NCBI RefSeq assembly: GCF_021869535.1
Contig: NW_026262690.1
Span: 91,326,001 to 91,390,000, forward strand
DNA from: Mytilus californianus
Taxonomy: Eukaryota
DNA: 64,000 nucleotides
Direction of reading: 5' to 3'
Shown: positions 1-64,000 of the stretch, one piece after another
How the letters are laid out: each line of letters begins with the position of its first letter
How positions within the stretch are numbered: the stretch's first letter is position 1
Notes under the pieces: model-generated
Database searches by the model: none
Told to the model about the DNA's origin: nothing
The model's input: the letters and a program-made list of their open reading frames with translations, nothing else
Made by a program: the position numbers and the translations under genes

Positions 1-265
1 AAAGTGGCTACTTTCTGGCATAAAAAATGTTCTTCTCAATATGGCTATTGCAAGGATTTTTTGTACTAAATTGGATTTAAATTAGACCAGGGTATTTTCA
101 AAAAGTAAATCAGTCATTGACAAGTGAGCAAACAAAATACTGTGATAGAACATATGGCAGGTAAGCAAAATTATGACCCACAAAACTATTTTTCAATTAC
201 TGTCAAATAATATTTAAAGAGATGCACAAAATAAGAATTTTTCCTTGCATTCTATTGTTACAGAT

Positions 266-1573
266 TAAGAATAAAATGCTCCGCTGGGCGCAGCTTGATA
301 CAACCGCAGAGGTCGAACCCTGAACAGTTGGGGCAAGTATGGACACAACATCCAAGCTTGATACAGCACTGAATTTGGATTGTGATTAAATATTTGACAC
401 AGCATAGGTTTCTGACACAGAATGAATGTGGTCTAAGAACTTAAAAATTTGTAATTTACCTATTCAAACCATATCATTATTATTTGCTTTTATATATAAA
501 TCAGAAATAACCAATTCAAAATGGAAAATTTTAAAGAAAAAAAAAGGAAAAAAATGAAAAAAAAATCCCTCCCCCAAATTTTTTTAACCCCCTTATGATT
601 CACCACCCCAAAACTCAATCCCAGCCTTCCCTTTGTGGTATGATACCTTGCAGTACAATTTCAGAGAGATCCATACACTTGAACACAAGTTATTGTCTGG
701 AAACTAGAAAAATGCTTGTTTTTAGGCCCCTTTTAGGCCCCAAATTCCTAAACATTTAAGGCAATTACCCCCAAACTCAAACCCAGCTTTCCCTTTGTGA
801 TATGGAATCTTTTAATACAATTTCATAAAGATCCATACACTTAAACACCAGTTATTGTCCTGAAACTAGAAAAATGCTTGTTTTTTGCCCCTTTTTGGCC
901 CCTAATTCCTAAAATTTTCAGGTAATTACCCCCAATATCAATCCCAGCCTTCCCTTTGTGGTATGGTACCTTGCAGTACAATTTCAGAGAGATCCATACA
1001 CTTGAACACAAGTTATTGTCTGGAAACTAGAAAAATGCTTGTTTTTAGGCCCCTTTTAGGCCCCAAATTCCTAAATGTTTAAGGCAATTACCCCCGAACT
1101 CAAACCCAGCTTTCCCTTTGTGATATGGAACCTTGTAGTACAATTTCATAAAGATCCATACACTTGAACACAAGTTATTGTCTGAAACTAGAAAAATGCT
1201 TATTTTTGGCCTCTTTTTGGCCCCTAATTCCTAAAATTTTTAGGCAATTACCCCCAAAATCAATCCCAGCATTCCCTTTGTGATATGAAACCTTGTGGTA
1301 CAATGTCAGAGAGATCCATACATTAACACACAAGTTATGTCTGGAAGTTACAAAAATGCTTATTTTTGGCCCCTTTTTGGCCCCTTATTCCTTAACTGTT
1401 GGTACCATAACCCCCAACCTTCCTTTTGTGGTATTGAACCTTATGGTAAAATTTGATAGAGATCCATTCACTTAAACTAAAGTTAGAGTGCGAAACCCAA
1501 TGTGTCTTCGGACGACGACGACACCAACGTCATACCAATATACGACCGCAAAATTTTTGCGGTCGTATAAAAA
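266..1573. mobile_element. HINE-like element with a ~161-bp internal tandem array, (CGA)n and a terminal 31-bp palindrome
   Basis: About 5.5 units at 606-1490; GACGACGACGAC near 1510; TATACGACCGCAAAA-T-TTTTGCGGTCGTATA at 1539-1569. Confidence 0.8.
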
Positions 1574-3385
1574 TTGAACAGAAAGAAAGTATGCAACAGG
1601 GGAAAAAATGATACACTTAAAATTTAACTGTTTTTCCTCCTAATAACTTAAAACAGTACAATGTACATACCCTTACACTGCCTGACGTTAACAGATATCT
1701 CATTTCTTCTACAAATCTCTTGTACCTGGTTTACTCTACTACTGGTAGCTTCATGAGAGGAACAAATTAACTCCATCTTTAGTCATGCAGTGTTTTCATA
1801 CCTTTTTTACAAGCCTTTTCTAAATTTCTTCGCTGCAAGTAGACAAACATTCATAGTTAAGTCAATAAACAATTCTAGGGTAAAATAACATCAAATTTGA
1901 AGGCCATATTGGCATTAACTAGAGTATAACATGTCTCTGGTCAAAATTAGGTACTATTGAGTAACCTAATTAATGTAGTCTGATTCAGACATCCATGTGC
2001 AGCAGTATCAATGTCCAGCAGTTGCACAAAGAACCATGCACAACATGGAGCTCACCACTTTTGGGACCTCTTAGTTGTTTTGTTAATAGATCATGTGAAC
2101 TATATATTGCCAGCATTGTTGTTGTGGTATTAATCATTCTAACAAATCTTCTACCCAGAAGTCATGAACTAATTTACACAAACATTAGCCACAACCACCC
2201 AAAGGGTCAGTAGTTAATTTTTTTACTTATTTATATCGGTGTCAACCTGTTAGCATGGCTGCTGTTATGATAAATGGAAAATATTGGTCAAATGCATATT
2301 ATTGGCGATTAATCTTATGTTCTATAATTGATAGGAAAAATTACTTGTGAAATAAACCTAAAATAATGACTTTCAGAAAAAGTGCCAATACCCCTGCTGG
2401 CTAACCAACATGACTGCCATTGCTGAAAATAGAAAAAAATCTATCTGATAAAATCAATCCTGATCAAATCTGAGTAAGTTGGGTACAATTGTCTTCAAGT
2501 GATGCTCTTTCTTAAATAAAGCTAATGACAGACTGCAACTTGTCCAATATTACCACCATTTTTCTATTTTAAGCAATAGCTGAAAAGTTCACCAGTTGGT
2601 TGGGGTGTAAACATATATTTGTTTCGCCTAACAGAAGTTCCACTGGAAACTTTGTTATAAACAATGCCAAAATATCTATTCCTGTTGGAACAAATATTTT
2701 AGAGTCTTTATTCCATCAGGAACAAATATTACAGAGGAAATGATATTACAAAATATCTCTTCCATTTGGAACTTATATTATGAAGGAACTTTTGTTTCAT
2801 TTATATTAACAACTAGAAGCCATGCTAGCATAGTTAACATGAAAGGTGATCTAATAACAAAACAAGTTAGAGGTCCTAAAAGAGGTCAGATGCATGCTGT
2901 GCATGGTTTATTGTGAAACTACTGCACAGGGAAGTGACTGCTAAGTGGAAATTACATAAATGCAAAAATTTTTGGTCAGCAAATTTTTTGAATACCGAAT
3001 TGTTTATAAGTTTGATCTCTTGGATGCTACTGATTTTCAGAGGGATCAATTTTTTTTTTTTTCGCAACTAATACATTTTCTGGAAAAAGTTGCTAAGCAA
3101 AAGTTGCTGATGCAAGGCATTTCTGTAAAACTGCCAGTTCGGCCACAGTCATTTCAGCCATACTGCCAGCAGTTCATCCATACTTTGTAAAGTTGTTTCG
3201 GCCATGGTTTTCATTGTTATAAATAAAGGAAAATATATTTGTTTCTAGAAGCAGATTTTAAGAAAGAAATGGAAAAATACTTTTTTATCATACATTTATT
3301 TTCCTTGATAAAAATGTGTATCAATTGATGAATGTTATGAAAATGGTGATATTTGGTATGATTGCTGATGTCAGAAACAACTTAA

Positions 3386-3980
3386 AGTTGATGTGGATCC
3401 TTTGGCTAAAATGGCTGCATTTTCACCTCAAAATTTACTCTGAGTACAGACAAACTTGAGTATCTGGAAAATGTTTAAGACATAGCATGCTCTAGATAAA
3501 TAAAATTCAAATACATATTATGTTTTAGAAAATTAAAAACGTAACTCGATTTTGCTTTGCACTCTTTTTCATTCCTCCAGAAGGTGCCAAATAAACAAAG
3601 TTGGGAAAGAGGTTTGAGAACTTCCCCACAGGTAATAATTTAATAATTGAAGTGAACTGTAATGATTGACATGGGCAATAGAGGGACAATAGATATCTGA
3701 CAATAATTGGTGATTTAAACTGTGTACCTGAGTGGACCATATCAAGTGAGCCTCGACTGTTCGTTAATTTTATCATCTTCTGCGGAGGCGAAAAAAAGTG
3801 CACTGCAAAATCCAGCTATTAAAGTTTTTTAATTTTCTAAAACATAAAACGCATTTCAATTTTATTCATCTAGGGCATGATATTGCCTTAAATCTTTTCC
3901 AGATGCACAGGTTAGACTGTACTCAGACTAATTTTTGAGGTGAAAACGCAGCCATTTTAGCCAAAGGGTCCACATGAACC
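3386..3980. mobile_element. Non-autonomous TIR element with ~190-bp TIRs and TTAA TSD (Kolobok-like)
   Basis: TTAA at 3382-85 and 3981-84; termini AGTTGATGTGG / CCACATGAACC; long arms are reverse-complementary. Confidence 0.8.
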
Positions 3981-4461
3981 TTAATACGAGTTCAATCTTA
4001 ATAGACTGAACAATATCAAACGTAAATTTTTTTAACATGAAATCAACACAGCAGATGTATAAATATTAGATGCAGTCATTGTTGTCCATGTTTCTCATAC
4101 TTATGTTTGTTATGGACAAATTCTCTGTTGTAAAGCAATATATTAATGAAGCACCAAAGTTAAAGGGAAACTTTGTTAATGCCTTTATCATGCATGACAT
4201 CTTCTTGTTTCACAGCAGGTGAACATACATATTATGACAAAATGACTTTTATGTTAAGTAACATTCTTTCTCAAAACAATTAATGCATATATATATATAA
4301 TATATGTTATTAGAACAATATGAAATAGTGTGGCTGAATCGACTATGGCCAAAACTGGTACTGTGGCCGAATTGACTATGGCCGAAACGACTGTGGCCAA
4401 ACTGGTACTGTGGCCGAAACGCCTCGAAAGCAAGTTGCTATATTGACCCAGTCTGATTGAC

Positions 4462-6880
4462 CGGGTCTCACTAATTAGCGACAAGAAGCTTCAAGAAGCG
4501 ACAAAAAAACTTTTTTTTTTATTAAGATTACTTATTCCAAATAAATATTAAAAAATATGCATTTTTTTTTTAATCTATGGGCAGAAATAAATTGATAATT
4601 TTTATTATTATATTGATAGATGAAGAAATTAAACATTTGTATGAATAAACGAATGGAGATAAATATAGAGTTGGCATAATGATCATGAGTACCAAACATG
4701 TACAAAATATACTGATTTATTAATCAAAGGTAAACCAGATGCGTTTCGGATTCTAGCAATTGCACAGAGCACATACTTTTGCAAGAATAAGACTGAAATG
4801 CTGACAATTTACTTTATACAAAACATAAAAGTTGAATGGCTTCAGTCAGCTTGTTTATAGAGCAAAGGAAATGCACACGCTATAAAATGGAAATAAAAAC
4901 AAAGATTTTTCAACTTTCCTTTGAAGAATTTATTGAAACAAAAACATGAAATATTATTTCCATTCTAACAGTACAATTCATTGTTCTTGATAGGAACAAC
5001 ATTAGATGTGGCTTCACCCTAAGATAATAACAGTACACACAATGTGAAACATCTGAGATTAACGAGGCGCGTGTCCCTTGTTTTATTGCTACAATAACAT
5101 CCAATTAACACCTTCAACTTTGTACACGCGTCAGACTATACAATTACACGCGCCAGAATATACAATCATTGTAAATAGTGAACATCTGTTGAAAACTCAA
5201 AATTGTCATTACTTTCCTTAATCTTCAATCAACATTAAACTATGCATTAACATGATAAATATCATTAAATTAGGAAATACACAAAATAAAATGATGAAAA
5301 ATATTCACATTTTAATTATGTTTTCCTTTTGTTTGATTTCAGTTCTTTGTATTTCACAATTTGTGTCAGAGTATTTTCTGGACAATGATGTACAAATAAT
5401 GCATTTTGCAAGTTTATTATATAATTTGTACAAAGAGAGTTTTAAAAACAAATTATAAGATAAATATATTATTGTTCTAAAACACAAGTAAAATTAATAT
5501 CATAATACGACAGGGTAAACGTAATACTTGCTGTAATACATAATAAATAATAAAATATCACAAATAAATGTAGCAATTAGATCTATGTTTCAAAAACTTG
5601 TGATGCTTTATTACTATAAAAATTCGTAAGGGTTCCGCGGAACCTAGTGTCTCGCCTACTTCTGCTGTTTATCACAGGCTCAACAAAAATGAGGAAAAAA
5701 ATTAATAAAAATATTCCTCTCTATACTATCTTTTGATTGTAAGTAGCTTCTGTCCAAGTTTGGTAAAAATCCAGGATAGTTTATGAATCTAATAAATGTT
5801 TTAAATAAAAACTTAAACTGTTATGTAATGTTAACTGGAAGAAAAACTAAGTCCATTTATAAGTAAAATACGGAAAATATGGAAAAATATTTTAACAAAA
5901 TTTCCTTTTAGATACTAGCTTTTAATCATAAACAAGCTTCTGTCCAAGTTTGGTACAAATCCAGGATAGTTTAAGAAAGTTGTTAAAATTTTAAAAACTT
6001 TAACCACAGAGTGAATGTAATGTTAACTGGCAGAAAAACTAAGTCCATTTATAAGTAAAATACGAAAAAAATGGGAATTTTTTTTTTACAAAATTTACTT
6101 CTGGATACTATCTTATGATCACAAACAAGCTTCTTTCCAAGTTTGGTACAAATCCAGGATAGTTTAAGAAAGTTATTAAAATTTCAAAAACTTTAACCAC
6201 AGAGTGAATGTAATGTTTCCTGGCAGAAAAACTAAGTCCATTTATAAGTAAAATACGGAAAAAATGGAATTTTTTTTTACAAAATTTACTTCTGGATACT
6301 ATCTTATGATCACAAACAAGCTTCTGTCCAAGTTTGGTACAAATCCAGGATAGTTTAAGAAAGTTATTAAAATTTCAAAAACTTTAACCACAGAGTGAAT
6401 GTAATGTTTCCTGGCAGAAAAACTAAGTCCATTTATAAGTAAAATATGGAAAAAGTGGAATTTTTTTTTTACAAAATTTACTTTTGAATATTATCTTATG
6501 ATCATAAACAAGCTTCTGTCCAAGTTTGGTAGAAATCCAGGATAGTTTAAGAAAGTTATTAAAATTTCAAAAACTTTAACCACAGAGTGAATATTTGTGG
6601 ACGCCGCCGACGACGACGACGACGCCGACGGAATGTAGGATCGCTATGTCTCGCTTTTTCGACAAAAGTCGAAGGCTCGACAAAAATGACTTTTTCTATC
6701 TATTTATTGATGGAATATTAACTTTCTTGTCGCTAAAATTGTTTTCTTTTGCATATTCTTTTAATATTTATTTGGAATAAATAATTTTAATAAAAAAAAA
6801 ATGTTTTCTTGTCGCTAAATACTATTATTCTTCTTGTCGCTCCTTGTCGCTTCTTGTCACTAAAATTCTTCTTGTCGCCG
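4462..6880. mobile_element. hAT-like non-autonomous element with GCGACAAG/CTTGTCGC subterminal repeats; hosts a HINE
   Basis: GATTGAC(C) duplicated at 4455-62 and 6881-88; repeated gcgacaag at the left end and cttgtcgc about 6 times at the right end. Confidence 0.65.
5618..6686. mobile_element. HINE, family A copy 1 (~191-bp internal repeat, 5 units)
   Basis: Palindrome GGTTCCGCGGAACC 5631-44, (CGA)n at about 6605-6625, hairpin TTCGACAAAAGTCGAA, A-run junctions. Confidence 0.85.
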
Positions 6881-7215
6881 GATTGACCTAAACAAATGCA
6901 CTTTTTATTTTGTTTTGCTAAATATAAGAAAATAGATTTTTATGCACTAAAAATTTATATTCCATTTGGGCTATAATGGATTATTATGACCCATGCCCAT
7001 CCCGAAAAAAAGCAAATCATGTCACATGGGACTGGGAAAAGAAGTCGCTTTTTTTTTCTGTCTATGAGTATGACAGCGAGGTTAAATGCAAAGCACACAT
7101 TTGAATAATCTTCAAAAATGAAAATAACTTGATATATCTTACTTGTTTACTTGGGCTCAAGTTGGACACTTGTTTTTATTGGCTATGACTCACGAGACCA
7201 GTGGTATATTTTATT

Positions 7216-7238
7216 GGGAATTCCCTACTTTCACTTTC
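7216..7238. promoter_or_regulatory. Adjacent NF-kB site (GGGAATTCCC) and IRF element (GAAAGTGAAAGT on - strand)
   Basis: Exact motifs read at 7216-7225 and 7227-7238, about 290 bp upstream of the COG2 ATG. Confidence 0.6.
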
Positions 7239-7510
7239 GTTAGGTTACCGATGAATTCCGAGTAGACTTGCATTTTACCCAACGAATATAGTAATAATTA
7301 TTTATCGTTTTGTATTAATAAGAAACAAGGATTTTTCTACTTTTAAAGACCATGTTTCTCTGAATATATTTTTTTAAAAGCAAAAATAGGTCATTTCTCA
7401 ACACCCATTGATTAATTGAGTTTTTGGTTTTTAGTCTGAGCAACAAATTTACATCCGGTTATGCCAAGAGTTATTCCCCGTCCTGCCAGCAGTGCAGACA
7501 AGTTGGGACT

Positions 7511-7591
7511 ATGACAGGAGACCCAAATAAAGCAGTCCCACTTCCTAGTGGTCCTGCATCTCTTTGCTTTGATAAAGATGTCTTCATGAAG
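7511..7591 (+). CDS. COG2: COG2 coding exon 1 (MTGDPNKAVPLPSGPASLCFDKDVFMK)
   Basis: ATG at 7511, donor gtaata at 7592; matches the COG2 N-terminus (LCFDKDEFMK in vertebrates). Confidence 0.93.
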
Positions 7592-10500
7592 GTAATAATG
7601 CTTCCTGTGTTCCTGAAATAAAACTCTATAAGCTCTTAACATGCGAATCATTTTAAAATCTCTAATATTGGTGGCAGACCTTACCCAGTAAAGGTTGAAA
7701 CAGCATAGGACAAAACTAAGGTTTGAAATGCCCTCTATGGTAGGTAACTAGAGTTCGAATGTCTCACGGGGTCCTTTTTTTCCCTACTAAATACTAAAAG
7801 TAAATGAGCCAGCCTGATAGACGACGTATTTACACTTGTATGCAAATTTGTTTGCCATTATTTTAAAACCATTAAAGTTCCCGCAAATTATTGCATCATA
7901 AATTTTAAACATTTGATGTCATAATATAAAAGTGAGTGTTGCATTACGTCAGAAGGTAATTTGAAGACAAATCAAGGGTCATTTAGAGACAAAATTCAGC
8001 TTAATACCAAATGTGTAAATACATTTATGAGTACCTTAAGGTAACGGGTGCATGTTGTACTTGTCATCACACATTTCAGTAATACAACATACAAATTTGC
8101 AGGAAATACTATGCTCCTATTGAATGTTGTCAGATACAAATTTGCAGTAAAATGTATGCTTTTTTAAGATGTTTTACAGAAATTCTTGAAAAAAGAAAAC
8201 TAGAAATAACTTTTCTGCCATGTTGTTGAAGCATGATAGTAGCACCTGTTGTAGACCAAAATCGACCTTTCTACCATAATTTCTGCTTTCAGGAGCATAA
8301 TACTGTAATATGAGACAGATGTTTAATACATGTCATGTCTATGAAAGAGGTTGAAGTCTGTATAAGTGATTAATTAAATACTGATTTTTTTTGTTAAGAA
8401 TAAAACTACAGTAGAATGTACTAAAGTCATCAATTATTTTTCACATTTTACAAATTATGACATGAAAAATGCAAAAATCAGTTATTTTTGAGATAATCTA
8501 TTGCCTTTCTAGACTGAGGGCTAAATAATGAATACCTCTTTGCCTCATTGAAAAAACAAATCAGAATTCCCTGCATAATTTCTGTTGAAAAAGTAACTGA
8601 AATATGAAAACATATCTGTAATTGGTCTTGTCATTAGGAATTTTATTTCTGACTTCATTTTCAATGTAAGCAAAGAAACACTATCTTCAGATAACGTTTT
8701 TTTCATAAAACAACAAAGATACAAAGTTGACTTATTAATAAACTTCTTGTATCTGATTCCTAATATGAGATCTGTTCGATGTGGATGTTGAAAAAAGTCT
8801 TTATCATTAATGATTTTTTTCTATCTATCTGCATACATCTTCACACATGCAAATTAAGGAAATGTCAAATGGAATGATTTAAATAGATTTAAACTCCTAC
8901 CACACTTTTCTATTTTTACACCCTCATCCTGATAAAAACGAACCTTTAAGCTGATGTTTTCATGCATACAATGATGTCTTGATCCCAAAATGTATAGATT
9001 TCTGATGTTTTTATGTGACTTTTGTGTGAAAAAAGATCCCCCGCGAAAAAAGACTGTTTCTCAGATACTATAAGCAACAGGTTAACTTTATTTGATATAT
9101 GTAAAGATTTTAAGGTGTACATGTCTGTCTGATGAGGTTCATCTTACCTTGACCTCATTTACTGGTACTTGGATCATTTACAAATTTATTTTTATGTTAT
9201 ACTAGCTGTGTAACCTTTTTCTTTCCGTAATTTGAACCCCTGTTTGTTTAAGACATTGTATTAATTATGAATGATATTTTGGAATTTGTTTTTTTCATTT
9301 CATTTCTAAATTTTCTAATAATTCATGGTAGGTTTCTTTGTTATTCTGTATAAATTCATTTTCAGAATGACATTTTTTTTTTTGGATGAAGCGAACCACA
9401 GGCCCTTTAAATACTTAGCTAATATTGTCCATTAGTAAATAAATAAAATCAATATTATGTGTACTTTGATATTCTGAATCAAACCATGTATTGAGATTTT
9501 GGATATTGGACCATAATAGGTGAAAGTCCGATTTCAAATTTTTCAGTTCTTTGACCACATTCATTCTGTCTGTGTCAAATATTTATTCACAATCCTAACT
9601 CAGGGCTGTATCAAGCTTGAATGTAGTGTCCATACTTGCCCAAACTGTTCAGGGTTTAACCTCTGCGGTTGTATCAAGCTGCGTCCAGCTGAGCATTTTA
9701 TTTTTCTTCTTTTTTCATATTTACTTCATTACTCAATAACCACATTAATTCAGATAACAAAAGTTTTTGTAATTTTTGTTGAAAATGTTTTATATCATAA
9801 GATGTGCTATATGTAAATATTATTTTTCTACTGTGATGAAGGAAGACACTATGTTTTAGTAGTGATTCTGATTCTTTCACATACAACCTTGTCTGGCCCA
9901 TAACTTTTTTTTTATCTTTTTGACAATGGCTTATGATATTTGGGGTGAAGGTGTATTATCTTTAGAAGATGTGTGTATATCATTATGAACATCATGTAAC
10001 CTTGACTTCAAGCTCAAAACACTTGATTTTTGTTACATTTAGCGACAGGAGCATCCTTTGACATACTGGTAGGCTTTTTATATTCGGTATATGGGCGCAA
10101 CATCTCAAAGACATTTGTGTTGTGTAATGGAAGATGGCCTCTAATCTTGAACTATGTATGACCTTCTAAGTCAAATAATTCATATCTATATATCCACCTT
10201 AAAACCATACATTTGAACATACTCTTGCTTGCCATGACAGACATTTTCCATTAAAAAAATGGTTTGCCCCTCATATGATTAGTCGTTGAATATCTAAAAA
10301 AAAAAGGTTCAGATCCATACCACTTAACATTTAACAATGTATACTCTGAATTGCCTTGGTAACCTTTTGAGTAAAACAATAAGTTTTGTACCTGGGGGAC
10401 ATACCTTGCTACCAGCATAAAATTAGTTGTTAAATCCCTTGAAAACTTTCCTATTCCCAAAATTGATCAAAGTAAGTAAACAACCCTCACAACCCCCATC

Positions 10501-13500
10501 AACACATTCCTTAAAAATATTAAAAGAATCATTTTCAAGCTTTAACAGACATGACAGAAGGGTTGCAAATTTTTTTATCAGCAGTCATCTAAAATGAGCC
10601 ACTTTTTATTTACAGGAAGGATTTGATGTAGATAATTTTGTGATGGAATGCAGGAGACGCGTACCACTAGAGACTCTAAGAGATGACCTGAACACTTACC
10701 TGAAAATTCTACGCAGTGCCATGATAGAACTTATTAATAAAGACTATGCTGATTTTGTCAATTTATCTACAAATTTGGTAAGGGTATTGCTAGATATAAT
10801 TGATTACTAGGCATTTCAAATATGAATTGATATACATTGTAATGGTTGGTTCTGAAGAAAACATGAAGCCTAAAAAATGAAAAATTAAATTTTTCAGATT
10901 GAATTGTAAGGAATATATCATCCCTTATATGAATACACCAACGAAGTTAGAAAAATCAAGAAAATAAATGAAGTCAGTTAGAAAGGGATAAATACACAAA
11001 AAAAAGTGTCAGTGAAAAATAAGCTGGCAAACAGTAAACTTTGAACAAACTTTAATGTCAAACAGTATATTTGACAGCATAGATTAGACACAAGTATTAC
11101 ATTAGTTTAACTAATTTTTAAAAGTTGGAATTCTTTTTTGTGTGTAATATGCCATTTATGATTTAATATGTACATTCTGGTATGGGTTTTTCTCATTGTT
11201 GAAGGCCTTACGGTTGCCTATAATTGCTTACATCCACTTCATTTGAACTTTGGTGGATAGTTGTCTCATTGGCAATAATACCACATCTCCTTATTTTTAT
11301 ATTGAAGTTACTAACATGTACATTCTCTTCAAAGCAAACATTGAATTAAATATGTACATTCTCTTCAAAGCAAACTTTGAATTAAATATGTACATTCTCT
11401 TCAAAGCAAACATTGAATTAAATATGTACATTCTCTTCAAAGCAAACATTGAATTAAATATGTACATTCTCTTCAAAGCAAACATTGAATTAAATATGTA
11501 CATTCTCTTCAAAGCAAACATTGCTTACTGTTCGGTGTGAGCCAAGGCTTCGTGTTGAAGACCGTACTGTGACCTATAATGGTTTACTTTTATAAATTTT
11601 GACTTGGATGGAGAGTTGTCTCATTGGCACTCATACCACATCTTCTTATATCTATTGAATTTAACATGTACATTCTCTTCAAAGCAAACATTGAATTAAA
11701 TATGTACATTCTCTTCAAAGCAAACATTGAATTTAACATGTACATTCTCTTCAAAGCAAACATTGAATTTAACATGTACATTCTCTTCAAAGCAAACATT
11801 GAATTTAACATGTACATTCTCTTCAAAGCAAACATTGACTCCTTTTTGCATCACATATAATCTCAAGCATAATTTCAGGTTGGAATGGACAAAGCTATCA
11901 CTAATCTAACAGTACCATTGGGAGAAATGAAAGACCAAGTTATGGTAAGTCTTTTATACTTCTTTCTTCGGTGTTAATCAAAGTTGATGAGATGAGAACA
12001 AATAAAACTTTTGAAAATTTTGTTTAAAGGTTGTCATAGTATATTGTTTGTAATATGCCATATGTATACACTGATGAGCCGTAAGGCTCAAAGTTAATAA
12101 AGAATTAGAATTAGAATAGTAATTATTTAATACAGAGAACTAGTGCAATTTGTTCAATATAAAGGGTCATGATCTATAGTTTAAGACTTGCAGTATAATT
12201 CATTAATAATCAACTGGTCTTGTGGTACTGTGCTCACCTCAAAAAAGGAGTTTTTTTGGATAGATCCCCAGTCAGGTCAAAGGACTAGAAAGTTGCTATC
12301 TGCCTATTCTCAGCTAAATATACAGTATTTGAAAGTTTAAAAAAGCAAAGACTGGTTGGCTCTAAATCTAGAATAATGTTTCTGAGTAGGGTGTCTTGTC
12401 TTCCTTGGGACTGTTACCTTGTGAACTAGCACCTTTAAAAAAATTCAGCTCAGCATGTCAGTCTTTTACAAAACAAGGTTCCTATTTATATTACACCAGA
12501 TATAGATTTAATTTGGCTTGGATGTTAAACAGCCATCCATTGTCATCATCAAAAAAAATAATTTCTTGTGATGATTTTTCAAAGTGAACTGTAATGATTT
12601 TGAATTATTTCAGTCTGAATTATCTCCCTCTATATTCTATCGATATGACACTTATATGATAGAGTTTCTAATCCGAGTATTGTTACTCACCATCATCAAC
12701 AATTATACGGCTTCACCACAAAACCAGTAGGACATTTGTTAACTGCATTGTCTTGTGTATATTATAGGTATTGATTAGCTTAAAAGTAATATGGGCTTGT
12801 TCAAATACTGTGGATTCATTTATTTTTGTGGGTACCAATTTTCGTGGATTATGGGAAAATTGTGTTTGAGTGGATATTTGATTTTATAAAAGTCTGCATA
12901 CAGACCTATAGAAAATTTGTACTTCATTGAACATTTGAATAGTAGTTCACCTGTACCCACTTAATCCAAGAAAATTGGTATATTCTATGAATAATAATGA
13001 ATCCACAATAAGCCTTTTACAGTTGAAACAAGGCTCAAATGTTCTTTTTTTTCTGGCTTCAAAATTCTATATTATTGATAGTTTCCATTGATGTTCCACA
13101 AGATTTTTCTTTTTACACTGTTTATGATGTTAGATGAAATATATCCCAAAAATTTGTTAAACCCTTGTCAATAACTGCAATAGTATTTTAACATCCATTT
13201 AAGTTTGTCATGAACATTGATAGATTTACTGTATTTTTTTTCATTGTAGACTGTGAAAGTAGCAATGGAAGAAGCTGTACATGCTGTTGAAGAAAAACTA
13301 AAACATAGGGAGCAAATTAGGGAGAAAAAGGTTAAAACAAGTTCATTTAAATTTTGATTGTTTTAAAAGCTCAAATTTTAGTCTACGCAAAAACACTGTC
13401 TGTCTCATGTTTCGAACTGAAATATAGTAATTTGTCGGGTAAACATCAATAATTTTATATTCCTATGAAGGCATGTTATCTAATCAATTTTAATAAAATT

Positions 13501-16500
13501 ATACAATATCCATTTGCCTGGCACATGTTTTGTGCATATGGGTAAAAAAAAATGAAAATGTTCTTAGTATGGGTTTTACTCATTGTTGAAGGCCGTACAG
13601 TGACCTATAGTTGTTAATTTCTGTGTCATTTGTTCTCTTGTGGAGAGTTGTCTCATTAGCAATCATACCACATCTTCTTATTTTTATAATTAGGGAAATT
13701 AACAAAGGTTAAATTCTCCTAAACTTTTGTTAGAAAGCCAATTCAAACTGGTTATCCAGACTATTAGAACGTGGAAATAGATCATGAAAAACAAAGGGAA
13801 AAAACTAATTTCTTCTTCTCATGCAGTAAGTTTTGTAAGAGTTATATACTTTCTGTTTCAGGCATGCTTACAGCGACTGATGAATATCATAAGCTCAGTT
13901 GAGAAAATTGAGAAACTACTGGGTATTTCAGACAACGAGTCCACTACCGGGTGAGTTGTTTAGAATTTTTTTGGACATAAAACATTTGTCTCACTAAAGC
14001 TTAACTTTTTAGTATCCTTCCATCATCTTTCATAAGTATACCCAATAGCCAAGCAAATAAACCGTTATTGCCATCAGAGCTTCTGGTTCTCTTGTCAAGC
14101 TCACTTTTGACCTGTAGAGGTTACATGTGGTAGAGTTTGTCTCCTAATAGCATTTAGTCACTGATTGATATTGTCTTCATCTCTTACAAATAACTTAACA
14201 ATGACCAGTGAGTGGAATACATTTAATGATAAAAAGGGTTTTTCTCATTGTTGAAGGCCATATGATGACTATAGATTTATGTCATTTGGTCTCTGGTGGA
14301 GAGGTGTCTCATTGCCAATCATCTTCTTATTTTATAATCTTGAAGATTTTAGTTTAGGTTTCACTTTTTTGTTCTTTTTTAGTTGATTTTTATGTTTTTT
14401 GTTTTTGGGAGGTAGACAAAGCAATTTTAATTGCATTGGGTGTCCTCCATTGATTCCCCATTGATTCCCTTTACAATATCTTTGAGATTAAGCTATTTAA
14501 AGACAATGAATATACATGTACCTGTACATTAAAAAAAAAGTAATGTCTGGTCAGGTTAAGGCATTAAAATCTGTTGCCCAGTGTTGAGACTACCCTGCTT
14601 GCAATAACTCTTGGGAGTGATCCGTAAGTGACCTTCTGCAAAGCAAAAATTCACCCCTAAACAAAATATCCTGTTTTCCAGTGGCATACCTTCATCTCTG
14701 TTAACCCACTTTGCTAACTAACTCAGTTGTATAGCATGAAATATTAACCACTTGATGTTCATCTTCATTACAGAACACTAACTGGACAGCTGATTGAGAG
14801 AGTAGCCAATGAATTCAACAAGTTACAGTTTAATGTTACAAAGAGCAAGGGACATGCGTTAGTAGACAAAATTAGACCAGTAAGTTATCTTTCATTGGAA
14901 AAAAATCAAAATAAATTTAAACTTTTAACTCAGTATTACGAAGTAACCATCTGAAGACCTAGATATTTGTTTATGTACAGTGAAAAAATGCAGTGTACAG
15001 TTTATACTGTATGCAATAATAAGAACAATTTAAAATTGCAGGCATACAAGATCTACCACTAGGATTATTATTTTGGTTATCTCCCTTGTTACCCAGGAAA
15101 TAGGTAACCATGATGCCAAAGTTCTGGCTCCAGTATCAATTTTTTTGTGTTGTAATTTTGGCACAAACATTTACAAATACATTCTGCTCATATATTTCTT
15201 TAGAAATTCTGTTATTCACTGTAATACTACTCTGAGAATGTCATATTAAATTCTATTTCAGAGAATAACAACAATCACAACAACACTGCAATACAGTTTA
15301 GAAGGACATTTTGTTGAGGGTCTAGAAAATGGGAATGTGGAAATCTTGCAGCAATGTCTCAGGACATATGCCCTGATAGATAAGATTAAAGATGCTGAAA
15401 ATTTGTTCAGAATTAATGTTGTACGACCATATATGGAAAAGGTAATACAATAATTAAAACTTTGATATTTATTTTGCATTAATTAAGGGATCTCAAACAT
15501 CAGCTAAAAAGTTCAGAGGCCATGCTTGACTTACAAAAGAAAGACTTGGGACAAGTCGGACAAGTAGAATCACCATATGAGTTGTCCGACGGGACAAGTG
15601 AAACATCCATGATATAAAACATATAAACCTTCCAAGACTAACAAATGCCTAAAACATGAACTATTTTTTATTGATCATACAAATCTAAATTCATTGATTG
15701 AACCAGGGGAACATAAGTGAGGGGAGGAAAATCAATTATAAAACATGCTCACTGACAGAAGCTTTCTTATCAGAGAAGATAAATCCAGAGAGATCCGGTT
15801 CATTAGAATCACGATCTTTAATATGTTTAAACAGTTGGGATGTGTGCAAGGCGTTTTTACACACGTGTTGTTGTTTTACCTGGAAGAAGGAATCAAAATA
15901 AAAATTGATTTAAGAAAGTTAAAACTTCACCCATATGACTACAGAATGGATAACTTCCATTTATCTGCATTTTCCCCTCTGCGTTACTCAATTAACTCCG
16001 TGCCCTCTAGCGGTCTGTAGCAATCGGAGATTAGTCAGAGATCGGCAGAATATAATGACTGACATTATTCAGGTTGCCTCAACGGAGGAACAACCTATAT
16101 ATTATACCTCTTCAATGGGGATTTATGATATAACCAGCCTATTTCCAGTGCTTTTTCATTGGTTATCTATCTATGAATAAAGGACAGATTTCAGTCAATT
16201 CTAATCTCGAAAGACAATGTTTAACAGTTTAATAGTTTTGGAGGAAATTTGAGGCTCAGTATTTATAAGACAATAGTTAAAAACAAACATTAAAAACAAT
16301 AATGGGTAAGTCTTGAATATTTTAGTGTCTAAATGGGTCTCTTTTGGGGAGTATCAGGGAAAATGGGGCTTCATATTTTAAGGGGGTAAAAAAAGGAAAA
16401 GCGATTTTCTGTTCAAAATGAAATCTTTCTCTTATTCAAAACAAACAATAGTACAAATTAGATCTAGACCACATTACAAGTTCAGAAATTCAATTTTCCT

Positions 16501-19500
16501 GCAAATTGGGGGAAAGGGGGGATGAGGTTTCAGCAAAGAACCTGATGACATGGGCAGTGATGATAATCAAAGCTTTCATCATTTCTACACATGATAGTGA
16601 CATTGAGTAAGCTGGCGAACTTACTTTGGAAGGGCAAATAAACTTTAAAAAAATAATAAAACGATTTTTGATGTAATATTCTTTAATTCGTTACAGACAA
16701 ACTCATATAACACAACAAATTACTACTTTCATCGGGTAAGCTAAAAGCCCAAAGTGTGACTGTGCGCATTATCAATGTGCAAGATTTTTTACTTTGGATT
16801 CAGGCAAGTGAGTTCAGAGGTCGGACAAATTGATTTTCTTGCAACTTGTCCGAATGGACATGTTAGAAATATTGATAATGTAGAGGCCTGATAGATCACA
16901 CAAATATGTAATCAGATTTTTATAATTTTGCAGCCAAAGTCTGCAAATCTTGGAAATTCTAAAGACATGAAAGTTTTTTTCACAATTCAAATGTACTCAT
17001 AGGGTTTTGATTCATGTTTATTTGGACCAATGATAATATTTTTGTAAGCTCACATAGACCAAGAATTCATGTTTATTTTTTCAAAATTCTTTTCTCTGAA
17101 ACTATTGTCAGTCCATTTCATAGACGTTGTTGCCCCTTAATGACAATTTTAAATGATTTGTTATGCTGTTTTGGCTATAATCTTGAAAACTACAATAAAT
17201 TTTAGACATAGAGAAACTGTACCCAGCAAAAACATTCAGCATCTTTTATTTAGTTTTTTTTGGTGCATTTTTTAAAATTGTTTCTAGAAAACTTTTAACA
17301 GGGAGAGAGAAACAAAGAATAGCAACATCCACCAGCAAAATAAGATAGACAAATAAATTAAACACAACTAAAATTGTGAATGTTATTCCAAAATTTCCCT
17401 GAAAGAGAGATTTTCATTCATTTTAACTCACTTTGCTTGCTGTCCACATCCGGCTGTTAATTTTCAAAATTTGACCTTTAGAACCAATGAACAGAATAAA
17501 ACAACACTTGACATAGATGTTCTTACATGGTTCTTACTAATCTGAGTGATGTAACTTTGGTGCTGATTCATCAAACATAGCTACTATGACCTTTTCAAAT
17601 TTCTGTTTGCTTTGAATTAGGAAAATTTCTCAAAAATAGCTGAATTGAAACCAAACTAGATAGATATAATCCTTTGAAAGTCCTTAAAAAGTGCTGAAGT
17701 GTGCTGATCAGAAATTCAAAATTACTGCCAGCAGATGTCAAAATTTACATTGAAATCCTACTGGAAATTATAATTTTTATTTCTTTTTGAGAATGTATTT
17801 AGTGAAATGACACAAACAAAGACATCAAATCTTTTTCACCTTGCTCCACTCATAATATTGTTTTAGTTGCAACCTCATAAACTCTCAAATCATCAGTTTC
17901 CTCATGTTTCATTTAAGTATTTTTATCTGATGTTCATTTTACAAATTACTTTTAAAAAGGATAAGCATAGGACAAAGGAACAAATAATATGCTAAAATTA
18001 ATGAAGGAATGTTAGGTAAATGTCAGTTAGACCCTTACAGGCATATCCAGATAAATTTCTATGATGGCCCCAAAAAAATCCTGCTTGTACAGCTAGAAAA
18101 GATATACAAATCAACATAACAGAAATTACAGATTGACTCATTATAGGAGAAATTTTCCTTAAATGATGATTTTTTTTACTTGTTTATGACATTTTTGGCA
18201 ATCATCTTAAAAACTAGAATAGATATAGAGACCACACAAAAACTAGATCTACAAGAAAACAAAGAACATGTAACCTGTGTAATGCAGATACCTATCTTAT
18301 TTATTCAAACAGATTTGTTTTATGATTATTAATAATCTTCTCAAAATATTAAACATAAAGCATAGCTTTGACCTCTAATACTGTAGTATGTAACACTAGT
18401 GGAGAGAGTTTTAACAGTCACACACTTTCAACTGTCATTAAATCTTTATTTTTTTTTATTAAAGTTTAACCCTTGTCTGTCCGTACCTCCATCCCTTTTG
18501 TCTCAAAATTGGATTCTGTTCTCTAACCTTAGTTTGCCTCAATCAAATGTAATGAAACTTATACATATTGCTTATTACCACAAAACACAGATCAAGTTTG
18601 AACTTGGGTGGCGTCACTTCTACCTTTCTGGAGTTTATGCCCCTTTATATATGGAAAAATTGATGAATTTTTCATTTCCGTTCTATAACTTAAGTTTGCC
18701 TCAAACAAATGTTATGAAACTTATACACAATACTTATTACCACAATACACAGATCAAGTTCGAATTTGGGTGGTGTCACTTTTACAGTTCTCAAGTTATG
18801 CCTCTTTATAACATTATATGCAAGCAGGGGCATCATCTGTGTCCCATGGACACATTCTCCATTTATTTTAATTTAAACTAGATAAACTAACAGAATAATT
18901 TCTTTTATTATGCTATGAGATAGCCAGAAAATGAGCAATACATGTTACCATTACTGTTAATAGTATAAGCACCATTCGCTGACTTAACTGCAACTTGGTC
19001 CCCTTTCTTCAGATTTAATATAATACTGGTTGTTCCTGATTCGTGACTAGACCCTTTCAGCCATATAGTTTGTTGCTTGTTATTATTAAGAGTAAGGTAG
19101 ACAACTAGGTATTTTCCATTCTGAGTCATGACTGTATAAGAAAAATGATAAACTCCAGCAACAGGTGCAGTGAAAATACCAGTGGTTGGATTATAGCCAT
19201 TAAGTATATTAGTGACAATTTTGTCAAACTTGATATCTTTACCAGTTCCAGGGGTTTGTGAACTGGTCAGCATTGCTGAAAAGGCTGGGATTTTGGTTCT
19301 ACTTGGACACTGACAGTCTTTATCTAAAATGAATATAAGAATAAGCTATAAGATAAGAAAATGACAGTTAGGTATGAAACTTGGAAACTATCAAAATTGC
19401 TTAATTTGTAAATCTTTTTAAAAAGATTAATGTTGTTGTCACTTTAATCTCCTTTCTTGATGTAATTTTATATAATAATGATTTCTAGTGTAAAAATGGA

Positions 19501-22500
19501 AATATGCATGAAAGAACTGTAATGAAACAATCAACATTTTATTGTATGCAATCACATGATATTTTGACATCCTTAAAATGAGAGAAATTTCATCAATCAT
19601 ATTTTCTTTTTTTTTCAATACAGACAACATCATTTTTTTCTGTTATTTGGGTTGCTGTCTCCATGAAATTTCCCATACCTCTCCTTTAATCCATAACTAT
19701 ATATAATTATCAAATTTATACAATTATTCATGGTTTGTATTGATGAAATGTTTTTATCAGATTTTTTAAAACTAGTTAAGTAAAAAAAGAATAATATGTA
19801 TAGAATAACTGCACATTGTTTCGAAATATGAAATTTATTTATACAAGGATTTGATAGCACAGCTTGTTGGCTTGTTATAAATTAAAATTAAACAAATCAG
19901 CTGAGTGATTCTGCAACATCCTCATGAAGAAAATCATCGTAAAATGGTAACTCAAACAGTTGCTTGGTTTTCTGTTTAAATAGTTTTGAATCTTAAATCC
20001 AAAGATGTTTAAAGTTGCCGCTGTATTTATTTCATTTAATCGTTGACAGTATTAGCCCATGATTGTTTCGAAAACCTGGATTTTCCTTGTCAGTCGCCAT
20101 TTTTGTTTACTTGTCAGACTTGTAAATCACAAGTTGTCTCCCTTATACTGATTTTGATAGTGATTGGACTTCGCTTTAATGTCCTTTGGTTGGTGAGTTT
20201 TAGCGATTTTCAAAATTTTTTGACGACTCATATCCTCATTTCGCTGGGAAGAATATGGCCTGGGATTAGAAGCAGATAGAAAGTCAGGATTTGCCAATAA
20301 TTTCTATCCTGTATCAAGCCAAGTTCAAATAAAATATATGTTCTGAAAAATATGTATGTTTGTTCTTTGTATACTGCATCTGCTACAAATGAAAATTTTG
20401 GGCAAAAAATAAACAATTATGAATTTGATGTGGAAGACTTAAAAATTTCTCCTAACCTATATATGTTCGCTAGTTCAATATTAATATAAATATTATTAGC
20501 GTCACAAACAAGGCTTTATACAATCATTAACTATAAAAAGCCAAAGTTTATGCCTTTGCAAAAAATATTGCATTTATTATATAAAAGAAAATAAGTATGA
20601 AACTTACCTGGACTTTTATTTTTCATTGCCATTTCTAGGAGATCACCAAGAAGCGAACACTCTGAAAAATAGTATATTTGAAACAGTAGTTTTCATCCAG
20701 TATATTACATTTGTAGTTCCTTATAATAATTCTATATTTTTGTTATCTTATTTATCAGCTAAAAAACAGTATTATTTTATTTACCTAATTTTGTGTCACA
20801 TGATCCAATAACCATTTCTGCAAATAACAAAAGTGTCAATAAGGCTGTGTAGTAACTCAACTTCATTTCGATGGTGACTTTGGACAAATTAACTGTTTCT
20901 GTGTTTTCATGTTTTTATACACTGGTAGTAATGATGGAATCACTTGACTCGATGAAATCAAACCATCAATTAAAATGAGAAAGATATGGATAATGAGTTT
21001 TTATCATGCACTATAACATGACAGGAATATAAATAGTTTATATTAAATTACTTTCTGCTGGTAAGTTGTTAAAATAAAGAACTTACTTTGAAATTATTGA
21101 TAGTTTTTTCCTTGACTATATAGATTTCATATGAAAAAAGAAAAAAATATTTATAGTTTTTTTCCTTAATTTACAGATGATTAAAAACGATATGGGATAT
21201 ATGTCAATGTGACAGCAGCCCAAAAACAATGAACATTTTATGATATTGCTTTATAGTTTGAGATTAACTTTAGTTTGACTGAATCCTTGGCTTATTAGCA
21301 CATATGGACCAAAAGGTCCATGTGAGCTTTTGCCAACACTTTATGTCTGTTTGCCCTGCATCGTTATCATAGTTCTGAGTTAACTTTTTCAAAATTCTTC
21401 TGCTCTGAAACTCCTAGGCCAAATCTTACCAAAATTTACCTGCATGTTCCTTAGGGCATCTAGTTTGTAAATTTTATCTGAGAATTTGATCCATCAACAT
21501 ATATGGCAGCTGTTGATAGATATAGAAAAGATAGGGTCAGTGTACATGTTTGGTTTATATATTAAAAGATATGATTGATAGAGAAAAAAAGTCACCTCAA
21601 AATGTCAGAATGCCATTATCTACCATTGTTTCTTTTTATTTGGTCTGAGGACACAGTTATCATCCTTAGATTTTCGTTGTCTACAAATATAGTCCCTTGT
21701 GTGGACAGTGTATAACTTGCAAATTTTATTCATACACTTTCCAAATTTATTTCTTTATATTTTATGCATGAAATATTAAGTAAGGGGATGAAATTACATG
21801 TTAAAAAAATTTGGGTGCTGAATCTTTATGTTAAGAAGTGGTTTGGTCCAGTAAAAAAAGGTCAAAAACTAGTATGTCTGAAGCTGTCAAACTGAATTTT
21901 AGACCCCCTTAACATAGAATTGTCATTATTTTGAGTAAGAGCTGGTAGACTTTTCTATAATTTTGATATTATTTGTCCCAATAGTAGTACACCACACTTA
22001 AAATTTTTTTAATTTGACTTTATTGTCTAAAAGAAATGCACTATGAAATAATTGTAAAATAAAAAAATACGACTTTTACTGAAAATGGAAAATTGGATAA
22101 AAAGATAAAAAAAAATTAAAAAACATTTATAAAGGGCTAATTGCTACAGAATTGTAGTTGATATTTCTAACCACCAATAAAAAGGATGCTTACTTTATGA
22201 AGAAGAAAAAATTCGCAATAAAATTCAGTCATGTAATTAGTTATGTAATATTAATGATCCTCTAAGTTTGGTTGATTACCATAACTACTAACATTAATTT
22301 TCACCTTCAGCAATTATGGTTTTATTTTATAGGTAATCACAGAACAGTTCTTGAAAGCTAACAACCTTCAAGGAATGTATGCAAAAATCCTGGAATTTGT
22401 GCCACTACATTGTAAAATTCTCAGGGATGTCACAACTGGGTAATATTTTTATCCATAGTATTGTTAATCTTTATATAATTAAATCTTTGTAAAGCCAATT

Positions 22501-25500
22501 AAACGATCAGAATGAGGAAAAGGGTCACACTTAAAACATGTTCATTTTTGTCAAGTCTGCAACATTATGTCATGGAAACAAGACATTGCGATCCTAAGCT
22601 AATCTTCCAAGATAAGAAAAAAGTGTGTGAAGAAAAAAGTTTGATTTAAAAGAAAAATCTATATTTTACTGATAAATGGACCTTTTTTATGCCCCCGCCG
22701 TAGCGGAGGGGGCATTAAGTTTTACCCTTGTCCGTCTGTACGTACATCCCAAAATTGGTTTCCGTTCTCTTACTTGAGTTTGCCTCAACCAAATGTTAAG
22801 AAACTTATACACAATACTTATTACCACAAAACACAGATCAAGTTTGAATTTTGGTGGTGTCACTTGAACCGTTCGAGAGTTATGCCCGTTTACAAATGGA
22901 AAAATTGCTGAATTTTTCGTTTCCGTTCTTTAATTTTAGTTTGCCTCAACCAAATGTTATGATACTTATACAAAATGCTTATTACCACAAAACACAGATG
23001 AAGTTTGAATTTTGGTGGCGTCACTTTAACCGTTCTAGAGTTATGCACCTTTAGAAATGGAAAAATTGCAAAATTTTTATTTTCTTCTAAATATCAAGTT
23101 ATTTTTAAAATTGGAGTTATCTTCCTTTGTCCATGATTATAGTTGAATCAACTACAATCAATGCTTTATACAATGCAATGTTTAATTTTGACTTCCACTG
23201 ATAAAACACAGACCAAGTTGAATTTGGGTAGTGTCACTTTAACCATTATTGAGTTATGCCCCTTTATAAATCGAAAGATTGCAAAAGTTTTAGTTTCCAT
23301 TCTGTAACTTAAGTTTGCCCCAATCAAACATTATGAAACCTATACGCAATATTCATTACCACAAGACTAAGATCACAAATTTTTTGTTTCCGTTTTCTAA
23401 CTTTAGTTTGCCTCAACCAAATGTTATGAAACTTATACACAATGCTTATTACTACATAATACAGATTAAGTAAGAAATTTGGTGGCAACACTTTTACCAT
23501 TCTTGAGTTATGTCCCTTTATAAACATAAAAATTGCTGAATTTTTCGTTTACATTCTCTAACTTTAGTTTGTCTCAACCAAATGTTATAAAACTTATACA
23601 CAGCCATTCTAGAGTTGTGCGTGATTACAAATAGAAAAATTGCTGAATTTTTAGTTTCTGTTCTCTTCTTAAGTTAGCCTCAACCAAATGTTATGAGACT
23701 TACACACAATGCTTATTACAACAAAACTCAGATCAAGTTCAAATTTGGGTAGCGTCACTTTTACCGTTCTTCAGTTATGTCCCTTTATAACTATATGACA
23801 TGCAAGCGGGGGCATCATCTGTGTCCACATGTGGACACTATCCACATTTATTTTTTTACATGCAACATTACACTTTCATACTGACAGCAGAAATCACAGG
23901 CAAGACACAGGGTTTCAAGGAACCCATTACAATTTATGCACCCGCCACTAGGCGAAGGGGGCATTAAGTGTTACCCTTGTACGTCCTGTCCGTCCGTCGC
24001 GTACATCCCCAAAATTGGTTTCTGTTCTCTAACTTTAGTTTGCCTCAACCAAATATAATAAAACTTATACACAATGCTTATTACCACAAAACACAGATCA
24101 AGTTGGAAATTGGGTGGCGTCTCTTTTACCATTCATAAATTATGTCCCTTTATAAACATAAAAATTGCTGAATTTTTCGTTTCCGTTTTCTAATTTTGGT
24201 TTGCCTCAACCAAATGTTATCAATCTTATACACAATGCTTATTACCTCAAAACACAGATCAAGGTTGAATTTTGGTGTTCTAGAGTATGTCCCTTTACAA
24301 ATTGAAAAATTGCTGAATTTTTTTTTTCTGTTCTCTTACTTAAGTTTGCCTCAACCAAATGTTATGAAACTTGTACACAATGCTTATTACCACAAAACTC
24401 AGATCAAGTACGAATTGGGGTAGAGTCACTTTTACCGTTCTTGAGTTATGTCCCTTTATAACGTTATATCCAAGCGGGGGACATCATCTGTGTCCATTCC
24501 CCATTTATTTTCCGTGATATTCTTAATTTTTGTCTTCAATCACTCTGAGATATACCTGAAAGATTACTATTTCCCCATATTATTAACTACTGTTTGAGGA
24601 AATGCTGTCAGATACTTTATTTATTTGCAAAAAGTTAAAAAATATTCAATATATGAAATGGTGAAATTTCAGAATCATTTCATGCAGATGAATATGATGT
24701 AATGGACTTGAAGTTAGAAATCTGCATTAATTTTAATAATTGAGTTTCCTTATTATGAGGACTTTTATTTTACAAAAACTTTCAAAGAATAAAACTGTTC
24801 TATTTAAGATGTTTCACTTATGAATTTGTACATGTATCACTTATATGTTTTTGTTGAAATTTTTAAAAATTCACTGGATTAGAGATGAAAGGTATGATTT
24901 GTGGGAAATCATCTTATACATATAGTATGACAGTAACCAATTAATTTTGATTGAAGTTCAATGACAAATTAGCAATGTTCCATTGTACTTCTCCTTCAGC
25001 TTTACAGATTTTTAAGAGTAAAACTGATCTGAACTTGACCTGTAATTCTCTCATGATAAGTGTATTTTACAGATATTTTATTTTGTATGTTTCAACTGTT
25101 GGACTTTGAATACAAATTTTTTTAGTTAATAACTATTTCTGGTGACACACAGCTTTCACTGTATTTGATTGAACATTGAACAATTTGGTTGGTATTTGGA
25201 AAATTTAAGATATATATGCTATTCTTTTCATTTGTTATTAACGTACGAGTCCAACATGAGCTTTTTGAAATTTTTGTCTTTGAAGTTCAAAGTTCAAGTA
25301 ATCTTAAAAATTGTCTAAAGAGAGAAATGTGGAAATTTATCATTATTCTCAAAATCTATGGTTACTATTCTGCTATTTTCCCTTTCTAGACTATTCATGA
25401 TAAATGTAAATTCTGTATATGTAAAGAAATTGGACTCTTCCATTTCAACTGAGGGACTTATGTATGTAGTAATATGGTTATGGTACTATTTATAAATCAT

Positions 25501-28500
25501 TGCAACAATCATTTAAGTGTTCAGTAATTTTCTTGTATCAAACATTTTGAAGTTTTGAAATTTGTATTTGATTGTTCAAAACATTTCGTTTCAGATGAAT
25601 TTACCTTAAGTTTATTAGAAATCCTTTAAAAGGTTTTTTTTTCAATCAAAAATTTTGATTATTTAATTGACCATGTGCAAGAAAATTGGGTAACACATAA
25701 ATGGTTTTTGGTGTGATAATATGACTTTTTGTAGTATTTTTGTATTATATATAAATAATGGTGTATAAAGTTTATGGAATATGGAATAATTATTCAAGTT
25801 CTCACATAAAATTTTGTGGATGATAAGCATAAGAAGATGATCTGAACTAGCCTACATTGCTATACAAACAGTTACACTTTTCATTGAATATATTATAAAG
25901 CATGTTTCACATAAAGAATGCATTTTATTGTATAGCAACTTAATATTTCCCACAGAACAAAATGGAAAGTAAGCATGAAATATTCTGTGATATTGCACTA
26001 TTGCAAATATAGCTTCAAATTATCGGTGTCATCAGTGCCAAAAAATTGTTGAAACAGTTTTCAAGTTCGGCTTTACAATAAAAGGCTCATTTCATCAATA
26101 TTGATGAATATAATTTCTCAGAATATATATTGCACTCACAAGCTGGTGCAATATAAAAATTTACTCTGGACAATTATCACCAAAACTTATGCAATAATTA
26201 ACCCTACAATACCGTAGACCTCTGGACAGTATGTAGATACAGTAATATATAAATTTTCTTTATGAATGGTTGATAGAGCTATTCTACAGTAGAATGTTCA
26301 ACAAAAGTTTGTTAACTTGTTAAAGTATTAAACTAAAATGCAAGTACCTGTAACACTTTTCAAAGACAACAGCAGATTTTTTTTTTTTCAATATCAATAT
26401 CTGAAATCTGACATTTTGGTTGATTTGTAGGGTCAATGAGACAACCCAACAATAAAATATAATAAAAAAATCTCTGTTTAAGGCTATTCCAATTAAATGG
26501 ATGTCATATAGTAGGAAGGGCCCTCAAAAATGAAAGTTCCCTTTCTTACCATCCCACATTCATTTCAATGAAATAGACCTGAAAATATTCTGTATGTACA
26601 GTGACCTATAGTTGCTTACATCTATGTTAATTGTTCTCTGTTAGATATTTGTCTGATTTAATGGCAATCATATCTCATCTTATTTGTTTTTATGTAGACA
26701 TACATACATTTCAAACACCTGTTGTGAACATCTATTAACAATGGCATGGGTTCTAAATTTAAGTGACAAAATATATTAGAAATACTTTCACCATTTTGAA
26801 AATTGTTTCATTTAGGCAAATGTGACAAGCGCTGGCAAAATCATTGCATTTGTATAGTATGCACATACTTCTATTGTAGCTCATCTGATACAGTAAGAGG
26901 TTATGACTTTTTAGTAAATGCAGTATGGCCTGAGGTGGTCAGTGATATAGAAACAGGAACTTCATCAATATTCGCACCTGGAAATCCAGCAGTTTTTCAT
27001 AAGGTAAATTTTATTATCTACCGGTACAAGCAAATCTGGAAATCTTTTAACTTTAAACTCATTGCAAGATATATGAAAAGATAAAAGGAATTACCAAAAA
27101 GATCAGATCATACTAACAACCTACACCTGAACAACCTGCACCTGAATACCGGGTACCAGTCAAATACAAAAAAAAACATAAGGGCATCATTATCTCAAGT
27201 ATTTCTTACAATTATTCCACATAGATAGTCCCTAAAACACATCAAATAATAATGTCATTATTATATAGTATATATGGCCATATATGGCCAATTAGATTAT
27301 AAACCATTTGTATTGCAATAACATAAACAGTACCAATTTTTCTGCACCCCCCCAACCTAGCCATTTCTTATTTTGGCCAATTATTTTAAAGTATTTTATT
27401 TACTCCTGGAATATTGATTTGTTTCATTTCATCCATATAATGACTCTACGTATGTATGACAAATATAATGGAGTTTCCTATTATGAATATACATGTGTAT
27501 ATAAACTACCCTCCCGATAGAGAAAAAAAGTTCATTTGCTAATGCAAGAAATAAGAAGCAACTTTTTGGAGAATTCCAAAACTAATGAATGAATAGTGAT
27601 TAATACAATTTATTTGCAGAAATACAACACCAGCATGGATTTTCTGTGTAAATTTGAGAAACTTTGTGGATCTAAAGCTAGCGTTAAAAGATTAAGAGAA
27701 CATTCAAGTTACCATACATTTATGAATAAATGGAGTTTACCAGTATATTTCCAAATAAGGTAATTACATTTTTGCTTTAATCGAAATGAAAATATGGAAG
27801 GTACATGGATGAATAAAAGATCAGTAAAATTTTCTTCCTACAGTGATTGATATTTAGTTTGAGATCTTGCTGAAAGAAAAATCAATAAAAATGTATGTTG
27901 CTTAAAACACTTTGCTTAAAACACATTGAAAAAGGAATATCTTACATGAATCAACCTTAACTATGATATGCTAACATATTACACAAAAATACCTTTAAAG
28001 GTAAAATCATGTCATTTGTCTCTATTTGGCGCTTTCTACAGTTTCTCCAAGTCTAGTGATTTGACTCTGAAATGTTGTTTCCGATTACTAACATTGTACT
28101 ACTCATGCTAGTATCTTGATTTGGCATAAGATAGACTGAAAACTTTCTTAATTAATGTGACATATAAAGAAAAAAAAAATAGCATATAAAATCTGGCCTT
28201 TGTTAGTCTTGTATGTTTTTTTTAATTTTAGTACATTTATATGTTTCAGAGTTTTAGTGTGACGTCCATTTTCACTGAACTAGTACACTTTTTTGTTAAG
28301 GGGCCAGCTGTAGCCTGCCTCTGAGTGCGGGATTTCTTCGCTGTGTTGAAGACCCATTGGTGGCCTTGGGCTGTTTCATGCTCTTTGTTTGGGTTGTTGT
28401 CTCTTTGACACATTCCCCATTTCCATTCTCAATTTTACAATGTAAAGAATTATCATAAATTCATTTACTTCTGTTATTTGTTGTTGCTGCTCCAAACAGA

Positions 28501-31500
28501 TTCCTTGTAGACTGATCATAAATTTAGTTTACTTTTGTGGTTTTAAAGCTTTGAACAGATTGCCAGTATACTGAATTTTTAAAATAATTTTTTAGGTTTC
28601 AAGATATAGCAGGACAGTTAGAGACAGCTCTATGTACTGGTTTAAATACAGTGAAAGGTTAGTATCAATCATTCAGGGACAATTCGCCATTTCATTATCT
28701 AAAGGACTGGGTAATTTTATTATTCATGCCCCAAATGAAAGTAATGTCACCTCATTGGTGGAACTTCCATTGTTTGAGACATTGTTATACAATCACAATG
28801 TTTTGATGTATGCTTTTGATTACCCAGAATGCATTAGATTCTGAAATGGTAAATTTGGAGTGAAATATAAAGGTGTTTTTAAAAACTCCAGAAAAAACAA
28901 ACAAACAAACAAAGATTATTGTGATTGGTAGCAACTTATAGTGTTGTGTATATAAAACAGATATGTTTTAGTTGTTCTTGAGGCTGTATTCTATAAATGT
29001 ATCATAGATTTGACAAGAACCCAACAACATCTTTCTGAGTCTAGACCTGTTGAATAAATTCAACTGAGAGGTTACCAAATATCTGCTATCAAAAGTTTTT
29101 AAAAAACTGTAGGCCAAGACAACCACTGATGAAGATCTTGACTTTGCACAGACATAATTTCAAACAATAGCATGATTTTTTCCAGTATGATTATTAAAGA
29201 TTGTCGATGGTTTTTTAAACGGTTGGCTGTTTCTCAGCTACTATCTCATCAAAGGGCAATAGCCCTGAGAAGAGATGTGGTTGAGAAACATCCTCAATAT
29301 TGAAAGACCATTGATAGATATAAGAAGATGTGGTATGAGTGCCAATGAGACAACTCTCCATCCAAGTCAAAATTTATAAAAGTAAACCATTATAGGTCAC
29401 AGTACGGTCTTCAACACGGAGCCTTGGCTCACACCGAACAGTAAGCTATAAAGGGCCCCAAAAAATTACTAGTGTAAAACCATTCAAACGGGAAAACCAA
29501 ACGGTCTAATCTATATAAAACACAGAAACACTTATGAACCACATCAACAAACGACAACTACTGAACATCAGATTCCTGACTTAAATTATATAATCTGTTT
29601 ATCGCTATTTTGCCTGTGAAGTCATTGATGTTTACATTGACAACATCACGTGTGTTTTTAGTTTCCGATGATAATTTTCCATCTCAAGCCAGTAGCATGA
29701 TATGAAAAATTATCACATAAAAGATCAAAGGAAAAAATGCACAAAATAGAGATAACATTATATATATACCTAGGTTACTGTATATATAGTCTTCATTTAT
29801 CAGATTATACTTTTAGCCTAAAAAACTGCTAAAGGCAAGTTGCTCTACCAATGTAAAAAAAAATGTCCATAGGGTGAAAAAACATTTACAGATTCTCAGA
29901 AAAAAAGTTACAGCCACTCAATAGCCTAGACTAATGTACAGGATTTCTTGTTGGATACCAAGTCATTCAAATTCTAGGGTTGTTATGGTGTATAAAGAAA
30001 AAATGTGATACGATTGCCATGAGCCAATTATCTACTAAAGATCAGAAACAGAATGAAAACAATGATGTATGCAACCTTACAACTTCAACTAACGATGAAA
30101 ACCTTAATGGCCATGGAATAACTAATTCGGAAAAAAATTCCACAATACAACAGTTATGGTGCTTTGAAGTGCTCCATATTGTTAAGATTTTAGTTTCTTT
30201 GAAATTGTTGTATTCATTGTTCAAACTATTCTTCATTCTACAGGTAATAAACATTTCCATCTTCATTCAACGGTAACATTAGAGGAATGTGTGCGGAGAT
30301 GTTGGGAGGAAGATATATACCTACAGCCTCTATGTCAGAAATTCTGGAGGCTCACATTACAGATGTTCAGTAGATATGCCACATGGATTCATGATTTATA
30401 TCAAGATGAGGTAGATATTTATCCTACAACCACCCTTTTGAGGGAGTTGGATATTTATATCTTTTATTGTGAAAACCAAACTGAAGTAACACATAGGGAT
30501 CACTTTTATTTGATCATTGTAGTATCCGTGGCAACTGTTTTATGTGCATTTATCTCTTTATCACTGGGATGAACATTTCACAATTTTTTTTCAAGGGACA
30601 AATTTATAGATTTTAATTATGATGAAAGGCACTTATTCATCCTTGAAGGTCATATACTGTGTATTCATTAATTTTCTTGGATTGAGAAAAAATTGTATTT
30701 TCGTGGATATTTGATTTCCGGGTTTTGCCAAAAGTCTGCAATCAAGTCTATAGAAAATGTGTACTACATTGAACATTTAAATGGTTCACCTACACACACA
30801 AAATTCTTTAAAATTGGTCTCCCTAGAACTATAATGAATCCACAGTAGTGAATTCTAGATTTTCATTTTTTGTTGCTATGCTCTGTTGGGAAGCTGTCTT
30901 TATTACCCAATATATCTGTTTAATATGCTGAAACAAAATTTATGCTTACAATTGCAGATTGTAAACAAGAAAAGTACAGAGGTTAAACCAAATCCAGTAA
31001 ATGAAGACAATCCTCCAGAAGGCCAACAACAGAATGATGGACCAACAGTACCAGTACAGCCTCCAATAACTAATGGACAGATACTTTGTCTAATATCTGA
31101 TGTGGAAAGTCTGTCACAGCAGGTGTTTAAATTTATGTTTACTGTCTCAGGGTTATAAGTCTCCTACCGACGAAGTCAAAGGGGACTTTAGGTTTGTACT
31201 CTGTCGGTCTGTCTGTCTGGCAAATCAGTTTTCCACACTCTTTTTCTTCAGGCTTGAAGATATTGATTTGATACTTGGTATATAGTTTTATCATGACAAG
31301 TTACAGATCAATTTCGAATTTTGTTCCGGTCTGATGATTTTATTCAGAATTATGGTCCTTGGACTTAGAAAATTCACTCAAATAATCAGTTTTCTACACT
31401 TTTTTTGGTCATGCTTGAAGATATTGATTTAATAATTGGTATATAGTTTTATCTTATCAAGTTACAGACCAAGTTCGAATTTTGTTCAAGTCTGATGATT

Positions 31501-34500
31501 TTGTGCAGAGTTATGGTCCTTGGACTTAGAAAATTCACTAAAAAAAATCAGGTTTTCACACTTTTTGTCGCCATGCTTGAAGATATTGATTTAATAATTA
31601 GTATAAAGTTTTATCTTATCAAGTTACAGATCAAATTCGAATTTTGTTCCGTCTGATGATTTTGTGCAGAGTTATGGTCCTTGGACTTAGTAAATTCACT
31701 CAAATAATCAATTTTCCAAATTTTTTTTTCATCATGCTTGAAGATATTGACTTTATATATGTTATATAGTTTACACCATGACAAGTTATAGATCAAGTTA
31801 GCATTTTGTTCCAGTACAATAAATTCTTCACCGGCAGAGGACTATGTATTGCCATGCAATACTCTCAGAAAGCTTGTTTACTAAGTCTTTGTAGATAATA
31901 TGATTAAAAAATGAAGGAAAAATTTTCTTATAGATCTAGTCATTTTTCACTCATGGCACAGTCTTGCTTTTTTTTAGCTAAAATTACTTTTTAGAAATTT
32001 TGTGTTTCACTTTCAGACACCAATCAAAACCCATATAAATACCTGTGTAATTTTGTTTATAGCAACGACTTCTATTTTTAGGTATCGGTAATTTTTGCGG
32101 ATGTACTGAAACCAAGATTGTGTGCCTTGGGAGTTGATAATGTAGATTCTTTATTAGGTAAGTTATCAAAGGTAGACAGTTGCATTTGATTTAAAATGTA
32201 AAAAAAATGGGTTTATTTCAGGGCTTCCAAAAAATATTTGAGCCAGCCGGACATTTTATATCTTATCCCGATTTTAATCCCTTTAGACTTAGTAACAAAA
32301 GGCAATTATGGTAATCAGTTGGCCATCATATAACCAATGATTGACATTAAAACGATATTTAACTTTACTTTGATATAAATTCGATGTTCTGACGTAAACT
32401 GTTAAATTGAAAGTGCAATCATTGGAAGTGTGCAACATCAGCGTTCTTATTCTGCCTTAGACTCTTTATTTGTGCAAAATAACGTTGTCAAAAACTTTAC
32501 TTTCGTTTTTAAAAAGCACATTTTCCTAATCCGGATATTGACTTGACAATGGTAAATCACGGACCGGAGACGGATACGTAAAATCCGTGTACGTTCACAA
32601 AGCATGATTGAGTTAAGTAGCTCTTTCCAAGTTATTTCTTCAAGAAATTACTCAAAATGAACGTTAGATAAATGTATCAATGATAATTTTAGCATTTTTG
32701 AAGAATTAGGATGCATAATTAAATTTCCCACCAGCGCACATGCGCACACGTGTACTAGTTCAAACAACGTGGTTCTGACGATTATTCGTTTAAAACCTTT
32801 TTAAATTTTTCGTCAAATCATATTTATTATCGTATTTCTTATAATTTCAATCTTTCAGACTAAATTAATTAGATGCAAACTGCTGAAATGTAAGAAAATA
32901 ACTTTGAATACCCTTTAGCCTACCCCAGTATTTAACACGATGTACAGTGTTTAAATAAAATAATGAATATCATACAAATTCATTTATAAATATTCTTATT
33001 TGAAGTATTATTTTAAAATCTCAGGATACTTTTTTTTAAACTGAATGCTCAGTTAAAATAATATCTACAAAGCGTAATTAAATAGGATGTTATTCCATAC
33101 ACGCTTACATGTTTGACATCATTTACCTGATCACCTTTATGTCCATTGTTATGCATCATTAATTCTATTGATTAAGACAAGCTAAGGACACCTCATCAAA
33201 GGTAACAACCTGTAATCAGTGAATGATTTATGGCTTCAATATTACTATTGAAGTGATAATTGTTTGACAGCTTGTTGTTATTTAAATAAAAGAAAACGTG
33301 TTTTTTCTACTTTGTATTGATGTACACAAGCTAAAGACCAAGCCGTACATTTATGTACCCAGAGGATTAGACTAACTGAGACACTTCAAAGTATCTGAAA
33401 TATGCTGCATCTGTTTTATTAAACCCAATTATGACCGAAATATCTTTGTGAAATAGATTGCCACAATTATAAACTAAAATGCCCAAACGGACATGCCCAA
33501 AGCCCCAAACGGACATTTTTATCGATCGATAGTTGGTAAAAATTGAAATGACCGTTTTATGAAAATGCCTTGAATAACAAAAAGTGGCAAACTAATTCTA
33601 TTTGACCGTTTGAGGCTGAGAGCAGCCGGACTTTTTATGAAAGTTTCGGTCAAGTCCGGAATATATGACCGTTTTGGAAGCCCTGGTTTATTTTGGTGGA
33701 CGAAGGCATAATAAATTCACCAGTCATCTTTTTTTGTCATTGTTCCTCTTTTAAATATTTCTTTTTGTTTTCAAGTTGCTATTTAAAAAAATATGTTATC
33801 ATGCAAAGTGTAACAGTAATTTTCATTTGTAAAGGCACGCTAACCAAAATCATCTTTTTTCAGTACTGTAGATTAAGAAAATTTTACATGCATTGATTAT
33901 TGCGATTTCAGAAAATGGTAATGCTATTAAAATTTTAAAAGCTTGTATTTTTTGGCAAATCCTAGTCCATTGCAGTGCAGTTTGCACAATGATAAAAACA
34001 TTGCAAAAAATTCTGAATTTAAAGTATATTTAGAGTCAGTGTTAAATAGATTCATTGTATAGCAGTTTCATGTAGGTTTGTCTAATTTTTTAGCTTACAT
34101 TGTATTTTTTTCAATAGGAGTAATGAATTTATTCTCTTTGTACAGTTATCTTCATTTTCATTAAAAATTCAATACTTTTGTTATATATAAAAAAAAAAAG
34201 TTAAAATAATATTGAATTACAGATAATATCAGAGAGAGTAGTGACCAGATTAAATCTGAACTCCCACAATTCCAGAGTTATATTGTACAGGATGTGTGTA
34301 GTCAGTGTGCTGTACATCTAAAACAAGTCAATGACGTTCCAAGGTTATACAGGAGAACCAATCGAGAGGTAAGATATTCCACAGTTTCAGAGTAAGATCC
34401 ACAGAACTTAGAAATTAGAATCACCAAATTTCATCAAAATTAAAGAAATACACTTCAATCAAAAAACAAAACAAAAATTGTGAAGTAAGAAAAAAACCAC

Positions 34501-37500
34501 AAGAAAAGATTTCTTAAATTTAATTTTTTTTTTCTTTACCTAGATTTAGGGCATAAAGATCTTTAAAACTAACCAAAGAGTAACAACTTTACACATACAC
34601 TATACAGTAAAACCTGTCAAAACTAAACCCTGCACAAACTGGAAAACTTGCTGAATTGAAAAAAATCTACACAAACAAAGACTATTTAAGCAATCAAAGA
34701 CTATTTAAGCAAAATATGCAACTCAAACACCTGCGGCGAATTACCTCAAACTTTTTGTGAGGTTTAAGCTTTTGCTTTGCTATTACTTTGAGATAAAGAA
34801 CAGAAAAGAAAAGCACTGTTCCTAAGCTTACAGTTTTGTCAAGGGCATTTAGGAATTTTATACCATGAATTAATTTTCAAATTTCATATTTAGTTCAGCA
34901 TTTCCCTCACTGATAACAATTCACAGAAGAAAAAACCTGGGGACCTTCAGATGAAAAATTCTTAAACTCTGAATTTTTACATTAATTATTAACGGCATTT
35001 TAACTGTACAGTATAATGGTAATGAAGTTAAAGAAAAAGTTTGATTTGGTTTTACTAATGTAAATACATTCAAATCAATTTGATGAACAATTTCAGGTAC
35101 CTAGTAAGCCTTCTCAGTACATACAGAATGTTTGTAAACCACTCACAAATCTACTGGAAGACAGTGGCAGTGTTCTAAGTGAAAGTGTCAAGAATGGTCT
35201 TTTACAGGATATATTTTCTTCACTTGCTGAACAGTATGTACTCTTTCAAGAGAAATTTTAGTTAAATAGTCCAATAAAAAAAACAACAAAATAAAAACCA
35301 CTGAAAAGAAACAGTAGTGGATAAAATAAGCAAATGGCAATCATATGAAATAACTAAGAGAAGGATTATGTATGATTTCCAGTACGACAGCTATTTATTA
35401 AAAGTATTGCGAAGTTAAACGGTCGGTTTAGTTAAATTTTTACCTAGAAGTATTGTAAACTCTATGATGTAATGAAATCCATATTACTCTGGTGAAATAA
35501 TAAAACTGTTGGTGTCCAATAATTGGCATACATTGCATGAAAGAAATCTTTTAATAAACATGTTGACAACAATTCCTGAATCATATTTTTAAACTGAATT
35601 TTAGTATATATTCACATTTTTAGATTTTGAATTTTTTTTTTTTATACTGTAAACAGGGCAATTTTTGCGGCATTTTTATTTTCACTTTTTTCGCGGTAAG
35701 AATTGAAACGCGAAAATTTCATGGAAACTCAATTCATAAGATGAAGACCATACATGTACGTATATGATATGGATATGATGTAGAGGACCACTGTATAACA
35801 GCGTTTTTACAGAGTCTGACGAAAGATCTATATCTCAAATTATAACTGTATTTCTAAATGAAAAGCAATGTAAGAAATCATGACTTTAACTCAAGCTAAT
35901 CGTATTAACATGGAAGACATCTCAAGCAAGTGGACATTACGAATATTCTTATGTAAACAACACTCGTTACAAATATGTAAATGACACCTGTCAATCATTT
36001 TTAAAAGTATTACCTCGTTGAATCTGCGACACAGATCAATCAGATCAAAAGATCGATTAATTAGCATTAATCCTGACAACATTTTATTTGAATTCACTCT
36101 TAATTAGGTCTTCTTTTCTGTTATTGTGTATGTATTTTTACAAGCAAACATGACACAACTTTTAATCTCCTTTAACATTAATGAACCGAAAACAAAAGCT
36201 TTCTGATTGATTTTATCACTTGATTTACGATACATGTAAAACTGTTCCCTTTCTAAATCATTTATGAAAATATTTTTATAGGCCACAGGAAAATTACGAA
36301 TTCAAAACTGCGCAAATTTAGGTTGTGTTAATAAATCGCGAAATAAAAACAGCGCGAAAATTTCCCGGTTTACAGTAATTGTTCCCGACTGTTTTTTAAA
36401 CTAAATTTTTTATATTTATCCTGAAATAAGGTCAAATTCTCCTCTTACAGCCTTTGAACCAAATGTCAAAAACAAAACAAGTTTTTATTCTGACACATAT
36501 TAAAACTTATAATGTTAATATTTAGATATTATTCTTCAACCTCTGATGTTCTGACTTCTGTAAAGAAAATGGAAGAAAGTTTAAAAAGACTGAAGAAGGG
36601 CAGAGGGACAGATAAGAGTGCAGGATCACAAGGGTTGACAGATGATGATAAGATAAGACAGCAAGTTGTGATAGATATAGAAAACTATGGGCAGCAGGTA
36701 TGTGAATGATTTGACCATAGACTCTCAAAAGCTCCCTGTATTGTTTTTTTTTGTAGAAATTCTTTGGTTTTTTACTGTTTACTTAATTTGAAATTGTCAT
36801 CAGTAGCAAAACTTCCAATTGTTTGATTTATGATAATTCAAGGACCTTGCAGAATGAAAAACGATATTAGAAACAAAAAACATATTCACATCATTGAATT
36901 TGCAAAAGAAAACGTGAACACTAAAAAATTTAACATCCCTAAAAAAAACAAAAAAACTAAACAGTAGACCTTTTTATTTTTGGTTTAAAATGTGACAATA
37001 CATAAAATGATAGTACTAGGAGACAGGATATATTTAAATTGTACTAATTTATGATTTTATCATATACAACTTTATAGTATGAGGTATACATTAAAGTAGT
37101 ACAAGTGAGGTACACATAAAAGTATGAGGTATACATTTAAGCAGTAGGAGTGAGGTACACACAAAAGTATGAGGTATACATTGAAGCAGTAGGAGTGAGG
37201 TACACACAAAAGTATGATGTATACATTTAAGCAGTAGGAGTGAGACGCACACAAAAGTATGAGGTATACATTTAAGTAGTACAAGTGAGGTACACACAAA
37301 AGTATGAGATATACATTTAAGCAGTACAAGTGAGGTACACACAAAAGTATGAGGTATACATTTAAGCAGTCAAGTGAGGTACACACAAAAGTATGAGATA
37401 TAAATTTAAGCAGTACAAGTGAGGTACACACAAAAGTATGAGGTATATATTTAAGCAGTACAAGTGAGGTACACACAAAAGTATGAGGTATGATAATCCG

Positions 37501-37641
37501 TTGAAACTTTTTATACTATATATATATATTTATATTTTGTAGATAACAAATTATGGTGTAGACCCAGCAGTGCTAGAACATTATCAGAAATTACTTCAGT
37601 TGTCAAGTGAAGCTAAATCAGCTATGACTACCAGTAACTAA
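7511..37641 (+). CDS. COG2: Conserved oligomeric Golgi complex subunit 2, whole gene span (18 coding exons, 2160 nt, 719 aa)
   Basis: Exons assembled by hand: 7511-7591, 10616-10777, 11879-11944, 13250-13330, 13862-13950, 14774-14879, 15262-15441, 22333-22439, 26880-27003, 27620-27759, 28596-28657, 30244-30410, 30958-31122, 32082-32157, 34223-34368, 35097-35233, 36526-36697, 37543-37641. All introns are GT-AG, phases are compatible and the joined frame is open. Recognised COG2 motifs: LCFDKDxFMK, ELINKDYADFVNLSTNLVGMDKA, GYDFLVNAVWP, W.LPVYFQIRF, VPRLYRRTN, SVKKMEESLKRLK, DDDKIR. Confidence 0.97.
9548..9705. mobile_element. Inverted fragment of the same HINE family as 266-1573
   Basis: Reverse complement of 270-430 (cctctgcggttgtatcaagctgcg...). 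Confidence 0.75.
10616..10777 (+). CDS. COG2: COG2 exon 2 (EGFDVDNFV...DYADFVNLSTNL)
   Basis: tttacag acceptor, gtaagg donor, 162 nt, phase 0/0. Confidence 0.97.
11313..11838. repeat. 36-bp minisatellite (ATGTACATTCTCTTCAAAGCAAACATTGAATTAAAT), 6+5 units, split by a Naiad 3' fragment at 11524-11653
   Basis: Direct inspection; explains the MYILFKANIELN ORFs. Confidence 0.95.
11879..11944 (+). CDS. COG2: COG2 exon 3 (VGMDKAITNLTVPLGEMKDQVM)
   Basis: tttcag acceptor, gtaagt donor. Confidence 0.96.
12806..13010. mobile_element. ~200-bp TA-target MITE; further copies at 30655-30847, 40942-41135, 42707-42922
   Basis: TACTGTGGATTCATT...AATGAATCCACAGTA termini shared by four copies. Confidence 0.8.
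13250..13330 (+). CDS. COG2: COG2 exon 4 (TVKVAMEEAV...QIREKK)
   Basis: ttgtag acceptor, gttaaa donor; aligns to COG2 AVDERMSKQEDIRKKK. Confidence 0.93.
13862..13950 (+). CDS. COG2: COG2 exon 5 (ACLQRLMNIISSVEKIEKLL...)
   Basis: tttcag acceptor, gtgagt donor, ends phase 2. Confidence 0.95.
14774..14879 (+). CDS. COG2: COG2 exon 6 (TLTGQLIERVANEFNKLQF...DKIRP)
   Basis: ttacag acceptor, gtaagt donor. Confidence 0.96.
15262..15441 (+). CDS. COG2: COG2 exon 7 (RITTIT...CLRTYALIDK...RPYMEK)
   Basis: tttcag acceptor, gtaata donor, 180 nt. Confidence 0.96.
16000..16013 (-). promoter_or_regulatory. CTCF-like motif CCGCTAGAGGGCAC
   Basis: Fits the CC(A/G)SYAGRKGGCRS consensus; motif match only. 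Confidence 0.35.
18460..18870. mobile_element. HINE family B, truncated copy
   Basis: ~145-bp core repeats; end GGGGCATCATCTGTGTCCCATGGACAC. Confidence 0.75.
18908..20866 (-). CDS. Secreted C1q domain-containing protein (C1qDC; signal peptide, short Cys-containing stalk, globular C1q, no collagen), 183 aa, nested antisense in COG2 intron 7
   Basis: Exons on - strand: 20866-20785 (MKLSYYTALLTLLLFAEMVIGSCDTKL), 20661-20608 (ECSLLGDLLEMAMKNKSP), 19323-18908 (DKDCQCP...PAFSA...FDKIVTN..NGYNPTTGIFTAPVAGVYHF...LKKGDQV...FSGYLIA*). GT-AG introns, phase 1/1, 552 nt open frame. Confidence 0.93.
20891..20919 (-). promoter_or_regulatory. Candidate TATA box plus Inr-like core promoter of the C1qDC gene
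   Basis: TATAAAAA at 20919-20912 (-) and CAGTT about 25 nt downstream, 28 nt before the ATG at 20866. An alternative TATAAATA (21155-21148) with a gtaagt donor at 21086 could mark a non-coding exon. Confidence 0.45.
22333..22439 (+). CDS. COG2: COG2 exon 8 (VITEQF...KILEFVPLHCKILRDVT)
   Basis: ttttatag acceptor, gtaata donor. Confidence 0.95.
22683..23855. mobile_element. HINE family B, full copy
   Basis: ATGCCCCC..GGGGGCAT subterminal repeat, (CGTC)-type microsatellite, ~145-bp units, perfect palindrome GTGTCCACATGTGGACAC at 23821-38. Confidence 0.82.
23933..24510. mobile_element. HINE family B, second adjacent copy
   Basis: Same ends and core units, about 80 bp after the previous copy; terminal palindrome half-deleted. 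Confidence 0.8.
26880..27003 (+). CDS. COG2: COG2 exon 9 (GYDFLVNAVWP...PGNPAVFHK)
   Basis: ttgtag acceptor, gtaaat donor. Confidence 0.96.
27620..27759 (+). CDS. COG2: COG2 exon 10 (KYNTSMDF...KWSLPVYFQIR)
   Basis: ttgcag acceptor, gtaatt donor. Confidence 0.97.
28596..28657 (+). CDS. COG2: COG2 exon 11 (FQDIAGQLETAL...)
   Basis: ttttag acceptor, gttagt donor. Confidence 0.94.
29312..29582 (-). mobile_element. Young Naiad 3'-end fragment
   Basis: Near-identical reverse complement of 56800-57077. Related fragments at 11165-11300, 13565-13690, 14237-14335, 26595-26690, 28195-28437, 45665-45790, 48205-48285, 49088-49345, 60730-61085. Confidence 0.85.
30244..30410 (+). CDS. COG2: COG2 exon 12 (RRCWEEDIYLQPLCQKFWRLTLQ...)
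   Basis: ctacag acceptor, gtagat donor. Confidence 0.95.
30958..31122 (+). CDS. COG2: COG2 exon 13 (low-complexity linker to QILCLISDVESL)
   Basis: ttgcag acceptor, gtgttt donor; phase-compatible; corresponds to the variable COG2 linker. Confidence 0.9.
31153..31879. mobile_element. HINE family C, 30 bp downstream of COG2 exon 13
   Basis: AGTCTCC..GGGGACT start, (GTCT)n, about 4 x ~143-bp units, palindrome GTATTGCCATGCAATAC. Confidence 0.78.
32082..32157 (+). CDS. COG2: COG2 exon 14 (VSVIFADVLKPRLCALG...)
   Basis: ttttag acceptor, gtaagt donor; aligns to LLEIIKPKLEMIG. Confidence 0.9.
32219..33685. mobile_element. Non-autonomous hAT DNA transposon
   Basis: Perfect 14-bp TIR CAGGGCTTCCAAAA; perfect 8-bp TSD GTTTATTT (32211-18, 33686-93); CCGGAC/GACCG subterminal motifs. 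Confidence 0.92.
34223..34368 (+). CDS. COG2: COG2 exon 15 (...VPRLYRRTNRE)
   Basis: ttacag acceptor, gtaaga donor. Confidence 0.97.
35097..35233 (+). CDS. COG2: COG2 exon 16 (VPSKPSQYI...SSLAE)
   Basis: tttcag acceptor, gtatgt donor. Confidence 0.94.
35645..36377. mobile_element. Tc1/mariner-type MITE (TA target)
   Basis: TACTGTAAAC...GTTTACAGTA termini; CGCGAAA subterminal repeats. Confidence 0.75.
36526..36697 (+). CDS. COG2: COG2 exon 17 (SDVLTSVKKMEESLKRLKK...DDDKIRQQ)
   Basis: tttag acceptor, gtatgt donor. Confidence 0.97.
37071..37490. repeat. 45-bp minisatellite, about 9 units, in the last COG2 intron
   Basis: GTACAAGTGAGGTACACACAAAAGTATGAGGTATACATTTAAGCA repeats. Confidence 0.95.
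37543..37641 (+). CDS. COG2: COG2 terminal exon 18 (ITNYGVDP...AMTTSN*)
   Basis: ttttgtag acceptor, TAA at 37639-37641; total length is close to vertebrate COG2. Confidence 0.9.
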   Translation: MTNYGVDPAVLEHYQKLLQLSSEAKSAMTTSN

Positions 37642-37900
37642 CTGTGATTATTTTTATACAGAGGGATAATATATTAAATTAATATGGAATCTGTGTTATA
37701 TTATTTTCCATTCTGATATGATGTCTTGTTTTCACTCTGTGATATATTCCTAGTAAAGATATAAGGAAACCATGTTCAATCCAAATTAATGACTGATAAA
37801 TACATTTTGTGCACAAAAATTTATAAATTTGTCAATGGTAGATTCTAATGCCACATGAATGCATATCAATATTAGTCCTTTTTCCTTGATAGACTTAAAT

Positions 37901-38185
37901 GCCCTGGTGGTCTTGTGGTACTCACCTTAGTTAGGAGGGTTTGCCTGATCAAACAAAAGACTTGAACATTGGGATTTGCTGCTTCTCCTCGAAGCATGCA
38001 GTATTTAGGAGTTAGGGCAAAGACTGTCAGCTCCGAGTCATATAATGTGTAGAGGTATAGTAACATGTCGTCCTGCCAAATGACTGCCTCAGTGGTCTTC
38101 TAGTTGCAGGTTCACCACTAGTGTTACCTTGTGAACTTGCATGTTAAAAATCTGGCTCAGCCTGTTGGTCTAGTACAAAGCAGGG
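37901..38185 (+). mobile_element. Decayed tRNA-derived bivalve SINE (Meta-domain-like); other copies at 12214-12475 (+) and 48130-48400 (-)
   Basis: Central block attgggatttgctgcttctcc...aagcatgcagtatttaggag...gcaaagact and 3' gttggtctagtacaaagc, recognised from memory as a common mollusc SINE core. Confidence 0.65.
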
Positions 38186-38194
38186 TTTATATTT

Positions 38195-40034
38195 ATATAA
38201 AAATAAGGAGATGTGGTATGATTGCCAAAGAAACTTTATACCAAAGTTCACATAAAATAGGTGTAAGCAATTATAGGCAACCCTACGGCCTTCAACAATG
38301 AAAAAACCCATACTGTATAGTCGGCAATAAAAGGCCCAGACATGAATAATATAAAACAATTCAATTGAGAAAACTAACGGCCTAATTTTTGTCGAGCCTT
38401 CGACTTTTGTCGAAAAAGCGAGACATAGCGATCCTACATTCCGTCGGCGTCGGCGTCGTCGTCGTCGTCGTCGTCGTCGTAGTCGTCGGCGGCGTCCACA
38501 AATATTCACTCTGTGGTTAAAGTTTTTGAAATTTTAATAACTTTCTTAAACTATCCTGAATTTCTACCAAACTTGGACAGAAGCTTGTTTATGATCATAA
38601 GATAATATTCAAAAGTAAATTTTGTAAAAAAAAAAATCCATTTTTTCTGTATTTTACTTATAAATGGACTTAGTTTTTCTGCCAAGAAACATTACATTCA
38701 CTCTGTGGTTAAAGTTTTTGAAATTTTAATAACTTTCTTAAACTATCCTGGATTTCTACCAAACTTGGAAAGAAGCTTGTTTATGATTAAAAGATAGTAT
38801 CCAGAAGTAAATTTTGTAAAAAAAAAATTCCATTTTTTCCGTATTTTACTTATAAATGGACTTAGTTTTTCTGCCAGTTAACATTACATTCACTCTGTGG
38901 TTAAAGTTTTTAAAATTTTAGCAACTTTCATAACTATCCTGGATTTGTACCAAACTTGGACAGAAGCTTGTTTATGATTAAAAGCTAGTATCTAGAAGGA
39001 AATTTTGTTAAAATTTTGTTCAATTTTTTCCGTATTTTACTTATAAATGGACTTAGTTTTTCTTCCAGTTAACATTACATACAGTCTGCAGTTTAAGTTT
39101 TTAAAACATTTATTAGATTCATAAACTATCCTGGATTTGTACCAAACTTGGACAGAAGCTACTTACAATCAAACGATGGTATAGAAAGGAATATTTTTAT
39201 TAATTTTTTTCCTCATTTTTGTTGAGCCTGCGATTAACAGCAAAAGTAGGCGAGACACTGGGTTCCGCGGAACCCTTACGAATTTTTAACAAAACAATTT
39301 ACCAAAAACAAATATGACAGACGTCAACCAACAACAACCACTGAACTATAGGCTCTTGACTTGGGACAGGCACATGTTTGTGAGCACTCAATCCTCCCCT
39401 AACCTGAGACACTGGTGTAACAGTACAACATAAAAACAAACTATAAAAATCAGTTGAAAAAGGCTTAACATAAAAAAAAAAACATACAGGATGTGGCAGG
39501 CCTCATCCCTAACAACAAAAAAGACACTAAGTATAGATCTGAGAGTACTCTCAGTTACTGACAGCTAGTTCAAAGCCAACAACAACTAATTAAGAAAATA
39601 TCAATCAGTACACATCCAACATCCAATGGATTTAGTGTAAGACGTCAGTAACAGTCCGAGAAAAACATGACCTTGTGCAATGCCAAAATATAGGTATCAA
39701 CAGATTGTAGTACTGTTAAAGTACATATGTGTAATATTTAGTATGGTTTTAATTTACTGATAACAAAATCAATATTTATACCAATAAAAACAATATTCAA
39801 AGATTTATTTAGTGTTGAATAGGTAACCATTTATATAAGTTTATTTAAAGGATTTATAAGTTTACCCAGATTGTATCTAAATTTCCGGGCTTGGTTAACT
39901 ACATCACCGTAAAATTTAGGATGTGCTATTCCATGTGAAATAAAGTTTTCTACAGGTACAGCCAAACTTGCAAACCAAATCTTTGTATCTATGGAAGAAT
40001 TTAATAAAGGTTTTAAGTAATTTGTGGTAACGAA
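38195..40034 (-). mobile_element. Second, diverged 5'-truncated Naiad-type PLE copy, split by a HINE insertion at 38386-39287
   Basis: Minus strand encodes RYHKLLKTFIKFFHRYKDLVCKFGCTCRK...HPKFYG...NIDFVISKLKPY* (stop 39740-38), homologous to the C-terminus of the 54-kb copy, followed by a homologous 3' UTR with a SECIS-like motif and the typical 3' terminal repeat. Confidence 0.85.
38386..39287. mobile_element. HINE, family A copy 2, inverted relative to copy 1 (4 units)
   Basis: Near-identical reverse complement of 5618-6686. Confidence 0.88.
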
Positions 40035-43006
40035 TTATCATGTTCTCATCCTGAATATACATTTAGTTTGCCACTGAATGTAAAAAAAGTTTTCCTTTAT
40101 AGAGTTGAAATACCTTTTGGTATCCCATGGATTGTGTTTGATTTAATCATGATTATAAATGTTGCAGCACTTCTTGTTTAGAGGAAACACAGCCTAATTT
40201 TGGTATAATTTGTAATAATGTTTTCATTCAGTGATTATTCAGTATAGACTGTAAGCTTGGCTGTTGTCCTTTTACCTATAAATAAAATGAGATGTGGGGT
40301 ATGCCTCAATGAGACATCAGCCCTACATCAATTACCAGAAGAGTATCTATGCAGTATTCAGTGTATAGATTTTGAACTAGGTCATTATTCTTTTAACTTT
40401 GATTAAAATGAGATGTGGGGGTATGCCTCAATGATACTGCAACCCAAAATCAATGACCAGAAGACATATCTTTGGAAACATATATCCTGTTTGGCTTTAG
40501 ATACAAAGATCACTAGACATGTTCCTCTGCCATTGCTTTTAATCAACATGGAAAATATGCTTAATTTAGAGGGAAAATGTGACACAATTTGCTGTCAGTT
40601 TCTTACATTTTGTCATTCAGCTGCTTCTTAAATTATGTCTTTACAGTTGAAGACAGAATTTTAGGGGAATCCCTACAGAATGTATGGGTCAATCTTTGTG
40701 TCAAATTTCTGACACAAGTAAGACAACTGAAAACAGAGCATTGGCATCACAGATAGAAAAGTTACCAAGATGACAAGTGAGAAAATCCGACTTTATCAAA
40801 TACATTATAGTGTGACCTACATTTCTTGGTTCAATGATCAAAACTTGTGTTAATGAAGTTTGCTTAAGATATGATTTGAATATCCCATAGTATCAACAAC
40901 AACCACCATTTGTATTCTCAGAGGTCTTGCAAAGGCTTTCATCCTATGGATTCTTTTATTTTTGTTGGTACTAATTTTTGTGGATTGAGGAAAAACTGCA
41001 TTTTTTTGTGGATATTTAATTTGTGGTTTTTACAAATTCTGTATACAAACCTATAGGAAATTTGTATTTCATTGCACACCTGAATTCATGGTTCACCTTT
41101 ATTCACAAATATAAGTGGATAATGAATCCATGGTAAGCACAGAGAATATGTGACTCTCCAAACATTAATCATAAAATTAGCACTCTGCAGAACAGACAAG
41201 GAAGTTACAGAGAATTGGAATAAACAAATACAGCACTCAAGGGATAATATTAAAAAAAATAGTCCCAAATGAGATAACAATAAGCGCACCAACTATTAAA
41301 AGCAATGACAAGTGAATGTTTTATCCCCAACATTACATGTTGGTATTTACCATGTGAGAGTTGGGTTGTTTTAGATAAATCATTTGATAAGCCAACTGCC
41401 ATACCTAACCAATCTTTTTTAAATACGTTTTATCAGCAGGACACACTGCCCATTGGACAACAATTCCCAAGTTGAATAAAATTTACATGCACAAAAATTG
41501 AACCATAATTTTGAAGTGCAACATGATTATTTTTGTGAGGCCCAGAAGGAGCAGAGATAGCAACATCTGATATGTTATTTTTATTTCAATAATAATAATA
41601 ATTCCAACAACAAAAGAGAATTGCTCAACCAGAAACACAAAATACAATACATGTATATAAATACTATTATTATACATAAAAATTGGACATTTAGTTCAGT
41701 TTGTACAACAATAATAAAATTAATAGACATTTCATTAGTTTTTTCCAATCAAACTAAGGATTCGTATAGTAAAATAGGAATCCTTTAACAAACTAAACAT
41801 AAAAATAATATATTTAATGGGAGATAACTCTTTGCTTCAATCTATTATTCTACAAAACATTTATAGTTGTCTCCCATTACATCTAAAATGAATACAACGA
41901 TAAAATTATTATGGTTGTGGCTATTGATTGACCAATTGTTGGCTTAATGTCCAGTGGCAAATATTTCATGCATACGCGTATCAACAATAAGTTTATATAT
42001 CAATTTTAGCATGATCTGAAAATTTGTTAAGATAACCAAAAGAAGAGAATGGTTTATGGAATACATCTACTTTTACTAGTACTTGATAAAAATGTATAGG
42101 CAAGGTATAGAAGGTGTCCCCTTCCCAATGGTAAAAGATTAGTTCATATATCTATTTATTTTTTAATTTTTAGTTGAACAAAGAGCATGTAAGTTTCCTT
42201 CTTTAAAATAAAATAAAACATGTTCCTTAAATTGCACTTGAAAACCACATTGTGTTGCTATTAACCTCTTCTCTCTTAAAAAAATAACTAGATCTGATCA
42301 TCTGCCCCCGAAAGCTTATTTTTCTTATGTGAAAATCATGGAAATTTCTAATGGCTACCTACATATCTTCTCAACAATTTACAGGGATGTCATTAATATC
42401 CATTATGAAATAAACAGATCATGAGATTCACACACACACATTTCTAAACCAGGGTTACAATAAAGGTTTGCTTATTTATTTGATTCGATTTAGATCTACT
42501 AAAGTAAATTTGTATTAAGAGATTCAGTGTACGATTATTCGAATAAGTTATTCATCATTTTCGTTAAGAATTGAAAATACATATTCAGCATATTGAGAAA
42601 AAACAATGTACATGTATATAGACATCAGATATTTCATACTGTCAATACTTTTCTACTGAAACAACCTTAACTATGTGTAATAGTGGTCTCAGTTGTCTAC
42701 AATATATATTGTGGATTCATTTATTTTCATGGGTGTTAATTTTCATGGATTAAGGAACAACTGTATTTTCATGTATATTTGATTTCGTGGTTTTGCCAAA
42801 GTCTGCATACAAGTCTATAGCAAATTTGTTGTGTATTTCGTTGAACATTTGAATTCCTGGTTCTCCTGTACCCACGAAATTCACGAAAATTGGTATCCCA
42901 AGATAATAATGAATCCACAGTAAAACATTCTCACAAAAAAGTAATATTTTAAAGAATAAATACACAGGATCATGGAACAGTACAATATAAGTTCTGATAT
43001 AAATAA

Positions 43007-43171
43007 CAGGGGCAGAACCAGGATTTTAGGTTAGTGGAGGGGGGGGGGGGGCGCAAACTTAAATTTTGTTGAGGTAAAATTATCGAAATATTCTTTATTA
43101 AGGTGAGGACAACACATGCTTTGCAAATTTGGGTTGCACGCCCGCCACGCCCCCACCTGAATCCGCCCCTG
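43007..43171. mobile_element. GC-rich MITE with 5-bp TSD (AATAA)
   Basis: CAGGGGC...GCCCCTG termini, TSD at 43002-06 and 43172-76. Confidence 0.8.
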
Positions 43172-44099
43172 AATAAAAGGATATGGGTGATATGTTAATG
43201 GAGATGGCAACTTAACAACACAAAAATAAAAATGAAGGAAATCTAAAAGTATACATTTCTTCTACATATGGCTATAAAATATATAGGTCAATTTCTAAAT
43301 CACCACAAGTCTTAAATCCAACACTTTCATGGTCAATAGTTGACTAATTTGATGCTGTGCAAGGAGTCAACTTTAGCTGGAATTTGTGTCTCTATTACAT
43401 TTAGCTTTACTGATAAAAACTTAAAATACAGCATTTACAGACTCCAAAGCAAGATCGTCTGCTCTTCAAACTCTCAGAAAGTCCAACATTTAATGATTGA
43501 TTGACGAGTTTTTGAGCTTTTGTCCTTGTTTTGAAGGTAACAGATTGTATCTGTATCATTATCTTTTAAAAATAAAGTGTTAATATGAATAAAACAATAT
43601 AATAAGATATGATCCTCTTTCTTTCACAATGTTACAGCATTTGCCATTCAACTATAACCAATGATCTACATTCACTTATATTCTTTTAGCTCATTTTATT
43701 AAAAGCTACTGAAATTTTTAGGGGTATAAAAGTCCAAAATTGTACAGGTAGAACTAAGGTAAAGTCACACAAATATAGCTTTCTAACACATGGAAAGCTG
43801 ATTTTAATAGCTTGCAAAATTTTCCCAATTTCTTGATAAAATTTCAATTCAACTTAATACTTTCAAGTAAATTTTTGTTAAATTTAGGAATGGTTCATGC
43901 TGTAAGATAAGATTCAATGGAAAAATAGAAAACAAAATTATTTCACTGCAATATACATGTATATTTCATCAAAGATCACATTCAAAATTCAACACTGTTT
44001 TCATTTGTGAGACACAATTTCTCTTTTTTTACAGCATTAATTATACATGTATAAATAAATTATTGAATTATCACAAAATAATGGATCTACACATGTATA

Positions 44100-44465
44100 T
44101 TAATGAACAGATCCAGGTCCAAATCTCAGTTCTTTTTCTAGTTGTTCTGCTGTAAATGTTCCATCAATTCTCTCACAGTTTGGATTAAACACAGAATAGG
44201 CACTTAAATGATTTGGATCTCTTTCTGTCCTCATACTGAAGTACATTATAATCAGTACAGATGTGGCAAAATAAACAGCACCAAATTGTATCCGTATAAA
44301 AAAATACCAAAGTCCTAACCACAGAGATAATAACACTGATATCTGTATGTATATAGGAATGTGGTCCAAGAGCTTCTGAATTACTGATTTGGGTTTTGGT
44401 TGCAGAATGTATTGGGTTGGATAATTATTAGTGGCAACTGTTGTTTTCTCCTCCTCTTTCTTGAA
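44100..44465 (-). CDS. SAYSD1: SAYSvFN domain-containing protein 1, exon 2
   Basis: ttgcag acceptor; TM segment LWLGLWYFFIRIQFGAVYF and signature LSAYSVFNPNCERIDGT; TAA at 44102-44100. Confidence 0.95.
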   Translation of the reverse strand, partial: FKKEEEKTTVATNNYPTQYILQPKPKSVIQKLLDHIPIYIQISVLLSLWLGLWYFFIRIQFGAVYFATSVLIIMYFSMRTERDPNHLSAYSVFNPNCERIDGTFTAEQLEKELRFGPGSVH

Positions 44466-45257
44466 CTGCAATAAAAGAAATCAAGTTAAATTTTTTCATG
44501 ATTTTAAGAAAAAGTAAAATGAATGATAAAAAAATTATTAAAACTGAATTTAATACATTGTAAATCATGTTTAAGATACACTTAAAAATTTACAGTAGAT
44601 AGGTTCATAAATTCATGCAACCATAATATTCCAGTGTTAGTATTTTTAGTTATTAATATATTTTCATATATTTTCAATCACTGACTTGGGCAAGCCTTTA
44701 ATCCTTTTTGGGGAATTCTGTGTCCAGAGAGATTTTCTGATATATGTATGGCCACCTGCAGCAGGATTAACAAATCTTTAGGATGTTAAGGTAATAAAGC
44801 TTTTTTGTAAAACTCAACAAGCAATGTTATTTCACCTTGTATGGGCATTTTTACCACAGAAAATAAAACTTGGACATGAATACCTAGGAAAATGTATCCG
44901 TGGACATTATTTAGGGAGCAACCATTTAACTTCAAGGGGGGGGGGGGGTTATGGTTATGGGATGTGGACACTGTCAGCTTTAAAATTTTCACAAACACAG
45001 CCATTTTTTAAAAATGGTGAGTATGTCTCCCCACAGAATTGACTTATTTTAACTACTTTTCAATTTTGAAGGGGGCAGTGCCTGACAAAGTACACATTCC
45101 AAAAGCTTTGTCCTAAAATTGAATTGAAAGTAGCTTTGTAAAATAATAAGCAAAAGTTTTTATAAACATTATTCTACTTTCACTTGAAATTATTGCACGC
45201 CACGTCATCGCGAAAAGAAGAGTAAATCATGGCAAATTAACCTATATCTATAATTAC

Positions 45258-45368
45258 ATATGGAAGTTGAATCCAACTGCAAAATCTAAGAAGCCTCTCA
45301 GACAAAGTTTGAGTCTTGTAATACTGTTTTTGCTTCGCTGCTCTGTATTGAGCCAATTTTTCTTCCAT
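45258..45368 (-). CDS. SAYSD1: SAYSD1 exon 1 (MEEKLAQYRAAKQKQ...WIQLPY)
   Basis: ATG at 45368, gtaatt donor, phase 0; matches the SAYSD1 N-terminus MEQRLAEFRAAR. Confidence 0.85.
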
Positions 45369-45494
45369 GTTTACAATAAAGGAGATATTAGTTTTAGAGT
45401 GTTTTCCGGGGTAGGATCGACGTGATTCATCTTATGCACCAGCTACTGAATAATTGACACAACGCACAACAACTGAGAGCAATTTTTAAATTAC

Positions 45495-45648
45495 CAGAGG
45501 CGTATTTAGGGGGGCAGGGGGCCCGGCCCCCCTTTTGTCGGAAAAATTTGTTTGATTATATAGGTAATCACTGAAGCACGACTGGAGCGGGGCCCCTCTT
45601 AGGCAGTCAGTGGGCCCCCACTTGTGAAAATTTCTGGATCCGCCACTG
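45495..45648. mobile_element. GC-rich MITE with 5-bp TSD (ATTAC), 127 bp upstream of the SAYSD1 ATG
   Basis: CAGAGGCG...CGCCACTG termini; TSD at 45490-94 and 45649-53. Confidence 0.8.
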
Positions 45649-46446
45649 ATTACCTTGCATAGAGTTTGCAGCTATAGGTCAACGTACGACCTTCAACAAT
45701 GAGCAAAACATATACCGCATTAAAAGCTATAAAGTCTCCGAAATGACAATAGTATCACAATTCAAACGAGAAAACTAACGGCCTGATATATATATATATA
45801 TATATGTACAAATGCCAGTGACAGAATATAAGTTCCCCCATAATATTTGTTCCAAAGAACTTTTATCATATAACAAAAGTTCCATTGGGAACTTTCCTTA
45901 TATAATAATTTATCCAATGCTATAAGAAAATTTCCTTCACACAGGATAAAATATCACATAATGAAAGTTCCCAACGGAACCTCAGTTTGTTATATGCTAA
46001 AAGTTCTTTCTTCACACATTGTTGTCAATATAATGGAATTCTATGCGACTGTCATACAAGTGAGAGGTTTAGCTAGCTATAAAACCAGGTTTAATCTACC
46101 ATTTTCTACATAAGGAAATGCCTGTACCAAGTCAGGAATATCATGACAGTTGTTTTCCATTCGTTTGATGTGTTTGAGCTTTTGATTTTGCCATTTGATA
46201 AGGGTCATTCCATTTTGAATTTTCCTTGGAGTTCGGTATTTTCGTTATTATACTTTTTGAAATAAATATTATGGACAATGTTTTGACATTTTTCACCAGT
46301 ATGAAACTTCGAATTGGAACTTTGGTTATGTTATGTAACAAAAGTTCCCTATAACAAATATACTGATTTCTATCATGGTAGCAAATAAGTAACAACAAAT
46401 GAGGCGAAAGCATTTTTAAACATATACATTGTATATACTAAACATT

Positions 46447-46625
46447 CATTGGCGGATCCAGAATGGGGGGGGGGGGGGGCCTGGGGGGCCCGGGCCCCCC
46501 CTTTCGTAGGAAAATTTTGGTTGATTATATAGGGAATCACTGAAGCATGACTGGAGCGCCCCCCCCCCCCCCCCCTTAGGTCAGTCAGCGGGCCCCCCTT
46601 ATGAAAAGTTCTGGATCCGCCACTG
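46447..46625. mobile_element. Same MITE family, 5-bp TSD (ACATT)
   Basis: CATTGGCGGATCCAG...CTGGATCCGCCACTG; TSD at 46442-46 and 46626-30. Confidence 0.82.
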
Positions 46626-49517
46626 ACATTGTTTATATACAGGAATATTTGTTAAATTATAAAAGTTCCAGGATTATATTATAAATGTTCCAGGAATAGT
46701 TATCATGGTTATTAGATAATTAAAGTTCTAGGAATATTTATCATATGATCAAAGTTCAAGGAATATATACTTCAATATCCAAAATTATTGCTAGCTACAA
46801 ATGTATGGAAGTAAATTTTCTATAACAAAATATAGGCATTTTCATCTGAAATACAGGTAGATGTCATCCACAAGGTGAGGTGAGCAGTAATTAAGAAAAA
46901 AAATTTTATGAAGGTGGAAATAATATTATGTAATGTTTTTTCCCAAGAACTTCTATTATCCTTAGTTTTGTTCCAGGGGGAACAATTATTATGCGGAACA
47001 AATATATGTTCACACAAAAACGTGAATAAAATTCGGAAAAGCAAATATGATATGCAGCTTCTAATGACAACCACCAAATTGATGAAATTACAAAAGTAAG
47101 TATCGATAAATTACTCGTTTACGAACAAACTCCATCAGGTACTTTCCGGCGATGAAAAAAGACTGTTCCCGCTATATTTGTATATACCTTTTCTTTTTTT
47201 ACGTTTATTTCACTTAATTCTTCACTGACATTTACAAGATCAACGCGGACCGTTAGTGAATTAAACGAGAGTTCATATTGCCCAAAGTTGTACTCCGAGA
47301 TGATTAAAACCTGAGATTGTAATGACACACAAACAGTGTAATAGTAGTGTCAGACACATGCGCGTGAATCACAGGGGTTTGTTACAATTTCCCATTTCCT
47401 AACCCCGACTCCCACTTACCCTATCGTACTCCCATTTCCCAACCACCTTACTCCAAGACGAAAATCGGTCAATTTTCTTTCCAAGAATATCCCTATTTTT
47501 ATCCCCCTCTTCCCCCAGGTCCCGCCCCCCTCAATCCCATATTTCCTGACCACTGTCCACCACCTCAGAGATTGTATCGGAGTTGATAGATTTACCTTAA
47601 ACAAGGTAAGACAAGAGTAGTAGTGTGGTATAAAAATAGAAAACTGAATATTCAGTGCAAACAGTGAAAAAAAATTCAAATCCTATACCCGGCTGAGCGC
47701 CTGTGGTCTAAGGTAAGACTGAAAATCCTTACACTGCATTTAAGTGACAAGTGCTATTGTAAACAAATACTGAACTGTCATAGCTTCGATCGAAAATATC
47801 AATATAATCAATAAATGAAACATACTGAAGCGATTCAGGCTGTAATCGAACTGCTCAAGTTATCGCGAATACCACACACCATGATTGTTTGTTGTTTGCG
47901 TTACGTGACGTCCAGTGGCAAATTGTTCATGCATATTCAGAACAAGGACAAATAAATAATAAATTCAATAAGGAGGCTGTGCAAAGTGGTTTGGTCGCCA
48001 GCAGAAAATTTTGCAAAGGTTAAATATATCTATTATATACTCCACATAGCTGCTTTACTGAGATATTGACGAACTAGTACCCATATTATGATCATAGATT
48101 GCTTTTTAACGTCCAGAGGCAATTCATTACAGGTTAATGTGATGTCAGCATGAACCCCGTTTTTTTACAAGACCGACACGTTGAGCCGCATTTTATATTG
48201 ATCAATAGTATGATGATCTTCGACCTTTGTTTTTTTTTATAGTCTCATTTGCAATTATAGCACATCTCCTTATTTTCATATACACGTAGTTCACAAGGCA
48301 ACAGTCCGCCTGAAAAAATGTCAACCTGCCCGGACCAGTTCAGACTCACAGTCGACCAATCTTTGCTACCGGGAGATCACCCAGTATAAGTATCAACTTT
48401 CTATTGAAAGAAATGTACATTAGAAAAAACATAAATGACTTTGTTTATGAATCTGATTGAGTTTTCATAAACTTAAGGGTATGATTTACATTTGGTCAAA
48501 ATAACTAATATTAAGTAAAGGTATGTATGCCAACTCTCTGTTTGATGAAAGGACTAAGTTTTATAAAATTCTTTAATGCAGATTTTTGTAGTTTCACCGG
48601 AATGCTTATGCAGAATTTGAAGAAAAAATATTCCGTGACTTTTTATGGTGAGATAATTAATTTTACAGATTTGTAGTATTGTAAGCAAGACCATTATCTT
48701 AGTCCTAAAGTGTAGGAGTTGCTAGGTTTACAGTATTTCTGAACGGTCATGGGATGTCGTTGTCTTCTTGTCATTTATAGAAAAGAGAAAGGTTTTGTTT
48801 CCAAAACGGTCTCTTGCTATTTTCTAAAGACCATACTATAATACCAGATTGGTTTCCCTTCAAACAGTTCCGTACACGATATTCATAGAGAATAAACAGT
48901 AATATTATTCGAGGCTTTTCTTTCTGCATCCTGGTTAATTTAGACTGATCCTGATCGTGTTCTTGCTTTTTCTGGGCTCCCATTCAATTAAACATTAATC
49001 GTTGTTATTTGAACTATCTATCTTCGCTCTAATCTCTACGGACAGACGCGAATTGTCTGTTGATATCAAATGATAACAAGAAATAAAATTGAAAATTAAA
49101 ACGGGGGATATGTCAAAGAGACAGCAACACGACCAAAGATCAGACAACAGCTCAAGGCCACCAAAGGGTCTTCAACACTGCGAGAAAATGCCGAACCCGG
49201 AGGTGGGCTTTAACTGGCCCCTAAACAAAATGTATACTAGTTCAGAGAAAATGGACGTCACACTAAACTCCGAAACATATGAACCAAAATTAAAAAAAAA
49301 CACATAAGACTAACAAAAGCCAGAGGTTCCTGACTTGAGACAGGCGCAAAAATGCTGCGTGATTAGACTTGTTTATCGAAGAAAACATGGCAAAATAGAA
49401 AAGAAAGAATGAGCATCACAATCCAAAAAGCTAAAGCGATGATAGGCGTGGTACTAATTCCAAATGATCTCAAACAGAGGCTTTAAGTGCCAACCTTTTT
49501 ATGTTCGATTATCATTT

Positions 49518-52500
49518 GAGGGGGTGACACAGGAGTGTTCATTTCCCAAATCCTTCTTTTTTGGGGAAATTTTTCCCACTTCCCAAATTTATAGACCATT
49601 CTTCCCACTTCCCACTTTTTTCCAATTCTCCCAAATCCCAGATTTTGGGTTTCCGTAATGCCCTATTTGGAGCCATCCAGAGCTGTCTTTTTTCTTGTTT
49701 GTTCTTCAGTATGTACAGAACTTATGAATAAACACATATTTGCCTTACCTATACTTTAATGGTCCAGATTCTTACTACAACCTCAAGAACAATGTCATTT
49801 AAGGCTTTTGTGAACAAAATAATAGGAAAAAAAATACCAAAGGTGATAAAGCACTCCTAGATGACTCTGAAAATAAATGCCTTCAACGCTTAAAGCAACT
49901 CCCGTTTAGTTAACAGAACACAAAACTTAACTGAACACAAAACCAACAGAACACAAAACCCAAAGCAGGGAATCTTTATATCAGACACAAAGTGTGATAC
50001 AATTGATGAACAATTGTTAATTGATGAACAAGAATTACTGGTGTACAAGCATGACCAAAAATGATTCCAATTGGTACGTTGATATTACTGTCTGTTGAAG
50101 TATGGAATTTAATCAACAATAAAAACATAGAAAATGCCACCTAAATATATGCAAAACCATGGAACAAACACCTTTTAGATCGGACGAAGTTTGTGAATTC
50201 TCCAGGAAACCCCTCTGTTTGTAACACTATAATTACTGTATGACAATTAGCATAGACCATATGGTGAAGGAACTATCTCTGAATGCGAAGCTAAATTTGA
50301 ATTCAAATGAAACACTGTTAGTTTTTCTAAAATTCTTTACGAGGAACTTATTGACTGTTATTGGAAAACCCCTGTACAAAAAAAAGCAGTAAATTCAAAC
50401 ACGATGAAGACAACAACACAGATATGGAGATATAACAATCTTCCGGGACAAGATAATATATAAAGTGATCTGAAATTGCTAATAATAAATTTAAAAAAGC
50501 ATTATTTGATGATCATTGATTATTTTTATAAGCAAAATAGTCTTTTAAATAACTTGGTGTCCGTTTTTGTCGTGTCCCGGAAGATTGTGTTATCCCCATA
50601 ACTGCGTTGATGTATTCATCCTGTTCGTCCCACTGCTGTTTTTGTCTTGGGGGTTTTCAATAAGTTCCTCGTAAAGAAGTTCAGATATACTTATTTGATT
50701 TGATTTAACATTTATCTGTGAATTCAGATATAGTTCCTTCACCGCATGGTCTATGCTAATTTTCATAACGTCAATAGTTTTACAAATGAAGGGGTTTCCT
50801 GGAGAATTTACAAACATATCCCCACGTACATCGTCCGATCCAACAGGTGTTTATATGATTAAGTCGCATATCCTTCTTTCTTTTTTATTGTTAACAGACA
50901 GAAGTAACAATTTTCCAGTTGCAAACATTATAAGTGTGGCTTGTTCACCAGTTTATTTTCATCAATCAACAATTTTTGAAAGTCAATTGTATCAACACTT
51001 TGTGTCTCTTTCTGATATGCATACAATGGAAGTGTTCCTGCATTGAAATTGGTGTTCTGTTGTCTAATAGAGAGTTTTTTTACGCTTTGTAGATATTTCG
51101 TCCTATAATCATCCAAGAGTGTTCTATCAGCTTGAGTGATTTTAATTTCTTTGATTTTTGGCATTTTCACAACTGCCTTAAAAGGCACCAATCCTTCAGG
51201 GTGTTCTTAGTAAGAATCTGGATTAGTGAAGTATAGTTATGGCAAAGATGTGGTTTTTCCATAAGTTCTTTACACACTGAAGAGAACGAAACAGCAAATT
51301 CAAGTGTCTGTGGAGTAACGACTCTGTCTCGCATCAAGCAAAAAAAGTGTTCAACCATCTTTGTTGATATAACTTCATGCTTAATTTCAGGAACAATAAC
51401 GGGATAGTCTTCAATTAAGAACTGTAAGCAACCAAGAAGCATTTTAATGTTATCCTGAAGCACTCTCGAGACACAGCATTGTGGTCCCTAAACAAGCTTA
51501 TATGATGCCTTAACGTGTTGTGATGCTTTAGAAAAGTAATCATCAACATTCTTCAATTTATTCAAACTTTCAGTCAATGTACATCCCACTTCTATATGCA
51601 CCTTAAAACAGTCATATAAATCACCAACTGCAGTTAGAAACTTAACCATACCCTTTGTTGGTGGATTTGGTACATTCGTGTGACGCACAGTTCATAATTC
51701 TATTGAGCTGTATTTGTGTTCTGTTGTAAATCAATTTTACATGTTCGTTGTTATTCTGTGGTTTACATGTTGAAACGGACTATCATGTTATTTATTTATG
51801 TATTTCTCTGTCCTGAATGTTCTAGTATTTATTTGTACTTCATTCCTGTCACGTAATGTTGTCATTTTAGCGGTATTTTTAACATTGCTATATAAGCGGG
51901 AGGTTTGGCTAGCCATAAAACCACATTCAACTCACCATTTTTTTCTTGAAATGTCCTGTACCAAGTCAGGAATATGGCAATTGTTATCACATAGTCCGTT
52001 TTTATGTATGTTGGCGTTTGTTTTTGTAGCAGTTCAGTGTTTCTGTTGTTCCGTTTTGTTTCCTCTTATAGTCGATGTGTTTCCCTCAGTTTTGGTTTGT
52101 GACCCGGATTTGTTTCAGTTAAATAGATTTATGACTATTGAACAGCGGTATACTACTATTGCCTTTATTTACCATAAATAAAACTGATGATTCACCAGAA
52201 CCACAAATATACAATGTTTTACCTTCTGCAGCAATACCTGATGGTTGGGTAAAGGATGATGCCAAACAGGGTCCATATATCCGATCAGTTTGACCAGATC
52301 CTGCAACCATAGAAATTTCCCTTTTTTCATCAATACATTTTACTTGCCTGGACTTTGTATCAATAAAATGTATGCGGCCTTGTCGAAGTGAAATGGAATG
52401 TGGACTACATGTGTCTGATTTGATAACAATGACATCGGTTTCAAAAGTCTGCAAGTTGATGCTAGATATCCCTCCATTTCTACCAATGTCAACGTATACC

Positions 52501-52750
52501 AGAATATCCTCGTGTAACATCATGCTGCTGACTATTACTGGTGTATCACGTTTCAGAGTGATTTCCCTGTGTAAAGTTCCCCCTAACTTATTTGGTCCAA
52601 CAGTAAAAGTAACTAAAAAATAGCCTCTTTTTTTCCCTTTTTTGTGGTTTTTTTCCCACATCCCACTTCCTTCTTTTTTTTCCTTCTTTTTTCCCAGATC
52701 CCACTTTTTTTACCCCCTATATCCCACATCCCAAAAGTATGTCACCCCTC
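49518..52750 (-). mobile_element. Internally deleted TIR DNA transposon with 6-bp TSD, carrying NHL-repeat / P-like transposase remnants
   Basis: TIR GAGGGG(G)TGACA / TGTCACCCCTC; TSD TCATTT at 49512-17 and 52751-56; TCCCA-motif arrays under both ends; decayed ORF pieces at 52661-52171, 51662-50590 (-). Confidence 0.8.
51663..52170 (+). mobile_element. 3' fragment of a PLE-like retroelement inserted in the transposon ORF
   Basis: Removing it restores ...VLFMV|PTKGMVKF...; contains the cctgtaccaagtcagga block shared with other PLE 3' ends. Confidence 0.7.
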
Positions 52751-54173
52751 TCATTTATCCAGAAGGCAACTAAATCATAAAAACAAAAGTTTCCTCATGA
52801 ATCACTTTGCGATAAGGTAAACAAGAGGCTCATGAGAGCCTGATATCGCTCACCTATAATTTCAGTTTCAGGCATTTGACTTATTTGTAGATCTTACTTT
52901 GCTGAACAATTTTGTCATTTACACTTTCTCTCTTTCTATAATAATATTTAAGATAATACATAACCCAAAACTATAAAATTTCCCAAAATATAACTATTTC
53001 TGGACAGTAACCCAACAATAAGTTGTCCTACTGGTTTGAAGATTACTTGACAGGTAGATCTAAACTTGTTTAACACTTTCACCTATGTTAGTTTTGCTCT
53101 TACTGCTTTAGTTTTTGAGACGAAAGCCAAAAATTTCATTTGACCCCTATGTTCTATTTTTAGAAACTGCCGCCATAATTTTGAATGGATCGAATCCCCG
53201 AATACAATCTATATACTAGATACCCTGAGGAACATTCAATTAAAGTTTTTAAATATTTTGCCCAGTAGTTTCAGAGAAGAGGATTTTTTAAAATGTAATT
53301 AGACTTTCACAAAAAGTGTTAAAAAAAAACGTTTTAAAGGCAATAACTCCTTAATTGACTATTTTGATCATGTTGACTTATTTGTAGATCTTGCTTAGCT
53401 GAACATTTATTGTCATTTATACTTTCTCTCTATCTATTATAACATTAAAGAAAATAACCAAAAACAGTAAAATTTAATAAAAATAAACTATTTCCAACAG
53501 TAACCCAACAATGGGTAGTCAAACTTGTCTGAAACAGATAGATCATGACCCATTTATCACTTTAACTCCCTTTCACTTTTGCTCTAACTGCTGCAGTTTT
53601 TTTTAGATATAGCCATTGTATATTGTTGATGGATCAAAACTTCGGATACAATTCACAAACTAGATACCCTAAGGAACATTCAGTTAAAGTTTGGAAGCAT
53701 TTGGCCAAGTAGTTTCAGAGAAGAAGATTTTTGAAAAAGTAATAGAATTGCACGAAAAAATGTGAAATATAAACTATTTTGATCATTTGACTTATTTGTA
53801 GATCCTACTTAGCTGAACATTTTTGCCATTTACACTTTTTCTCTATCTATAATAATATTAAAGATAATAACCAAAAACAGTAAAATTTCAGAAAAATAAA
53901 CTATTTCGGACAGTAACCCTACAATGTGTAGTCCAATTGGTCTGAAAATGTAATTCCTTGTCTCTTTTGCTCTAAGTGCTATAGTTTTTGAGATAAAAGC
54001 CAAAATTGCATTCGACCCCATGTTCTATTTTTAGCCATGGCGGCCATGTTTGTTAATGGATTAAAACTTTGGATACAATTTATAAACCAGTTACCCTAAG
54101 GAACATTCAGTTAAAGTTTAGAAGTATTAGGCCTAGTAGTTTCAGAGGAGAAGATTTTTAAATGTTAGCAAAC

Positions 54174-55979
54174 ATGTCCTTACAGGAGACCTCAACATCG
54201 TCGAAGACCGTGAGGTCATAACTTTTCTTAAGAGAGGACCGAAATATCGTCCTCCATCTAAAATAGATTGGAAACAGTGTCGTCAGGTCATTAAAGACGC
54301 TCTGTCTGTCTACTGTAAACATTGGTGTAAACGTGAAAAATCTGATAAAAAATCTCTAGACAGTTACCGGTATTTGAATAAAATTATAAATACTGTTAAT
54401 ATTCGTATATCTCATTTTGAAAACAATTCTGAAATTAGTAATAGGGTCTATGATATTCCCATTTCTAGAATAAAAAATAAACTCCAAGTACTCGCAAAGC
54501 GGTTTGTGTTCGTACCGGCAGACAAAGCAGCAAATAATGTAGTGGTGGTGTGACGCAGATACTACATGGAAGTTCTCCAAAACGAAATTACAAATTCATC
54601 TACATTCAGGTCCGTACGCTCCACAGAGAGTCAAATTGTAAACAAGCATATCACTGCCACTACCCAGCTTAAAGCCTCTTCCGAACATTTGAAAGTCCCT
54701 ACTATGTACTGGTTACCTAAATTGCACAAAAAAAACATTTAAATTCCGTTTCATCTCCGCATCTGGTAAGTGTTCTACTACCAATCTATCAGTGCTTCTA
54801 ACTACCTCCCTTGCTACTATCAAAGAACTTGTTATTAACTTTTGTAATAAAGCTTATGAAAATAATGGTATTAATTATTTTTGGAGTGTTAAAAATTCTT
54901 TAGAGGTTTAAGATAAAATACATGCTTTTGATGGTCCTTTTAATTCTGTTGACAGTTATGATTTTTCTACTCTCTATACTACACTTCCACACAATCTTAT
55001 CAAAAAAAAGTTTTAATATTTGATTAAGTGGACTTTTGAAAAATCTCATTACTAATTTATTTGCTGTAACTCGTTTAAAGCCTTTTTCTATAACGAAAAA
55101 AGGAAAGTATGCTAGATACACTTACTGGAAATGTGAAGATATGATTGAAGCTTTAAATTTTCTCCTGGACAACATATATGTACGTTTCGGCGATAAAGTG
55201 TATCGACAAGTAGTAGGTATTCCTATGGGCACTAACTGTGCCCCTTTAATAGCAGATTTATTCATGTATTGCTATGAATCTCAGTTTATGACCAAACTCA
55301 GTAAAGACACGTCATTGTTACATTTGGTTGATACATTCAACAATACCTTCCGTTATCTAGAGTTAAATAATCCAGAGTTCTCTAAATATACTACCGAAAT
55401 TTACCCAAAAGAACTAACTTTTACTAAATCTAACATAAACCTTTTCGCGATTTGGACATTTCAATCTCTAAAGGAAAACGCCATACAAAAATTTACGACA
55501 AAAGAGACGACTTTTCATTCCCTATTGTTAATTTTCCTTTTTTAGACGGCGATGTTCCTTTGGCTCCATCCTACGTTGTTTATATATCCCAACTCGTTCG
55601 TTATGCCCGTGTGTGTAGTGATGTCATAGATTTTAACGAACGTCATCAATACATCACTGGTAAATTATTAAGTCAGGGATTTCGTTACCATAAATTACGT
55701 AAAACTTTTACTAAATTCTTTCATAGATACAAAGATTTGATTAGTAAATTTGGCTGCACCTGTAGAAAACTGATTAAAAACGGTATTTCACATCCTAAAT
55801 TTTACGGTAATATTGTACTTAAAGCGCGGAAATCACTATGTGATCCGTGTAAACTCATCGAACCTTTAAACAAACTTATAAGTAAAGGTTATCTTACCAA
55901 TGTTGTAATTAGATCTTTGAATATAGTTTACATTGTCAGTAATATCGATTTTGTCATCAGCAAATTAAAACATAACTAA
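54174..55979 (+). pseudogene. Disrupted PLE reverse transcriptase ORF
   Basis: Frameshifts near 54730, 55100 and 55445, several TAA stops, and loss of the YxDD aspartates. Confidence 0.9.
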
Positions 55980-56100
55980 ATTTGTATTCTTTTCAAACGG
56001 GATGTATAAAGACACACCCACGTTCATTTTGATCTATAAAGAGGTTGACTCCTAACTATCCTACTGCCTGTCGATACATTAATTTTTGGCATTGCACAAG

Positions 56101-56183
56101 TCATGTCTTCTTTGACTGACCATGACGTTAAAATACTAAATCCCTGGGATGTGTTTTAGTTGATTTTAGTCTCTGATGCATGA
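56101..56183 (+). other. SECIS element (eukaryotic, type II-like) in the retroelement 3' UTR
   Basis: ATGAC 56122-26; 10-bp helix GTTAAAATAC/GTGTTTTAGT; AAA 56138-40; apical mini-stem ATCC-CTG-GGAT; TGAT 56161-64; outer helix GACTGA/TTAGTC and TCATG/CATGA. Confidence 0.82.
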
Positions 56184-59100
56184 TTTTTTTTATTATTAAT
56201 GGTTTTTGGCTGTCAGTAACTGCGAGTACTCTCAAATCGTACTTTCTTGTTTATTTGACCTGTTGATACTAATTGCAATACTTTTTTGTTATTTAATGTT
56301 ATTCAGGGTTATATCTGGTCTATATACCTGCTTTGATAAGTGTTTGGTATAACTATAAATTCACTTCTTCGTACTATGAACATCAAAATTATTTATTTTG
56401 TAAAAATATTTTCCTTTCTCCATTTGAACTGTACACGTATACCTAACAACACAATTATTTTCATTTACCTGTGTTTAAAGTAATTGCAAATGGCTGATAT
56501 TTTTGTTCAAGCATATTGTTTTTCTTAAACCGTTTAACATTTCACAGCGGTATAACATGCTACTTTTATTATTCTTCCCTTAGTTTATTTATTTTGTATT
56601 TACATTGTATCATAGATCAAATTTATATGTTCAGTGTATGTTCACTGGTGTTAATATGTCTTTTGATTGATATAAGCCATTTCAATTGATATTTTATAGT
56701 GTGTCTTTCTATGTTGTGATGTTACACTATTGTTTCAGATAAGGGTGAAGGTTTGGTACCATTAAAACGTTTAAACTCGCTGCAATTGTTTGCACCTGTC
56801 CTAAGTCAGGAATCTGATGTTCAGTAGTTGTTGTTTGTTGATGTGGTTCATAAGTGTTTCTCGTTTCTCGTTTTTTATATAGGTTAGACCGTTGGTTTCC
56901 CCGTTTGAATGGTTTTACACTAGTAATTTTTTGGGCCCTTTATAGCTTGCTGTTCGGTGTGAGCCAAGACTCCGTGTTGAAGACCGTACATTGACCTATA
57001 ATGGTTTACTTTTATAAATTTTGACTTGGATGGAGAGTTGTCTCATTGGCACTCATACCACATCTTCTTATATCTATATGATGAACAAATTGTGTAAAAT
57101 TGTCTTTTAAGGGCAAAGGGGTCAATTGACAATTTTGGTCATGTAAACTTTTTTGTCGATCTTACTTTGCTGAACATTTTTGCCGTTTACAGTTTATCTT
57201 TATCTTCAATAATAGTCAAGATAATAACCAAAAACTGCAAAATTTCCTTAAAATTACCAATTTAGTGGCAGCAACTCAACAATATGTTGTTCGGTTCATC
57301 TGAAAATTTCAGGGCTGATAGATCTTGACCTAATGAACATTTTTACCTCTTGTCAGATTTGCTCTAAATGCTTTAGTTTTTGAGATATAAGCCAAAAACT
57401 GCATTTGCCCCCTATGTTCTATTTTTAGCCATGGCGGTCATGTTTGTTGATGGATCAAAACTTCGGATACAATTTATAAACAAGATACCCTAAGGAACAT
57501 TCAGTTAAAGTTTGAAGGTATTTGGCCCAGTAGGAGGAGAAGATTCTTGAAATAGTTTACGACGACGACGACAGACGACGAATGACGACGGACGCCAAGT
57601 GATGGCATAAGCTCATTTGGCCCTCAAAGGGCCAGGTGAGCTTAACAAAGGGTGACGAATTCCTTTAGAAAATTAAAGCTTTGAATCAAAATATAATAAT
57701 AAAATAAATAATTAATGTAATGCGGCTTTTTATTTTAAAGATTGTTTCAGAAATTGGATTTCCATATATTTACAGTATATAAGAACGAGACAGGGAGAGG
57801 TTATTAACGAATGTGACATCACAAGATGAGACTTAGCTCCGAATTCGCACTATAACATATTAAGTAACAAGATGGAATTTACATTTGGAGTATGATCTGC
57901 CTACGCTTTCGGAGCACCTGATATCATCCGCGGACGGGTTTTGGTGGGTTTCGTGTTAATTGCTCAGTCTTTGGTTTTTTTATGTAGTGTTATGTAGACT
58001 GCGAGGTTTTTTTTATTTTTTTTTGTTGTTGTTGTCGATTTTCATGTTTTGCCATGGCGTCGTCAGTTTGTCTTCGACTTATGAATTTGAATGTCCATTT
58101 GATATCTTCTTCCTCACTTTTGTTAACAATAATCTTTAAAGCTTATACAACGCAAGTAATTGCAGAGCAAACACAGACTTTGTTACTTTATTCACAACTT
58201 TGGAGACTCAGTTGATTTAAATATTGGCCAATTTTATGGATACCTGCCTTTAGTTTAAACTTGCATGTTAACCTCTTCGTGGTTTTTTTTCGTGTCGTTA
58301 TGTTGCTTTATATTTTGATATATATTCCGCTTCTTCCTTTTATTCCTATTCAAATGTTTTGGTATAGTAAGAGACCATATTTAATACAGAGAAAGGTTTT
58401 TTTTAACCAGCTATTTCATAGTCATTTGCCTGTTATTTTCTGGTGAAGTAACCAATAATATGTAAATTGCCTATTTGTTTTCGTCGAACACATTGACGCT
58501 GTAATAAGCAGGGTTTTTCAGATTTGATTCTAAAAGACGCCGGGTATCAATATTTGAATATAAAACCTACTAGTATATTAGATTTATAGTACCCTTGAGG
58601 TATTGATACTATCTTTAATGGACTGACATGAGTTTGGCAACTTCATTTAAGAGTGTAATTGACAATTTTAAATCTTGTAAAATTAAAAGTTTAAAACCAT
58701 TCAGCAAGGTCAAACGATCAATTAAAAGTTAATAAACACAAGGGTATTAAAATAATCTTCCTTAAGTAAGTTACAGTCCTTAAATAGGTTGAAACCTGGA
58801 ATTTTAAAGCTCGTTTCAAAATATTTATGTATTTATTTAATCAATTCTAAAATCGCAGTTCAGTTTTATTAAATCTCATTGACATGGCCATTGTATGGTC
58901 AGAATTTGATCGTCACCATCATAGGATTATAAAGTATATATATAAGATATTGGCACAGTTACCTATGATTACCTGGATAGCCTATCTCTCTCTGTAATCA
59001 TGGGACCACCAGGTAAGAGATGTTTTTCTGATTTTGAAATTAAAACAAATTAATCCTTACAAAAAAAAAAACAGGAAGACAAAAATTATAAAAAAAGGTT

Positions 59101-62100
59101 TTACTTTGATACAAAAAATTACCGTATACTCTAATTAAATGATTTAAATAGTATATAAGCGCAGCTGGCTCTATATTTACGTTCTAACGTTATCGCTATA
59201 TTGTAACGGGGAAAGAAACAATCTATTTGAAATTCAAAACAAATTTGAATGAGAAACAAACAATAAAGAGAAATAGTTCTTTAATTGTTAACTTTGTATA
59301 CAAACTTTTTCGTGGTACCCGTACAGAAAATTTAACGACAAGCTTGCGTTTAATTTTAATAACAAAGAATGTAAAATTTGCGTAATTGAAATTCAATCAA
59401 ATTGTTAAAGCCTGCAACAGCTAACTCCATGACGATTAAATTAATCATCTCTAAACCATACAATGAAAAAATAAGAACTTGACGTATCAATGCAGATCAC
59501 GGTGTTGTTATTTTCAAGCGAAGTTATAACAACGTTACCTGATTTCAGCAAACATTAATGAATAATGGTCGCACAATCGCGCAGTGGCAGGAATTTTCAA
59601 TTTGATTCTACTGAAGTAGGATATAGTTTCTTTGTGTTTAAAAGAAAGGAATAAAAAAACACTGAACAAATAGCACCAAACCATTTTAAATGTTAACATT
59701 GCAGTAATTATTCATGTGCAGTGCAGCCTAATGAGATGAATACATTAGTGCTTGTTTGATCAGAAGGCAGATTGGAACTCTAATTTATTTTGATATATCA
59801 GAAAACTACTTCACAATCTAAATGTAAATTCATAGTTTATTCCTGTATGTCACGAATATGGACTTTAACTGAGAATCTAAAAAATCCAATAAAATTCATT
59901 AAGTCGATAAACCGGCCAATGTACGAGATGGTAATCATCGGGAAAATTTATACCCAAGTATATATTGATAAGATTTGATACTAATCTAATTATAAACAAT
60001 AATACAAGATGATCAATGATTTAATGATTACACTGTACAGAAATTTGCATATGTAACGAAATTACAACGAGTTCATGACGCACATTATCTTGTTTTAAAT
60101 GTGGACCTTGTTCATACCAGGAAGCTATTGAAAATGAAAGGGAATAGTTTGAATATTTTACTCGTACAAAGATTTGTTGTTTTCTCGTGCTCCCTGTTAT
60201 GATTTTTTTCTACAAAGACACGTTGTTCTCTATTTATTTATATTTATTTTGGCACTTTTGATTTATTTGGGTTTGGTTTGATATTATTTTTATTAGTTTA
60301 TTTTTGTTTGTACAGTTTTTATTAATGCAATTCAGCATCAATAATGTATATGTTAGAGTAAGTAATTAATAGTTTTCAATCTTCGTTGATGAAGTTGACT
60401 TAAAAGAACTATATTTACCAATTTAGGGGACCGATGCTGTTTTGGTGTGAGGGAGGTATAAGTACGCATTGACATTTTCTAAATATAAGAACCGTATTTG
60501 ATTATCCCTGGTTCTCTAGACGCGCCAGAACGCTTCCACATATTCTTGCTTTGGGTTGTTCGTATGGTTGTGCAGAATGTGCTGCTTTAAAGCTACATCC
60601 GTTCGGTTGTTTGTCGTGCCTAAATGGACAGCCATTTCATGACGTTGACTACAATAGGCATACTTGATTGAAGCGGAAGCAAGCGAGAGAATTCGGTCCG
60701 CCGTAAAAACGGATTCAACCTCCAGTTTTCTTTTGAAAATGCCTGTACCAAATCATGACTGTGACAGTAAATCACCTGTTGTTCCCACGAGAATCTTTTG
60801 AAGATATGTCCCCCTTTCTAAACATGATGTATTCTTTATGTGCCTGTCCCAAGCCAAGAGTTTGTAATTCAATGGTTGTCGATGGTTGCTGTCTGTCATA
60901 TTTGATTTACTTGTTTGAATTGTTTTACATTTTGTTATGTCGAGGCCTTATAGTTGACTATACGGTATGGATTTTGCTCATCGTTGCAAGGCCGTACGAT
61001 GACCTACAATTATTTACAGCTTCTTCCTTTGGTCTCTGGTGAATAGTTGTCTCATTGGAAATAATCATTCCACATCTTTTTATTTTTTGTATGGACATTG
61101 ATTGGATATACCTTTAAGTTCGCCATGATGTCTTATGCCCTATTCTAAACATCTACAATAACTTAGCTATTTTCAAATCAACATGTGGCCTTTCGTGATA
61201 TTAAATCAAAACATGGATTTGTTATTTTTAAGTTTTAAATTTGAAAGTACATATACCTACAATTTACTAATACACAGCAGATAAATATGATATATGACGT
61301 CACATAAATACGTAAACTTTGAACAGTTTCCAAAACTAATTTTGTTTTTGCGGATAAAGCCGTTTGAAGCGTTCATTAAACTCTTCCAAATCCTGATAAA
61401 ATCTATTGATGAAACGATCCATGATCGTGAGTTTGACCGAAATTAAATAGAAGCATTGTTAAGTCGTAGTTTTACGTACACTAGTATCGGTGTTTTTGTT
61501 GACTTTGCAGATATCAGTTTTTCAATGTATTGATTTTAACTTTCTACCCATAAAGGTATGGTTAAATGAAGTACTTGGGGAAATATTAAATAATTTGAAC
61601 ACCACTGACTCATGGCAACAATGTCCACTTAGCTCAATATCACGATTATGGTAAATATTAGCTTAGTATGTAACAAGCTAGAAAATGTTAATACTTTTGA
61701 AGTGCTGTTACATATAAGCTGATACATGTATACAAGGTTCAATCGAGTATACCATTTAAATGCGATGCACCAACACTGTCTTATTTTGTTTTTTTTACAC
61801 ATGTGCTACTTCACGTTATTTTTCTATTTTTATCACTTAAAACATGCAAAATCTGCATTTAGTTTTATATTTACCGTTATTCTGAAAAGTGATAATTCTA
61901 TTTAAACCTATCCAAGTGTTTTAATGGTGATACTTTACTCAAAATAGTAACCTGCTTTCATACAATATGAAAGTTTGTAACGACACTACGTGGCAAATGT
62001 GCAAGCCAATGGTAAATCATTTTATGAAAAAGGACACGCTAGACCTTGGATTAATCAGGATAAGCATATAGTCTAGGTTGAACTCAAATTTGGAGTTTTT

Positions 62101-63777
62101 TTTTACATTTGATATACTATGTAATAAAAAAAGTTTAACATTGCCAATGCTTAATTGGATTCTGTATATATATTCAACAAAGATTAAGTCTGTCGTCCCT
62201 TTTGTTTTTGAACAAATTTATTCGCCATGTAATACAGTTGTTCTATACTCGTCCAGATTCTTCGATGTACTGAGAAAAAATTAAGGCTATAAAGTTCAAA
62301 TCGTAATTACATAAATGGCATATGTTATTGATACATTAATTTGTAAACTAAAATAATTAGCATTACCAGCATATTTTTGTTCAAGGTCTTGTCTCTACGT
62401 GTAGTAAACTTAAAGCTTTCTTTGGACAGTGAAATGAAAATTGGCGATGGAATGACGTAAAAGTTGACGGATGGTTGATTCAAATCTATTTTTTATATTA
62501 CTTTCCCAATCATTTTTCCATATCATGCCTCCATGGTGTTTTAGCTACGTTATACTGAAGATCAATAGCCCGTTTTAGACTGAACTTCTATTTACAGGTG
62601 CAAATTAGTTTCATTGTGCGATCACACCTTTATTGAATGACACGAAAGTCAGATTCAGAATCAAAAACAGATTCTTAAATTTGTGAGCTATCCATAATTG
62701 TGATAAAACTATTGGGTATCGGAACGTTTAGACGTATAATGGATAAATCTATTTCGTTACGTCTTAAATATTTCATGAGTAAAAAGTTTCATCTTACAAG
62801 AAGAATTGCATCTCTATCTTCAAATTGGAATTGAATTAATGTTTATGATACGATAGTTTATCCTTTTAAATGTTCATATAGAACATGATCGATCAATGTG
62901 TACATTGTACCATGACAACCGGGGTTTGACAAAGACGATTTAAAGAGTTATTTATACAATACCTAGCGTGGCCTTTAACATGGAATTAAAGTATGGAATC
63001 ACACGTTGTTGTGTTAAGTGTAGTTTGTTCTAAACTTCTGATATATTAAAATAACAATTTTTCATGACTGTTGTTTTCAAAATTTTGCACGAGGTGAGTT
63101 TTTTACAATATATTTAAACGTTTAATGTGACCCTTTAGAAGCAAAGCAAGAACATTTACAAGGAGTTCCATTAAGTAATTACACATTCTGCAAAACGTAT
63201 TCATTGTGAAGCTTTCAAATACTTCGTTATTTTCATAGCTGTTTTACATTTTATACACGCACAATTTTATATGGATATTTAAACAATTCATATGGCTTTT
63301 ATACTTATATATATATATATTCAAAAATGACATAAGAATTTATTATTCATTATTTAAATTCATTTACCATGCGCTATGTTCCATTCAATGCACTTTTAAA
63401 TTAAACATAATACGTCTTTTTGAAAATTGACGAAAATGATATAAAAAACATGCATGGTACATCAGTTTTCAATACAGCCTTGTCACGTGCAAATTAGTTT
63501 GTATATACAAATAATTCAGTAATTGCTACAATTATATAACTCAACAAGAAAAAAAAATCGAAAGTTTAAACAAAATGTAAGATTTTCTTTTTCATTGTTA
63601 TATATTTATGAAAAGATGGATTGTGTTTGGTAATTTGAAACGCATGATCTTTAAAATTCCAATTCTTTATTTTTGTCTTTTGTTTGGCATTTTAATTAAG
63701 TCTTGACACGGAATTACAGTGTATATCATAAAGTAAACAGTTCATTGGTCTATTTACAGGTTTCAACCATGTAGATC

Positions 63778-64000
63778 ATGGCCTCATCGAATGCTACCAT
63801 TGTTAGTAACGACAGCGAGCCAGAACCACCCAGAAATTCTTCAGATATAGTATTGTCTCGAATCAATTTAAGTTTTCACGAATCAAAAGCAGATCAGATA
63901 CTAAGACTTGTTAAGGACCAAGAGGAATTAAATAAAAAGTTTTCCGAACGCGCCTTACATCGCCAAGAAGATAACTGTGCGGACGGTGACAATAGCTTAA
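63778..64000 (+). CDS. 5' part of an unidentified gene running off the window (MASSNATIVSNDSEPEPPRNSSDIVLSRINLSFHE...); possibly a membrane receptor N-terminus
   Basis: tttacag acceptor at 63759, in-frame TAG upstream, atcATGG context, 74 open codons to the window end, four N-x-S/T sequons in the first 32 aa. Confidence 0.5.
   Translation, partial: MASSNATIVSNDSEPEPPRNSSDIVLSRINLSFHESKADQILRLVKDQEELNKKFSERALHRQEDNCADGDNSL

Follow-up and report, generated by a model that had tools for sequence, protein, structure and literature searches.

Insertion domains of DDE transposases influence DNA-end cleavage and target choice, with Hermes, RAG1, Tn5 and P as examples. In the P element transposase a large insertion domain lies between β5/DxxH and the helix carrying the catalytic Glu; it is the only insertion domain known to bind GTP, and the element generates target site duplications (TSDs) of 8 bp (PMC7776569). 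Kolobok elements, the sister group of P, have a C/DxxH motif, are abundant in molluscs and end in purine-purine...pyrimidine-pyrimidine (5'-RR...YY-3') (PMC9587614); they duplicate TTAA or 3-5 bp and have a zinc finger between DxxH and Glu, and no propeller has been reported in them. Dada elements encode very large transposases with a DxxH motif and produce TSDs of 6-7 bp, have no terminal inverted repeats (TIRs) and insert into snRNA or tRNA genes (PMC3706591). In RAG1/RAG2 and Transib/ProtoRAG a DDE recombinase works with a six-bladed propeller (PMC4411706). Our search, which covered the literature and protein names, returned no description of a P-like transposase with an NHL propeller in its insertion domain.

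In the window (the whole 64,000-nucleotide stretch of DNA analysed), positions 49518-52750 most probably, with a probability of roughly 0.9, represent a decayed, non-autonomous copy derived by deletion from a cut-and-paste DNA transposon whose transposase is P-like and bears a propeller. The features of this copy and its flanks are the following:

49512-49517, no strand: left TSD copy, TCATTT, the same 6-mer that follows the end of the element
49518-49529, plus strand: TIR of the gene-downstream end, GAGGGGGTGACA
49540-49660, plus strand: left TCCCA subterminal array, 7 copies and 0 inverted; direct-repeat families D1-D3 span both ends
49703-50456, plus strand: left palindrome arm, duplicating in inverted orientation 3' coding sequence and 3' UTR of the transposase gene (I1-I11, 71-90% complementary)
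50567-51283, minus strand: right arm of the palindrome, in the original gene orientation
50949-51233, minus strand: remnant matching residues 978-1073 of the relative P0027, C-terminal region with GTLPLYAY (tblastn E 7e-14)
51254-51655, minus strand: remnant matching P0027 828-970, the post-propeller helical bundle and the motif of the putative third catalytic residue (TKMVEHFF, 51364-51326)
51664-52179, no strand: nested, unrelated high-copy repeat of 516 bp that splits the ORF, with dozens of copies elsewhere at 92-94%
52180-52532, minus strand: remnant of the NHL propeller, its final ~2.5 blades, matching P0027 ~703-825 (P0029 698-764, 40% identity, E 1e-13)
52600-52735, plus strand: right TCCCA subterminal array at the gene-upstream end, 6 copies, oriented as in the left array
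52740-52750, minus strand: TIR of the gene-upstream end, whose reverse complement is GAGGGGTGACA
52751-52756, no strand: right TSD copy, TCATTT

The TIRs are 11/12 nt (GAG...CTC), one G of a G-run being absent, and the TCATTT duplication is exact. On the plus strand TCCCA occurs seven times in the left 150 bp of the element, six times in the right 150 bp and twice in the 2.9-kb interior, while TGGGA was counted 0 times on that strand. An earlier note on this DNA had reported the TIR, the TCATTT duplication, the protein motifs and TCCCA arrays in the same orientation rather than inverted; the first three are present in the sequence exactly where it placed them, and the last agrees with our counts. 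No empty-site joint for the window insertion was found among the contigs, which cannot show absence.

A minus-strand ORF of 180 aa (52661-52119) contains MVAGSG...TLYI (52310-52206), an ORF of 98 aa (51463-51167) contains TKMVEHFFCLMRD (51364-51326) and GTLPLYAY is carried by an 87-aa ORF. Using tblastn, the ORF remnant proved collinear with residues ~700-1073 of the full-length P0027; Pfam searches of the window's own ORF pieces gave no usable match. The suggestion that the protein is a transposase holds as to family membership, but the window copy contains just the C-terminal third, without either of the two putative catalytic Asp. An imperfect palindrome of 1.6 kb, of which the earlier note makes no mention, spans 49703-51283, and must be older than the spread of the family because each sibling copy matches itself in reverse at ~68%. 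Siblings L017, L019 and L033 are uninterrupted across the site of the 516-bp repeat, and the joint 51663>52180, with 8 letters between, was found in 4/4 runs. The presence of this nested repeat at 51664-52179 had also been overlooked in the first reading of the sequence.

About 20 sibling loci of the window element are found in the genome, at 83-94% identity. Both ends of these copies read GAGGGGGGTGACACA, and an exact or near-exact 6-bp TSD flanks 8/9 of the two-ended ones, with differing 6-mers and GAG...CTC ends; L007 is the only two-ended copy without a TSD. Since some 20 related loci exist and 8 of the 9 two-ended copies carry the duplication, the ends and TSD of the window copy are more than chance, and the length of 6 bp, which had been proposed for checking over several copies, is borne out. 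In sibling L033 an intact ORF of 277 aa unites the fragments seen in the window (NHL blades, helical bundle and Glu motif) and aligns to P0027 756-1002 with E 5e-27; Pfam returned no match for this ORF, and a sibling ORF of 168 aa gave only a weak NHL match (E 0.038). A copy retaining the N-terminal half was not recovered from the genome for the window's own family, whose link to the full-length proteins therefore rests on alignments at 29-40% identity, which are significant and collinear.

At E<=1e-3 the protein family comprises 1,448 representatives, all named 'uncharacterized', whose full-length forms measure 1,100-1,400 aa. They originate from mussels and corals, from a priapulid and from marine metagenomes. 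In P0027 numbering, D219 is conserved in 35/35 aligned members, D386 in 37/38 and E938 in 25/25, and H421 is invariant or nearly so. The three acidic residues, spaced by 167 aa (D-D) and 552 aa (D-E), constitute the putative catalytic triad. Conserved Cys residues lie between the first and second Asp, forming a Cys-rich module, and no conserved Cys/His cluster was seen in the DxxH-to-Glu interval of the consensus of alignment A2. The VENFF motif of the family presumably echoes the Glu motif of P/THAP9.

When 41 members were scanned with Pfam, NHL repeats (PF01436) were detected in 17 (best E 1e-9) and SAP in 13. PF21787 appeared in 5 of the 41 below threshold, its best score being 22.2 bits versus a cut-off of 24.6, and none of the members scanned reached the gathering score of any TNP-like domain. 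PF21788 (the Pfam GTP-binding domain), PF21789 and PF12596 had no match in this set, and the THAP domain had none at E<=0.1. A PF21787 scan of the genome that holds the window gave 53 places, and none of the known loci of the family was one of them. Against PDB sequences, phmmer with a 355-aa N-terminal ORF found nothing, and profile A2 matched only NHL (E 1e-28) and SAP (E 1e-3), the P element transposase not being among its matches.

The full-length AlphaFold model (1,156 aa, pLDDT 82.8, pTM 0.79) shows a predicted six-bladed NHL propeller at residues ~491-827, which superposes on TRIM71, Lin41 and NHLRC2 with Z 27-28 and rmsd 2.5-3.0 and retrieves NHL structures in Foldseek with E 1e-10. 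In the model the propeller, with its SAP motif, comes after the DxxH helix and before the invariant Glu. Because propeller matches dominated Foldseek and VIA-align when all 1,156 residues of the model were used, the catalytic part (N-terminal 426 aa) was folded alone, giving a pLDDT of 92.3. The best PDB match of this N-terminal model was the Drosophila P element transposase (6p5a_A, Foldseek E 1.3e-7), with the next match at E>0.03; VIA-align to 6p5a gave Z 12.5 over 288 residues and Z 7.4 for the next match. The nearest ESM Atlas clusters, with TM 0.57-0.62, carry the labels PF21787, PF21788, PF12017 and THAP. Kolobok, Dada and MuDR are without a solved structure, and 'closest to P' here means among solved structures and Pfam-labelled Atlas clusters. 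The model contains helices whose alignment to 6p5a extends into the beginning of the insertion domain of P, as far as residue 425 of the model and residue 430 of the chain. Altogether, the predicted models support a P-element-like HTH and RNase H fold in the full-length members of the family, in which an NHL propeller plus SAP motif fill the insertion domain, at the same position as in P. AlphaFold and Foldseek on full-length relatives are in agreement with the proposal in the earlier note of an RNase H-fold transposase with a β-propeller in its insertion domain; these proteins match the P element fold, in opposition to the captured host gene without an RNase H fold that it had considered.

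Intact mobile relatives were also identified. A 6.35-kb element occupies 6 loci in one assembly, where the shared 6.35 kb are 99.7-99.95% identical and all six encode one protein of 1,159 aa. Its ends are GAGGGGGGGCAAGGG...CTC, and a perfect 6-bp TSD is present in 5/6 copies, with L078 lacking it; the small ORFs upstream in this element had no Pfam match. At L074, where the element spans positions 5366-11713, the transposase is a single uninterrupted ORF of 1,161 aa. A 10.8-kb element from Mytilus trossulus has the TIR GAGGGGGGGCGAGA and the TSD TATATT, and shares GAGGGGGG termini and 6-bp TSDs with the 6.35-kb element. Beyond the family of the window copy, the 6-bp TSD and GAG...CTC ends hold over three further lineages, and the subterminal repeats are direct in orientation in all three lineages compared. 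Around P0043 and P0034, generic searches for TIRs and TSDs yielded no convincing result, and for the C115 relative (L053) no position could be assigned to the 5' end.

Our reading of the window element is directly supported by the structure of the copies, the TSD and TIR statistics, the collinearity of the protein, the domain folds in the predicted models and the mobility of intact relatives; catalysis by D219, D386 and E938, binding of the subterminal repeats and the role of the propeller are inferences. The autonomous form would encode one large transposase of about 1,150-1,400 aa, starting with a disordered acidic N-terminus and a P-element-like helical (HTH) DNA-binding region. Next would come an RNase H core, in which a Cys-rich module that presumably binds zinc separates the first Asp from the second and the DxxH helix follows, and then an insertion domain of very large size, composed of helices and the six-bladed NHL propeller carrying the SAP motif. 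The helix with the putative catalytic Glu (VENFF/VENLH motif) would precede a conserved C-terminal region, and the protein would end in an acidic tail. Such an enzyme would recognise the 15-bp TIR beginning GAGGGGGG plus arrays of YGKGA half-site pairs, placed in gene-sense orientation at both ends alike, and would excise the element and reinsert it with a 6-bp stagger. The window copy would have lost the first ~700 codons, including those of both catalytic Asp, and its lineage would have gained the inverted duplication of the 3' part and spread in trans to ~20 loci. Stop codons, frameshifts and the nested repeat would correspond to a later decay of the window copy, which is a dead relic with no likely function.

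With regard to classification, the closest described system is P/THAP9 (6P5A), whose helical DNA-binding region and split RNase H fold give the best and sole clear PDB match. The DxxH motif follows the second Asp in P/THAP9 as in the family, and the large insertion domain occupies the same position in both. Unlike P/THAP9, the family is without a THAP domain or a Pfam GTP-binding domain, has the NHL propeller and SAP in its insertion domain and a Cys-rich module between both Asp, and carries 15-bp TIRs starting GAGGGGGG and direct subterminal repeats; its sequence similarity lies under the Pfam cut-off. Furthermore, its TSDs are 6 bp in all the lineages examined, versus 8 bp in P (PMC7776569) and 7-8 bp in the P superfamily at large.

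A divergent lineage of the Kolobok superfamily is the alternative that survives best, and we still consider it unlikely. The 5'-GA...TC-3' termini of the family obey the RR...YY rule, a zinc finger after the first Asp, like the one proposed here, occurs in some Kolobok lineages, and KolobokP, which is rich in bivalves, has TSDs other than TTAA (PMC9587614); Kolobok also offers no structure for a fold comparison. However, the TSDs of the family are varied 6-mers and not TTAA, and the zinc finger that almost all Kolobok transposases have between C/DxxH and Glu is not seen in its consensus. In addition, the signature strings of the family are absent from the supplementary files of PMC9587614, Kolobok alignment included, and the Atlas neighbours are labelled THAP, TNP-like and GBD. 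On these grounds Kolobok membership was rejected.

Membership in the Dada superfamily, as a divergent branch, is less plausible still. Dada shares the DxxH motif and a very large transposase with the family, its TSDs of 6-7 bp correct the earlier note, which could name no superfamily for a 6-bp TSD with these ends, and its LESFH motif has the same E-x-x-H spacing as the Glu motif in half of the family (PMC3706591). Against this, Dada is without TIRs and inserts only into small RNA genes, whereas the elements described here have 15-bp TIRs and varied targets, and the acidic residues of Dada are separated by 68 aa (D-D) and 176 aa (D-E) compared with 167 and 552 aa. The motifs around the first Asp, the second Asp and DxxH look different, the signature strings of the family are absent from the Dada alignment, and both the fold and the weak profile matches favour TNP-like proteins. 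Dada was consequently rejected in spite of the agreement in TSD length and DxxH.

Bivalves possess many NHL-repeat genes, and together with the weak Pfam NHL match of the fragment this could suggest that an unrelated Pack-type transposon captured a piece of a host TRIM-NHL-type gene whose adjacency to the Glu motif is accidental, a reading that we rejected as highly improbable given that a continuous ORF in L033 runs through blades, helical bundle and Glu motif, that these parts are collinear with full-length proteins from several phyla in which the propeller always lies between DxxH and Glu, and that one ORF specifies the whole protein in intact mobile elements, the uninterrupted frame of L074 excluding chimeric gene models.

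Returning to the P-like, propeller-bearing transposon, these elements may tentatively be viewed, at somewhat less than even odds, as a separate unnamed lineage of superfamily rank, sister to P and Kolobok. Its hallmarks would be the GAGGGGGG termini, the 6-bp TSDs, subterminal YGKGA repeat pairs in the same orientation, and an NHL propeller with SAP within the insertion domain of the RNase H fold, the site of GTP binding in P. In the same tentative view, one or more of the families probably remain active in a marine invertebrate.

A P-like enzyme with a six-bladed NHL propeller and SAP at the position of the insertion domain would represent a new solution in a well-studied enzyme class, and a fused parallel to the pairing of RAG1 with the RAG2 propeller. 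The propeller of RAG2 is of the Kelch type and belongs to a separate protein, whereas here it is of the NHL type and fused inside the transposase. The RNase H part of the family is also far nearer to P than to RAG1/Transib (Z 12.5 vs about 5), and the TSD of RAG/Transib is 5 bp as opposed to 6 bp in the family. With its six near-identical copies, the 6.35-kb element is a candidate active transposon open to direct testing, and might serve as a new tool for gene transfer. Near-intact frames lie in the same genome as the window, at C165:32550494, C110:59950439 (59.95 Mb) and C99:9121508 (9.12 Mb), the latter two being 800-910 aa long. In annotation work, the GAGGGGGG...CCCCCCTC ends, the 6-bp TSD and the direct subterminal repeats make it possible to recognise and mask such elements, whose products are labelled 'uncharacterized protein' today, in the genomes of mussels, corals and priapulids.

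The dead transposon at 49518-52750 lies in AT-rich sequence (about 32% GC for the window) and terminates in GAGGGGGTGACA at the left and, in reverse complement, GAGGGGTGACA at the right. The host is a mussel, as proteins encoded in its genome match Mytilus coruscus proteins at 81-89% identity. The observations of the earlier note on this copy are correct in all items: the element bounds and the exact TCATTT duplication are present as described, the three quoted peptide strings lie on the minus strand at their reported positions, and the TCCCA arrays are in the same orientation, with seven units in the left 150 bp, six in the right 150 bp and two in the 2.9-kb interior, always on the + strand at both ends. 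The features read within the copy are the following.

49512-49517 and 52751-52756: target-site duplication (TSD), TCATTT, read in the sequence
49703-51283: imperfect palindrome, centre near 50511
51664-52179: nested repeat of about 510 bp, with dozens of 92-94% copies elsewhere in the genome

A DNA search of the whole 1.65-Gb assembly returned around 20 related loci with 83-94% identity. When both ends were located at each locus and the flanking sequence was read, a 6-bp duplication adjoining the GAG...CTC ends was found in eight of nine two-ended siblings (among them TTAGAT, ATAACT, AGCCTT, AATTAT, AAACTT and ATAAAT), which extends the 6-bp length proposed from a single copy; the TSD is absent from the remaining locus, L007. 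The terminal inverted repeat (TIR) common to the siblings is GAGGGGGGTGACACA.

The repeat at 51664-52179 is a nested insertion that splits the window ORF in two. Three sibling copies are uninterrupted at this site, and in contigs from four public runs 51663 is followed by eight other letters and then by 52180; the presence of these letters in copies free of the repeat suggests an 8-bp target duplication made by it. The nested repeat also shows the highest contig word depth within 48900-53400. High-copy repeats flank the element (49050-49350 and 52826-53400), and loose contig ends at 49280 continue into an A-rich tail resembling that of a SINE or another retroposed repeat. The self-reverse match of the palindrome is present in every sibling, and therefore the inverted duplication is older than the spread of this non-autonomous family. 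A few contigs (runs X8, X9, 'organism B') link 49623 to 52706, omitting 3,082 bp, with joints of just 22 letters on one side, and in the 'organism B' runs depth is greater over the terminal regions than over the interior; this hints, weakly, at short derivatives of MITE type and at more copies of the element in that species. The window copy itself is a dead non-autonomous relic, and a function of its own is unlikely.

At the sibling locus L033, an intact ORF of 277 aa unites the window fragments in a single frame, in the order NHL-like blade, helical stretch, STKMVENFF and YFTNPDSYY. Protein searches of the window's own genome gave distant relatives (26-38% identity) within much larger genes, whose upstream ORFs hold a conserved Asp in RDG..LKP and a second one in HDCEQKNK, together with a Cys-rich stretch and the DxxH motif PDAVHVGK. 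When 1.84 billion representative proteins were searched with a profile, 1,448 matched at E<=1e-3, 248 of them at E<=1e-30. The full-length relatives that the earlier note had proposed to recover proved to be proteins of 1,100-1,400 aa, collinear with the window fragments. Residues 756-1002 of P0027, a 1,156-aa member used here for numbering, align with the L033 ORF (E 5e-27), and the window remnant is collinear with P0027 residues 703-835, 828-970 and 978-1073, so that it retains just the C-terminal third of the gene; about 700 codons, including those of both putative catalytic Asp residues, have been lost. The named entries in databases are without exception labelled 'uncharacterized' or 'hypothetical'; the species are Mytilus trossulus, M. 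coruscus, Priapulus caudatus and two corals, Oculina patagonica and Desmophyllum pertusum. A 1,167-aa member, P0181, appears in NCBI among the hypothetical proteins of a Sedimenticola sp. MAG, probably because host DNA was binned with a bacterial genome. Own-genome relatives on contigs C110 (59950439), C99 (9121508) and C165 (32550494) have stop-free frames of 675-910 aa and, on this reading of the frames, may be near-intact or domesticated.

AlphaFold modelled P0027 confidently from a 41-sequence alignment (pLDDT 82.8, pTM 0.79). Residues ~491-827 form a six-bladed propeller in the model, whose best matches are the solved NHL domains of TRIM71, Lin41, NHLRC2, teneurin and PknD (VIA-align Z 27-28, rmsd 2.5-3.0; Foldseek E 1e-10); by sequence, the family profile matches NHL proteins at E 1e-28 and a SAP domain within the propeller region at E 1e-3. 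Pfam detects NHL in 17/41 members and SAP in 13/41. The first 426 ordered residues, modelled separately (pLDDT 92.3), have the Drosophila P element transposase as their sole clear PDB match, both by Foldseek (E 1.3e-7 and 2.6e-7; next match E>0.03) and by VIA-align (Z 12.5 over 288 residues; next, retroviral integrases, Z 7.4). The nearest ESM Atlas clusters, aligned over 305-320 residues (TM 0.57-0.62), bear the Pfam labels TNP-like RNase H N, TNP-like GBD, Tnp_P_element and THAP. The models bear out the earlier proposal of an RNase H-fold transposase with a beta-propeller in its insertion domain, the N-terminal part having the P element transposase as best match. The candidate catalytic elements of the P0027 model are listed here.

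D219: first long strand
D386: end of the strand following the Cys-rich module
419-432: DxxH helix, followed by the propeller and a helical bundle
E938: in a helix

This predicted order of secondary structure fits an RNase H core. D219, D386, H421 and E938 are invariant or almost so in the family alignment, and the three acidic residues are presumably close in space.

Intact relatives were found in one ENA assembly (ERZ26692694), where eight contigs encode exactly the same protein, P0180 (1,159 aa, with 47% identity to P0027). The six of these loci that were read (L074-L079) share 6.35 kb at 99.7-99.95% identity, with similarity ending abruptly on both sides.

L074:5366-11713: intact element, 6.35 kb

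Its ends are GAGGGGGGGCAAGGG and the inverted complement, and perfect 6-bp TSDs flank five of the six copies (GGTAAA, AAAACA, TACAAA, ACCTTC, TTGTGA). The shared 6.35 kb, inverted ends and 6-bp TSDs prove the mobility of these relatives. The transposase at L074 is a single uninterrupted 1,161-aa ORF, and small ORFs in the ~2.6 kb upstream gave no Pfam matches. Judging from these sequences, the element is probably active at present in a marine eukaryote. The M. trossulus gene LOC134695518, annotated as uncharacterized, lies within a 10.8-kb element (L073, TIR GAGGGGGGGCGAGA, TSD TATATT), and one own-genome relative terminates in the reverse complement of GAGGGGGGTAATAGA. The 10.8-kb element (CM071702.1) shares its strand with a large gene model encoding Reeler and Laminin G domains and is located inside the span of that model. 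Three lineages could be compared at both termini, and in each of them short repeats form stacked pairs close to either end: TGGGA for the window family, CGGGA for M. trossulus and CGTGA for the intact element. The pairs are always in gene sense, and direct-orientation arrays are thus a hallmark of the group.

In P, the RNase H fold carries a GTP-binding domain as an insertion between beta5 and alpha4 (PMC7776569), and the propeller of this family occupies the equivalent place. The fold is P-like, yet the family departs from P in several defining features: Pfam found no THAP domain, the best TNP-like score was 22.2 bits against a cut-off of 24.6, and the TSD is 6 bp rather than the 8 bp of P. 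A GTP-binding domain was likewise not detected by Pfam. Dada shares a 6-7-bp TSD and the DxxH motif with the family, but lacks TIRs, targets small RNA genes and has a short catalytic spacing (PMC3706591), with motifs unlike those found here; membership was rejected. Kolobok shares RR...YY termini with the family, and in some Kolobok lineages the first Asp is followed by a zinc finger. Its TSDs, however, are TTAA or shorter, and it has a zinc finger downstream of DxxH (PMC9587614), whereas the family has 6-bp TSDs and no finger at that place; the motifs of the family do not occur in the supplementary files of that study, which contain the Kolobok alignment. The earlier statement that such ends with a 6-bp TSD fit no nameable superfamily is incorrect as regards TSD length, since Dada makes 6-7 bp, although the other defining features of Dada differ.

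The window copy belongs to a widespread and apparently undescribed lineage of P-like cut-and-paste transposons, as set against the literature and protein database names; no description of such a transposase design was found in the literature searched. The lineage combines GAGGGGGG termini and 6-bp TSDs with subterminal repeats that keep one orientation, and its transposase has an NHL propeller and a SAP motif within the insertion region of the catalytic domain. We put the probability of its being ranked by specialists as a new superfamily at slightly below one half (0.45). When the mussel genome was scanned with PF21787, 53 ordinary TNP-like (P/THAP9/Kolobok-type) transposase places above the Pfam cut-off were located, for example on contigs C165 (50973932) and C121 (88886076). 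None of them is a known propeller-family locus, and some have open frames of 750-890 aa.
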